Positions 1-32,000 of a stretch of DNA of 32,000 bases are shown here, one piece after another; position 1 is the stretch's first letter, and each line of letters opens with the position of its first letter. The stretch is taken from NCBI GenBank assembly GCA_016700135.1, contig CP065004.1, forward strand, positions 990,001 through 1,022,000, in the 5' to 3' direction. A program made the translations under genes and the position numbers. The notes beneath the pieces were generated by a model that ran no database searches, had not been told where the DNA came from, and worked only from the letters and a program-made list of their open reading frames with translations. This stretch comes from Candidatus Saccharimonadota bacterium. GTDB taxonomy: Bacteria > Patescibacteriota > Microgenomatia > UBA1406 > GWC2-37-13.

Positions 1-472
1 TATCATAAGCCGGTACTCCACGATGATATTCCTGTCTGTATACTTTCCCTTCGCGTTTGACTTCAGCAATGAGATGCTCTGAAAGTGCATTTACTACCGA
101 TGCTCCTACCCCGTGAAGTCCTCCTGACACCTTGTATGCACCCTGACCGAATTTACCGCCGGCATGAAGCATTGTCATGACCAATTCAAGAGCGGATTTG
201 TTGTATTTTGCGACTTTTTCTACAGGAATTCCCCGTCCGTCATCAAAAACGGTAAGATATCCGTTTTCTTCGACAACAACATGAATATTGTTAGCGTATC
301 CTGCAAGAGCCTCATCAATACCGTTATCAACGATTTCATTCAGTGAGTGATTTACACCTGCCTGACTTGTCGTACCGATGTACATTCCAGGGCGTTTCCG
401 TACCGGATCAAGACCTTCAAGAACTGTAATGGATTCCGCACCGTAGTTTTGTTTTGTATCGTTTTTGGGCAT
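1..472 (-). CDS. gyrB: DNA gyrase subunit B (GyrB/ParE family), N-terminal part; gene runs off the window
   Basis: Hand translation of the minus strand from ATG at 472..470 gives [59 protein letters not shown]. This carries the [16 protein letters not shown] and EIVDNxIDEA signatures of type IIA topoisomerase B subunits. It is absent from the ORF track because it is open at the window edge. Confidence 0.85.
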
Positions 473-507
473 ATGTATATGTATTTGATTTATGAAGTTA
501 AAAAAAG

Positions 508-544
508 ATTATAACATAATACCGCGTGGAATTGTAGCAGTCAA
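508..544 (-). promoter_or_regulatory. Putative sigma70-type promoter of gyrB
   Basis: The minus strand reads TTGACT (544..539), a 17-nt spacer, then TATTAT (521..516). Immediately after comes TGTTATAAT (516..508), an extended -10. Both lie about 35-45 nt upstream of the gyrB ATG. Confidence 0.4.
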
Positions 545-560
545 GGCTACAATTTCCCAT

Positions 561-592
561 AAAAAAACCGTCCGTTTTTGTGAAACGGACGG
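561..592 (-). terminator. Intrinsic terminator downstream of rplL
   Basis: A perfect 10-bp stem, CCGTCCGTTT (568-577) with AAACGGACGG (583-592), has a 5-nt loop. On the minus strand it is followed by a T7 run (567..561). Confidence 0.7.
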
Positions 593-724
593 CTGGTCTT
601 GTCATGCTGAATCTGTCACCAAGAAGGTGAGTTTCAACATTCTTTATTTGTCAGTTCCTGATACCTTATTGATCACTTCGTGACAAGTTCAGGATGACAA
701 GAGGAATAGTTACTATCCCTCTTG

Positions 725-1138
725 TCATTTAAGTTCAACAGTTGCGCCTGCGGCTTCAAGTTTTGCTTTTGCTGCTTCGGCTTCTTCCTTTTTGACATCT
801 GTCAAAAGTTCTGCTGGTGCTGATTCGACCATTTTCTTTGCATCCATAAGTCCGAGATCCTGTTTGATTTCGCGAACTGCTTTAATGACTGCAAGTTTCT
901 GATCTCCTGCTGCTGTTATGACAACGTTGAATGTTGTTTTCTCTTCTGCAGGTGCTGCTTCAGCTGCTCCGGCTGCTGCAGGTGCTGCTGCCATCATAGG
1001 CATAGCTGAGACACCGAATTTTTCTTCAAGATATTTTGCAAGGTCTGCCATTTCGACGACTGTAAGTCCTTCGATACTGTCTGCAATCTTCTGAAGTTTG
1101 TCATTCAATGTTACTTCGTTTTTTGTTTCTTCTGCCAT
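725..1138 (-). CDS. rplL: 50S ribosomal protein L7/L12
   Basis: 137 aa with an N-terminal dimerisation helix, an Ala/Pro-rich hinge ([18 protein letters not shown]) and a C-terminal domain ([11 protein letters not shown]...[10 protein letters not shown]...[14 protein letters not shown]). AGGAGGTG lies upstream. Confidence 0.97.
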
Positions 1139-1189
1139 GTATTTCTTGCACCTCCTCTCAATGATATGAGTAAATAGTAAAAAATGCTG

Positions 1190-1729
1190 TTAGCCTTGTT
1201 TTGCTTTTGCGTTCAAAATATATACAAATTTCTGCATCGGATTCTTGATGGCACGGGTTGTGCGGACCATCGGGTTTTTCATAGCTCCGAGAAGCTTGGC
1301 AACAAGTTCATCCTTTCCGGGAAGCTGTGCCAGTTTCTTCAGACCCTCTGCATCATATGCATTGTTTTCAATAAGTCCGAACTTGAATGAAAATGATTCA
1401 TTCTCTTTTGAAGCGGTAAAATATGATTTAAGAGCGTCAGCCCAATCACCTTTAAACATAATGACGGCACTTGTAGCTTTCAGGGGAAAGTGCTTATCAC
1501 GGACTTCACGATATTCTTTACTTTCTTCGGAAAGCTTATTAACTGCTTTTTCGAATAAAGTGTTCTTCACTACCTGCAGTTTTGCGTCTTTCTTTTTCAG
1601 ATCCTTGCGAAGAGTTTCAAGATCTTTATGAGTAGTTTTTTCAAACTGGATAAGCGCAAAGTTATTTGCATTCTTGAGGACTTCGATCACAGAAGTAACG
1701 ATCCCTTTTTTCTGAGTGTTTACCATATG
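1190..1729 (-). CDS. rplJ: 50S ribosomal protein L10
   Basis: Sits directly upstream of rplL in the conserved rplJ-rplL order. Start chosen at the internal MVNTQKKG, because the 18 further N-terminal codons of the track ORF run into a structured leader. Confidence 0.85.
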   Translation of the reverse strand, partial: HMVNTQKKGIVTSVIEVLKNANNFALIQFEKTTHKDLETLRKDLKKKDAKLQVVKNTLFEKAVNKLSEESKEYREVRDKHFPLKATSAVIMFKGDWADALKSYFTASKENESFSFKFGLIENNAYDAEGLKKLAQLPGKDELVAKLLGAMKNPMVRTTRAIKNPMQKFVYILNAKAKQG

Positions 1730-1822
1730 TGTATCACTTGTTCCCGATATGTATCGGGACCCTACCTGAGGATTTATGGTCAATTACTTGACGACCGCAG
1801 GTCCTGGTGACTTATAATTAGA
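1730..1822 (-). promoter_or_regulatory. Long 5' leader of rplJ with a stable hairpin (possible L10-leader-type autoregulatory element)
   Basis: About 90 nt separate the predicted promoter from the rplJ ATG. The leader contains a perfect 8-bp palindromic stem, TCCCGATA/TATCGGGA (about 1741-1758). The family assignment was not verified. Confidence 0.25.
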
Positions 1823-1828
1823 GTTCCT

Positions 1829-1857
1829 ATTCTAATAGACTTCTTGTCTATTTGCAA
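1829..1857 (-). promoter_or_regulatory. Putative promoter of rplJ-rplL
   Basis: The minus strand reads TTGCAA (1857..1852), a 17-nt spacer, then TAGAAT (1834..1829). Confidence 0.4.
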
Positions 1858-1865
1858 GTCTATGC

Positions 1866-2165
1866 TTAAGCTTCGCTCAAAAGTTCTTTCAAACTTTTTG
1901 TTGAACGATCCTGAGTTCCTTGTTTTTTCGATTTCTTGGAAGCCATTTTTGCCTGATATTTCTTTGCTTCCTGTTGTTTCTTCAAGAATTTATCTACAGT
2001 ACCTTTTGTATCAAGGAATCGCTGTTCCCCGGTATAGAAAGGATGACACTTGGAGCACACCTCGACCGAGATCGAACTTTTCGTTGATCCGGTAGTAAAA
2101 GTGTTGCCACAAGAACATGAAACTGTAGCTTCTTCAAAATATTTTGGATGGATCTGTGTTTGCAT
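1866..2165 (-). CDS. rpmE: 50S ribosomal protein L31 (Zn-ribbon type A) with a Lys-rich C-terminal extension
   Basis: The product begins [23 protein letters not shown]...[10 protein letters not shown], the L31 signature with both Cys pairs. About 30 extra basic residues follow the conserved core. Confidence 0.93.
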
Positions 2166-2174
2166 AGAAATTTT

Positions 2175-2202
2175 ATTATACCATGTAATCCGAATTTCTC
2201 AA
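2175..2202 (-). promoter_or_regulatory. Putative promoter of rpmE
   Basis: The minus strand reads TTGAGA (2202..2197), a 16-nt spacer, then TGGTATAAT (extended -10, TATAAT at 2180..2175). The ATG follows 9 nt after the -10. Confidence 0.5.
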
Positions 2203-2235
2203 GATCATGTATGAGTTCCATACATATGGCACTCT

Positions 2236-2730
2236 TTAGGTAAAATAGATAATAGGTAATCCATAGGTGAAATATTGTTCAGGCTTTTTGTGAACTCGCT
2301 TTGTATTGTACCAGACGAGGTATTCAATAAGGTGACGATTGAATGATCCGATACCGGTCCACTTGGTATAGATGTAGGGGTTCATAAATTCTTCCTGGAG
2401 TGTTCTGTTTGCTCGCTCAATAAAGGCATTGATCTTGGGACATCTGGGGTAGATAAAGAGGTGTGGGATATTGTTTTCTTCCAGATAGTCATGGAAGTTT
2501 CCCAGATACTCGAGGCCGTTATCTGTTTGTATGGTTTTTATACCATCTTGTATTGGGTATACTAGTTCCAGTCTTCTCATAAAATCAGCACCGTTTCGGC
2601 TGTTGAGTTTTGAGTATCCGTAGGAGAACTGGAATTTGAGTTTGATGTCCACTGCATTGAAGACATACAGCTTGATTCCGTGTACAAACTTCGTGATGGT
2701 ATCAATCTCAATGTATCCGGTATCTTCCAC
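2236..2730 (-). CDS. IS transposase, integrase-core (DDE, rve) fragment; likely pseudogenised by a 1-nt frame change
   Basis: The DDE triad context is present: YIEIDT, QTDNGLEY and PKINAFIERANRTLQEEF, followed by WYNTKRVH as in IS481-type transposases. The frame is +1 relative to the upstream fragment, and no slippery heptamer is present at the junction. Confidence 0.7.
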   Translation of the reverse strand: MEDTGYIEIDTITKFVHGIKLYVFNAVDIKLKFQFSYGYSKLNSRNGADFMRRLELVYPIQDGIKTIQTDNGLEYLGNFHDYLEENNIPHLFIYPRCPKINAFIERANRTLQEEFMNPYIYTKWTGIGSFNRHLIEYLVWYNTKRVHKKPEQYFTYGLPIIYFT

Positions 2731-3310
2731 CTTGGGGAGACCGCTTGACCTTCTGTCGGTACTTTACTTTCCGTTTTGCAAAGCCACTTGCTGGATTGTG
2801 ATAGATCCGGTAGGTCTTGCGCTGCAGGTTGTGTCTTTTGATCACTTTTCCAATGGTTGACTCAGATATAGTTGAAATTCCTTCCTGTAGGCAATACTCA
2901 TCAAGTAAGGGCTTGATCTTCTCCTTTCCCAAACAAAAGTATTGTTCTCGAATCTCTTTGATAAAGGATATGACCTTCGGGTGAGTCTCCATACGTCGGG
3001 GTGTCTTTGGCTTGGTTGTCTCTGGTATCAGGCTATCCAACTGCCCTTCTGAATCTCGCCGTCTCTTCCTCCATCGAAACAATGTCCTTCGTGATATCCC
3101 ATATGCATCAACTGCAGCTTGTATCCCGTACTTCTCTGCAAATGTCAGAACATCGTTTCTGATTTGTGCTACATCTGACTGATTGTAGTCTGATAGAGAT
3201 CGTATCTTTTTCATAAGATCTCTATTGTACTGCCAGTCATAACTCCTAATTACTCGAAGCTGATCTCCTCCCCATTTACTCATAGATGTTAGTTCCCCTA
3301 TGAGTGCCAT
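2708..3310 (-). CDS. IS transposase, N-terminal HTH/DNA-binding fragment
   Basis: 200 aa with an HTH-like segment (GISRRTLFRWRKRRRDSEG). It stops 23 nt after the start of the overlapping DDE frame. Confidence 0.7.
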   Translation of the reverse strand: MALIGELTSMSKWGGDQLRVIRSYDWQYNRDLMKKIRSLSDYNQSDVAQIRNDVLTFAEKYGIQAAVDAYGISRRTLFRWRKRRRDSEGQLDSLIPETTKPKTPRRMETHPKVISFIKEIREQYFCLGKEKIKPLLDEYCLQEGISTISESTIGKVIKRHNLQRKTYRIYHNPASGFAKRKVKYRQKVKRSPQGGRYRIH

Positions 3311-3331
3311 ATCTTTCGTAACTTATTCAGA

Positions 3332-4093
3332 TCATATGACGTCCCTACGATGACTTGTTGCTGAAAGTGCATTGAAATGCGTTTCGAACCGGTGAGGGTT
3401 TGTTTCTACCCAATCCGGAAACTCGGTCATGGCATCATTATGAGGTTTATAAAGGTAGATTCTGTTCGTTTCAGTATATTGATCCAGGTCGGGAGCACGA
3501 TCTACCAGAATCGTAGCAATTCCCGCCTCTTGTAATACTTCATTGATTACCGCATTATCAAAGCGCGGAAATTGCCGTGATGAGTGTACAATTCCTATCC
3601 CACCCGGCTGAAGCGAGCGATATGCTTCTGAAAACCATCGGATCGGATCATCGGACCACTCCGCTACCCTACTTGCGAGAAAAAGCGATACGGATTCTGT
3701 TCCAATCCCGTCTTCCATAAAGAAACCATTTCTGTATTCAAACGGTATCGTCGGAAATCTCGTTTGCATGAACTCTTCAGTCAGTCTGAAATCAGGAGGA
3801 GTGACAACATTCGTTCCTAAATACAACTGAGGCAGCCGACTATACTGGGCATAGAGGTTAAAAAGAGGAATTGCTTCAGCCCCTGTCCCGATTCCGACAT
3901 TCAAAACGGTATATGGAGAGGCTTTTGCATAAAGTCTATGCGAAAGTATATCCGGAGCGTAGGAACCAAAGTCGTTCCTTTCGTTCATATATAAAGCATC
4001 CCGTAAATGGTATGACCCGTTTATTTTCGTACAAGCTTGGTATAGACTGGATTCCCAGAGGGCAAACGGATTTTCTGCTGTTGAATGAGGCAT
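3332..4093 (-). CDS. Class I SAM-dependent methyltransferase-like protein
   Basis: 253 aa with a motif I-like VLNVGIGTGAEA and a post-motif LQPGGIGIV. There is no closer family recognition. Confidence 0.5.
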   Translation of the reverse strand: MPHSTAENPFALWESSLYQACTKINGSYHLRDALYMNERNDFGSYAPDILSHRLYAKASPYTVLNVGIGTGAEAIPLFNLYAQYSRLPQLYLGTNVVTPPDFRLTEEFMQTRFPTIPFEYRNGFFMEDGIGTESVSLFLASRVAEWSDDPIRWFSEAYRSLQPGGIGIVHSSRQFPRFDNAVINEVLQEAGIATILVDRAPDLDQYTETNRIYLYKPHNDAMTEFPDWVETNPHRFETHFNALSATSHRRDVI

Positions 4094-4171
4094 TGGATAT
4101 TATATCCGATATCAAAAAGAAATCAATTTTACAGCTTGCTATCAAGCTATAATAAATTATTCAGATGAGGT

Positions 4172-4867
4172 CTAGTTGAAAGCTGCAAAAACCTTTTCCC
4201 ACTTTCCCTGATCGATGATATCTTCAAGGTTGTGAAAGCTCTTGTTGATTCGGTGATCAGTGAGACGGCTTTGAGGAAAATTGTAGGTACGGATTTTTTC
4301 TGCTCGTTCTCCGTTTCCGATATCTTTAACGTATGAAAACATCATTCCTTTTTTCTTTTCCTCTTCTAGCTGATAGAGTTTACCTGCAAGCAACTCGAGA
4401 GCAATCTGCCTGTTTGCCTGCTGTGTCCGTTCCTGACTTGAGGTGACGACCACACCGGTCGGCTTATGTGTCAGTCTCACGGCCGATGCAACTTTATTGA
4501 CGTTCTGGCCTCCGTGACCTCCCGCACGGTAAAACTGCCAATCCAGATCTCCCTGGTTGATCTGTACCTCATTTTGCGAAATTTGCGGCGTGACAATGAT
4601 AACGGCTGTTGAAGTATGGATACGGCCGCGCTTTTCCGTTGTCGGAATACGCTGTACTCTATGAACTCCCGTTTCATTCTTAAAATTGTTAAATGCATTC
4701 GGTCCCTTGATCCGGATAATATTTTCTTCGATAAACTGGGATTTCATGCCGTGTTTTTCGGCAAATTTCATATAGGAGACCAGAAGTTCCCGACCCCATA
4801 TTTTTGATTCATCTCCTCCAGCGCCCTGTGCGGCTTCAATAATGACAATGTTTGAGTTGATGTTCAT
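4172..4867 (-). CDS. prfA: Class I peptide chain release factor, RF1-like, lacking the N-terminal domain 1
   Basis: 231 aa with the GGQ motif (RAGGHGGQNVNK), the RF1-like recognition context HRVQRIPTTEKRGRIHTS and the C-terminal RTYNFPQSRLTDHRI. The start codon lies 3 nt after the hisS stop, leaving no room for the usual ~100-aa domain 1. Confidence 0.8.
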   Translation of the reverse strand: MNINSNIVIIEAAQGAGGDESKIWGRELLVSYMKFAEKHGMKSQFIEENIIRIKGPNAFNNFKNETGVHRVQRIPTTEKRGRIHTSTAVIIVTPQISQNEVQINQGDLDWQFYRAGGHGGQNVNKVASAVRLTHKPTGVVVTSSQERTQQANRQIALELLAGKLYQLEEEKKKGMMFSYVKDIGNGERAEKIRTYNFPQSRLTDHRINKSFHNLEDIIDQGKWEKVFAAFN

Positions 4868-4870
4868 CGG

Positions 4871-6121
4871 TTATTTGCAAATTTCTATGGCTTCTTGAAT
4901 ATCGGTTCTTTTTTCTTCGCCAGACTTCATGTTTTTAACGGTGAGTTTATTCTCTTTTGCTTCGTCAGGTCCGACAATTATAACAAACGGTATTTTCTTT
5001 AGGTCTGCATACTTAAGCTGTTTTCCGATTTTATCTGCAGTTGTCGGAATGATTTCTGTGTTGATGTTCTGTTCTCTGAATTTTTTTGCAATTTCGAGCG
5101 CAACAGGAGCAAGCTTTTCATCGAAAACGGTTACTAAAACCTGAGTTCCGTTTTCCATATCCGGGATCAATTGGAGCTTTTCAAGAACCTCTACCGTCCG
5201 GTCAAATCCGACTGCAAATCCGACTGCAGGCACCTGTGGCCCGCCGAGATCTGAAATAAGATTGTCATATCTTCCTCCCCCACCGACAGACCCGCTTCCG
5301 TATTCGGGAATAATCCCCTCAAAAATAAGACCGGTGTAATAGTCCAATCCTCTTGCAAGATATGGTTGAAATTCAAAAACGGCTTTCGGAACTCCGAGCT
5401 TTTCTGCCTGGTCCAGGATCACCTGCAGATTGATCGGCACTTTTGTCTCGTTCAGTTTTTTCAGTAAAAGCTGTGCATTTTCCTTCGGCAATCCTTTTTT
5501 CATCAGTTCTTCGACGACTCCCTCTTCCTGAATTTTGTCCAGTTTATCGATTGTTTGAATAATTGAAAGTGTTGAAAGCTCAGATGATTCAAACGGCTTT
5601 ATGGTTTCAAAGAGTGTCTGTCTGTCATTTACACGGATAATGAAGCTGTCAAAACCAAGTTCCTTATAAACCTGATAAAAAACGGCAAGTATTTCAGCAT
5701 CGGCTACAGAGGAAGTTGATCCGAAAATATCGCAGTCACATTGGGTAAATTCACGGAATCTTCCTGCCTGAGTATTCTCAGCGCGAAAAACATTCTGGAT
5801 CTGGTATCTGCGAAAGTATTTCGGAAGAGTGCCGCTATACTGGGAAAGAAATCGTGCCGTAGGGACAGTCTGATCATAGCGAAGACCCACCATACGTCCG
5901 CCTTTATCTTCAAAGGTGTACATAAGTTTGTCCGCTTCTTCCCCGTACTTTCCCTGGAGAACGGCAGCGTATTCCAATGTTGGTGTTTCTATCGGATCAA
6001 ATCCGAAGCGCTCAAAAACCTGTTTGATTCTGCCGATGACGTAATCACGGTTACGTTTTTCTAAGGGCAAAAAGTCACGGAATCCTTTGAGTGTTTGGAG
6101 TTTGATTTGTTGGTTTGCCAT
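4871..6121 (-). CDS. hisS: Histidine--tRNA ligase
   Basis: Class II aaRS HisRS motifs are present (KGFRDFLP, MYTFEDKGGR..LRYDQTVP, GGGGRYDNL), followed by an anticodon-binding domain. ATG at 6121 is preferred over the GTG at 6136 because TATAAT lies 6 nt upstream of it. Confidence 0.93.
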   Translation of the reverse strand: MANQQIKLQTLKGFRDFLPLEKRNRDYVIGRIKQVFERFGFDPIETPTLEYAAVLQGKYGEEADKLMYTFEDKGGRMVGLRYDQTVPTARFLSQYSGTLPKYFRRYQIQNVFRAENTQAGRFREFTQCDCDIFGSTSSVADAEILAVFYQVYKELGFDSFIIRVNDRQTLFETIKPFESSELSTLSIIQTIDKLDKIQEEGVVEELMKKGLPKENAQLLLKKLNETKVPINLQVILDQAEKLGVPKAVFEFQPYLARGLDYYTGLIFEGIIPEYGSGSVGGGGRYDNLISDLGGPQVPAVGFAVGFDRTVEVLEKLQLIPDMENGTQVLVTVFDEKLAPVALEIAKKFREQNINTEIIPTTADKIGKQLKYADLKKIPFVIIVGPDEAKENKLTVKNMKSGEEKRTDIQEAIEICK

Positions 6122-6201
6122 GAAGTAATTATACACTGGAGGAGGCGTTTCCAGAAATGAAACGTCAAATTGAAGAATGCGGTATTGAAATACGTGAACG
6201 G

Positions 6202-7392
6202 CTATTCTTCGTAGGCTTCCACGGTAAGAGAAACTTCACGTGTCTCCCCGTCTCTCCACACGGTAAGCGTGATTGAATCACCGACCCTTTTTCGGAGAAT
6301 AACCCTAGCAAGGCTGTCTTCCTGACTTCCGTCAATGTTTGTGCCGTCTATCCGGGTAATGATATCATCAGCTTCTATACCGGCAACATCGGCAGGCGAT
6401 CCCTGTACGACACTGTCAACATAAGCGCCTTCAACAATATCATTCTGGATAGCGGTTTTCTCATCTACCATTGAGTATCGTACACCGATATACGGTCTTT
6501 GGAACGATCCTCCCTGAGCTTCAAACGTATCAAGAAGATCTTTTACTACATTGACCGGAATCGCAAATCCGATATTCTGTCCCTGACTGGACACGGCTGT
6601 ATTCACTCCGATTACCTGTGCTGAAGAATTGAGAAGCGGTCCTCCTGAATTTCCCGGGCTGATTGCCGCATCAGTCTGTATGACACTATCCAGTCTCTCG
6701 ACGAAGCCTTCATACGGTGAGCCGGCGGTGATGCCTCGGCCGAGACCCGACACGACACCCGTCGTGATAGTATTCTGGAATTCTCCCAGAGGTGTCCCGA
6801 TTGCGATTGCCAGCTGTCCCAGCTTCAGTTCTGAAGAGTCACCCAGTTGAAGCGGTGTGAGGTTGTCGGCATCAATCTTGAGAATAGCCAGATCATTCAG
6901 CGGATCTCGATAGATATTGGTTACTTCATATTCTTTTTGATCATTTGTTACAACCTTGTAAGTCGCATCAGTTTCCAGGACGACATGCTTATTTGTGATA
7001 ATGATTCCGTCCTCGGTCACGATAAAGCCGCTCCCGATATTCTGTTCAATGGTTTCTTCTTCACCGGGAGTTTCCCGGAACGGAGTAAAGGGATCAAACG
7101 GATCGATCTGAATCCGGCTTTGTCCTTGACGTGTGACCTTAATGCCGATTGTGACCACGGAAGGAAGTGCTTTGTCTACAACATCAATGATTATCGATTC
7201 TTCACTGACAATTTTTACTTCCTGTTCTGATTTTTTATCGTTGTTGAGGGACGGAGCATTTTTGAAAAGTGACGAGAAGAAAGAAGTCTCCTGCACCGGT
7301 TCGTAATGTTGTAGTGCAGAAACTCCCAGAATAACTACTGACAGAAAAATGATAAGTCCCTTGACGGATATATTACGTTTCACTTTTTCCAT
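6202..7392 (-). CDS. htrA: HtrA/DegP-family serine protease with one PDZ domain and an N-terminal TM anchor
   Basis: Trypsin-fold catalytic context is present: TNKHV, DLAILKI and GNSGGPLLN. A C-terminal PDZ-like segment follows. Confidence 0.9.
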   Translation of the reverse strand: MEKVKRNISVKGLIIFLSVVILGVSALQHYEPVQETSFFSSLFKNAPSLNNDKKSEQEVKIVSEESIIIDVVDKALPSVVTIGIKVTRQGQSRIQIDPFDPFTPFRETPGEEETIEQNIGSGFIVTEDGIIITNKHVVLETDATYKVVTNDQKEYEVTNIYRDPLNDLAILKIDADNLTPLQLGDSSELKLGQLAIAIGTPLGEFQNTITTGVVSGLGRGITAGSPYEGFVERLDSVIQTDAAISPGNSGGPLLNSSAQVIGVNTAVSSQGQNIGFAIPVNVVKDLLDTFEAQGGSFQRPYIGVRYSMVDEKTAIQNDIVEGAYVDSVVQGSPADVAGIEADDIITRIDGTNIDGSQEDSLARVILRKRVGDSITLTVWRDGETREVSLTVEAYEE

Positions 7393-7416
7393 AAAAGTTA
7401 TAGCTACGGTAAACTA

Positions 7417-8679
7417 TTATTTTTTTGCGGCGGTAATCTCAAGTGCTTTCTTAAGTTGAACATCTGTTTCATCAGTTACTGTGTTGCCTTCGGCAACCTC
7501 ATTTTCAAGAGTTACTTCTGGTTCAATACCTTTTCCGTTGATCCATTCACCGTTGGGAAGAATCCATTTTGCAATGGTGACATGAAGTCCGGCACCTTCC
7601 TGCAAATCCAGAGCTTCCTGAACGGATCCTTTCCCGAAACTTTTCGAACCGACAAGAGTAGCGCGGCCATGATCACGGAGTGCTCCGGCAAGTATTTCCG
7701 ATGCGGAAGCAGAACCCTGATTGATAAGAACAGTCAGCGGGATATCAAGGAGAATTCCCGTTCGTCTTGCCGTGTAAATGCGATCGTTTTTATCGGTAGT
7801 TTCCTGCTTCACGACTGTTTTTCCTTTCTCAATGAACTCTGATGCAATATACACCGCACTTTCCAGATATCCCCCGGGATTACCTCTCACATCAAGCACC
7901 ATACCGTGAATCTCACCTGCCTGGTATTTGGCGCTTATTTCGCTGGCTGCTTTATCCCATTCGGAGTTAGTGGTGTCGCCGAACTGATTGAGTCTCAGGT
8001 GGGCAATCGTTTTATTGCCTGATTTTTCATATGAAAGTTCTATTGAAGGAACTTTGATTTCCTGTCGGGTGATAGTAACATCAAGTTCGGTGCCGCCGCG
8101 CAGTACCGTAAGGGTGACTTCGGTATTCTCTTCCCCCCGTATTTTCGAAACGGCTTGCGTAAGGGTCCACTTGTCCGTGGATTCCCCGTCTACTTTTGCT
8201 ATTACATCTCCTGATCTTAGTCCGGCCGCTTCTGCAGGTGAATCTTTAAGAGGTGAAACGACGACGATTCTCCCGTCTTTCAGCCCGAGCTGTGCGCCGA
8301 TTCCCTGGAACTTTCCGCCGAGATCGTCTTTCGACTGTTGATTTTCTTCCGGTGTAAGGAAGAATGTATAAGGATCCTCCACAGATGCGACCATGCCTTT
8401 TATTGCCCCGTAATACATTTTTTCAGGATCAAGTTTCGTGTCATCTATATATTTTTCTTCGAGCTTGCCCCAGGTATCCCAAAAGAGACTAAAGTCAATA
8501 TTTTCCCCATCGGCATTTTTGGCAGTCGTGTTTGTAGCATTGAAAATAGTATAGGAAGATTGAGCTCTTGCATCCTTTTTTATTTGCCATTCAGCGTACT
8601 TATACCCTGATCCGAACAGGAAAATACCAATTGAGAGAAACAACAGGACATCAGTTAATTTTTTGTTTTTTATCATCAT
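7417..8679 (-). CDS. ctpA: Carboxy-terminal processing protease (peptidase S41)
   Basis: Has an N-terminal TM segment, a PDZ segment (GLRSGDVIAKVDG) and S41 motifs (DVRGNPGGYL, NQGSASASEILAGAL). Confidence 0.9.
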   Translation of the reverse strand: MMIKNKKLTDVLLFLSIGIFLFGSGYKYAEWQIKKDARAQSSYTIFNATNTTAKNADGENIDFSLFWDTWGKLEEKYIDDTKLDPEKMYYGAIKGMVASVEDPYTFFLTPEENQQSKDDLGGKFQGIGAQLGLKDGRIVVVSPLKDSPAEAAGLRSGDVIAKVDGESTDKWTLTQAVSKIRGEENTEVTLTVLRGGTELDVTITRQEIKVPSIELSYEKSGNKTIAHLRLNQFGDTTNSEWDKAASEISAKYQAGEIHGMVLDVRGNPGGYLESAVYIASEFIEKGKTVVKQETTDKNDRIYTARRTGILLDIPLTVLINQGSASASEILAGALRDHGRATLVGSKSFGKGSVQEALDLQEGAGLHVTIAKWILPNGEWINGKGIEPEVTLENEVAEGNTVTDETDVQLKKALEITAAKK

Positions 8680-8684
8680 GAAGA

Positions 8685-9398
8685 TTATTCGTAAAAGTAT
8701 AACGTGTTTTCTTCGGGACCGACGATAACGAATGGATACCGCTTAGATAGTATAGTCTCAAAATCTTCGGGTTTGTGGAGAATAATCTGCGTAAGAGAAA
8801 TTGAAGGAAATTTTCTTACAGAAATTATTCCGCGCGCTCCGAGTGCTTCAATTTTACTGTGATCCATCGGATTCAGCTCAGCCGTTACTATGCATTTGCC
8901 GTCAATATCTTCCTCGACCAGAATTCCGTTGCCGTCAGGATTATAAAAAAGTTCGGCCCCGATGTACTCAATAGGTTCTGCTATTTCTACCTTATGAGCA
9001 TTTTTGACTTTCAGATCAAGGTATCCGTCATAAATTGCCTCAACTTCACCGGTAAAAAAACAGTGCAGCATGTCAGATTCTCCGCTGTTCTGTTCGATAA
9101 TGAGTGAACCGTCGGCATGGTTGATTTCTTTCAAAATTCCGTCGATCTGACTGAGATACCGCTTTGAACCCAGCATGCTTTTATCTTCAGCTAACAGGTC
9201 ACCCTGAGTGATCCGGTCACCGATTGTTTTGCGAAGTTTGAGAAATATTTTGTCAGGAGAAAAACGCAAAATTTCTGCGACAGGAATACGGATTGATTTT
9301 TTCCCTTTTCGCTTCAGGAGCGGAGTGGTAAAATCCACTCTTTGACCTGCTTCAATAAGCATCTCCGAACTTTGAGGAATCTTCACAGGAACTTTCAT
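8685..9398 (-). CDS. Hypothetical protein, possible barrel-sandwich hybrid (lipoyl-like) N-terminal domain
   Basis: Start moved to MKVPVKIP, because the longer track ORF overlaps rpsR. TATAAT lies 7 nt upstream of this ATG. The segment GDRITQGDLLAEDKSMLGSKRYLSQIDGIL resembles hybrid-barrel motifs, but no function can be assigned. Confidence 0.55.
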   Translation of the reverse strand: MKVPVKIPQSSEMLIEAGQRVDFTTPLLKRKGKKSIRIPVAEILRFSPDKIFLKLRKTIGDRITQGDLLAEDKSMLGSKRYLSQIDGILKEINHADGSLIIEQNSGESDMLHCFFTGEVEAIYDGYLDLKVKNAHKVEIAEPIEYIGAELFYNPDGNGILVEEDIDGKCIVTAELNPMDHSKIEALGARGIISVRKFPSISLTQIILHKPEDFETILSKRYPFVIVGPEENTLYFYE

Positions 9399-9415
9399 GT
9401 GAAAGATTATAGCAG

Positions 9416-9622
9416 TTATTTCGATCCCTGATAAGAGGTATATGGGATAAGTGCAAGATAGCGAGCGTACTTTATCTGTTTGGAAAGAGCTCTCTGATGT
9501 TTTGCACAAATGCCGCTTTTTTCCCGGCTTACAATTTTCTTACGCGGTGTCAAAAATTTTTCAAGATTTTCGACATCTTTGTAATCGGGTTCAATACTGT
9601 ATTTGCAGTAAAAGCACTTCAT
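9416..9622 (-). CDS. rpsR: 30S ribosomal protein S18
   Basis: 68 aa with S18 motifs (DYKDVENLEKFLTPRKKI...GICAKHQRALSKQIKYARYLALIPY). It lies in the rpsF-ssb-rpsR order. Confidence 0.95.
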   Translation of the reverse strand: MKCFYCKYSIEPDYKDVENLEKFLTPRKKIVSREKSGICAKHQRALSKQIKYARYLALIPYTSYQGSK

Positions 9623-9643
9623 ATTGATATATTAAATACTAAT

Positions 9644-10120
9644 TTAGAACGGAATATCTTCAGGATTGACATCTTCGTCATTTGAGTTTGCGTTACTCTT
9701 TGACTCCTGGTTCTCGGACTCCGGAGCGGGAACGTCTTCGGATTCACTCCCGTGATCATCCTGATCTGTCTGACCGTCTCGTCGTCCGTCACTAAAGACG
9801 ATAAAGTCATCCAAAACGATTTCCGTAATATGTCTTTGCTGGCCGTTCTTGTCAAGATAGTCCCGATAGGTAATTCTGCCTTCGAGATATACTTTTCTTC
9901 CTTTTGTCAGTAATTTGCTGCAGAGCTCGGCAAGCTTTTGCCAGGCTACAATCCGGTGGTACTGCGCTTCTTCCTTCGTTTGTCCGTCTGCCGTGGTCCA
10001 TGAGCGGTTTGTGGCAACGCCAAACGTACAGACTGCTGTATTGTTCGGGGTATATTTCAGTTCGGGATCACGTGTGAGGTTTCCGAGTAAGGTTACTTTG
10101 TTGATTGATCGGCTTGACAT
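9644..10120 (-). CDS. ssb: Single-stranded DNA-binding protein
   Basis: Has an OB-fold N-terminus (INKVTLLGNLTRDPELKYTPNNTAV), an acidic disordered tail and the terminal DIPF. Confidence 0.95.
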   Translation of the reverse strand: MSSRSINKVTLLGNLTRDPELKYTPNNTAVCTFGVATNRSWTTADGQTKEEAQYHRIVAWQKLAELCSKLLTKGRKVYLEGRITYRDYLDKNGQQRHITEIVLDDFIVFSDGRRDGQTDQDDHGSESEDVPAPESENQESKSNANSNDEDVNPEDIPF

Positions 10121-10156
10121 AATTCTTGATTAAATGGTAATGGTTAGATCCCGAAA

Positions 10157-10504
10157 TTACTTTATTTCTTCTTCAGCTTCTTCTTGTGATTCTTCCTTTA
10201 CTTCTTTTTTGACCGTTTTCATTTTCGGTTGTGCCGGGACTTCTTCCTGTGCAAGGAACAGGTATCTCAAAAGAAGATTTTCGTAATTGAGTTTGGTTTT
10301 AAATTCATTCAGCTGATTTGGTGCAATCTGAATGTTCCATGTGTAGTACTCTGCTGCTGTTTTTTTGTCTATCGGAAATGTCAGAAGTCTCTTTCCCCAG
10401 GCTTGTTCCTGCATTTTTTTTCCGGAAAAAGATGTTAACATTTCTTCAAGTTTCTTGAGAGTTTTTGGATCTTCAACGAGGAAGGTTAGTTCGTAGTTAC
10501 TCAT
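10157..10504 (-). CDS. rpsF: 30S ribosomal protein S6
   Basis: The product begins MSNYELTFLV and has an acidic C-terminal tail. It is the first gene of the rpsF-ssb-rpsR cluster. Confidence 0.9.
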   Translation of the reverse strand: MSNYELTFLVEDPKTLKKLEEMLTSFSGKKMQEQAWGKRLLTFPIDKKTAAEYYTWNIQIAPNQLNEFKTKLNYENLLLRYLFLAQEEVPAQPKMKTVKKEVKEESQEEAEEEIK

Positions 10505-10631
10505 ACTGGTTTCGATAAAGCGCTATTTTTGCTTTTTCAACTGTAATTTAATAATAAGTCATATAATAGTAATATTATGACGAGAAATCAAGCATAATTA
10601 TACCATCCCGGATCTAAATTACAATATACTC

Positions 10632-12374
10632 ATGCGATTTAAGACGATTCAAGTTTCACTATTTTTGATTCTGCTTTTGTCCCTCGTGATTTACACCCGT
10701 TTTGTGGGATTGCATTGGGGATTACCGTATCCGATGCATCCTGATGAACGCAACATGGTTGTCTCTATCCTGCAGCTCGACTGCAATACCCCTGTTTTTC
10801 AGGAATGTTACAATCCCCACTTTTTTGCATACGGTCAGTTCCCCTTATATCTTACATTTATCCTTTCAATGATTGTCCGGTCGCTTTTAGGCGAATTTGA
10901 AGTTCTTCGTTTTGAAACGGTGACTTTGGTACTCCGATCAGTGTCAGCACTAGCATCCCTCATGACGGTATTGTACTTGTACAGGATACTTGATCACCTT
11001 TTTAAACTGACAAAACTTCGTGCTCTTGTGACTGTGTTACTCCTGACGTTTGTTCCGTCGTTTATTCAGTTCTCTCATTATGGTACGACTGAATCTCTCC
11101 TGATGATGTTTGTGAGTATTCTTTTGTATTACTCTATACGGTATATGGATCACAATATCCATACGGCTAAATATGTCAGGACAACGGGGATTCTTTTGGG
11201 TCTTGCGTTTTCGACTAAAGTTTCAGCCGGGCTTTTTGCCGCAATTCCGTTTTTTGTCCTGATATCCCGCTTCATTGAAGAGAGATCGTGGGAGAAGTTT
11301 GGATCATATTGGTTTGCCCTAATGAAGATAGCCGCTTTTTCTACGCTGTTTTTTGTGATTACTTCTCCTTTTAATATTATTGACTGGGAAGGATTTGTCC
11401 ATTCGATGAACTATGAGTCTGCGGTGGGACTGGGAACATACCGTGCTTTTTATACGAGACAATTTGAATATACAATTCCGTTTATTTTTCAGTTTATAAA
11501 GATTTTCCCCTATACGCTGGGCTGGCCGATGTTTGTGCTTTCAGCTGCCGGATTTTTCCTGCTTCCCTGGAACAGACACTACAATCTGATGCGGTTTATT
11601 TTTTTAGTGCTTTTTATTCCCAATGCCGTCATGTATGCAAAATGGACTCGGTTTATTGCTCCGGTTTTTCCGGTTTCAGTTCTGTTCGGTACGGCATTTT
11701 TTTATAATCTTGTTCAGAAAAGCGGTCCGCTTTCGCGGCTTGTGCTGATAATTGGAGCATTTGTCATTATTGTTCCCGGTATGGCGTATCTCACGATTTA
11801 TCAGACTCCCGATGTCCGTTTTGTCGCATCCCGCTGGATGTATGAAAATATTCCCTCAACGACAAGCATTCTGGCCGAAACGGCAAATGTCGTCGATGTG
11901 CCGCTGCCGAATCCTTTAGTAGAACCGGAAAAAGTGTACAGTACTCTTCTCCATCCTATTTCATTTGATTTTTATGAACTTGATAATAATCAGGATCTTT
12001 CCGACGAATTGGCAGCAGATTTACGTATTTCGCCTTATATTTTCGTCCCGTCACGACGTATTTTCTGGAATCATACCTGTTATGTCAATGAGAAAGGAAC
12101 CATCGCACTCAAACCGTATGACAGTGTGTTGAGCGGGTACGAAACTGAACGTTGTGAAAGCTTACGCCAGGATTATCCGCTTCTTAATATTTACTACGAA
12201 GCTTTGTTTGAAGGTGAACTCGGGTATGAACAAGTAGCCGAATTTACATCTTATCCCCGTATTGAGATCTTCGGCATAACCTTGGTTGAATTCCCGGATG
12301 AAGCGGCTGAAGAGACCTGGACCGTTTTTGACCATCCGGTCATCAGAGTCTATCAGCGTATAGAGACAGAGTAA
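10632..12374 (+). CDS. Polytopic membrane glycosyltransferase, GT-C fold (GT39/ArnT/PMT-like)
   Basis: 580 aa with about 10 or more hydrophobic helices in the first 400 aa. An acidic first-loop motif (YPMHPDERN) is typical of lipid-carrier-dependent glycosyltransferases, and a soluble C-terminal domain follows. Confidence 0.6.
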   Translation: MRFKTIQVSLFLILLLSLVIYTRFVGLHWGLPYPMHPDERNMVVSILQLDCNTPVFQECYNPHFFAYGQFPLYLTFILSMIVRSLLGEFEVLRFETVTLVLRSVSALASLMTVLYLYRILDHLFKLTKLRALVTVLLLTFVPSFIQFSHYGTTESLLMMFVSILLYYSIRYMDHNIHTAKYVRTTGILLGLAFSTKVSAGLFAAIPFFVLISRFIEERSWEKFGSYWFALMKIAAFSTLFFVITSPFNIIDWEGFVHSMNYESAVGLGTYRAFYTRQFEYTIPFIFQFIKIFPYTLGWPMFVLSAAGFFLLPWNRHYNLMRFIFLVLFIPNAVMYAKWTRFIAPVFPVSVLFGTAFFYNLVQKSGPLSRLVLIIGAFVIIVPGMAYLTIYQTPDVRFVASRWMYENIPSTTSILAETANVVDVPLPNPLVEPEKVYSTLLHPISFDFYELDNNQDLSDELAADLRISPYIFVPSRRIFWNHTCYVNEKGTIALKPYDSVLSGYETERCESLRQDYPLLNIYYEALFEGELGYEQVAEFTSYPRIEIFGITLVEFPDEAAEETWTVFDHPVIRVYQRIETE

Positions 12375-12381
12375 AATCACA

Positions 12382-12409
12382 TTGACTTCACTGCCCGATA
12401 TGCCATAAT
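12382..12409 (+). promoter_or_regulatory. Putative promoter of the SIMPL gene (near-leaderless)
   Basis: Reads TTGACT (12382-12387), a 16-nt spacer, then CATAAT (12404-12409). The ATG follows 9 nt after the -10. Confidence 0.5.
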
Positions 12410-12418
12410 GATAGTACT

Positions 12419-13159
12419 ATGAAAAAACAGTTGCTTTTAATACTAACCCCTATTGTTCTTGTTTTCGTTTTTGTTTTTTTGATGAGTCTTTTACGGATCG
12501 GTATTCCCGTGCAGGTTACTCAGAACATGACAACGACAGAACTCTCAGTCACCGGTGAAGGAAAAGTTGACATTGTTCCGAATACCGCAACGGTAGATGT
12601 CGGTGTCCGGGTAAACAGAGCCGCAACGGTTGATGCAGCGCAGTCACAGATAAATGAAACAAACAATGCCATCATTGCAGCGATGCAGAAGCTCGGCATT
12701 GAAAAACAAAATATTAAGACTTCAAACTACTCAGTCTATCCTTCTTATGACTACTCAAGCGGACGTGATGTTCTTACGGGGTATGACGGTAATGTAACCC
12801 TGAGTATCAAAACAAAAAATGTCGATCAGATCTCACAGGTGATATCTGCCGCAACGGAAGCAGGAGCAAATGAAATCCAAAATACCCGTTTTGAAGTGGA
12901 AGATCCGGCTGCATACAGAGCAGAAGCCAGAAAAAAGGCGATCGATAATGCAAAAGAGGAAGCAAAAAAACTCGCAGATGAACTCGGAATTAAACTCGGT
13001 AAGGTAGTAAATGTCGTTGAACATACATCATCCGGGACTGATGTTTATCCATACATGGCTGAAAGAGCAGTTGGGTTAGGTGGAGGCGGTGGTGCCAGTT
13101 TCGAACCTGGATCACAGGCCATCACATCCGTCGTCACGTTGTATTTTGAAAAAAGATAA
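12419..13159 (+). CDS. SIMPL-domain (DUF541) protein with N-terminal signal/anchor
   Basis: The pattern LSVTGEGKVDIVPNTATVDVGV and the terminal TSVVTLYFE are typical of SIMPL/BP26-like proteins. Confidence 0.75.
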   Translation: MKKQLLLILTPIVLVFVFVFLMSLLRIGIPVQVTQNMTTTELSVTGEGKVDIVPNTATVDVGVRVNRAATVDAAQSQINETNNAIIAAMQKLGIEKQNIKTSNYSVYPSYDYSSGRDVLTGYDGNVTLSIKTKNVDQISQVISAATEAGANEIQNTRFEVEDPAAYRAEARKKAIDNAKEEAKKLADELGIKLGKVVNVVEHTSSGTDVYPYMAERAVGLGGGGGASFEPGSQAITSVVTLYFEKR

Positions 13160-13168
13160 TCGGTAACC

Positions 13169-14281
13169 TCATATTGCCAAGGAAGCATGTGCCCTCTGAG
13201 CCCGATCTGCTGTAGTGATCAGATCATCATTCTGACGGACCAGTGTGATTCCCAGTGATTCCAATCCTCCGTTTCTTTTGAATGAGTGTGGATCAACGAC
13301 AAACACCATTGACTGGTCATCTTTAAAAACGGAAACGGAATAGCACGGTCCCGGATAAATCGCATCTTTCTCCCTTTTAGGAGCAAGTCCTCTCAAAATA
13401 CCGCGATGTGACTTCGTCAAGAATTCCCGTTCAAGCGGGTCGGTCAGACCTTCAAGAAACTGTTGAACTTCATCCTCAGGACGAAGAATATATTGTCCTC
13501 TCCAATGACTTGCCGCAACTTCATCATAATTCGAAACTGAAGCACTAAATATTTTTCTATGCAGGTCTTTACAGAGAGTATCAATATCAACCATTGATTG
13601 CGCTAAATCCTCCGGGTGCATATACGGCATTCGTGCAACTACCCCATTGAAGTTGTAGCGGTACATCTGCTCTTCTTCCGGCGTCAGAACCTGTGCATAC
13701 CGTAGGGCAGTAAATCTGTCGGGATCCTGTGTGCGCAAATTTTCAAATTCCCGGATAAAATACCTCTCTCTGAGTCTGTCTCCCGGCTCCCGTAACCGGC
13801 TGTCTCCGTGTTCAGTAGGGGCCAATATCCCGGGAGGTAACGTGGTACAGTGAATGTGCCAGTTTCTCCAGGACATCGAAGGTGCCTTCAGGTCCCGGCG
13901 GCCGTAGTACATGTTGTAGCAAGCAACGGAATCGGGAGTGTCAAGGAATGTGTCCATTTGACGTGCGGCAGCAACTGTAGCTTCTCTCGGAGTGTTGTCA
14001 GGTTTGGCATATTCGTCCCCCAGATCAAAGGTGAGCATGTAATGTACTCCGTCACCTTGTTCAGGTACATACTGGTTGGTGGGAAATACGGCGAAGGTTT
14101 GATTTTCAATAGGCTCAATCCATCCTTCTCCCGTTTGCTGCTCTTCAGTCATGACCTGCCACATAGCATCAGGTCGATCGTTAATTTGGCGAAGTAACGG
14201 CAGCTTATCAGAATTTAACGGTGGGTTACAAACCGTGAGAGTATATCCGCGCGCAGACTGTGCCTCTAAAACATGACTCAT
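13169..14281 (-). CDS. Hypothetical 370-aa protein, possible HIT-like nucleotide-binding fold in the N-terminal half
   Basis: Long ORF with no recognisable family. The segment FAVFPTNQYVP..GVHYMLTF ... YNMYYGRR...WRNWHIHCTT follows the order of HIT-fold elements, with a degenerate histidine triad. Confidence 0.6.
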   Translation of the reverse strand: MSHVLEAQSARGYTLTVCNPPLNSDKLPLLRQINDRPDAMWQVMTEEQQTGEGWIEPIENQTFAVFPTNQYVPEQGDGVHYMLTFDLGDEYAKPDNTPREATVAAARQMDTFLDTPDSVACYNMYYGRRDLKAPSMSWRNWHIHCTTLPPGILAPTEHGDSRLREPGDRLRERYFIREFENLRTQDPDRFTALRYAQVLTPEEEQMYRYNFNGVVARMPYMHPEDLAQSMVDIDTLCKDLHRKIFSASVSNYDEVAASHWRGQYILRPEDEVQQFLEGLTDPLEREFLTKSHRGILRGLAPKREKDAIYPGPCYSVSVFKDDQSMVFVVDPHSFKRNGGLESLGITLVRQNDDLITTADRAQRAHASLAI

Positions 14282-14401
14282 TAGTAGAAATTGTATCTTA
14301 CTTTATCCTTACAATCACCGTTACAAAGAATTATTTTAAGTATTTTATGTGTATATTTTCTTGATCTTTTTAATTACCCGAAACTTCGTTATACTGATTT
14401 T

Positions 14402-16498
14402 ATGAACTTAAAACGTTTTTTCAATCCCCGTTCGGTGGCAATTGTCGGAGTATCCGAACATGAAAAGAAAGTCGGGCATCTGGTGGCACACAATATGATA
14501 CGGCAGGGATATAGCGGGGAAATGTACTTTATTCATCCGTCAGGAGCGGAAATCTTAGGTAAAAAAACGTTGACATCGCTCAAGGAAATCAGACAAACTC
14601 TTGATTTAGTTGTTCTGGCAGTGCCTTCCTCTGTTGCTGTCTCCTATCTGGACGAAGTTGCGGCAAACGGTTGTCACAACGTGGTGATGTTTGCCGCCGG
14701 TTTCGGGGAGACACATTCACCCGAAGGAAGCCGGATGGAAGAAGCATTACAGCAAAAAATTAAAGAGCATGACATCACCTTGCTCGGCCCGAACTGTATA
14801 GGATACATCAATACTCATATCGGAGTGAACGCAACTTTTTTCAGTCATGTCGCACCCAAAGGAAATACCGGCATTATTTCACAATCAGGGGCACTCGGCA
14901 CCGCATTTCTCGATTATGTTGCGGCAAAGACACATGTCGGCCTTTCAAACTTCATCAGTCTCGGAAATAAGAGTGTGTTGAATGAATCGGATTGCTTGGA
15001 TTATCTTCTTGATGACCCAAAAACTGAAGTGATCGGTATGTATCTGGAAGATGTCATAAACGGAGAAAGATTTCTGCAAAAGCTTCAGGAGACTACTAAG
15101 AAGAAACCGGTCGTAATCCTGAAGTCAGGAAAAACACGGGAGGGGTCAAAAGCGGCGATGTCACACACGGGAAGTATGGCAGGAGACGACGAAGTATTCG
15201 ATGCCGCAGTACGTCAGGCAGGAGCACTTCGCGCTGATTCATATGCAGAGTTTGAGATGATTTTGAAGCTTTACAGTCTTGATGCAGTTCCGGCAAACAA
15301 AAACATTCTGGTTTTATCAAATGCAGGCGGGATGGGCGTACTTCTGACTGACGAGATTATCTCGCAAGGGCTTCACCTTATTACCGTATCGGAAGAAACA
15401 ACGGAAAAATTATCAAAAGCTTTTGAGGACACGAAAAAGATTACCGTTCATAATCCGATCGATTTATTGGGAGACGCAAGTGCATTTGATTACAAACGGG
15501 CTATCAATCTCACTATGGAGGAAAAAGATATCGGCGCAGTTATTGTTCTTCTCACTCCCCAGGCCAATACGGAAATCCTCGAGACCGCACATGTATTGCG
15601 GGATGTCTATCATGCTTTTAAATACAAGCCGATTTATCCGATTTTTATGGGGAAAGACTCAGTCACGGAAGCTCATCATTATCTGGAAAAAGAAGGGATC
15701 GCAAGTTTCCGTTATTTCTCTCCCCTGCCGAAAGCTATAAAGAAAATTCTTGAGGCAAAAGAATCCGCAAAATCAAAACAATTGGAAGTAAGTCCGCCTG
15801 ATTATTCACTTCCCGTGCAGTCTCATATCAGGGATGTCCAGCTACTGTTTGCCGAAGGTCGGGGAAAGAAATTTTTAAGTCAGCATGATGCTCTTTCGCT
15901 TTTGTCGTGGAGCGGGATTCCGGTAGCAAAAACCTATTTGGCCGTATCTTCCGATGATCTGAAGACGGTAGTTAAGGAAGAGGGATTTCCGCTGGTTGCA
16001 AAAATTGCATCAGAGAAAATAACCCACAAGACGGAAGTGAAAGGAGTCATTACCGGAATAACGGTTATGGAGGAACTCCAGAATGCATTTGATTCGATGC
16101 GTACAGTCGGTGGGAAAGGATCAGGGTGTTATCTGCAAAAGCAATATTCAGGACATGAACTCATCATCGGATCAAAAAGAGATATTACGTTCGGAACTAT
16201 TGTACTGGTCGGACTCGGGGGGATTTATGCCGAACTGTTGCATGAAGCAATAGAGCTGGTGTATCCGTTTTCATATGAACAGTTTGCCATAGCGCTTAAA
16301 GATTCAAAACTGCATAAACTGACAAGTGAATTCCGGAACATACCCCCGATTGATCCGAAAAAACTGTACGATGTTGCATTTCGGGTAGGACTGCTTGTGA
16401 AGACATTCGACAGAATCCGTGAAATTGATATCAATCCTCTCATTGCATCAGGTGAGACATTGGTCGCAGTCGACGGAAGAGTAATACTTTCTGATTAA
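14402..16498 (+). CDS. ADP-forming acetyl/acyl-CoA synthetase (fused alpha-beta, NDP-forming family)
   Basis: Contains a CoA-binding domain (FFNPRSVAIVGVSE), a succinyl-CoA-synthetase-like ligase domain (GPNCIGY, ISQSGALG, MSHTGSMAG with the phospho-His context) and a C-terminal ATP-grasp. Start set at MNLKRFF, with TATACT 6 nt upstream. Confidence 0.85.
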   Translation: MNLKRFFNPRSVAIVGVSEHEKKVGHLVAHNMIRQGYSGEMYFIHPSGAEILGKKTLTSLKEIRQTLDLVVLAVPSSVAVSYLDEVAANGCHNVVMFAAGFGETHSPEGSRMEEALQQKIKEHDITLLGPNCIGYINTHIGVNATFFSHVAPKGNTGIISQSGALGTAFLDYVAAKTHVGLSNFISLGNKSVLNESDCLDYLLDDPKTEVIGMYLEDVINGERFLQKLQETTKKKPVVILKSGKTREGSKAAMSHTGSMAGDDEVFDAAVRQAGALRADSYAEFEMILKLYSLDAVPANKNILVLSNAGGMGVLLTDEIISQGLHLITVSEETTEKLSKAFEDTKKITVHNPIDLLGDASAFDYKRAINLTMEEKDIGAVIVLLTPQANTEILETAHVLRDVYHAFKYKPIYPIFMGKDSVTEAHHYLEKEGIASFRYFSPLPKAIKKILEAKESAKSKQLEVSPPDYSLPVQSHIRDVQLLFAEGRGKKFLSQHDALSLLSWSGIPVAKTYLAVSSDDLKTVVKEEGFPLVAKIASEKITHKTEVKGVITGITVMEELQNAFDSMRTVGGKGSGCYLQKQYSGHELIIGSKRDITFGTIVLVGLGGIYAELLHEAIELVYPFSYEQFAIALKDSKLHKLTSEFRNIPPIDPKKLYDVAFRVGLLVKTFDRIREIDINPLIASGETLVAVDGRVILSD

Positions 16499-17724
16499 CT
16501 GCAGTGTTCATACGGACAAAGTACCGCATCGCAACACACCTTTTCTCCGCGAAGAATCTTGAGAATCCGGTTGTAATTTCGAAGTAATGAGCCTTTCAGG
16601 TACCAAAGATCGTTTTTTCTCAGTGTTCTTTTCAAAATGTCAGCGGCTTCAAATACATCTTTTGCATATCCGATTTTATTTTCAGGGAAACCTCTTTTAA
16701 TTGCTTCATTTATGGTGAATTTCCGGAGCGGCCCGATGCAAAGGACGTAATCAAAATGCATTGCGGCTATCTGCTCACCCGTTTTCCGATGTTCTTTTTC
16801 AGGGTCTGCAAGCTCTCCCATCTCTCCTATCACCGCGATTTTTCGCCCTTTTGAGTACTCCATCAGTTCGAGACTCTCGAGACCGGCCTTAGTGCTTCCC
16901 GGGCTGGCACGGAGGGAATCGTTGAGAAGAACAGTTCCCAAAGGACCGTCTTCGACACTCATTCTCCCCTGAAGCGGCTTCATATCCCTGACGACTTTCA
17001 CAAACGTTGCAGTGATATCCCGATCAAGTACGGCAGCACGGACCATCAGATAAGCATTCATAATATTGTAAAAATGAAACGCTCCGATCAGTCCTGTTCT
17101 CATTTCTATTGCACGGGAAGTATTTCCTTCATTGAGATAACAAGTTGCCGATGTCCCCGCGAGGGTCAGCTTGATTGATTTGGGATCCGTCCACATGGTG
17201 CAATCAGGCGTCATCCCGAACCACTGGACCGCTGCTTTAGTATGATTGGCCATTCCTTTTGTATATTCATTATCATGATTCAAAATTGCTGTTCCGCTTT
17301 TGGGAAGGTGTTCTATGATTTTCCGTTTTTCCCTGATAAGAGTTTCCAGTGAACCCATATGTTCTTCATCGGTATGCACGGCTGAGATCCCGGTAATACA
17401 CGCAATAGAAGGATGTGCGATTTCATGATGGTGATCCATTTCCCCCGGGTGATCAATCCCCAGCTCCCAAACGACGTACTTGGTCCACGGGCGGACTTTG
17501 AGTGCCGTGATCGGGACATTGAATGTCGTATCGAGGCTGATATCAGTACGTACCGTCGGACCGAACTGTTCCAATACCTGTGTGACAAGGCCCGTTGTAT
17601 TAGTCTTGCCCTGACTACCAGTGATCGCAAGCTGCACAGGATGAAATTGATTGAGCCATACTGCGGCAAGGTTGCGTTTGAGCGTATGGTAGATTTTTTT
17701 AATTCCCTGAGGCTGATATGACAT
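16495..17724 (-). CDS. Mur ligase family protein, MurF-like, without the usual N-terminal domain and with a Cys-rich tail
   Basis: Has the P-loop ITGSQGKTNTT plus NHDNE, LNDSLRASPGS (compare DDxYNANPxS), VIGEMGELAD (compare GDMxELG) and YLKGSLL. It ends with CCDAVLCPYEHCS. Start set at MSYQ, 1 nt after the cysS stop. Confidence 0.65.
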   Translation of the reverse strand: MSYQPQGIKKIYHTLKRNLAAVWLNQFHPVQLAITGSQGKTNTTGLVTQVLEQFGPTVRTDISLDTTFNVPITALKVRPWTKYVVWELGIDHPGEMDHHHEIAHPSIACITGISAVHTDEEHMGSLETLIREKRKIIEHLPKSGTAILNHDNEYTKGMANHTKAAVQWFGMTPDCTMWTDPKSIKLTLAGTSATCYLNEGNTSRAIEMRTGLIGAFHFYNIMNAYLMVRAAVLDRDITATFVKVVRDMKPLQGRMSVEDGPLGTVLLNDSLRASPGSTKAGLESLELMEYSKGRKIAVIGEMGELADPEKEHRKTGEQIAAMHFDYVLCIGPLRKFTINEAIKRGFPENKIGYAKDVFEAADILKRTLRKNDLWYLKGSLLRNYNRILKILRGEKVCCDAVLCPYEHCS

Positions 17725-17725
17725 A

Positions 17726-19153
17726 TTATTTTTTCTTAATCTGATACCCTTCTGCAGAATCCTCAATTTGATATCCCGCTTCTTCAATTTGTGTGCGCAG
17801 ATCATCTGATTTCTGAAAGTCCTTCTCTTCCCGTGCCTTTAGTCTTTCATCAGCCAGTTTCCGTATTTCATCGGGAATTTCTACGACTGTTGTGACAGGC
17901 TGATCTAAATTGAGCCCGAGTATCTCATCTGCAATCTGAAGTAAATAGAATTTATCTGGATTCGGCACAGCATTTGACCGAAGCATATACCAGAGGTTTC
18001 CTAACGCTGTTGTGACATTCAGATCATTTCCGATATTGCCCTCAAACTGCTCAAGGAAAAAGAGTGCTCCGCCTGACAGATTGTCACGGTTGTCAACGCG
18101 GTTTTCCCCTACTGATTCTTCAAGGTCATTATAAATCTGATGCAGTTCAGTAAATGAGCTGTACGATGCTTGCGCCGCTTCCCAGGTAAAGTTCATCGGT
18201 TTACGGTAATGAGCCTGCATGAAAAAGAGTCTCAGAGAAAGCGGATCAATTTCATGTGCTTCGATATCTTTCAGTGTGTAAAAATTCCCTTTCGATTTAC
18301 TCATTTTCTCTCCATCTACCTGCAAGAATGCGTGATGCACCCACCATTTCACAAACGGTTTTCCCGTTGCGGCTTCTGATTGGGCGATTTCGTTTTCGTG
18401 GTGGACCGGGATGTGGTCGATTCCGCCGGTATGAATATCAATAGTTTCCGTGTCCAGTCCTTTCATGCTCATGGCACTACACTCGATATGCCATCCGGGA
18501 AAACCGTCACCCCACGGGCTTTCCCAATGCATGGTATGATCGGCAAACCGTCCCACCCTCTTGAACCAGAGAGCAAAGTCTGCCGGATTCCTTTTTCCTT
18601 TGTCGACATAGACTTCTTCCCGAACAGCCTGTTTCTTCTCATCGAGCTTTTGTCCCGAAAGTTTGCCGTAGTCAGCAAATTTTGTCACGTCAAAATACAA
18701 CGCTTCGTCGGTTTCATAGGTATATCCTTTCTCTTCCAGTTTTTTTATGATAGAGACCATCTCCTCAATGTTCTGAGTGGCATGCAGGACTTCAATGTCC
18801 TTTTTAAAGACGTTTAAAGCAGCCATCGTATGCCAGAACTGTTCTTCATATTCCTGAGCGACATCCCAAACTGTTTTACCTCTTTTTATAGCACCTTTTT
18901 CCAGCTTGTCCTCTCCTGAGTCATCGTCTCCAGTAAGATGTCCGACGTCGGTAATATTCATCACGTGACGGACCTCATGCCCGAAGTATTGTAATGTCCG
19001 TTTCAGGACATCATCCATGACATATCGCCGCATGTGTCCGATATGAGTGTCGTCATATACGGTCGGTCCGCAGGAGTACATCGTGATGACCGGTTTTTCG
19101 GAAGGAGGAGGAAGCTGTTGTTTGTCACGGCTCAGTGTATCGTAGAGTTTCAT
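17726..19153 (-). CDS. cysS: Cysteine--tRNA ligase
   Basis: Class I aaRS with HIGH (THIGHMR) and KMSKS motifs, and the CysRS Zn context (MYSCGPTVYD, GWHIECS). Confidence 0.95.
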   Translation of the reverse strand: MKLYDTLSRDKQQLPPPSEKPVITMYSCGPTVYDDTHIGHMRRYVMDDVLKRTLQYFGHEVRHVMNITDVGHLTGDDDSGEDKLEKGAIKRGKTVWDVAQEYEEQFWHTMAALNVFKKDIEVLHATQNIEEMVSIIKKLEEKGYTYETDEALYFDVTKFADYGKLSGQKLDEKKQAVREEVYVDKGKRNPADFALWFKRVGRFADHTMHWESPWGDGFPGWHIECSAMSMKGLDTETIDIHTGGIDHIPVHHENEIAQSEAATGKPFVKWWVHHAFLQVDGEKMSKSKGNFYTLKDIEAHEIDPLSLRLFFMQAHYRKPMNFTWEAAQASYSSFTELHQIYNDLEESVGENRVDNRDNLSGGALFFLEQFEGNIGNDLNVTTALGNLWYMLRSNAVPNPDKFYLLQIADEILGLNLDQPVTTVVEIPDEIRKLADERLKAREEKDFQKSDDLRTQIEEAGYQIEDSAEGYQIKKK

Positions 19154-19159
19154 ACGGAT

Positions 19160-19165
19160 ATTATA
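19160..19165 (-). promoter_or_regulatory. -10 hexamer TATAAT placed 6 nt before the cysS ATG (leaderless-type promoter)
   Basis: The minus strand reads TATAAT ATCCGT ATG. Confidence 0.4.
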
Positions 19166-19234
19166 AAGCTTTGACGTTTACATTGCCATAACCTATGGAT
19201 GTTATAATAAAAGAGGTTTCCAGTTTCATTTGCT

Positions 19235-20293
19235 ATGCAAAACAGGTATACGTTTGTGCTGCTCTTTAGTACTCTTCTCAATATTATTCTTGCTGCCCTC
19301 GTGGGTTATTTTTACTTTTATAACATCGAACTTGCGACACCTGTCCCCCTTTCTGAACAAGAAGTAAAGAATTACCCTTTGAACGATTACGCCTATGATG
19401 TTTTGAAAAAGGAAACATTCACCCCGCAACAGATGACTTTCGGCGAGGTGCTGTCTGAAAATGACGAATTTGAGACGCGGATGTTTTACTATGAAGTGGA
19501 TGATCGAAAAGTAAGCGGACTGGCGCATCTTCCCATTGAGGGAACGAAACATCCCGTGATAGTGATGGTGCGGGGATTTGTTGACCATGATATCTATGCC
19601 CCCGGAGTGGGAACAAGGCGGGCATCGGAAGTATTTGCACGGGCAGGATATGTCACTCTTGCACCGGACTTTCTCGGATACGGGGAATCGGATCAGGCAT
19701 CGGCAGTACCGCTTGAGGATCGATTTCAGACCTATCCGACAGTCCTTCAGCTTTTGGCCAATATTGAAAAATTGAATGAATCATTACTAAAGCTGGATTC
19801 CCGATCGGGGTCGGGAATGACAAACTATGCCGATGAAAACAGTGTCGGCATCTGGGGACACAGCAACGGTGGCCAGATTACTCTCTCAGTTCTGGAAATT
19901 ACGGGAAAATCGTATCCTACCGTGCTCTGGGCGCCTGTTACCAAACCCTTCCCCTACTCCGTGTTGTACTTTACCGACGAGTTTGATGACAACGGACGAT
20001 ACCTGAGGCGGGTCATTGCCGATTTTGAAGATGACTACGATATTGAACGCTTCACTCTTTCAAATTACCTGTCATGGATACAAGCACCGATCCAGCTCCA
20101 TCAGGGCGGTGCCGATGACGCCGTGCCGATTGAGTGGTCTACCGAGTTTGTGGATGCCGCAGAAGAGGAAGATATTGATATCGAATATTTTACGTATCCT
20201 TCGGCTGATCACAATCTTATGCCTGACTGGAGTACAGCCGTTGAGAGATCACTCTCATTCTTCAATAATCACCTGCAGTCGTCATCGCAATAA
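19235..20293 (+). CDS. Alpha/beta hydrolase (S9 prolyl-oligopeptidase / dienelactone-hydrolase-like) with N-terminal TM anchor
   Basis: Has the nucleophile elbow GHSNGG, plus a late Asp (GGADD) and His (ADHNL) consistent with a Ser-Asp-His triad. Confidence 0.75.
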   Translation: MQNRYTFVLLFSTLLNIILAALVGYFYFYNIELATPVPLSEQEVKNYPLNDYAYDVLKKETFTPQQMTFGEVLSENDEFETRMFYYEVDDRKVSGLAHLPIEGTKHPVIVMVRGFVDHDIYAPGVGTRRASEVFARAGYVTLAPDFLGYGESDQASAVPLEDRFQTYPTVLQLLANIEKLNESLLKLDSRSGSGMTNYADENSVGIWGHSNGGQITLSVLEITGKSYPTVLWAPVTKPFPYSVLYFTDEFDDNGRYLRRVIADFEDDYDIERFTLSNYLSWIQAPIQLHQGGADDAVPIEWSTEFVDAAEEEDIDIEYFTYPSADHNLMPDWSTAVERSLSFFNNHLQSSSQ

Positions 20294-20379
20294 TGAGATT
20301 GCGAAAAAAAACGGATACCAGTTTATAAAATACGGCAAGAAGCGAACGGTTATTAAGAAGGGGTTTTCGGTAAGATGTG

Positions 20380-20452
20380 TCGGGACGACTGGACTTGAAC
20401 CAGCGACCTCACGGTCCCGAACCGTGTGTTCTACCATCTGAACTACGTCCCG
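20380..20452 (-). tRNA. tRNA-Pro (anticodon CGG)
   Basis: Hand-folded 73-nt cloverleaf: acceptor CGGGACG/CGTCCCG, D arm GTTC-AGATGGTA-GAAC, anticodon arm CACGG-TTCGGGA-CCGTG (CGG with G37), variable loop AGGTC, T arm GCTGG-TTCAAGT-CCAGT, discriminator A. CCA is not encoded. Confidence 0.9.
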
Positions 20453-20492
20453 TATCTGATATTATACTGCAGAGAAAGGCAAATAAGAAGGA

Positions 20493-21038
20493 TTATTGTT
20501 TGCCCGCGTCAGGTCTGAACTCCGGCGGAAGTTCTGTTGTAGCTTTCTGTCTTTCTCCACCGAGAATACTTTTTCTTTTTTTTCCTTTCGGTGCTTCGAG
20601 TGGTGCTTGTTGCTCTTGTTCTTCCATTCTCTTTTTCTCTGCTTCCATCAATGCTTCCTGACGTTTTTCTTCCTCTTCTTCCTGTTCCTGCCTTAAGTTA
20701 TATTCCTCCTCTTCGCGCTGTACCCGTTTGTGATATTCGGTTTGAGTTTTTTTCTCATCAGCTGCGTCTGCCGCTTCGGGATTTATTAGTCTCTGCAATC
20801 GCTGAATTTCCTCCTGGTCATTCTGTTCGTATGCTTGATTCAGTTTTTGTACGTCAAGATCCGTAAATGAGTCATTACCTTTTTCCCGTTCTTTTTGTGT
20901 TTCATCATTGAAAAGTGATCCGAAGAAAAGGGTATCAACCGTTTCCTGGGCAGCTTTTTGAGCCGTTTCTTTTCCGAACTCATATAATTGCTCAAGCGTT
21001 TTTTCCTGATGTATAGGTTTAGGGTTATTTTTTGACAT
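20493..21038 (-). CDS. Hypothetical Glu/Lys-rich low-complexity (coiled-coil-like) protein
   Basis: 181-aa ORF in a co-directional context. It has a strongly charged repetitive composition (EEEEYNLRQEQEEEEEKRQE). Confidence 0.5.
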   Translation of the reverse strand: MSKNNPKPIHQEKTLEQLYEFGKETAQKAAQETVDTLFFGSLFNDETQKEREKGNDSFTDLDVQKLNQAYEQNDQEEIQRLQRLINPEAADAADEKKTQTEYHKRVQREEEEYNLRQEQEEEEEKRQEALMEAEKKRMEEQEQQAPLEAPKGKKRKSILGGERQKATTELPPEFRPDAGKQ

Positions 21039-21041
21039 AGG

Positions 21042-21380
21042 TCATATTCCGAGCATTGCTTTCGCCCGTTCACTCATCCTGTCGATCGACCAGGGCGGAT
21101 CAAAAGTAAGTTCAATTTCGACTGTATCCTGTGACAAACCGATCATTTCCAGATTGTGGTATATTTCATCCTGAATCGTATCAAACAGCGGACATCCGAG
21201 TGAAGTGAGGGTCATAAGTATATGAACCTTTTCATTTTTGACGTCGACATTGTATACTAATCCTAAATCGGTGATGGACATATTCAGTTCGGGATCCATG
21301 ACATCATTCAATTTATCAAGAATCTGTTCGGAAGTAGGCATAATATCTTGTTTCTGAATAAATTTACGAAAATTTGACAT
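21042..21380 (-). CDS. DUF59 / SufT-like Fe-S cluster assembly protein
   Basis: Carries VMDPELNMSITDLGLVYNVDV and LTSLGCPL, typical of MIP18/DUF59 proteins. The start is uncertain: ATG at 21380 has TATACT 4 nt upstream, and ATG at 21341 is also possible. Confidence 0.75.
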   Translation of the reverse strand: MSNFRKFIQKQDIMPTSEQILDKLNDVMDPELNMSITDLGLVYNVDVKNEKVHILMTLTSLGCPLFDTIQDEIYHNLEMIGLSQDTVEIELTFDPPWSIDRMSERAKAMLGI

Positions 21381-21503
21381 TTTTAGTATACCATGAGGAT
21401 GCTTGCTCATGTTGAAAGTGCGGCATGATAGATCGTACCGTTTTTTTAGCATAAGCAAGCGAGATTGACGCTTGTGTCTTTACAATTTACAACCATAATT
21501 CAT

Positions 21504-23177
21504 ATGGACGAATATAAAGTACGGTTTATCCCTCTTGGCGGGGTTGTCGGAGTTACCAAAAACATGTATGTATACGAGTTGTATCAGAATGATCAGCTCA
21601 CGGATATTCTTATTGTCGATTGCGGTATGGGTTTCCCCGATGCCAAAGAATTCGGTGTTGATTTGATCATTCCGGATATTTCTTATCTTGAGGACAAGCT
21701 GGATAAGATCCGCGCTATACTGATCACGCACGGACATGAAGATCACATCGGTGCGATTCCGTTTCATTATGACAAACTGGGAGCTCCTCAGATCTATGCG
21801 CCGAAACTGGCAAAAGTGTTTATTCAGAACAAATTCAAAGAGTTCAATCAGCCGATCCATATCAATGATATTGAGTTTAAAAAATGGATTAAACTCGGCG
21901 GATTTGAAGCGAAATTTATTCACATGACGCACTCCATACCGGATGCGACTCACATCCTGATCAAATCCCCTGTCGGCGTGATGTATCACGGACCCGACTT
22001 CAAACTTGACCTTACTCCTCCATACTCCAAAGCGCCTGATTTTTATGAGATTCTCCAGGCTGGTCATGACGGGATCACCTGTTTGTTCTCCGATGCATTG
22101 GGAGCCGAGCGCGAAGGATTGACTTTGTCCGAATCAATTGTCGGACAGACATTCGAAAACGAAATGCGAAGTACGAAGGGAAAATTTATTATGACAACCT
22201 TCTCATCAAATATATCAAGAATAAAACAGTGTGTAGATGCCGCAATCAAATTTAACAGAAAAGTAATATTCCTCGGCCGCTCAATGAAACAAAATACCGA
22301 CGCTGCCAAAGATTTGGGATATATGAATATACCTCATATACTGAAAGGAAAAGAAGAGGAAGCATCCAAAATACCTCCGAACAAGCTGTGCATCATCGCA
22401 GCGGGCTCTCAGGGACAGTATGACTCAGCTCTTTCCAAGATGGCAAGGCAGCAGAATAAATATATAAAAATTGCAGAGGGTGACAAGGTTGTATTCTCAT
22501 CAGATCCGATTCCGGGAAATGAGAACGAAGTATATTCTCTCATTGAAGAATTATCTCTTCAGGGAGCCGATGTGATCTACTCGGATATTCAGGACCAACT
22601 GCATGCCTCAGGTCACGGAAATCAGGAAGATCTGAAATTCCTGGCACGGTTTACCAACCCGAAATACCTGCTTCCGATAGGCGGTACAATCCGACATCAG
22701 AGATCGTATGAACGGCTGATGACTGAGGATCTTGATTTCAAGAAAGAACAGTTGTTCCTCATAAATGAAGGTGATACGGTATGGTTTACGAAAACGGAAG
22801 CATACAAAGGAGATACGGTTGAGACAAAGAACGTCTATGTTGATGCCTACGGCGTGGGTGATATCGGCAACGTGGTCCTTCGGGACAGACAAACCCTGTC
22901 TTCCGAAGGTATGGTTGTCGGTGTGGTTGTCATCAATCAAAGCGGGCAGCTGATCGCCGCACCGAAGTTCTTTTCACGAGGATTTGTCTTTGAAAAAAAT
23001 GAAGAAGATCTTTTCGGAAAGGCAGGCCGATTAGTTGAAAAATCACTCGATAAATCAAAAGGTGCAGTCATGGATACGGACAATTACAAACGGAAAATCG
23101 GACGGGAGCTTGAAGACTTTTTCTTCCAGGAACGGGGAAGACGGCCTTTGGTTCTTGTTGATATGATCCAAGTCTAG
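21504..23177 (+). CDS. rnj: Ribonuclease J
   Basis: Has the metallo-beta-lactamase motif ITHGHEDHIGA, a beta-CASP region and a C-terminal domain. The N-terminus reads VRFIPLGGVVGVTKNMYVYE. Start set at MDEYK. Confidence 0.92.
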   Translation: MDEYKVRFIPLGGVVGVTKNMYVYELYQNDQLTDILIVDCGMGFPDAKEFGVDLIIPDISYLEDKLDKIRAILITHGHEDHIGAIPFHYDKLGAPQIYAPKLAKVFIQNKFKEFNQPIHINDIEFKKWIKLGGFEAKFIHMTHSIPDATHILIKSPVGVMYHGPDFKLDLTPPYSKAPDFYEILQAGHDGITCLFSDALGAEREGLTLSESIVGQTFENEMRSTKGKFIMTTFSSNISRIKQCVDAAIKFNRKVIFLGRSMKQNTDAAKDLGYMNIPHILKGKEEEASKIPPNKLCIIAAGSQGQYDSALSKMARQQNKYIKIAEGDKVVFSSDPIPGNENEVYSLIEELSLQGADVIYSDIQDQLHASGHGNQEDLKFLARFTNPKYLLPIGGTIRHQRSYERLMTEDLDFKKEQLFLINEGDTVWFTKTEAYKGDTVETKNVYVDAYGVGDIGNVVLRDRQTLSSEGMVVGVVVINQSGQLIAAPKFFSRGFVFEKNEEDLFGKAGRLVEKSLDKSKGAVMDTDNYKRKIGRELEDFFFQERGRRPLVLVDMIQV

Positions 23178-23185
23178 TCTTCACT

Positions 23186-23824
23186 ATGGCAAGCAAACTC
23201 CCGAAATCATTACAAAAGGTATCTTTATTTCTTGAGAGACTGCCAGGAATCGGAGAAAAATCAGCCAACAGGCTGGCTTTTTACTTACTCCGAATGCCTG
23301 AAGGAGATCTGAAGGATTTTGCGGAAAACGTCTCCGAACTCAAAGTCAGAACCAAACGGTGTAAAGTCTGTATGAACCTGACTGAACAGGAACTGTGCGG
23401 TATCTGCGAAGATCCTTCAAGAGACAGATCGCAAATCACGGTTGTTGAAGATGTACTGGATTTATTGTCGATGGAGACCGGGAATATTTACAGCGGGATG
23501 TATCATGTTCTGCACGGTCGAATAGATCCGCTGAATCATATCGGACCCGAAAATATTTTCATTGACCAGCTGTTTGAACGTGTCAGAGATGAAACGAAAA
23601 ACTTAGATACTCCTGTCAAAGAAATCATTCTTGCTACCAATCCTGATATGGAAGGCGAAGCAACTGCCATGTACATCCGGAATAAACTGCAGGAACTTAT
23701 CTCGTCAAAGAATCTCGATTGTACCGTCTCCCGTCTAGGATACGGAATGCCGATGGGTGGCAACCTCGAGTTTGCTGACTACATGACACTGAGAAAAGCC
23801 CTTGAAAACAGGCGAGGTATGTAA
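23186..23824 (+). CDS. recR: Recombination protein RecR
   Basis: Has the HhH segment (LPGIGEKSANRLAFYLL), a C4 zinc finger (CKVCMNLTEQELCGIC) and a Toprim domain. Confidence 0.95.
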   Translation: MASKLPKSLQKVSLFLERLPGIGEKSANRLAFYLLRMPEGDLKDFAENVSELKVRTKRCKVCMNLTEQELCGICEDPSRDRSQITVVEDVLDLLSMETGNIYSGMYHVLHGRIDPLNHIGPENIFIDQLFERVRDETKNLDTPVKEIILATNPDMEGEATAMYIRNKLQELISSKNLDCTVSRLGYGMPMGGNLEFADYMTLRKALENRRGM

Positions 23825-23857
23825 AAATACAGGCGGGTATGCTATACTATAGGGCTT

Positions 23858-24778
23858 ATGAAAGAGCTCAGAAGGTTACTGCTGAACGGTATGAAAGAAC
23901 GGAGTGATCATTCTGGGTTGGTTTTTCCCGCGATGGCAGAAAGGCAGTTTGCCATTAATCGGAAAATAGCTTCAATTGTAAATCCGTCCCCCACTCACCA
24001 CCTTCTTGATATCTGTTCTGGCGCGATGGGATTGTACGATTCTGTTGAGTGTGCCTATACCGGTATGGATATTTCCCATTTATCTCTCGAAGCTCATCCG
24101 TCCGACTACGTCGTGCAGGCTGATGCAGCATCTCTACCGTTTGGGGACGATCTTTTTGATCATGCTGCTTGTGTAATGGCTTTGCACAGTTCATTTTCTA
24201 CTGCACAAACCATAGGGGAAGTATCCCGAGTCCTGAAGAGGGGCGGTGAATTTACGTTGGCGGAAAACGGAATTTCTCAGTGGATATGTAATTTGATCCT
24301 GTTAGGAAGTGATTTCGGAAAGGTTTTAAGCGAAAAAGAATATATTATGGCAGAGTCTTTTTTCAAAGAACGCACTATTGATCCGGAAGAGTACGTTGAG
24401 CTCACTTCACAGGACCTTTTCGGACAATCAGCCCGGAGATTATTTGCCGATGTGCAAATCCCTGAAAGTATCTCGAAGAAGCAAAGGCATTCTCTGAGGT
24501 ATTCCATGGTTCGTGCGATGAATGAAGCCTTTCATCGGAATGTCGAAAGTCACATTGGTCAAAACGGGCTGGTTCCGTTAAGAAAATCAATTATCCCTGT
24601 TTATGGGGATAAAGAAATATGGTCGGTCGCAGATCCGATCCCATTGGATCCGGAGATCTACACAGCTGAACAGTACCGAAAGCTCAATGAAGAGGGTTTA
24701 GATGGTGTTCCGACGCCTGCCGATCTCCGAACTGCCTCAATCCTCTATCTTTTTGTAGATACATACAGGAAGACGTAA
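23858..24778 (+). CDS. Class I SAM-dependent methyltransferase with an uncharacterised ~150-aa C-terminal region
   Basis: Motif I-like LLDICSGAMG, plus YTGMDIS, ASLPFGDDLFDHAACVMALH and LKRGGEF. The C-terminal half has no recognisable motif. Confidence 0.6.
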   Translation: MKELRRLLLNGMKERSDHSGLVFPAMAERQFAINRKIASIVNPSPTHHLLDICSGAMGLYDSVECAYTGMDISHLSLEAHPSDYVVQADAASLPFGDDLFDHAACVMALHSSFSTAQTIGEVSRVLKRGGEFTLAENGISQWICNLILLGSDFGKVLSEKEYIMAESFFKERTIDPEEYVELTSQDLFGQSARRLFADVQIPESISKKQRHSLRYSMVRAMNEAFHRNVESHIGQNGLVPLRKSIIPVYGDKEIWSVADPIPLDPEIYTAEQYRKLNEEGLDGVPTPADLRTASILYLFVDTYRKT

Positions 24779-24857
24779 TCCCTTCTTACGTTGCTTTCAT
24801 CTAAAAAGAAGATAATAAGATATCTTCTGACAAGTGTGTATTATAATTAAGTTTCTT

Positions 24858-26126
24858 ATGTCATTTAAGGACTCAGGTTCTTCTCCATTGGATGATCAGT
24901 GTATTGCAGCCGGAAATCCAGAAAAGAAGATAGTATTTTATACGATTCCCGAACATCCACTTAGCGGAGCGGGTTCAAATGGCCTAACTCCCCTTTCTGA
25001 AAAGCTTGTTCAGTTTACTTCATATGAACGGGATGTATGGTTTCTTGATCCGGTATCGACGGGTCTTGCATCGGTTTCTCCCCAAGAGTTTGCCGAGTAC
25101 TACATTCCCTCGACACCGTCTGCCGAACTTGAACGTGCCTTGCTCTACGCCGGAAATGAAACATTTGACGAATTGCATGAATATACCTGGGAGCGTATTC
25201 AGCAGATGTTTGCAGGCATCGGCGTTGAAAATTATCAGCACCATTTTCCCAATATCCAGAAAGCATTTGGTATCGTGGAAGAACTTATGAAGACAATGCC
25301 TCGCAGACGAACAGGTGAACCTTCAGTCGCGCATATCTATCGCAATGTACTGCGGATAATTGAGTTTATTGAAGGTTATAATGAGATTTATACATCACGC
25401 GATGAATCTCCGATTTTTACTCCCGAAATTGCTGAATTTTATGTCTGTGCCTCTGCAATGCATGATTTTTTGGAGGACTATTCCGAAATACCCGGTATCG
25501 GTTACCAACGGGGACGCTGTGAAGAAGTGCGGAAAACCGAGTTTGAACAGTGGGGTCAGGGTGCACATTTTTATCGGGCCATCACTCCGGATCTCCAATC
25601 TCAGCAGGAGGACAAAATACAGGAGATAACGCTTGATTTCGGGGAATATGAAAACGATATGTTTGTCTCAACTTTACTTGCTCTCAAAAGTGATAACGTA
25701 GAAGCCGGTCAATTGATGGATCATCTGGAAGGGACTGTCGGTGAGCTCCAGGGAAGATATGATCAGAGAATCATACAAAATCAGCTGTATTCCGTGGCGG
25801 CATATGTCATCAAGTGCTGCGACAGATTGGACAACAATGCCACCTATCTTTACTCCAGAGCACCTTCAGGTGAGTTGATTGCCACTCATGCAGGAAGAGT
25901 GTACAACAAGGCCTCGGAAAATCTGATTCTCTTCAATCATGTTCTTGATGTGTTGAAACGTATTGCAGGTCATGAAAACCTCTCCACAGATGAAATTGCC
26001 CGTCTGAAACCGTTCTATCTGAAGTACGATCCTACCCGCTGGTCCAAACTGGTGCTCGCCGGTGCTCCACTCAATACAATCTATCATCCGAATGAAAAAG
26101 GAAAAGGGATTGCAAAAATCCTCTAA
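24858..26126 (+). CDS. Divergent RelA/SpoT-type HD-domain protein (small-alarmone-hydrolase-like core with long N- and C-terminal extensions)
   Basis: RRRTGEPSVAHIYRNV matches the RxSGEPYxxHP region. MHDFLEDY matches LHDxxEDT. IKCCDRLDNNATYL matches KLADRLHNMRTL of RSH hydrolase domains. Start set at MSFKD, with TATAAT 10 nt upstream. Confidence 0.6.
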   Translation: MSFKDSGSSPLDDQCIAAGNPEKKIVFYTIPEHPLSGAGSNGLTPLSEKLVQFTSYERDVWFLDPVSTGLASVSPQEFAEYYIPSTPSAELERALLYAGNETFDELHEYTWERIQQMFAGIGVENYQHHFPNIQKAFGIVEELMKTMPRRRTGEPSVAHIYRNVLRIIEFIEGYNEIYTSRDESPIFTPEIAEFYVCASAMHDFLEDYSEIPGIGYQRGRCEEVRKTEFEQWGQGAHFYRAITPDLQSQQEDKIQEITLDFGEYENDMFVSTLLALKSDNVEAGQLMDHLEGTVGELQGRYDQRIIQNQLYSVAAYVIKCCDRLDNNATYLYSRAPSGELIATHAGRVYNKASENLILFNHVLDVLKRIAGHENLSTDEIARLKPFYLKYDPTRWSKLVLAGAPLNTIYHPNEKGKGIAKIL

Positions 26127-26162
26127 TATGTAAGAAATTCTGCATACTGAGCTCAATTCTAT

Positions 26163-26201
26163 TTGACTTTCTTACCTAATATTAACAAAATATGATAAAA
26201 T
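26163..26201 (+). promoter_or_regulatory. Putative promoter for the leader transcript
   Basis: Two candidate arrangements. TTGACT (26163-26168) is followed by a 17-nt spacer and CAAAAT (26186-26191). Alternatively, TAAAAT (26196-26201) lies 8 nt before the leader ATG. Confidence 0.3.
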
Positions 26202-26209
26202 AAACTTTT

Positions 26210-26284
26210 ATGGACATATCAAATCATCAAATTTCAACCCTTCGATTCGTTGCCCTTATGTATGGGGGGTTGGCGCGTTGGTGA
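26210..26284 (+). CDS. 24-codon leader ORF (MDISNHQISTLRFVALMYGGLARW) upstream of the synthetase-like gene
   Basis: Hand-translated ATG..TGA frame, too short for the ORF track. Its 3' third contains the 5' strand of a predicted antiterminator helix. Confidence 0.35.
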   Translation: MDISNHQISTLRFVALMYGGLARW

Positions 26285-26309
26285 TTTACAGTTACTAACA
26301 ACAAAAGCC

Positions 26310-26334
26310 AACCGCCAAAGAGGCGGTTTTTTTT
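26310..26334 (+). terminator. Intrinsic terminator ending 10 nt before the start codon of the downstream gene (attenuator terminator)
   Basis: Stem AACCGCC (26310-26316) pairs with GGCGGTT (26322-26328) around the loop AAAGA. The T run extends to 26334, giving 8 T in total. Confidence 0.65.
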
Positions 26335-26344
26335 CACAAAGTGT

Positions 26345-27730
26345 ATGTCAGAACATTCGAAACAATATTCAACAATTGACATGATCGACTTTAACAAAGT
26401 CGAATTGTCCCAAGAACTTTTGGGAAGCTATTCTCCTTTAGCTTTACGCGTTTATGAACGCGGAAGAAGGGGTCATCAACGATTGCATAATCCGACACAT
26501 GCACCTTTTGATGAAATGTCTGTTCAAATTCCTGCTCATAAGTATATCGAGAGAATGAATCGTGAAATGTTTGAATACATTTGTGATGTATACGATGTTA
26601 CGCCGGATCGTGCTGAAGATATCCTCTTTAATGCATTCAGCGATGCAAACCGTTTAGTCACGAGTACTCTTGCACATGCTTTACCTGAGGAGCATGCAAC
26701 ATCATTCGGATTACGGAATGAGGTTTTATCATTCGTGGCGGATGAACCCGGTGACCGTATCTGGCAGATGGCGCATCAGGCACGTGATGATCGGGAAGAA
26801 TTTCAGTTATTCCAGCAACTGCAGTTGGCTCATCCTTTGATAGATCTCCATGCAAGCTATCCGCAGAGACGCGTGAAGGGTCTGCTCTATCGCATGCAGG
26901 GACTTCTGAATGAAGATTTGTACAACGGAGAAAGTCATAAAGGTAATGATGATCTGCATTTTGCGACATGGCACAATCCTGAGGATAATGCGTTTTTAGG
27001 ATATGATCCTGTTATCGGCGGAGTACCGCTTTTTCACAACGTATCTGCAAGAAGGCTAAAAGACGGCAATAACAGTATTCATATTATGACTAATTTCCGT
27101 GAAAAGGATCCGCATACTGCAATGGGTAAGTTGTTAGCCAAAACACTAATGAACGGTGATCCGGTCCTTGATATGCACCGTCATGTACAGGATCTGGCAG
27201 GATTGAGATTGACTGTTCTCGGCGGGACCAGGGAGCGGGACATGGTCTATCAGAGAGTCCTGGATGTGTTGAATGAACGAATGATCAAGCAGGCCAGAGA
27301 GCCGTTATCTTCCTCGAAGCTGCATATTGCTGACATTGAAGATGATTGCCACATTGACGGCCGCTCGAAAAACGGACATATTGACTGGAGACGCAGCAAA
27401 GTATGGCTCATAGATCCTTCAAAAGGGACAATAATGAGACAGCCCATTGAGCTGGTTGTTGATGATTACGGGCTGCTCATGAACGGAAGCTACTATATCG
27501 GAGATAAAAATGATCCGAGACTTCCTGAAGCTCATCTTGAGTTTGAAAGAAAACGTGCGCAGAATCCTTTATTCGGGTTTCTCTTTCCCACTGATGTATA
27601 CAGATCTGCTTATGAATCTATCGACATTGAAGGGGAAATGGCAAAGAAACGCGATGAAAACCGACGCGCATTGAGAATACATCCTGAGGCTCCTCAGGAA
27701 TTAGTTCTGGGAGACGGTATTGTTTGGTAA
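26345..27730 (+). CDS. Divergent RelA/SpoT synthetase-fold (nucleotidyltransferase) protein with a ~240-aa unknown N-terminal region
   Basis: FREKDPHTAMGKLLAK matches GRVKxxxSxxxKxxRK. VQDLAGLRLTV matches xQDIAGLRIxx. NGHIDW matches xGYRSxH. PIELVVDD occupies the position of EIQIRT, with the Glu kept and the Gln and Arg replaced. Confidence 0.55.
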   Translation: MSEHSKQYSTIDMIDFNKVELSQELLGSYSPLALRVYERGRRGHQRLHNPTHAPFDEMSVQIPAHKYIERMNREMFEYICDVYDVTPDRAEDILFNAFSDANRLVTSTLAHALPEEHATSFGLRNEVLSFVADEPGDRIWQMAHQARDDREEFQLFQQLQLAHPLIDLHASYPQRRVKGLLYRMQGLLNEDLYNGESHKGNDDLHFATWHNPEDNAFLGYDPVIGGVPLFHNVSARRLKDGNNSIHIMTNFREKDPHTAMGKLLAKTLMNGDPVLDMHRHVQDLAGLRLTVLGGTRERDMVYQRVLDVLNERMIKQAREPLSSSKLHIADIEDDCHIDGRSKNGHIDWRRSKVWLIDPSKGTIMRQPIELVVDDYGLLMNGSYYIGDKNDPRLPEAHLEFERKRAQNPLFGFLFPTDVYRSAYESIDIEGEMAKKRDENRRALRIHPEAPQELVLGDGIVW

Positions 27731-28663
27731 GGACTTTAATTCGTCGGCGATTGCTTTACTGATACTGACTTCCTGCATTTTTTCAAAACGATATTCTTCT
27801 TTGAGAGCGATCGTATCTGTCGTAAAGAATGCCTGAAGCGGTGAGTTTTGCAGTTTTTCCGCTGTTCCTTCTGCAAAATCCCGATGGACAATTGCGGCAA
27901 TGACGCTGGTGGCTCCCTGTTCCAGGGCAAATTCTGCGGCGTGGATGAGAGTACGTCCCGATGTTGCGACGTCGTCAACGATAATCGCAGTCTTGTCTTT
28001 TACGTCTCCGTAGAGATTCAGCGCTTTACTTTCATGCATATGCTGAAGATCACGTTTCTTTTCCGTGACGGCAAGATTGAAATCAGAATGTCCGAACAAC
28101 ACTTCCCCGAATTTTCGTGCCCGTTCGATTCCCCCCTGATCCGGAGAGATGACGGCTACGTGCTCGGGATCTGCCTGGATGTTGTTTACCTGAAGGTATT
28201 TATGAATTTCTTCGGCAAGTACGGGAAATGCGGAAATATTTTTAAACGGAATATCAAATACTCCTTCAGTTGCCTCATCATGCAGATTGACAGTGTAGAC
28301 TTTGTGGATCCCGATAGATTCAAGGAACCGGATAATAACATTTGCCGAAACACATTCTCCGGGACGATGCTGGATATCCTGTCTGGCATACCCGAAATAT
28401 GGGATCATTGCAATAACACGTCTTGCCTCTTCCCGTCTCAGAGCATCAGCCATAAGAAATAGTTCCATGAGATTTGAATTGGTGGGGTTCGATGTCGACT
28501 GGATAATAACACAGGTATCATTTTTGACGTCTTCTTCCACGCGTACCCGCACCTCTGAATTCTCAAACTGTACAACTTCAACTTTTGCTAGCGATTGGTT
28601 GAGCCCATTTGCAACTTGTTCTGATAAGGGTTGATTTGATGTACCGGAAAAGAGTTTGAGCAT
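27701..28663 (-). CDS. prs: Ribose-phosphate pyrophosphokinase (PRPP synthetase)
   Basis: Carries MLKLFSGTSNQPL, MIPYFGYARQD and the PRPP-binding loop AIIVDDVATSGRTL. Start set at MLKLF, because the longer track ORF translates an intergenic repeat. Confidence 0.93.
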   Translation of the reverse strand: MLKLFSGTSNQPLSEQVANGLNQSLAKVEVVQFENSEVRVRVEEDVKNDTCVIIQSTSNPTNSNLMELFLMADALRREEARRVIAMIPYFGYARQDIQHRPGECVSANVIIRFLESIGIHKVYTVNLHDEATEGVFDIPFKNISAFPVLAEEIHKYLQVNNIQADPEHVAVISPDQGGIERARKFGEVLFGHSDFNLAVTEKKRDLQHMHESKALNLYGDVKDKTAIIVDDVATSGRTLIHAAEFALEQGATSVIAAIVHRDFAEGTAEKLQNSPLQAFFTTDTIALKEEYRFEKMQEVSISKAIADELKSLPNNTVSQN

Positions 28664-28670
28664 GGTCGTT

Positions 28671-28770
28671 AGGTTGTAGCTGGTAGGCCCGCCGTTTGGC
28701 GGAGTTGGCTGTAGGTTATTGGTAATTCCAGTAATCATTCATACCGGCTACCAGCTACCACCTACGCCTT
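28671..28770. repeat. Intergenic hairpin repeat, copy A (MITE/REP-like)
   Basis: About 100 nt. The terminal arms AGGTTGTAGCTGGTAGGC and GCCGGCTACCAGCTACCACCT pair in 16 of 18 positions. By hand alignment it is about 85 percent identical to copy B. Confidence 0.8.
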
Positions 28771-28776
28771 GAGATC

Positions 28777-29031
28777 TTACTGATTCATTTCCATGAGCTT
28801 GCGTGCTGCAAGTTCCTGTGTTTTTTTGACGGCATCATTGATTGCTTCGGCAACACGGTTTTCCATAACGCCGTCTATTTCGACATTAAGAATTTTCTGG
28901 TCTCCCCGCATTGTAATGGTGACACCGTTTTTTTCGACCGTTACTTCTTCTTTCTGAAGGGCTTCCTGCATTTTCTTGGCCTGTTGTTGTAATTGCTGCA
29001 GATTTCCGAGTCCTTTAAGTGGGTTAAACAT
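28777..29031 (-). CDS. ybaB: YbaB/EbfC-family nucleoid-associated protein
   Basis: 84 aa with N-terminal GNLQQLQQQAKKMQEALQK and a core V..NGVTITMRGDQKILNVEID, typical of the family. It sits next to dnaX, as in many bacteria. Confidence 0.88.
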   Translation of the reverse strand: MFNPLKGLGNLQQLQQQAKKMQEALQKEEVTVEKNGVTITMRGDQKILNVEIDGVMENRVAEAINDAVKKTQELAARKLMEMNQ

Positions 29032-29040
29032 AGTAAATTT

Positions 29041-29140
29041 ACGTGTAGCTGGTAGATCCGCCGACGGGCGAAGTAGGCTGTAGGTTAATGATAATTCCAG
29101 TAATGATGATTACCGGCTACCAGCTACCACCTACCGCCTT
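29041..29140. repeat. Intergenic hairpin repeat, copy B
   Basis: Same architecture as copy A: GTAGCTGGTAG ... CTACCAGCTAC arms, an internal small GC hairpin and a shared TAATTCCAGTAAT core. Its right end abuts the dnaX stop codon. Confidence 0.8.
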
Positions 29141-30183
29141 TATGATTTATTTCGACTATTATAAAATTCTACCACAACGAGTTCAAGGGGGAGAGCTTCG
29201 ATCGGAGATATTCTGATTCCGTTATATGCCTCGTGCAGCAGTTTGATAAGCATCGAAATTTCCCTCATGGTATAGATGAGTTCCGTCTCGGTTGATTTCC
29301 CGGTGCTTTTTGCAAGAAGTAGGATATGCAGGACGCTAAGCATATCTTCAATTGCACGTTTGACATTTCCGCCTGACTGGATAAAATCGTCAACCCACTG
29401 CATACTTTCGGCAAGTGTCCCCTTTTGCATAATTTCCAGAAGTGTTCCTTTTGCCCGGACGCCAAGATATTCCTGTGCAGCCTCAAGAGTCAAAGTATCC
29501 TGCATCACAAGCTCTTCAAACATTTTTGCGGCATCTCTGAAGGAGTTTTCGCTATATGTAGCAATAAGATTTTTCAGTTCTGCGGGAATTGTAACGGTTT
29601 CCTTTTCTGCAATCCGATCAAGCATGTGAATAATGTCCTTTTTATGTGCCCGACCGAAAGGAATTCGTACACACCGTGAGATGATCGTATTCGGAAGCTT
29701 TTCTTCATTTGTTGTGGCCAGTATAAAGATAACAGTTTCAGGAGGTTCTTCCAGGGTTTTTAGGAGTGCATTGAAAGCGTCGGGAGTGATCATGTGGGCT
29801 TCATCGATGATATAGACACGGTATCTTCCGGTCATCGGAGCATAAGATGATTCCCGAATGAGCTTTCTGACTTCTTCAATACCTCGGTTTGATGCCGCGT
29901 CCTGTTCGACCACATCAGGTGAGCTTCCGTTTTCAATCGTAGTACAGTTGTTGCAGCTGTTGCAGGGTTCATACGATGTTCCTTTTCCCGCAAACTTGTT
30001 CTCCAAACAGTTGACTGCTTTTGCAACGATGCGGGCAGTTGAGGTTTTGCCCATTCCTTTCGGACCGATAAATAGCAGGGCATGAGGTAAATCTTTTGCG
30101 GATAGAAGATTTGTTATTTTCGGTCGTACCTGTGAGTTGTCGAGTTCTGTGATAGTTCGCGGTCGGTATTTGAGATAAAACAT
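29140..30183 (-). CDS. dnaX: DNA polymerase III subunit gamma/tau (short, gamma-like form)
   Basis: Carries YRPRTITELD, the Walker A GPKGMGKTSTAR, a Zn module CNSCNNC, DEAHM and the sensor SRC. At 347 aa it lacks tau-specific C-terminal domains. Confidence 0.93.
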   Translation of the reverse strand: MFYLKYRPRTITELDNSQVRPKITNLLSAKDLPHALLFIGPKGMGKTSTARIVAKAVNCLENKFAGKGTSYEPCNSCNNCTTIENGSSPDVVEQDAASNRGIEEVRKLIRESSYAPMTGRYRVYIIDEAHMITPDAFNALLKTLEEPPETVIFILATTNEEKLPNTIISRCVRIPFGRAHKKDIIHMLDRIAEKETVTIPAELKNLIATYSENSFRDAAKMFEELVMQDTLTLEAAQEYLGVRAKGTLLEIMQKGTLAESMQWVDDFIQSGGNVKRAIEDMLSVLHILLLAKSTGKSTETELIYTMREISMLIKLLHEAYNGIRISPIEALPLELVVVEFYNSRNKS

Positions 30184-30191
30184 GACAAATT

Positions 30192-30268
30192 GGGTTGTAG
30201 GTAGTAGATTGTAGCTTGTAGTAACTGTCAGAATTGTAGTTTTGACTACATCCTACCACCTACGAACC
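30192..30268. repeat. Intergenic hairpin repeat, copy C (shorter, degenerate family member)
   Basis: Shares the termini GGTTGTAGGTAGTAG and CTACATCCTACCACCTACGAACC, which are complementary to each other. The right terminus CTACCACCTACG is shared with copies A and B. Confidence 0.6.
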
Positions 30269-30274
30269 ACAAGC

Positions 30275-30631
30275 CTATTTACTGAAAATATTCTGTATTC
30301 CGTGTTCGATAAGCTGATGCATCATTGCCTCAACCTTCTTTTCACGTTCTGCCGCAAGAAGAATCGCCTGCGGATAACATATCACCACTTCTCCGATTAT
30401 ATTCTCCGTCGTATTTTCGGGATCGTTGATGTAGGCAAACGAAAGGACCGGCAATGCCACATCCTCGTTTTTATACGTGAGTGCGACCTGCTTCATTTTT
30501 CTTTTTCCGACAAAAGCAACATTCAGTACGGATGCTGAGTCCACATGATATCTGTCCAGTACTTGCTGGGCAAATGTTTCAATGTTGTTTTTGTTGATTT
30601 TGTATCGGGAAGAACTATAAATATTGATCAT
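30275..30631 (-). CDS. ybeY: YbeY-like (UPF0054) protein, C-terminally short and lacking most of the H3xH5xH metal site
   Basis: Carries LTYKNEDVALPVLSFAY and IGEVVICYPQA, and ends LIEHGIQNIFSK. This aligns with YbeY up to the first His of HGxLHLxGYDH, then the frame stops. Confidence 0.65.
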   Translation of the reverse strand: MINIYSSSRYKINKNNIETFAQQVLDRYHVDSASVLNVAFVGKRKMKQVALTYKNEDVALPVLSFAYINDPENTTENIIGEVVICYPQAILLAAEREKKVEAMMHQLIEHGIQNIFSK

Positions 30632-30634
30632 ATC

Positions 30635-30817
30635 TTAACTCTTTCGATGTCTTTTTTTTGACCGTTCTTTTTCCTGTTCTTTACGTTCCTGAGAAGGTCT
30701 CTTATAGTACATTCGTGAGCGCACTTCATCGACGATATCTTCTTGGATAAACATACGGGTGAATTTGCGGAACATACTGTCTTTTGATTCGCCTTTCTTT
30801 TTCTTAACTACAACCAT
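30635..30817 (-). CDS. rpsU: 30S ribosomal protein S21
   Basis: A 60-aa basic protein with FRKFTRMFIQEDIVDEVRSRMYYKRPSQERK, matching the S21 pattern. Confidence 0.85.
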   Translation of the reverse strand: MVVVKKKKGESKDSMFRKFTRMFIQEDIVDEVRSRMYYKRPSQERKEQEKERSKKRHRKS

Positions 30818-30906
30818 GGGGAGATACTACACCTCTCTTTCAAAAAAAATGAACAATTAATAATGCCAATAAAAAAACTACCCTATTATGGGTTATGCAT
30901 ATTGTA

Positions 30907-31743
30907 TTACATCTTTTTGAGTATTGCAATCATCTGCTGTACAGTGAGAGAAGAAGGAATGCTGTTTGGATTTTTCGAAGATCCGTTGAGAAGCATATGT
31001 TTCGACGCATGCAGAAACCAAGTTGCTTTTCCGTCGACTTCAAGCATCTTTTCGTAGAGCGATGTAAGGTTGTATTTCGGATCGGGCTGAGTTTTTATCC
31101 TCAGTGTATTATTTTCGGGGTCACGGCGGACAACCATTTCATATCCTTTTTTGAGGGCATATTTGACGGCGGCTTCATTTTTCGTTTCCATGACAAGAGT
31201 TTTCCCCCAAGGGGTTTTCAGTATTACGCCTTCCTTTATCTCTCCTTCCGCTTTCAGATTGTTTTTGACGGTAAACAAAATACTGTCCAGGATGAGCATG
31301 ACCATGCTCATGATTTCATGATCACTGGTCAGTTGGCCGCGGAGCGGATAAATGAACTCATGGAGACAGAACGTATACTTCACATCTGTCGGATCCGGAA
31401 ATCGGACTTCACCGAAATTATCAATCGTCGTCACGAAGTTTGTCATTTGCTCCAGTGCTTCAAGATCCCGTTCTTTTATATAACCTTCTTCAGCAAGATA
31501 ATCAAAGACCCGTTTGGTAGCCGACAGTTCTTCACTGAATTGATGATGGTCAAACCTCCCCAGTCCTGTATCAACATGAATAATATCAGGATTCTCATCA
31601 GGTTTCATGCCCTCATAAGTCTCCCCTGCCGGCACAAATGCATGCTCTGCTTCATCCCATCCCGGTAAATATCTTTTGATGAGCCATGAAGACGTTATGG
31701 CATCTAAATCAGGAGACATATGGGTGACTATAAGTTTAGACAT
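30907..31743 (-). CDS. DHH-family phosphoesterase-like protein
   Basis: Has the N-terminal THMSPDLDAITS (compare HxxPDxDAxxS) and GRFDHHQ (the DHH motif). No DHHA1 GGGH motif was seen, so the subfamily is unknown. Confidence 0.5.
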   Translation of the reverse strand: MSKLIVTHMSPDLDAITSSWLIKRYLPGWDEAEHAFVPAGETYEGMKPDENPDIIHVDTGLGRFDHHQFSEELSATKRVFDYLAEEGYIKERDLEALEQMTNFVTTIDNFGEVRFPDPTDVKYTFCLHEFIYPLRGQLTSDHEIMSMVMLILDSILFTVKNNLKAEGEIKEGVILKTPWGKTLVMETKNEAAVKYALKKGYEMVVRRDPENNTLRIKTQPDPKYNLTSLYEKMLEVDGKATWFLHASKHMLLNGSSKNPNSIPSSLTVQQMIAILKKM

Positions 31744-31877
31744 AATAGGATATCAAATTCTTAATTTTATCTTGTTCGTTACCTTCGCTCCAAACTAATT
31801 TGTTGGCCTTGGCGCGACTTTTTATTGCTGGTAGCATCATGTCGCGAATCGGCACAAATCAATTTGTTCGCTTGGTA

Positions 31878-32000
31878 TTAGGACACCAGGTCCTTCAGCT
31901 GTTTTATGGCATCCGTAACTGAAATGATTTTCGCATCTTTTTCATTCCTCTTTTTCCATTCGATCTTGTCCTCTGTACGTTTTGATATGACAAGCCTCAC
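31878..32000 (-). CDS. C-terminal end of an unidentified gene (partial, open at window edge)
   Basis: Hand translation gives ...VRLVISKRTEDKIEWKKRNEKDAKIISVTDAIKQLKDLVS followed by TAA at 31880..31878. It is too short for assignment. Confidence 0.3.
   Translation of the reverse strand: MRLVISKRTEDKIEWKKRNEKDAKIISVTDAIKQLKDLVS

Follow-up and report, generated by a model that had tools for sequence, protein, structure and literature searches.

In the trp, his, leu, thr and ilv attenuators of E. coli, a short ORF lies close to the promoter, and the leader RNA has four segments that form mutually exclusive 1:2, 2:3 and 3:4 pairings. The 3:4 pairing of these amino-acid-operon attenuators is an intrinsic terminator just before the structural gene; an untranslated leader terminates by default, and a ribosome stalled on segment 1 frees segment 2. 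A uORF-driven anti-antiterminator/antiterminator/terminator design was demonstrated experimentally for vmlR (PMC9226507). In B. subtilis vmlR and related ABCF leaders, the uORF lies within the anti-antiterminator, accompanied by an overlapping antiterminator and an intrinsic terminator (PMC9226507). The predicted layout of the locus analyzed here resembles both groups in these features.

A putative attenuator upstream of an alarmone-synthetase-like gene

The locus is a spacer between two genes in the window, i.e., the whole stretch of 32,000 nucleotides that was analyzed. The original prediction had read this spacer as a leader-peptide attenuator, and each coordinate and sequence that it gave matches the DNA. 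Comparative evidence obtained in silico supports this reading. Judged by its sequence, the spacer is a real, conserved genetic switch made of a promoter, a tiny ORF, three competing hairpins and a terminator. It is probably a ribosome-mediated leader-ORF transcription attenuator that gates an alarmone-synthetase-like gene in Candidatus Roizmanbacteria, a reading that we favor with some reserve. The elements themselves, their mutual exclusivity, their conservation and their covariation were all established in silico. The spacer and its neighbors are as follows.

24834-26126, + strand: upstream neighbor, encoding a 430-aa protein with SpoT/Rel hydrolase-like invariant motifs; outside the attenuator
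26127-26344: spacer of 218 nt between the 430-aa gene and the 461-aa gene
26345-27730, + strand: putatively gated gene, encoding a 461-aa small-alarmone-synthetase-like protein; no Shine-Dalgarno (SD) site

Known families were searched around the locus. A scan of positions 25000-28000 against Rfam 15 at E <= 10 returned only noise and nothing above a gathering threshold, the best score of any family being 26.4 bits against its threshold of 51.4. Megablast of positions 24000-30000 against phage records gave zero matches; the window belongs to a bacterial chromosome. A second copy of the leader was sought across the window and none was found; a weak match at 560-646 (- strand) proved to be an ordinary gene-end terminator. 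Positions 566-594 (- strand) hold a terminator built like that of the leader, after the end of a gene. A literature search found neither a leader-peptide attenuator in bacteria of the Candidate Phyla Radiation (CPR) nor an attenuated alarmone-synthetase gene, which is weak evidence given the limited extent of the search.

Predicted functions of the flanking proteins

Searches of Pfam, PHROGs, NCBIfam and PADLOC were empty for both flanking proteins. For the 461-aa protein, no Pfam or NCBIfam match to the RelA_SpoT synthetase domain appeared even at E <= 10, and comparison with PDB sequences, using single sequences and profiles, gave nothing relevant. The description of this protein as synthetase-like in the original prediction found tentative support at the level of fold and motif. 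AlphaFold with a 5-sequence alignment gave an unusable model (pLDDT 39), and a 28-sequence alignment was used instead, yielding an AF2 model with a pLDDT of 83.5. The top 28 Foldseek matches of this model were all SAS structures, with probabilities up to 0.99; E-values were only about 1e-2 and the global TM-score was low, because the match covers one domain. In the RelA/SpoT-homologue synthetase superfamily, R-x-K-x7-K is the motif that binds the ATP phosphates, and an Asp and a Glu are catalytic. The family-invariant residues R252-x-K254-x7-K262 ... D283 ... E369 share their spacing with R241-x-K243-x7-K251 ... D264 ... E323 of RelSeq (PMC13299517). The 461-aa protein also has an additional helical N-terminal half of about 200 aa. 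The hydrolase-like motifs of the 430-aa protein were judged against the residues cited in PMC13299517. This protein is probably a functional partner of the attenuator. A comparison of the two flanking proteins rejected the idea that they are paralogues.

Conservation of the leader across lineages

The same layout was found in front of orthologues of the 461-aa gene in nine further distinct leaders, with the identity of the adjacent protein falling to about 24%. The leader set thus had ten distinct, complete members and a truncated one, representing about 6-8 independent lineages. Syntenic loci carry RNase J, RecR, ..., the gene itself, a convergent prs, ybaB and dnaX. Near relatives (L001-L003, L006 and L009) share 80-98% protein identity, and divergent relatives (L004, L010, L013, L016, L019, L020 and L022) share 24-38%. 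An exception in the family is L017, where a plain promoter is found and the leader is missing. The conservation of the ORF and of the alternative pairings, which the original prediction had proposed to look for in relatives, extends down to about 24% identity, and the interpretation by trp-type attenuation logic survived this check.

A covariance model trained on the window group alone had the divergent leaders as its top matches, led by L020 with 48.7 bits (E = 2e-9) and followed by L013 (35.5 bits), L019 (30.6), L010 (28.5), L004 (21.7) and L022 (18.8). In alignment A8, 86% of cells were paired versus 73% in shuffles, and both sides had changed in twelve pairs. The covariation score of A8, which leans towards the model structure because the alignment was fitted to that structure, was 0.342 versus 0.172; none of 500 shuffles reached 0.342, and slid controls gave at most 0.107. 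Close relatives alone showed one double change and almost no covariation, so the divergent loci were needed. Pairs of the 2:3 helix were not counted on alignments A7 and A8, because segment 2 of divergent leaders is misplaced there, and duplexes were compared with shuffles instead. The covariation that had been suggested as a check was thus observed for the stems, both in A8 and in the terminator stems across lineages.

Promoter and leader ORF

The 5' part of the spacer holds a predicted promoter and the leader ORF.

26163-26168, + strand: -35 hexamer TTGACT (promoter scan)
26186-26191, + strand: -10 hexamer CAAAAT, 17 nt after the -35 hexamer (promoter scan)
26193-26201, + strand: TGATAAAAT, an additional -10-like element of the extended type; its end is 8 nt upstream of the small-ORF ATG
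26210-26284, + strand: leader ORF, 24 codons (MDISNHQISTLRFVALMYGGLARW) plus UGA, 18 nt after the -10 hexamer

In all relatives with upstream DNA at hand, the -35 hexamer is an invariant TTGAC[T/A] followed by a 17-nt spacer, and the -10 hexamer varies as TAAAAT, TACAAT, TATACT or TACACT. The distance from the -35 hexamer to the leader ATG is 41-47 nt in relatives. Transcription would start at about position 26198, giving an A/U-rich 5' UTR of 11-13 nt without an SD site. The second -10-like element has the form TGnTAnnAT, which L002, L003 and L006 retain; in L020, TAGAAT stands 8 nt upstream of the ATG. Initiation from this second element would make the leader mRNA almost leaderless.

The 24-codon ORF of the original prediction is present and also appears in the ORF list. 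Every one of the ten distinct complete leaders has an ORF of 21-25 codons at this position, and in all leaders compared its ATG lies 12-18 nt downstream of the conserved -10 hexamer. Frame 0 is free of stops in 10 of 10 leaders, with 1-3 stops in each other frame in nearly all of them; a comparable ORF arose from a shuffled leader in 2-4% of trials. The register of the ORF relative to the hairpin is off by 1-2 nt in L013 and L020, and the frame is still open. The AUG region is unpaired in all folds. These features suggest that the leader ORF is translated. No SD site precedes it. An SD core was found before 2 of the 31 window genes (random background 12%), and 10 of 31 carry a -10-like hexamer 4-12 nt upstream of the start codon (background 13%). 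This genome hardly uses SD sites, and their absence before the leader ORF is therefore no objection to its translation.

The peptide sequence drifts: between L010 and L019, about 10 changes are non-synonymous and 1 is synonymous. No run of one regulatory amino acid had been noticed in the peptide of the window, and this holds across lineages as well. The predicted stall window (codons 8-14) contains no tandem or repeated regulatory codons and no residue conserved across lineages. As there is no regulatory-codon run, the term "trp-type" applies to the logic of the switch only. The apparently conserved residues, His7 and a C-terminal Cys or Trp, are pairing partners in the outer helix described below, and L013 and L020 carry the conserved CAYAUU in a different frame. 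This indicates that it is the RNA, and not the peptide, that is constrained.

Mutually exclusive RNA structures

The following elements were identified by folding and by a terminator scan.

26221-26230, + strand: outer helix 5' strand AAATCATCAA, codons 4-7 (minimum-free-energy fold)
26234-26244, + strand: segment 1, inner helix 5' strand TCAACCCTTCG, codons 9-12
26263-26274, + strand: segment 2, codons 18-22, with the inner helix 3' strand at 26263-26273
26265-26274, + strand: antiterminator 5' strand GGGGGTTGGC, within segment 2
26278-26287, + strand: outer helix 3' strand TTGGTGATTT, including the final sense codon and UGA
26277-26299, + strand: antiterminator apical extension, GTTGGTGATT (26277-26286) with AGTTACTAAC (26290-26299)
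26265-26299 with 26290-26316, + strand: alternative antiterminator (constrained folds)
26307-26316, + strand: segment 3 GCCAACCGCC, partner of segment 2 or, at 26310-26316, of segment 4
26310-26334, + strand: predicted intrinsic terminator, AACCGCC (26310-26316), loop AAAGA and GGCGGTT (26322-26328) (terminator scan)

The minimum-free-energy fold consists of a 21-bp two-part hairpin, the putative anti-antiterminator, and the terminator (-35.2 kcal/mol, z = -2.5 versus shuffles). The proposed pairing of CAACCC (26235-26240) with GGGTTG (26267-26272) was recovered with the sequences as given; the 1:2 element as originally described exists, but its extent was understated, as the short pairing is part of the 21-bp hairpin. 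All leaders compared retain a hairpin spanning the ORF together with its stop, and the stop codon lies in or beside the outer 3' strand in every lineage. Within the outer helix, a double change from U.G to A-U switches the last residue of the peptide from W to C. The apical part of the hairpin varies in sequence and length among leaders.

Segments 2 and 3 pair at 9 of 10 positions, as predicted, with one G.G mismatch. Segment 2 is the best upstream partner of the terminator 5' arm, with a duplex of -18.0 kcal/mol that is matched by 0.6% of dinucleotide shuffles. The strongest partner of this arm lies at ORF nt 50-76, mostly 50-71, in every leader, and the 2:3 duplex energies range from -13 to -18 kcal/mol, values reached by 0-2.6% of shuffles. 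Segment 2 follows the terminator of its own leader, with GGgGGTT/AACCGCC in the window, GGGaGGGTG/CACCCGCCC in L004 and AGCGGGG/CCCCGCT in L013. In constrained folds, the apical extension of the antiterminator can pair once 26277-26286 is freed from the outer helix, and analogous extensions were found in L004 and L013. The mutually exclusive 1:2, 2:3 and 3:4 pairings were thus all recovered, the 2:3 pairing exceeding shuffles in every leader.

The run of 8 T of the terminator spans 26327-26334, its first two residues lying within the 7-bp G+C-rich stem. The terminator stems covary across lineages (CCGCCCT/AGGGCGG, CCCGCTT/AAGCGGG and GCCTCG/CGAGGC), and the T-run ends 0-10 nt from the next ATG in all of them. 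In the window, the end of the run at 26334 is separated from the ATG at 26345 by the 10 nt CACAAAGTGT, in agreement with the earlier description. This leaves no room for a separate promoter between terminator and ATG.

Energetics and ribosome masking

Without a ribosome, the window leader prefers the OFF state by 5.4 kcal/mol, and four further leaders do so by 2.7-11.7. Once a ribosome footprint is placed at codon 11, the balance in the window becomes -1.4. In a partition-function model, the probability of the terminator is 0.94 without a ribosome, 0.24-0.28 with codons 11-14 in the P-site and at least 0.87 from codon 15 onwards. The predicted dependence on ribosome position, with early stalling opposing termination and arrival at the stop allowing it, was thus reproduced as a trend in the window but is uneven across leaders. 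In the equilibrium model, L001 and L002 favor the antiterminator even without a ribosome (terminator probabilities of 0.54 and 0.06), and L003 and L010 respond weakly to ribosome masking.

Proposed mechanism and alternative explanations

From this evidence we infer where transcription starts, that the ORF is translated, that termination occurs in vivo and what the nature of the signal may be. Transcription would start at the conserved sigma-70-type promoter (26163-26191), and the nascent RNA would bear a short 24-codon ORF that is SD-less or nearly leaderless. With no ribosome, or with a ribosome at the UGA, the 1:2 hairpin would form or segment 2 would be masked; segment 3 would then bind segment 4, and RNA polymerase would stop in the T-run (26327-26334), which leaves 10 nt to the ATG. 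A ribosome that is stalled or slow at about codons 8-14 would hide segment 1 and the outer 5' strand, leaving segment 2 free. Segment 2 and the released outer 3' strand could then bind the linker and segment 3, thereby blocking the terminator. Polymerase would continue into the alarmone-synthetase-like gene, whose start codon, beside the former terminator, would be single-stranded. Since the peptide shows poor conservation and no codon forms a run in it, the leader most likely senses translation stress in general, for instance a shortage of amino acids or a translation inhibitor, and not one amino acid.

The RNA-level constraint, with helices that covary and a peptide that drifts, would also suit a three-state RNA switch actuated by a non-ribosomal factor acting on the 1:2 hairpin, with translation of the ORF absent or irrelevant. 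This factor might be a protein, with the SAS-like or HD-like product as an autoregulatory example, an alarmone or other small ligand, or a separate RNA. The lack of an SD site before the leader ORF fits this explanation, as does the unpaired conserved CAYAUU at the helix junction, which resembles a binding site and whose frame differs in L013 and L020. We nevertheless consider such a factor unlikely. The distance from the -10 hexamer to the ATG is fixed and a frame of 21-25 codons stays open in 10 of 10 leaders despite sequence turnover, with stops building up in the other two frames only. The hairpin apex is variable, which would not be expected of a ligand pocket; Rfam yielded no riboswitch or leader family above its gathering threshold, and the absence of SD sites is the rule in this genome.

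If a ribosome does actuate the switch, it could in principle report the charging of branched-chain tRNAs, as in ilv and leu leaders, through the Ile/Leu/Val-rich center of the ORF (codons ~8-17), which would make the leader a classical amino-acid-specific attenuator. The predicted stall window (codons 8-14) is indeed rich in I, L, V and F in all lineages, as in the peptides ISTLRFV, IIALTQI, IVAQYFA and TFLIVWP. This composition may, however, reflect a U-rich RNA obliged to pair with a G-rich strand; tandem identical codons are absent, no codon is conserved across lineages, and the gated gene is not one for amino-acid biosynthesis. To our knowledge, CPR genomes generally lack amino-acid biosynthesis pathways, which also counts against this proposal, and we find it improbable. 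There could also be no regulation at all. The leader would then be an independent gene for a small protein or small RNA, equipped with a terminator of its own; the 461-aa gene would be expressed only by constitutive leak-through, and the 2:3 pairing would be a by-product of G- and C-rich stems. The leader peptides are short and hydrophobic, as many small membrane proteins are, and read-through of terminators is never zero. Such an arrangement seems very improbable, as the 2:3 pairing exceeds composition-preserving shuffles at the same location in every leader and the peptide sequence is not conserved. Moreover, the two units are locked together, because the terminator lies within 0-10 nt of the next start codon in all lineages. 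Ribosome-mediated attenuation therefore remains our preferred explanation.

Significance and comparison with known systems

A more speculative suggestion, which we put forward only tentatively and regard as rather doubtful, is that a trigger of the stringent response is wired in cis, a ribosome stalled on the leader ORF switching on transcription of a stand-alone alarmone-synthetase-like enzyme in which RelA's domains for sensing the ribosome are absent. This arrangement may include a split RSH, with the attenuator between its halves and a separately transcribed SpoT-hydrolase-like gene immediately upstream. If this were true, an RNA switch, and not a ribosome-bound protein, would turn stalling into alarmone synthesis in minimal-genome CPR bacteria. 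Gene regulation in CPR bacteria, which cannot be grown alone, is almost unstudied. The locus would be a clear comparative-genomics case of textbook attenuation in this group, with SD-less, near-leaderless translation, combining a known mechanism with an unusual target gene in a poorly understood bacterial phylum. The leader would represent a new RNA family absent from Rfam. The analysis also singles out a pair of "hypothetical" core genes that probably encode an alarmone synthetase and a hydrolase, with expression apparently tied to ribosome status, and offers a testable entry point to starvation sensing in ultra-small symbionts.

With respect to its putative product, the locus may resemble RelQ/SAS1, RelP/SAS2, FaRel2 and the synthetase domain of Rel/SpoT in predicted fold and motif spacing. 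Unlike known small alarmone synthetases, the 461-aa protein has no sequence-profile match and carries an extra helical N-terminal half. With respect to the leader, it differs from the amino-acid-operon attenuators in having no cognate codon run; such runs define that subclass and not the stall-sensing one. The ORF or the hairpin encloses segments 1 and 2 as well as the stop codon, an SD site is lacking, the 5' UTR is very short or absent, and the gated gene is not biosynthetic. Its score of 16.9 bits against Trp_leader (RF00513), with a gathering score of 41 and E = 6, corresponds to no sequence or covariance-model similarity.

The proposed induction by ribosome stalling, and not by a specific amino acid, is a feature shared with vmlR (PMC9226507), where the terminator region also affects translation initiation of the main ORF (PMC9226507), a further proposed likeness to the present locus. 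The vmlR uORF has 3 codons and an SD site and senses antibiotics that stall initiation (PMC9226507), whereas the leader ORFs described here have 21-25 codons, no SD site and a predicted stall in mid-ORF. The target of vmlR-type leaders is a resistance factor (ABCF or other); here, it would be an alarmone-synthetase-like enzyme.

The leader of the 461-aa gene

Re-reading of the window sequence and ORF list bore out all coordinates and sequences of the original prediction, which had placed a 24-codon ORF, an intrinsic terminator and three alternative pairings (3/3 present) in a 218-nt spacer. A promoter scan added a sigma-70-type promoter that the prediction had overlooked.

Features of the leader region (all on the + strand)
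24834-26126: upstream 430-aa ORF
26127-26344: 218-nt spacer
26163-26191: sigma-70-type promoter, TTGACT-17-CAAAAT
26210-26284: 24-codon leader ORF, encoding MDISNHQISTLRFVALMYGGLARW*
26221-26230 with 26278-26287: outer helix of the 1:2 hairpin, containing the UGA stop (minimum-free-energy fold)
26234-26244 with 26263-26273: inner helix of the 1:2 hairpin (minimum-free-energy fold)
26265-26274 with 26307-26316: pairing of segments 2 and 3, the antiterminator
T-run to 26334: terminator AACCGCC-AAAGA-GGCGGTT, ending 10 nt upstream of the ATG (terminator scan)
26345-27730: 461-aa ORF, presumably gated

The 1:2 pairing (anti-antiterminator) had been described as six base pairs; these exist, but the element is larger, a two-part 21-bp hairpin. 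The minimum-free-energy fold of 26198-26337 consists of this hairpin and the terminator (-35.2 kcal/mol, z = -2.5). In constrained folds, the outer 3' strand, once released, pairs within the linker (26277-26286 with 26290-26299), and because of this second partner the antiterminator would be a long hairpin as well.

A strong canonical intrinsic terminator, with a 12-bp stem followed by a T-run, also lies at 566-594 (-), after the gene 725-1138 (-) and before a promoter and a GyrB-like gene, so that hairpin-plus-T-run terminators serve ordinary gene ends in this genome. The sole tRNA gene of the window is tRNA-Pro(CGG) at 20379-20452 (-).

Translation initiation in the window

A Shine-Dalgarno (SD) core precedes 2 of the 31 long ORFs, below the random background of 12%, while a -10-like hexamer lies 4-12 nt before the start codon in 10/31 (background 13%); these fractions are approximate, as ORF starts were assigned mechanically. 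TATAAT stands 5/6 nt before ATG at, for example, 4093 (-), 10632 (+) and 19153 (-). SD-independent, short-leader or leaderless initiation looks like the norm in this genome, and the counts suggest that leaderless or very-short-leader mRNAs are widespread in this Roizmanbacterium. The absence of an SD at the small ORF and at the 461-aa gene is therefore no argument against their translation.

Conservation of the leader in relatives

The 461-aa protein has an identical counterpart, annotated as hypothetical, in Candidatus Roizmanbacteria, and the genes around it in the window have housekeeping roles (RNase J, RecR, a methyltransferase, PRPP synthetase, YbaB and DnaX). Syntenic loci with orthologues (numbered with L below) were gathered by homology searches and contig look-ups. 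Close relatives (L001/L009, L002, L003 and L006) share 80-98% identity with the 461-aa protein and distant ones (L004/L005, L010-12, L013-15, L016, L019, L020 and L022) 24-38%; the counterparts at L006 and L007 are 98% and 33% identical, respectively, and the genes present and the surroundings of their start codons fit a CPR genome. All listed close and distant relatives carry the leader unit upstream of the gene.

Elements of the conserved leader
Promoter: TTGAC[T/A]-17-TAnAAT-like, with the ATG 12-18 nt downstream of the -10
Leader ORF: 21-25 codons
Long hairpin: spans about codon 4 through the stop codon
Linker: G-poor
Terminator: G+C-rich with at least 5 T, next start codon 0-10 nt past the T-run

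The leader is common and not universal, since the family member L017 does without it: this locus (2930-3000) is rearranged, its orthologue lies behind a plain TTGACT-17-TATAAT promoter, and neither leader ORF nor terminator was found upstream. At L013 (3767-3993), the next ORF after the leader is a 94-aa gene, 7 nt ahead of the orthologue. The attenuator T-run abuts the ATG of this extra ORF in L013-L015, where the switch would thus gate a two-gene operon.

The 3' ends of the 461-aa gene (+) and of the PRPP-synthetase gene (27701-28738, -), which converges on it, share 30 nt (27701-27730), with no terminator between the two genes in the window. This tight convergence is kept in all syntenic loci.

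Pairing and covariation

For each leader, the best-binding upstream stretch for the terminator 5' arm plus 5 nt was determined and compared with shuffles. The best partner always lay towards the 3' end of the ORF (nt 50-76 counted from the AUG, mostly 50-71), forming duplexes of -13 to -18 kcal/mol that 0-2.6% of shuffles equalled. The sequence of segment 2 tracks each lineage's own terminator.

Antiterminator pairs
Window: GGgGGTTGGC with GCCAACCGCC
L004: GGGaGGGTG with CACCCGCCC, mismatch at the same place as in the window
L013: AGCGGGG with CCCCGCT
L016: GGGCGGCA with TGCCGCCT

A covariance model trained on five sequences only, from the window group, found divergent leaders as its best non-self matches: L020 (48.7 bits, E = 2e-9), L013 (35.5 bits, 8e-6), L019 (30.6), L010 (28.5), L004 (21.7) and L022 (18.8). 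In the seven-sequence model alignment, 12 pairs are altered on both sides and 86% of cells are paired, versus 73% in shuffles. The covariation score was 0.342 versus 0.172 in shuffles, reached by 0/500 of them, with slid-partner controls at 0.107 or below; this alignment leans to the model structure because it was fitted to it. Close relatives alone show almost no covariation.

Ribosome position in folding models

The ribosome was simulated as a 27-nt footprint mask in partition-function calculations. In the window leader, the terminator probability was 0.94 with no ribosome, 0.24-0.28 with the P-site at codons 11-14, and at least 0.87 with it at any codon from 15 to the end. State energies agree: the OFF state was favoured by 5.4 kcal/mol without a ribosome, and the balance was -1.4 with one at codon 11, equilibrium folding being a mere proxy for the kinetic decision. 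In L004 the probability fell to 0.11 (codon 11) and in L013 to 0.02-0.11 (codons 8-12), a like trend that was weaker in L003 and L010. Equilibrium already favours the antiterminator in L001 and L002; the 1:2 hairpin (-24 kcal/mol) is finished by the time segment 3 is made, and default termination would thereby be favoured even there.

The leader ORF and the proposed mechanism

The frame of the small ORF is open in 10/10 complete leaders, with no stop in frame 0 and 1-3 stops in the other two frames in nearly all. Only 2-4% of the dinucleotide shuffles of each leader had an ATG at most 4 nt away from the observed start together with an ORF of 18-30 codons. Because the frame is retained repeatedly while the sequence of distant leaders has largely turned over, these data point to selection on the open frame.

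The peptide itself is poorly conserved: L010 and L019 differ by about ten non-synonymous changes against a single synonymous one. The outer helix joins the codon nucleotides of His7 and the C-terminal Cys/Trp to each other, and the W-to-C change of close relatives is half of a U.G -> A-U double change in this helix. The helix-junction CAYAUU is conserved, yet in L013 and L020 it does not lie in frame. Being translated, rather than peptide identity, thus appears to be what counts for this region.

Across the window, L001-L004, L010, L013, L016, L019, L020 and L022, nearly all leaders have Cys or Trp (UGU, UGC, UGG) at or one residue before the peptide end, and His occupies position 6-8 in most of them. 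The outer helix pairs these codons with one another (CAC/CAU with GUG/AUG...UGU), which may not fully account for their retention over free covariation in divergent leaders.

We consider it fairly probable that the element is a ribosome-mediated leader-ORF attenuator with anti-antiterminator, antiterminator and terminator. The switch would be OFF by default, and likewise if translation proceeds smoothly up to the stop codon, and would turn ON while a ribosome lingers near codons 8-14. The same RNA switch, with its covarying helices, might be actuated by a protein or a ligand, which seems unlikely to us beside the retained frame. Somewhat less likely still is sensing of particular amino acids, the branched-chain residues: amino-acid-class attenuators carry a run of regulatory codons, and this leader, as had been remarked before, has none. 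Because of this, a general translation-stress signal is favoured for the ribosome-mediated attenuator. An unregulated small gene followed by a terminator is quite improbable, given that the 2:3 pairing surpasses shuffles in each leader.

Products of the 461-aa gene and its upstream neighbour

The 461-aa protein gave no profile match and no PDB sequence match, and an exhaustive search found 85 relatives. An AlphaFold model from a 28-sequence alignment (pLDDT 83.5, pTM 0.84) was compared with the PDB by Foldseek; the top 28 matches were all small alarmone synthetases (RelQ, RelP, FaRel2), with probabilities up to 0.99 but E-values of merely ~1e-2. The family-invariant residues R252(near)-x-K254-x7-K262, D283 and E369 have the spacing of the RelSeq synthetase residues R241-x-K243-x7-K251, D264 and E323 (PMC13299517). 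Fold matches in the predicted structure and motif spacing thus support an alarmone-synthetase-like (SAS-like) protein at the level of fold and motif, in line with the "synthetase-like" label of the original prediction.

The upstream 430-aa gene, with no Pfam or PDB sequence match, has the family-invariant residues R158-x8-H167, H210-D211-x2-E214-D215 and D330-R331-x-D333-N334. The RelSeq hydrolase site presumably also includes the pair E81/D82. The spacing in the 430-aa protein reproduces that of the RelSeq (p)ppGpp-hydrolase site, R44-x8-H53, H77-D78 and D144-x3-N148 (PMC13299517). Judged by these residues, the two genes look like a split hydrolase/synthetase pair. The 430-aa gene is missing from L004, L013 and L022.

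Comparison with known systems

The leader element belongs to no Rfam family according to an Rfam scan, and a literature search of incomplete coverage found no report of such an attenuator in CPR bacteria or before an alarmone-synthetase gene. The element makes two conserved hypothetical genes accessible to functional testing. The element is predicted to function like a classical attenuator; the mechanism is textbook, but its phylum, its target gene and the lack of an SD in the leader are unusual. Among worked examples, vmlR of B. subtilis (PMC9226507) comes closest to the stall-sensing logic; its type of leader differs from this one in uORF length and in target, and in that the SD is absent here.

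Follow-up and report, generated by a model that had tools for sequence, protein, structure and literature searches.

Opposed stop-codon heptad arrays form long hairpins in three consecutive spacers of a Candidatus Saccharimonadota gene cluster

Results

Long hairpins fill the spacers of the ybeY-dnaX-ybaB-prs cluster

The stretch of DNA analysed here, which we call the window, comprises 32,000 nucleotides from a Candidatus Saccharimonadota bacterium, an uncultured, ultra-small member of the CPR (Patescibacteria). Its minus strand carries rpsU, ybeY, dnaX, ybaB and prs, all confirmed by Pfam (Table 1). The ybaB-prs, dnaX-ybaB and ybeY-dnaX spacers measure 113, 108 and 91 nt, respectively, and each is taken up entirely by one long hairpin. 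These hairpins, elements A, B and C, were all found where a preliminary description of the locus had placed them, beginning 0-6 nt past the upstream stop codon and ending 7-9 nt ahead of the next start, in agreement with the placement first proposed. The accompanying statement that every spacer is filled holds for this cluster but not elsewhere, as the other 30 kb of the window contains no copy. We also confirmed that a 345-aa prs ORF starts inside copy A; this longer ORF extends to 28738, upstream of the true prs start. TAG is a real stop codon in this host, since it ends ybeY and an RF1-like gene is present. Shine-Dalgarno sequences precede few genes of the window, most of which have none.

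Table 1. Genes, hairpin elements and their parts in the cluster (positions in the window; arm sequences in mRNA sense).
Feature	Position	Strand	Remarks
prs	27701..28663	-	ribose-phosphate pyrophosphokinase; true start 28663, common to orthologues
Element A	28664..28776	-	whole ybaB-prs spacer; hairpin ~28667-28768; -43.3 kcal/mol, z -5.1
A, 3' arm	28669..28687	-	CCTACCAG CTACAAC CTAA; from sequence and folding
A, small GC hairpin	28689..28702	-	CCGCC-GTTT-GGCGG (+ strand spelling); just inside 3' arm
A, interior	28707..28747	-	extra heptad CCTACAGCC (28707-15), AT-rich linker, inner hairpin CCGGUAUGAAUGAUUACUGG (28728-47)
A, 5' arm	28745..28766	-	GTAGGTG GTAGCTG GTAGCCG; TRF period 7
ybaB/ebfC	28777..29031	-	Pfam
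Element B	29032..29139	-	whole dnaX-ybaB spacer; -35.3 kcal/mol, z -2.8
B, 3' arm	29043-29055	-	
B, GC mini hairpin	29058-29070	-	
B, inner hairpin	29097-29116	-	
B, 5' arm	29117-29138	-	mRNA sense
dnaX	29140..30183	-	short gamma/tau, 347 aa; Pfam
Element C	30184..30274	-	whole ybeY-dnaX spacer; -30.0 kcal/mol, z -4.4
C, 3' arm	30191-30220	-	
C, 5' arm	30245-30273	-	GCTTGTGG TTCGTAG GTGGTAG GATGTAG
ybeY	30275..30631	-	stop codon TAG; Pfam
rpsU	30635-30817	-	3 nt upstream of ybeY

The arms are opposed arrays of a stop-codon heptad

Elements A and B are identical at 78 of 91 ungapped nucleotides (86%), close to an earlier hand count of about 81 of 95, and both contain the common core GGCTGTAGGTTAnTGrTAATTCCAGTAAT and the small GC hairpin that had been pointed out in them. 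The GTAG-rich termini attributed to all three copies correspond to a 19-nt terminus, CTACCAGCTACCACCTAC(G), present at 100, 95 and 84%. Element C is a divergent member of the family, sharing with A and B the full internal layout and not the termini alone. When the window was searched with an 18-mer, allowing up to three mismatches, all eight matches fell within A, B or C, and shuffled sequences gave an expectation of zero. RNA folding, which had been suggested as a check, returned long hairpins for all three elements on the mRNA-sense strand (Table 1); the antisense strand folds equally strongly.

A feature overlooked in the preliminary description is that the arms are opposed tandem arrays with a period of 7 nt; the 5' arm follows the pattern (R-TAG-NNN)n and the 3' arm (NNN-CTA-Y)n. 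TRF reported this period at 28742-28765, 29111-29135 and 30195-30221. RTAG recurs three to four times per arm, every 7 nt, and is base-paired within the stem; the consensus heptad of the family is TAGCTGR, with an invariant TAG(C) core. Because the arms are period-7 TAG arrays, UAG occurs in all three frames, as seen in the 5' arm of A. Pairing takes place only between the two arms, each being a non-palindromic heptad array. Outside the anchors, the two arms, held in a fixed register, were barely more complementary than shuffled partners, except at the R of RTAG, where single elements are consistent in having G or A before TAG (62% vs 42% and 58% vs 36% for shuffled partners). We rejected an exact palindrome as a description, the arms being opposed arrays of one heptad type rather than strict inverted copies.

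The interior of the elements is asymmetric and keeps a constant direction relative to the flanking genes, and a conserved AAGGCrG stands 5' of the hairpin. We dropped the idea of a split ribosome-binding site, in which AAGGCrG would be brought beside the start codon, because most genes of the window have no Shine-Dalgarno sequence.

Occupancy and element identity are uncoupled from gene divergence

Related copies occupy the same spacers in relatives as well as unrelated loci, which decides for a dispersed family and against the local duplication that had been set beside it. One such locus, the pgk-glpX junction, is filled in the assembly of the closest relative (L002) and in two metagenome contigs; another, the recG-nusB junction, is filled in a further genome. 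Copy counts amounted to three in the 32-kb window, at least four in the L002 assembly and about one degenerate copy in some 55 kb of relatives' flanks.

Among close relatives, a site may hold a GTAG-subtype element, an ATAG-subtype element, an unrelated short spacer or nothing. All orthologous junctions are filled in L002, L003 and L004, where the dnaX stop codon is the first TAG of the element. In L006 site B alone is filled, with TAATG at ybeY/dnaX and TAA-T-ATG at ybaB/prs. The genes abut in L007, which has no element at any of the junctions, and L008 has spacers of 53-68 nt that contain no heptad arrays. Contigs encoding a 100% identical YbaB also vary: L243 lacks the element at both A and B, L241 carries it only at B and L240 has B together with a different A variant. 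Two short contigs end at the site-A spacer; L240 and L241 stop 58-73 nt beyond ybaB, at element A or its spacer.

Element B of the window is 93% identical to the site-A copy of L003, its nearest match, and element C is 94% identical to the site-C copy of L003. The site-B copies of L002 and L003 are 93% identical and the A and B copies within L004 92%, and window and L002 elements share 64-69% identity at all three sites. For the genes, third-position identity is 51-62% between the window and L003 and 72-91% between the window and L002. Copies thus reach 93-94% identity even where the synonymous sites of the two genomes agree at only about 55%, and the closest genome pair, the window and L002, carries different subtypes at all three sites. 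Since the element identities clash with the third-position identities of the genes, the elements are not evolving vertically and neutrally.

The GTAG and ATAG subtypes, which occur at the same junctions, are homologous end to end; G>A changes in one arm are matched by C>T changes in the other, and two pairs of an 11-bp core stem covary from G-C to A-U. The purine before TAG shifts jointly with its pairing partner in the opposite arm. Heptads have been gained and lost in 7-nt steps, and with degenerate arm registers no single structure is conserved past the core stem. At site A, the flanks directly outside the hairpin are common to both subtypes; this is more readily explained if the interior of an old insertion was replaced than if each subtype inserted independently. 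The element lies in sense orientation at every CPR-type site examined (at least nine), and the distance from CTAYCAGCTA to the start codon was 12-16 nt in 16 of 16 copies counted.

Hairpins of the same design occur in other phyla

Collection scans with patterns that required TAGCTGRTAG and CTAYCAGCTA found TAGCTGR-heptad hairpins between genes in at least 12 phyla, including Acidobacteriota, Bacteroidota, Patescibacteria, Nitrospirota, Chloroflexota and Proteobacteria, always with the TAG heptads in the 5' arm; the apparent universality of the unit is partly selection bias, because the patterns demanded it exactly. On either strand of unselected elements, it was again the 5' arm that held the TAG arrays (23:0 over the reverse order). 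ATAG and TTAG units are common, TTAG occurring in Bacteroidota. Genes bracketed by the hairpins in other phyla are rplF, ATP synthase beta, nuoK, pyruvate kinase and leuA, and Hymenobacter lapidiphilus and H. psychrophilus are among the carriers. Most hairpins lie within 0-20 nt of the neighbouring ORFs; 18 matches lie between convergent genes, and Aminicenantes copies stand in frame inside NRPS modules. A phage vector was rejected, as the viral collection gave just four matches, three of them real. Searches of a limited literature set with sequence strings and keywords found no description of these elements.

Searches for mobility, RNA-family and signal hallmarks

Comparison of filled with empty junctions revealed no target-site duplication, and the elements have no terminal inverted repeats matching an IS. 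No transposase family appeared in the Pfam results for the long ORFs of the window or in the Pfam gene tables of L001-L008, and no RAYT or Y1 gene was present in the window or the relatives' loci. The sole IS in the window is IS481-like (2224-3312); its ends, ATATGGCACTC..., are unrelated to the heptads, and we rejected the possibility that the elements are MITEs of this IS. A REPtron-like arrangement was likewise rejected: ten ORFs lying between hairpins that are a few hundred nucleotides to about 2 kb apart yielded no Pfam transposase, eight of them being housekeeping or metabolic genes, one encoding a 23S rRNA-IVS protein and one having no match. The initial comparison with MITE, REP or Correia-type elements therefore stands only in part. 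Resemblance to REPs (GTAG motifs, a long hairpin and TAG donation to the upstream gene) and presence/absence polymorphism were borne out, but IS-matching terminal repeats, target-site duplications, a REP unit and a Correia-type structure were not.

Rfam returned nothing relevant for the elements at the gathering threshold or at E values up to 10, the only passing match in the window being a tRNA elsewhere; the best local match was the let-7 precursor (19 bits against a threshold of 53.5, E = 1.3). Scans for terminators and promoters found no convincing site inside the elements, calling only a weak inner stem in B. In integrons, attC core sites R''/R' (RYYYAAC ... GTTRRRY) bracket an imperfect palindrome after each cassette ORF. 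By eye, no core sites were seen at the element ends, and the genes are syntenic core genes that are also found without elements; an integron attC array was rejected.

Discussion

We consider it probable that the hairpins belong to a non-autonomous, REP/REPIN- or MITE-like family of palindromic repeats, built from opposed TAG heptad arrays, and that operons tolerate them as a 'stop, hairpin, restart' cassette. Copies replace one another between sites and genomes. As our searches recovered neither a transposase nor target duplications or terminal inverted repeats, it is solely from their distribution that we infer mobility; new copies could stem from transposition that depends on a hairpin or a single strand, or from ectopic gene conversion. 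An element would be co-transcribed with its neighbours and act as the cassette on the mRNA: UAG in all three frames on the entry side would halt any translation ahead of the stem, and the stable stem would remain folded and may slow 3' exonucleases or be cleaved by a double-strand RNase. An A/U-rich tail of 7-16 nt would keep the next start codon accessible in a genome that rarely uses Shine-Dalgarno sequences. With these properties, an insertion would do almost no harm to a compact genome, and this may be why copies persist inside essential operons.

Selection for an RNA function could explain equally well why copies are 93-94% conserved across diverged genomes and lie strictly in sense orientation, and the elements might plausibly serve as stabilisers, processing sites or attenuators. 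We think it unlikely, however, that the elements are primarily selected cis-acting intercistronic RNA modules, whether as processing or stability determinants (a double-strand RNase site or 3' exonuclease barrier) or as translation insulators and restart platforms, that set the relative expression of ybeY, dnaX, ybaB and prs and have spread by co-option rather than selfish transposition. Orientation, the fixed distance to the start codon, element identity far above that of synonymous sites, compensatory changes in the core stem and strong folding z-scores all speak for such modules, as does their presence within conserved, highly expressed operons in several phyla. Yet the elements are dispensable, L008 and L243 having unrelated shorter spacers and L006 and L007 abutting genes in the same order. 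Nor do an equally strong antisense fold, the lack of an Rfam match, the exchange of subtypes at all three sites in the closest genome pair and arms with nothing conserved structurally past the 11-bp core favour a selected RNA.

A function at the DNA level, with the heptads serving as iteron-like sites for an oligomeric protein or as tags for an RAYT-like, RTAG-binding transposase and hairpin potential being secondary, would account for the fixed spacing of a unit with an invariant TAG(C) core, the coherence of the base before TAG and a fixed polarity that matches head-to-head GTAG REP dimers. Since no candidate protein, RAYT or Y1 gene was found in the sequences examined, a 7-bp period leaves the sites off one common helix face and ATAG and TTAG units are common, we judge this decidedly improbable. 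Intrinsic, possibly bidirectional, terminators or attenuators are harder still to reconcile with the data: stable stems do follow stop codons directly, some B copies have a short T run on their 3' side (for example AATTTTTTACT in L002) and convergent genes flank some copies in other phyla, but the scan calls no main stem, a T tract is missing from A and C, terminators do not typically have stems of 25-30 bp with internal loops, and the elements stand upstream of the essential dnaX and prs, for which no promoter of their own was detected. That three window copies are adjacent, within 1.7 kb, might suggest local tandem duplication or a low-complexity chance pattern with no family behind it; this reading is refuted by the zero chance matches expected and by the copies at unrelated loci in many genomes.

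Beyond the preferred reading of a mobile repeat family, we tentatively raise the possibility that the window copies represent, within the CPR, an undescribed class of intercistronic palindromes that spans phyla. Such a class would be defined by TAGCTGR stop-codon heptads of invariant polarity, forming portable 'stop, hairpin, restart' cassettes at the stop/start junctions of housekeeping operons, donating stop codons, standing in frame in NRPS genes with one frame open, and being generated or moved by other means than REP/RAYT or TIR-transposon systems. A different mechanism is proposed because the hallmarks of both these systems are missing.

CPR genomes are about 1 Mb in size, densely packed and contain little mobile DNA. 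How they tolerate selfish or semi-domesticated DNA is shown by a repeat that lodges between essential cistrons which normally overlap, and whose exchange outpaces divergence at synonymous sites. The repeat also affects annotation, through a false N-terminal extension (of prs here) and altered dnaX C-termini in relatives. TAG heptads of fixed polarity in many phyla suggest a general class of intergenic element, which could connect the biology of REPs to the unexplained arrays of stop-codon heptamers; both how it originates and what it does to polycistronic mRNA can be tested.

Comparison with known systems

The MITEs Correia/NEMIS, ERIC, RUP and BOX insert in operons and are co-transcribed. Like MITEs, the elements are about 100 bp long, non-coding, hairpin-forming, located between co-transcribed genes and polymorphic in their presence; unlike them, they lack IS-related terminal inverted repeats, a TA or other target duplication and an IHF-site architecture, and their arms are tandem heptads. 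The cyanobacterial STRR heptanucleotide repeats, reportedly described by Mazel et al. in 1990 with CCCCAGT and other units, are also tandem heptamers in the intergenic DNA of particular lineages, but their units are unlike those found here, and we know of no STRR case in which stop-codon units form opposed arrays where cistrons meet. Rickettsia palindromic elements resemble the Aminicenantes NRPS copies as in-frame palindromic repeats, but their sequences are unrelated and the window copies are all intergenic. The same likeness extends to intragenic REPs (PMC3733652).

With the REPs and REPINs of the GTAG superfamily (Nunvar 2010, PMC2817692; Bertels & Rainey 2011, PMC3116915; Di Nocera 2013, PMC3733652), the elements share an intergenic location, palindromic structure and GTAG motifs, and a long hairpin with the GTAG ends outward, which is the polarity of head-to-head dimers or REPINs. 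Both lie mostly downstream of ORFs, with the terminal TAG often serving as the stop codon of the flanking ORF, and both vary in occupancy by strain and occasionally occur within genes. A REP unit is a short (20-40 nt) imperfect palindrome with a stem of 5-13 bp and a loop of 2-20 nt (Di Nocera 2013, PMC3733652). The elements, in contrast, have no short GC-rich stem-loop carrying one unpaired GTAG tag; RTAG repeats every 7 nt and sits inside the stem, and in one subtype ATAG (TTAG in Bacteroidota) takes the place of GTAG. Their copy number appears low in this lineage, compared with tens to thousands of REPs per genome, no RAYT was found in the window or the relatives' loci, and their hosts (CPR, Acidobacteriota and Bacteroidota) are outside the phyla listed for GTAG REPs.

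TAACTGA heptamers form direct repeats in Beggiatoaceae, Cyanobacteria and Bacteroidetes (MacGregor 2015, PMC4679880). Their arrays are direct, with one inverted case in 170, and TAGCTGA is listed as not a direct repeat in the genome studied (PMC4679880). The elements differ in consisting of two opposed arrays, with TAGCTGR or GTAGNNN as the unit, that form a hairpin with a structured interior. Both systems nevertheless use a 7-nt stop-codon unit that closes all three frames, lie between genes and end a few nucleotides before start codons mostly devoid of Shine-Dalgarno sequences, and show indels in 7-nt steps and a patchy cross-phylum distribution. Moreover, the ATAG-type unit of the elements, TAGCTGA, is one base away from TAACTGA.

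Related hairpins fill three consecutive spacers

Each spacer downstream of ybeY (91, 108 and 113 nt) is filled by one element, which we call C, B and A, respectively. The preliminary description had proposed a hairpin family filling the ybeY-dnaX-ybaB-prs spacers, with marked similarity between A and B, and this was confirmed: A aligns with B at 86% identity over 91 nt without gaps, a 19-nt terminus is common to all three elements, and the terminal 18-mer (up to three mismatches) has eight matches in the window, all within the elements, against a chance expectation of 0. The folding called for there gave long hairpins in mRNA sense for spacers A, B and C (-43.3, -35.3 and -30.0 kcal/mol; z -5.1, -2.8 and -4.4), with similar folds on the opposite strand. 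The longer prs ORF (345 aa) does translate copy A, its ATG lying within the element, and orthologues together with the Pfam match place the true start at 28663.

Features of the window discussed in the text
Feature	Coordinates	Strand	Basis or remark
rpsU	30635-30817	-	Pfam
ybeY	30275-30631	-	Pfam
Element C, ybeY-dnaX spacer	30184-30274
Period-7 array in C	30195-30221		TRF
dnaX	29140-30183	-	Pfam
Element B, dnaX-ybaB spacer	29032-29139
Period-7 array in B	29111-29135		TRF
ybaB	28777-29031	-	Pfam
Element A, ybaB-prs spacer	28664-28776
Period-7 array in A	28742-28765		TRF
prs	27701-28663	-	Pfam
461-aa ORF	26345-27730	+
RF1-like release factor gene	4172-4867	-	231 aa
IS481-family insertion sequence	2224-3312	-	split transposase, two overlapping ORFs
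Transposase ORF, HTH part	2708-3310	-
Transposase ORF, rve integrase core	2236-2730	-

At its 3' end prs overlaps the convergent 461-aa ORF by 30 nt (27701-27730). This ORF and a 430-aa neighbour are kept beside the cluster in all six relatives fetched (L002-L004 and L006-L008), and neither has a family match in Pfam or NCBIfam.

The arms are stop-codon heptad arrays

The preliminary description did not notice that each arm repeats a 7-nt unit in tandem. Read in mRNA sense, A has GTAGGTG GTAGCTG GTAGCCG as its 5' arm and CCTACCAG CTACAAC CTAA as its 3' arm, so that UAG falls in every reading frame over three successive heptads; the opposed array likewise gives stops in all three frames on the other strand. 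TAG does serve as a stop codon in this organism: it terminates ybeY, and a gene for an RF1-like release factor is present. The latter lies 3 nt downstream of hisS, and its short product is matched by prfA models from about position 104, without the N-terminal domain. When all gene starts were checked, a Shine-Dalgarno-like sequence lay no more than 20 nt from the start codon in very few window genes. Initiation in this organism appears largely independent of Shine-Dalgarno sequences, and the A/U-rich tail of 7-16 nt after the stem would therefore be a normal initiation context here.

Junction occupancy varies among relatives

dnaX homologues put the window in CPR/Patescibacteria, near Roizmanbacteria-type genomes, and we compared the junctions in six syntenic relatives. 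All three spacers are filled in L002 (dnaX 95% identical to the window's; spacers 90-115 nt), L003 (89%) and L004 (82%). In L008 (87%) the spacers measure 53-68 nt and carry no heptad arrays; L006 (77%) is filled at site B alone, with a ybeY/dnaX overlap (TAATG) and ybaB/prs joined as TAA-T-ATG; and the element is absent from L007 (70%). Comparison of filled and empty junctions shows that the inserts fit precisely between the stop codon and the start codon of otherwise abutting genes. Many copies in the relatives belong to a second subtype, with ATAG for every GTAG and CTAT for every CTAC (ATAGCTGATAG ... CTATCAGCTAT). In L002, L003 and L004 the dnaX frame enters element B and terminates at its first TAG (gcttaTAG), and as read from these frames B supplies the dnaX stop codon. 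Contigs whose YbaB is 100% identical to the window's revealed further states: L243 lacks a heptad element at both A and B, in L241 only B is present, and L240 has B and another A variant and no C. The L240 and L241 contigs terminate 58-73 nt beyond ybaB, at the site-A spacer, which would fit an assembly break at a repeat.

Where the heptad element is missing, the ybaB-prs junction holds a different spacer, ~60 nt long and containing a small hairpin (TCCGGATCAATTCCGGA / CCGGATTAGTTCCGG; L008:11360-11427, L243:452-511, L241:1387-1444), which could be either a remnant or a further spacer element. Within the ybeY-dnaX spacer of L008, TAGCTTCATA...GAGCTGATATAC resembles an ATAG-type 5' arm in decay. 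The record title 'uncultured Gammaproteobacteria bacterium' is carried by the L002 assembly (GCA_964504235.1, CAZDDM01; also loci L091 and L115) and by CAZMJG01 (L120). For CAZDDM01 this label looks wrong, given its CPR-type gene cluster and 95% dnaX identity; for CAZMJG01 the sole ground for doubt is a GTAG-type element similar to CPR copies.

Copies replace one another

Alignment of 11 copies showed that homology between the GTAG and ATAG subtypes extends over their full length, with invariant blocks TAGG-T..TAGCTGrTAG, CTAyArG and CTAyCAGCTA. The shared layout begins at the 5' side with four RTAG heptads, followed by a small inner hairpin and an AT-rich linker; then come an extra CTAyAAGC, either a short linker or a GC mini hairpin, and finally two or three CTAy heptads. 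Element C is laid out in the same way. The consensus fold retains an 11-bp core stem in which two R:Y pairs alternate between G-C and A-U, and individual copies fold in several registers because the heptads are redundant.

The window's B and C copies are 93% and 94% identical to the L003 copies at sites A and C, respectively; identity is 93% between L002 and L003 at site B and 92% between sites A and B of L004, but just 64-69% between the window and L002 at all three sites. Gene divergence runs in the opposite direction: nucleotide identity is 78-85% between window and L003 genes (third positions 51-62%) and 88-97% between window and L002 genes (third positions 72-91%). Between distant genomes the elements are thus conserved far above silent sites, yet between the closest genomes they are wholly replaced, and hence they are not in vertical neutral descent. 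This pattern indicates copy-to-copy replacement, by ectopic conversion or re-insertion, plus either horizontal spread or strong constraint.

The family is dispersed, and similar hairpins occur in other phyla

A palindromic pattern (TAGCTGRTAG-N40-70-CTAYCAGCTA) run against GTDB species genomes bore out the proposal of a dispersed family: additional copies lie between pgk and glpX in the L002 assembly (L091) and, in another CPR-like assembly, at the recG-nusB junction. With a family-specific pattern, two more metagenome contigs had the pgk-glpX site filled, as were several other CPR-like sites. The asymmetric interior of every CPR-type copy runs in the sense direction of long flanking ORFs, and a start codon follows CTAYCAGCTA by 12-16 nt in 16 of the 16 copies counted, from at least nine independent sites. 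Away from the cluster the family is sparse, with no more copies in the remaining 30 kb of the window and one degenerate remnant in ~55 kb of the relatives' flanks.

The genome scan matched at least 120 loci, against ~70 chance matches in the whole collection by our own arithmetic at equal base frequencies. Additional in-phase heptads, which the pattern does not demand, are missing from just 13 of 229 listed loci (genome, metagenome and viral scans pooled). Hosts among the genome matches listed include Vicinamibacterales and other Acidobacteriota, Aminicenantes, Hymenobacter isolates and other Bacteroidota, many Patescibacteria, Nitrosomonadales/Gallionellaceae, Desulfobacterota, Nitrospiraceae, Chloroflexota, Gemmatimonadaceae, Planctomycetota, Verrucomicrobiota and others; metagenomes added 105 loci with GC contents of 0.29-0.71. 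The heptad consensus of 1738 units from listed loci is T-A-G-C(82%)-T(72%)-G/T-G/A, although the scan patterns fixed the unit sequence and other lineages may use other heptads. These hairpins lie chiefly between genes and fit there tightly, often with 0-20 nt to the neighbour on either side, and their own TAG often ends the flanking ORF. Genes bracketed by two hairpins are ordinary operon genes (rplF, ATP synthase beta, nuoK, pyruvate kinase, leuA), with no transposase among them. With pattern-selected elements masked, TAG arrays preceded CTA arrays 23 times and followed them 0 times in L009-L237 (~1.49 Mb; at least three TAG at period 7, then at least three CTA within 100 nt), a polarity that agrees with head-to-head GTAG REP dimers. 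The cross-phylum hairpins appear alike in build, and pattern matches do not imply homology across phyla.

In an Aminicenantes MAG (WVZO01) a heptad hairpin (TAGCTCA TAGCTCA TGGCTCA TAGCTGA TAGG ... CTATCAGCTA) is embedded in giant NRPS ORFs (1892 and 2369 aa; L028:1162-1230 and 4453-4521; L014:1915-1983; nine more loci, L027, L039, L042, L057, L072, L092, L095, L107 and L109). One heptad is TGG rather than TAG, which leaves one reading frame open, and the copies are intragenic and in frame; both L028 copies are directly upstream of a module's AMP-binding_C region. Viral or proviral contigs in IMG/VR rarely carry the class, yet three (L129, L130, L131) have genuine TCATAGC-type heptad hairpins.

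Nature of the elements and comparison with known systems

The elements are inserted precisely at gene junctions, are polymorphic in occupancy, replace one another, differ by 7-nt indels, show coordinated changes in their two arms, donate stop codons and lie in sense orientation. The MITE/REP-type reading of the preliminary description is upheld in part: occupancy polymorphism, the GTAG motif and the hairpin speak for it, but we found no target duplication between filled and empty junctions and no IS-type terminal repeats on the elements. Neither Pfam searches of the long ORFs in the window nor the Pfam gene tables of seven fetched loci revealed the suggested cognate transposase, and no Rfam family, terminator signal or promoter signal was found for the elements. 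The window's own IS481-like element was rejected as their source, as its ends (20-nt imperfect terminal inverted repeats, ATATGGCACTC...) are unrelated to the heptads. On balance the elements are probably REP/MITE-like, non-autonomous palindromic repeats. By design, insertion between cistrons would be nearly harmless: stops close all frames on the entry side of either strand, the stem is self-contained, and the leader is short and open. Candidate routes of spread are single-strand transposition that depends on the hairpin, as for IS200/RAYT, and ectopic gene conversion. The main rival, compatible with a repeat origin, is that the elements are selected as RNA for processing, stability or translational insulation; their sense orientation bias and high conservation favour this less likely reading, and their dispensability in L008, L243, L006 and L007 speaks against it.

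Our literature search found no paper on opposed TAG-heptad arrays, and it is possible, if doubtful, that the elements represent a coherent undescribed class. They resemble GTAG REPs/REPINs (PMC2817692, PMC3116915, PMC3733652) in the GTAG motif, outward polarity, long hairpin and donation of TAG to flanking ORFs, but differ in lacking the defining unit of those repeats, in which a short GC-rich stem-loop carries a single unpaired tag, and in having no RAYT among the window's long ORFs or the seven fetched loci. With TAACTGA arrays (MacGregor 2015, PMC4679880) they share a stop-codon heptamer, one base apart from their own TAGCTGA unit, a position shortly before SD-less starts, 7-nt indels and patchy phylogenetic spread. 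TAACTGA arrays, however, are direct arrays rather than hairpins (PMC4679880), whereas the elements are opposed arrays within a hairpin.
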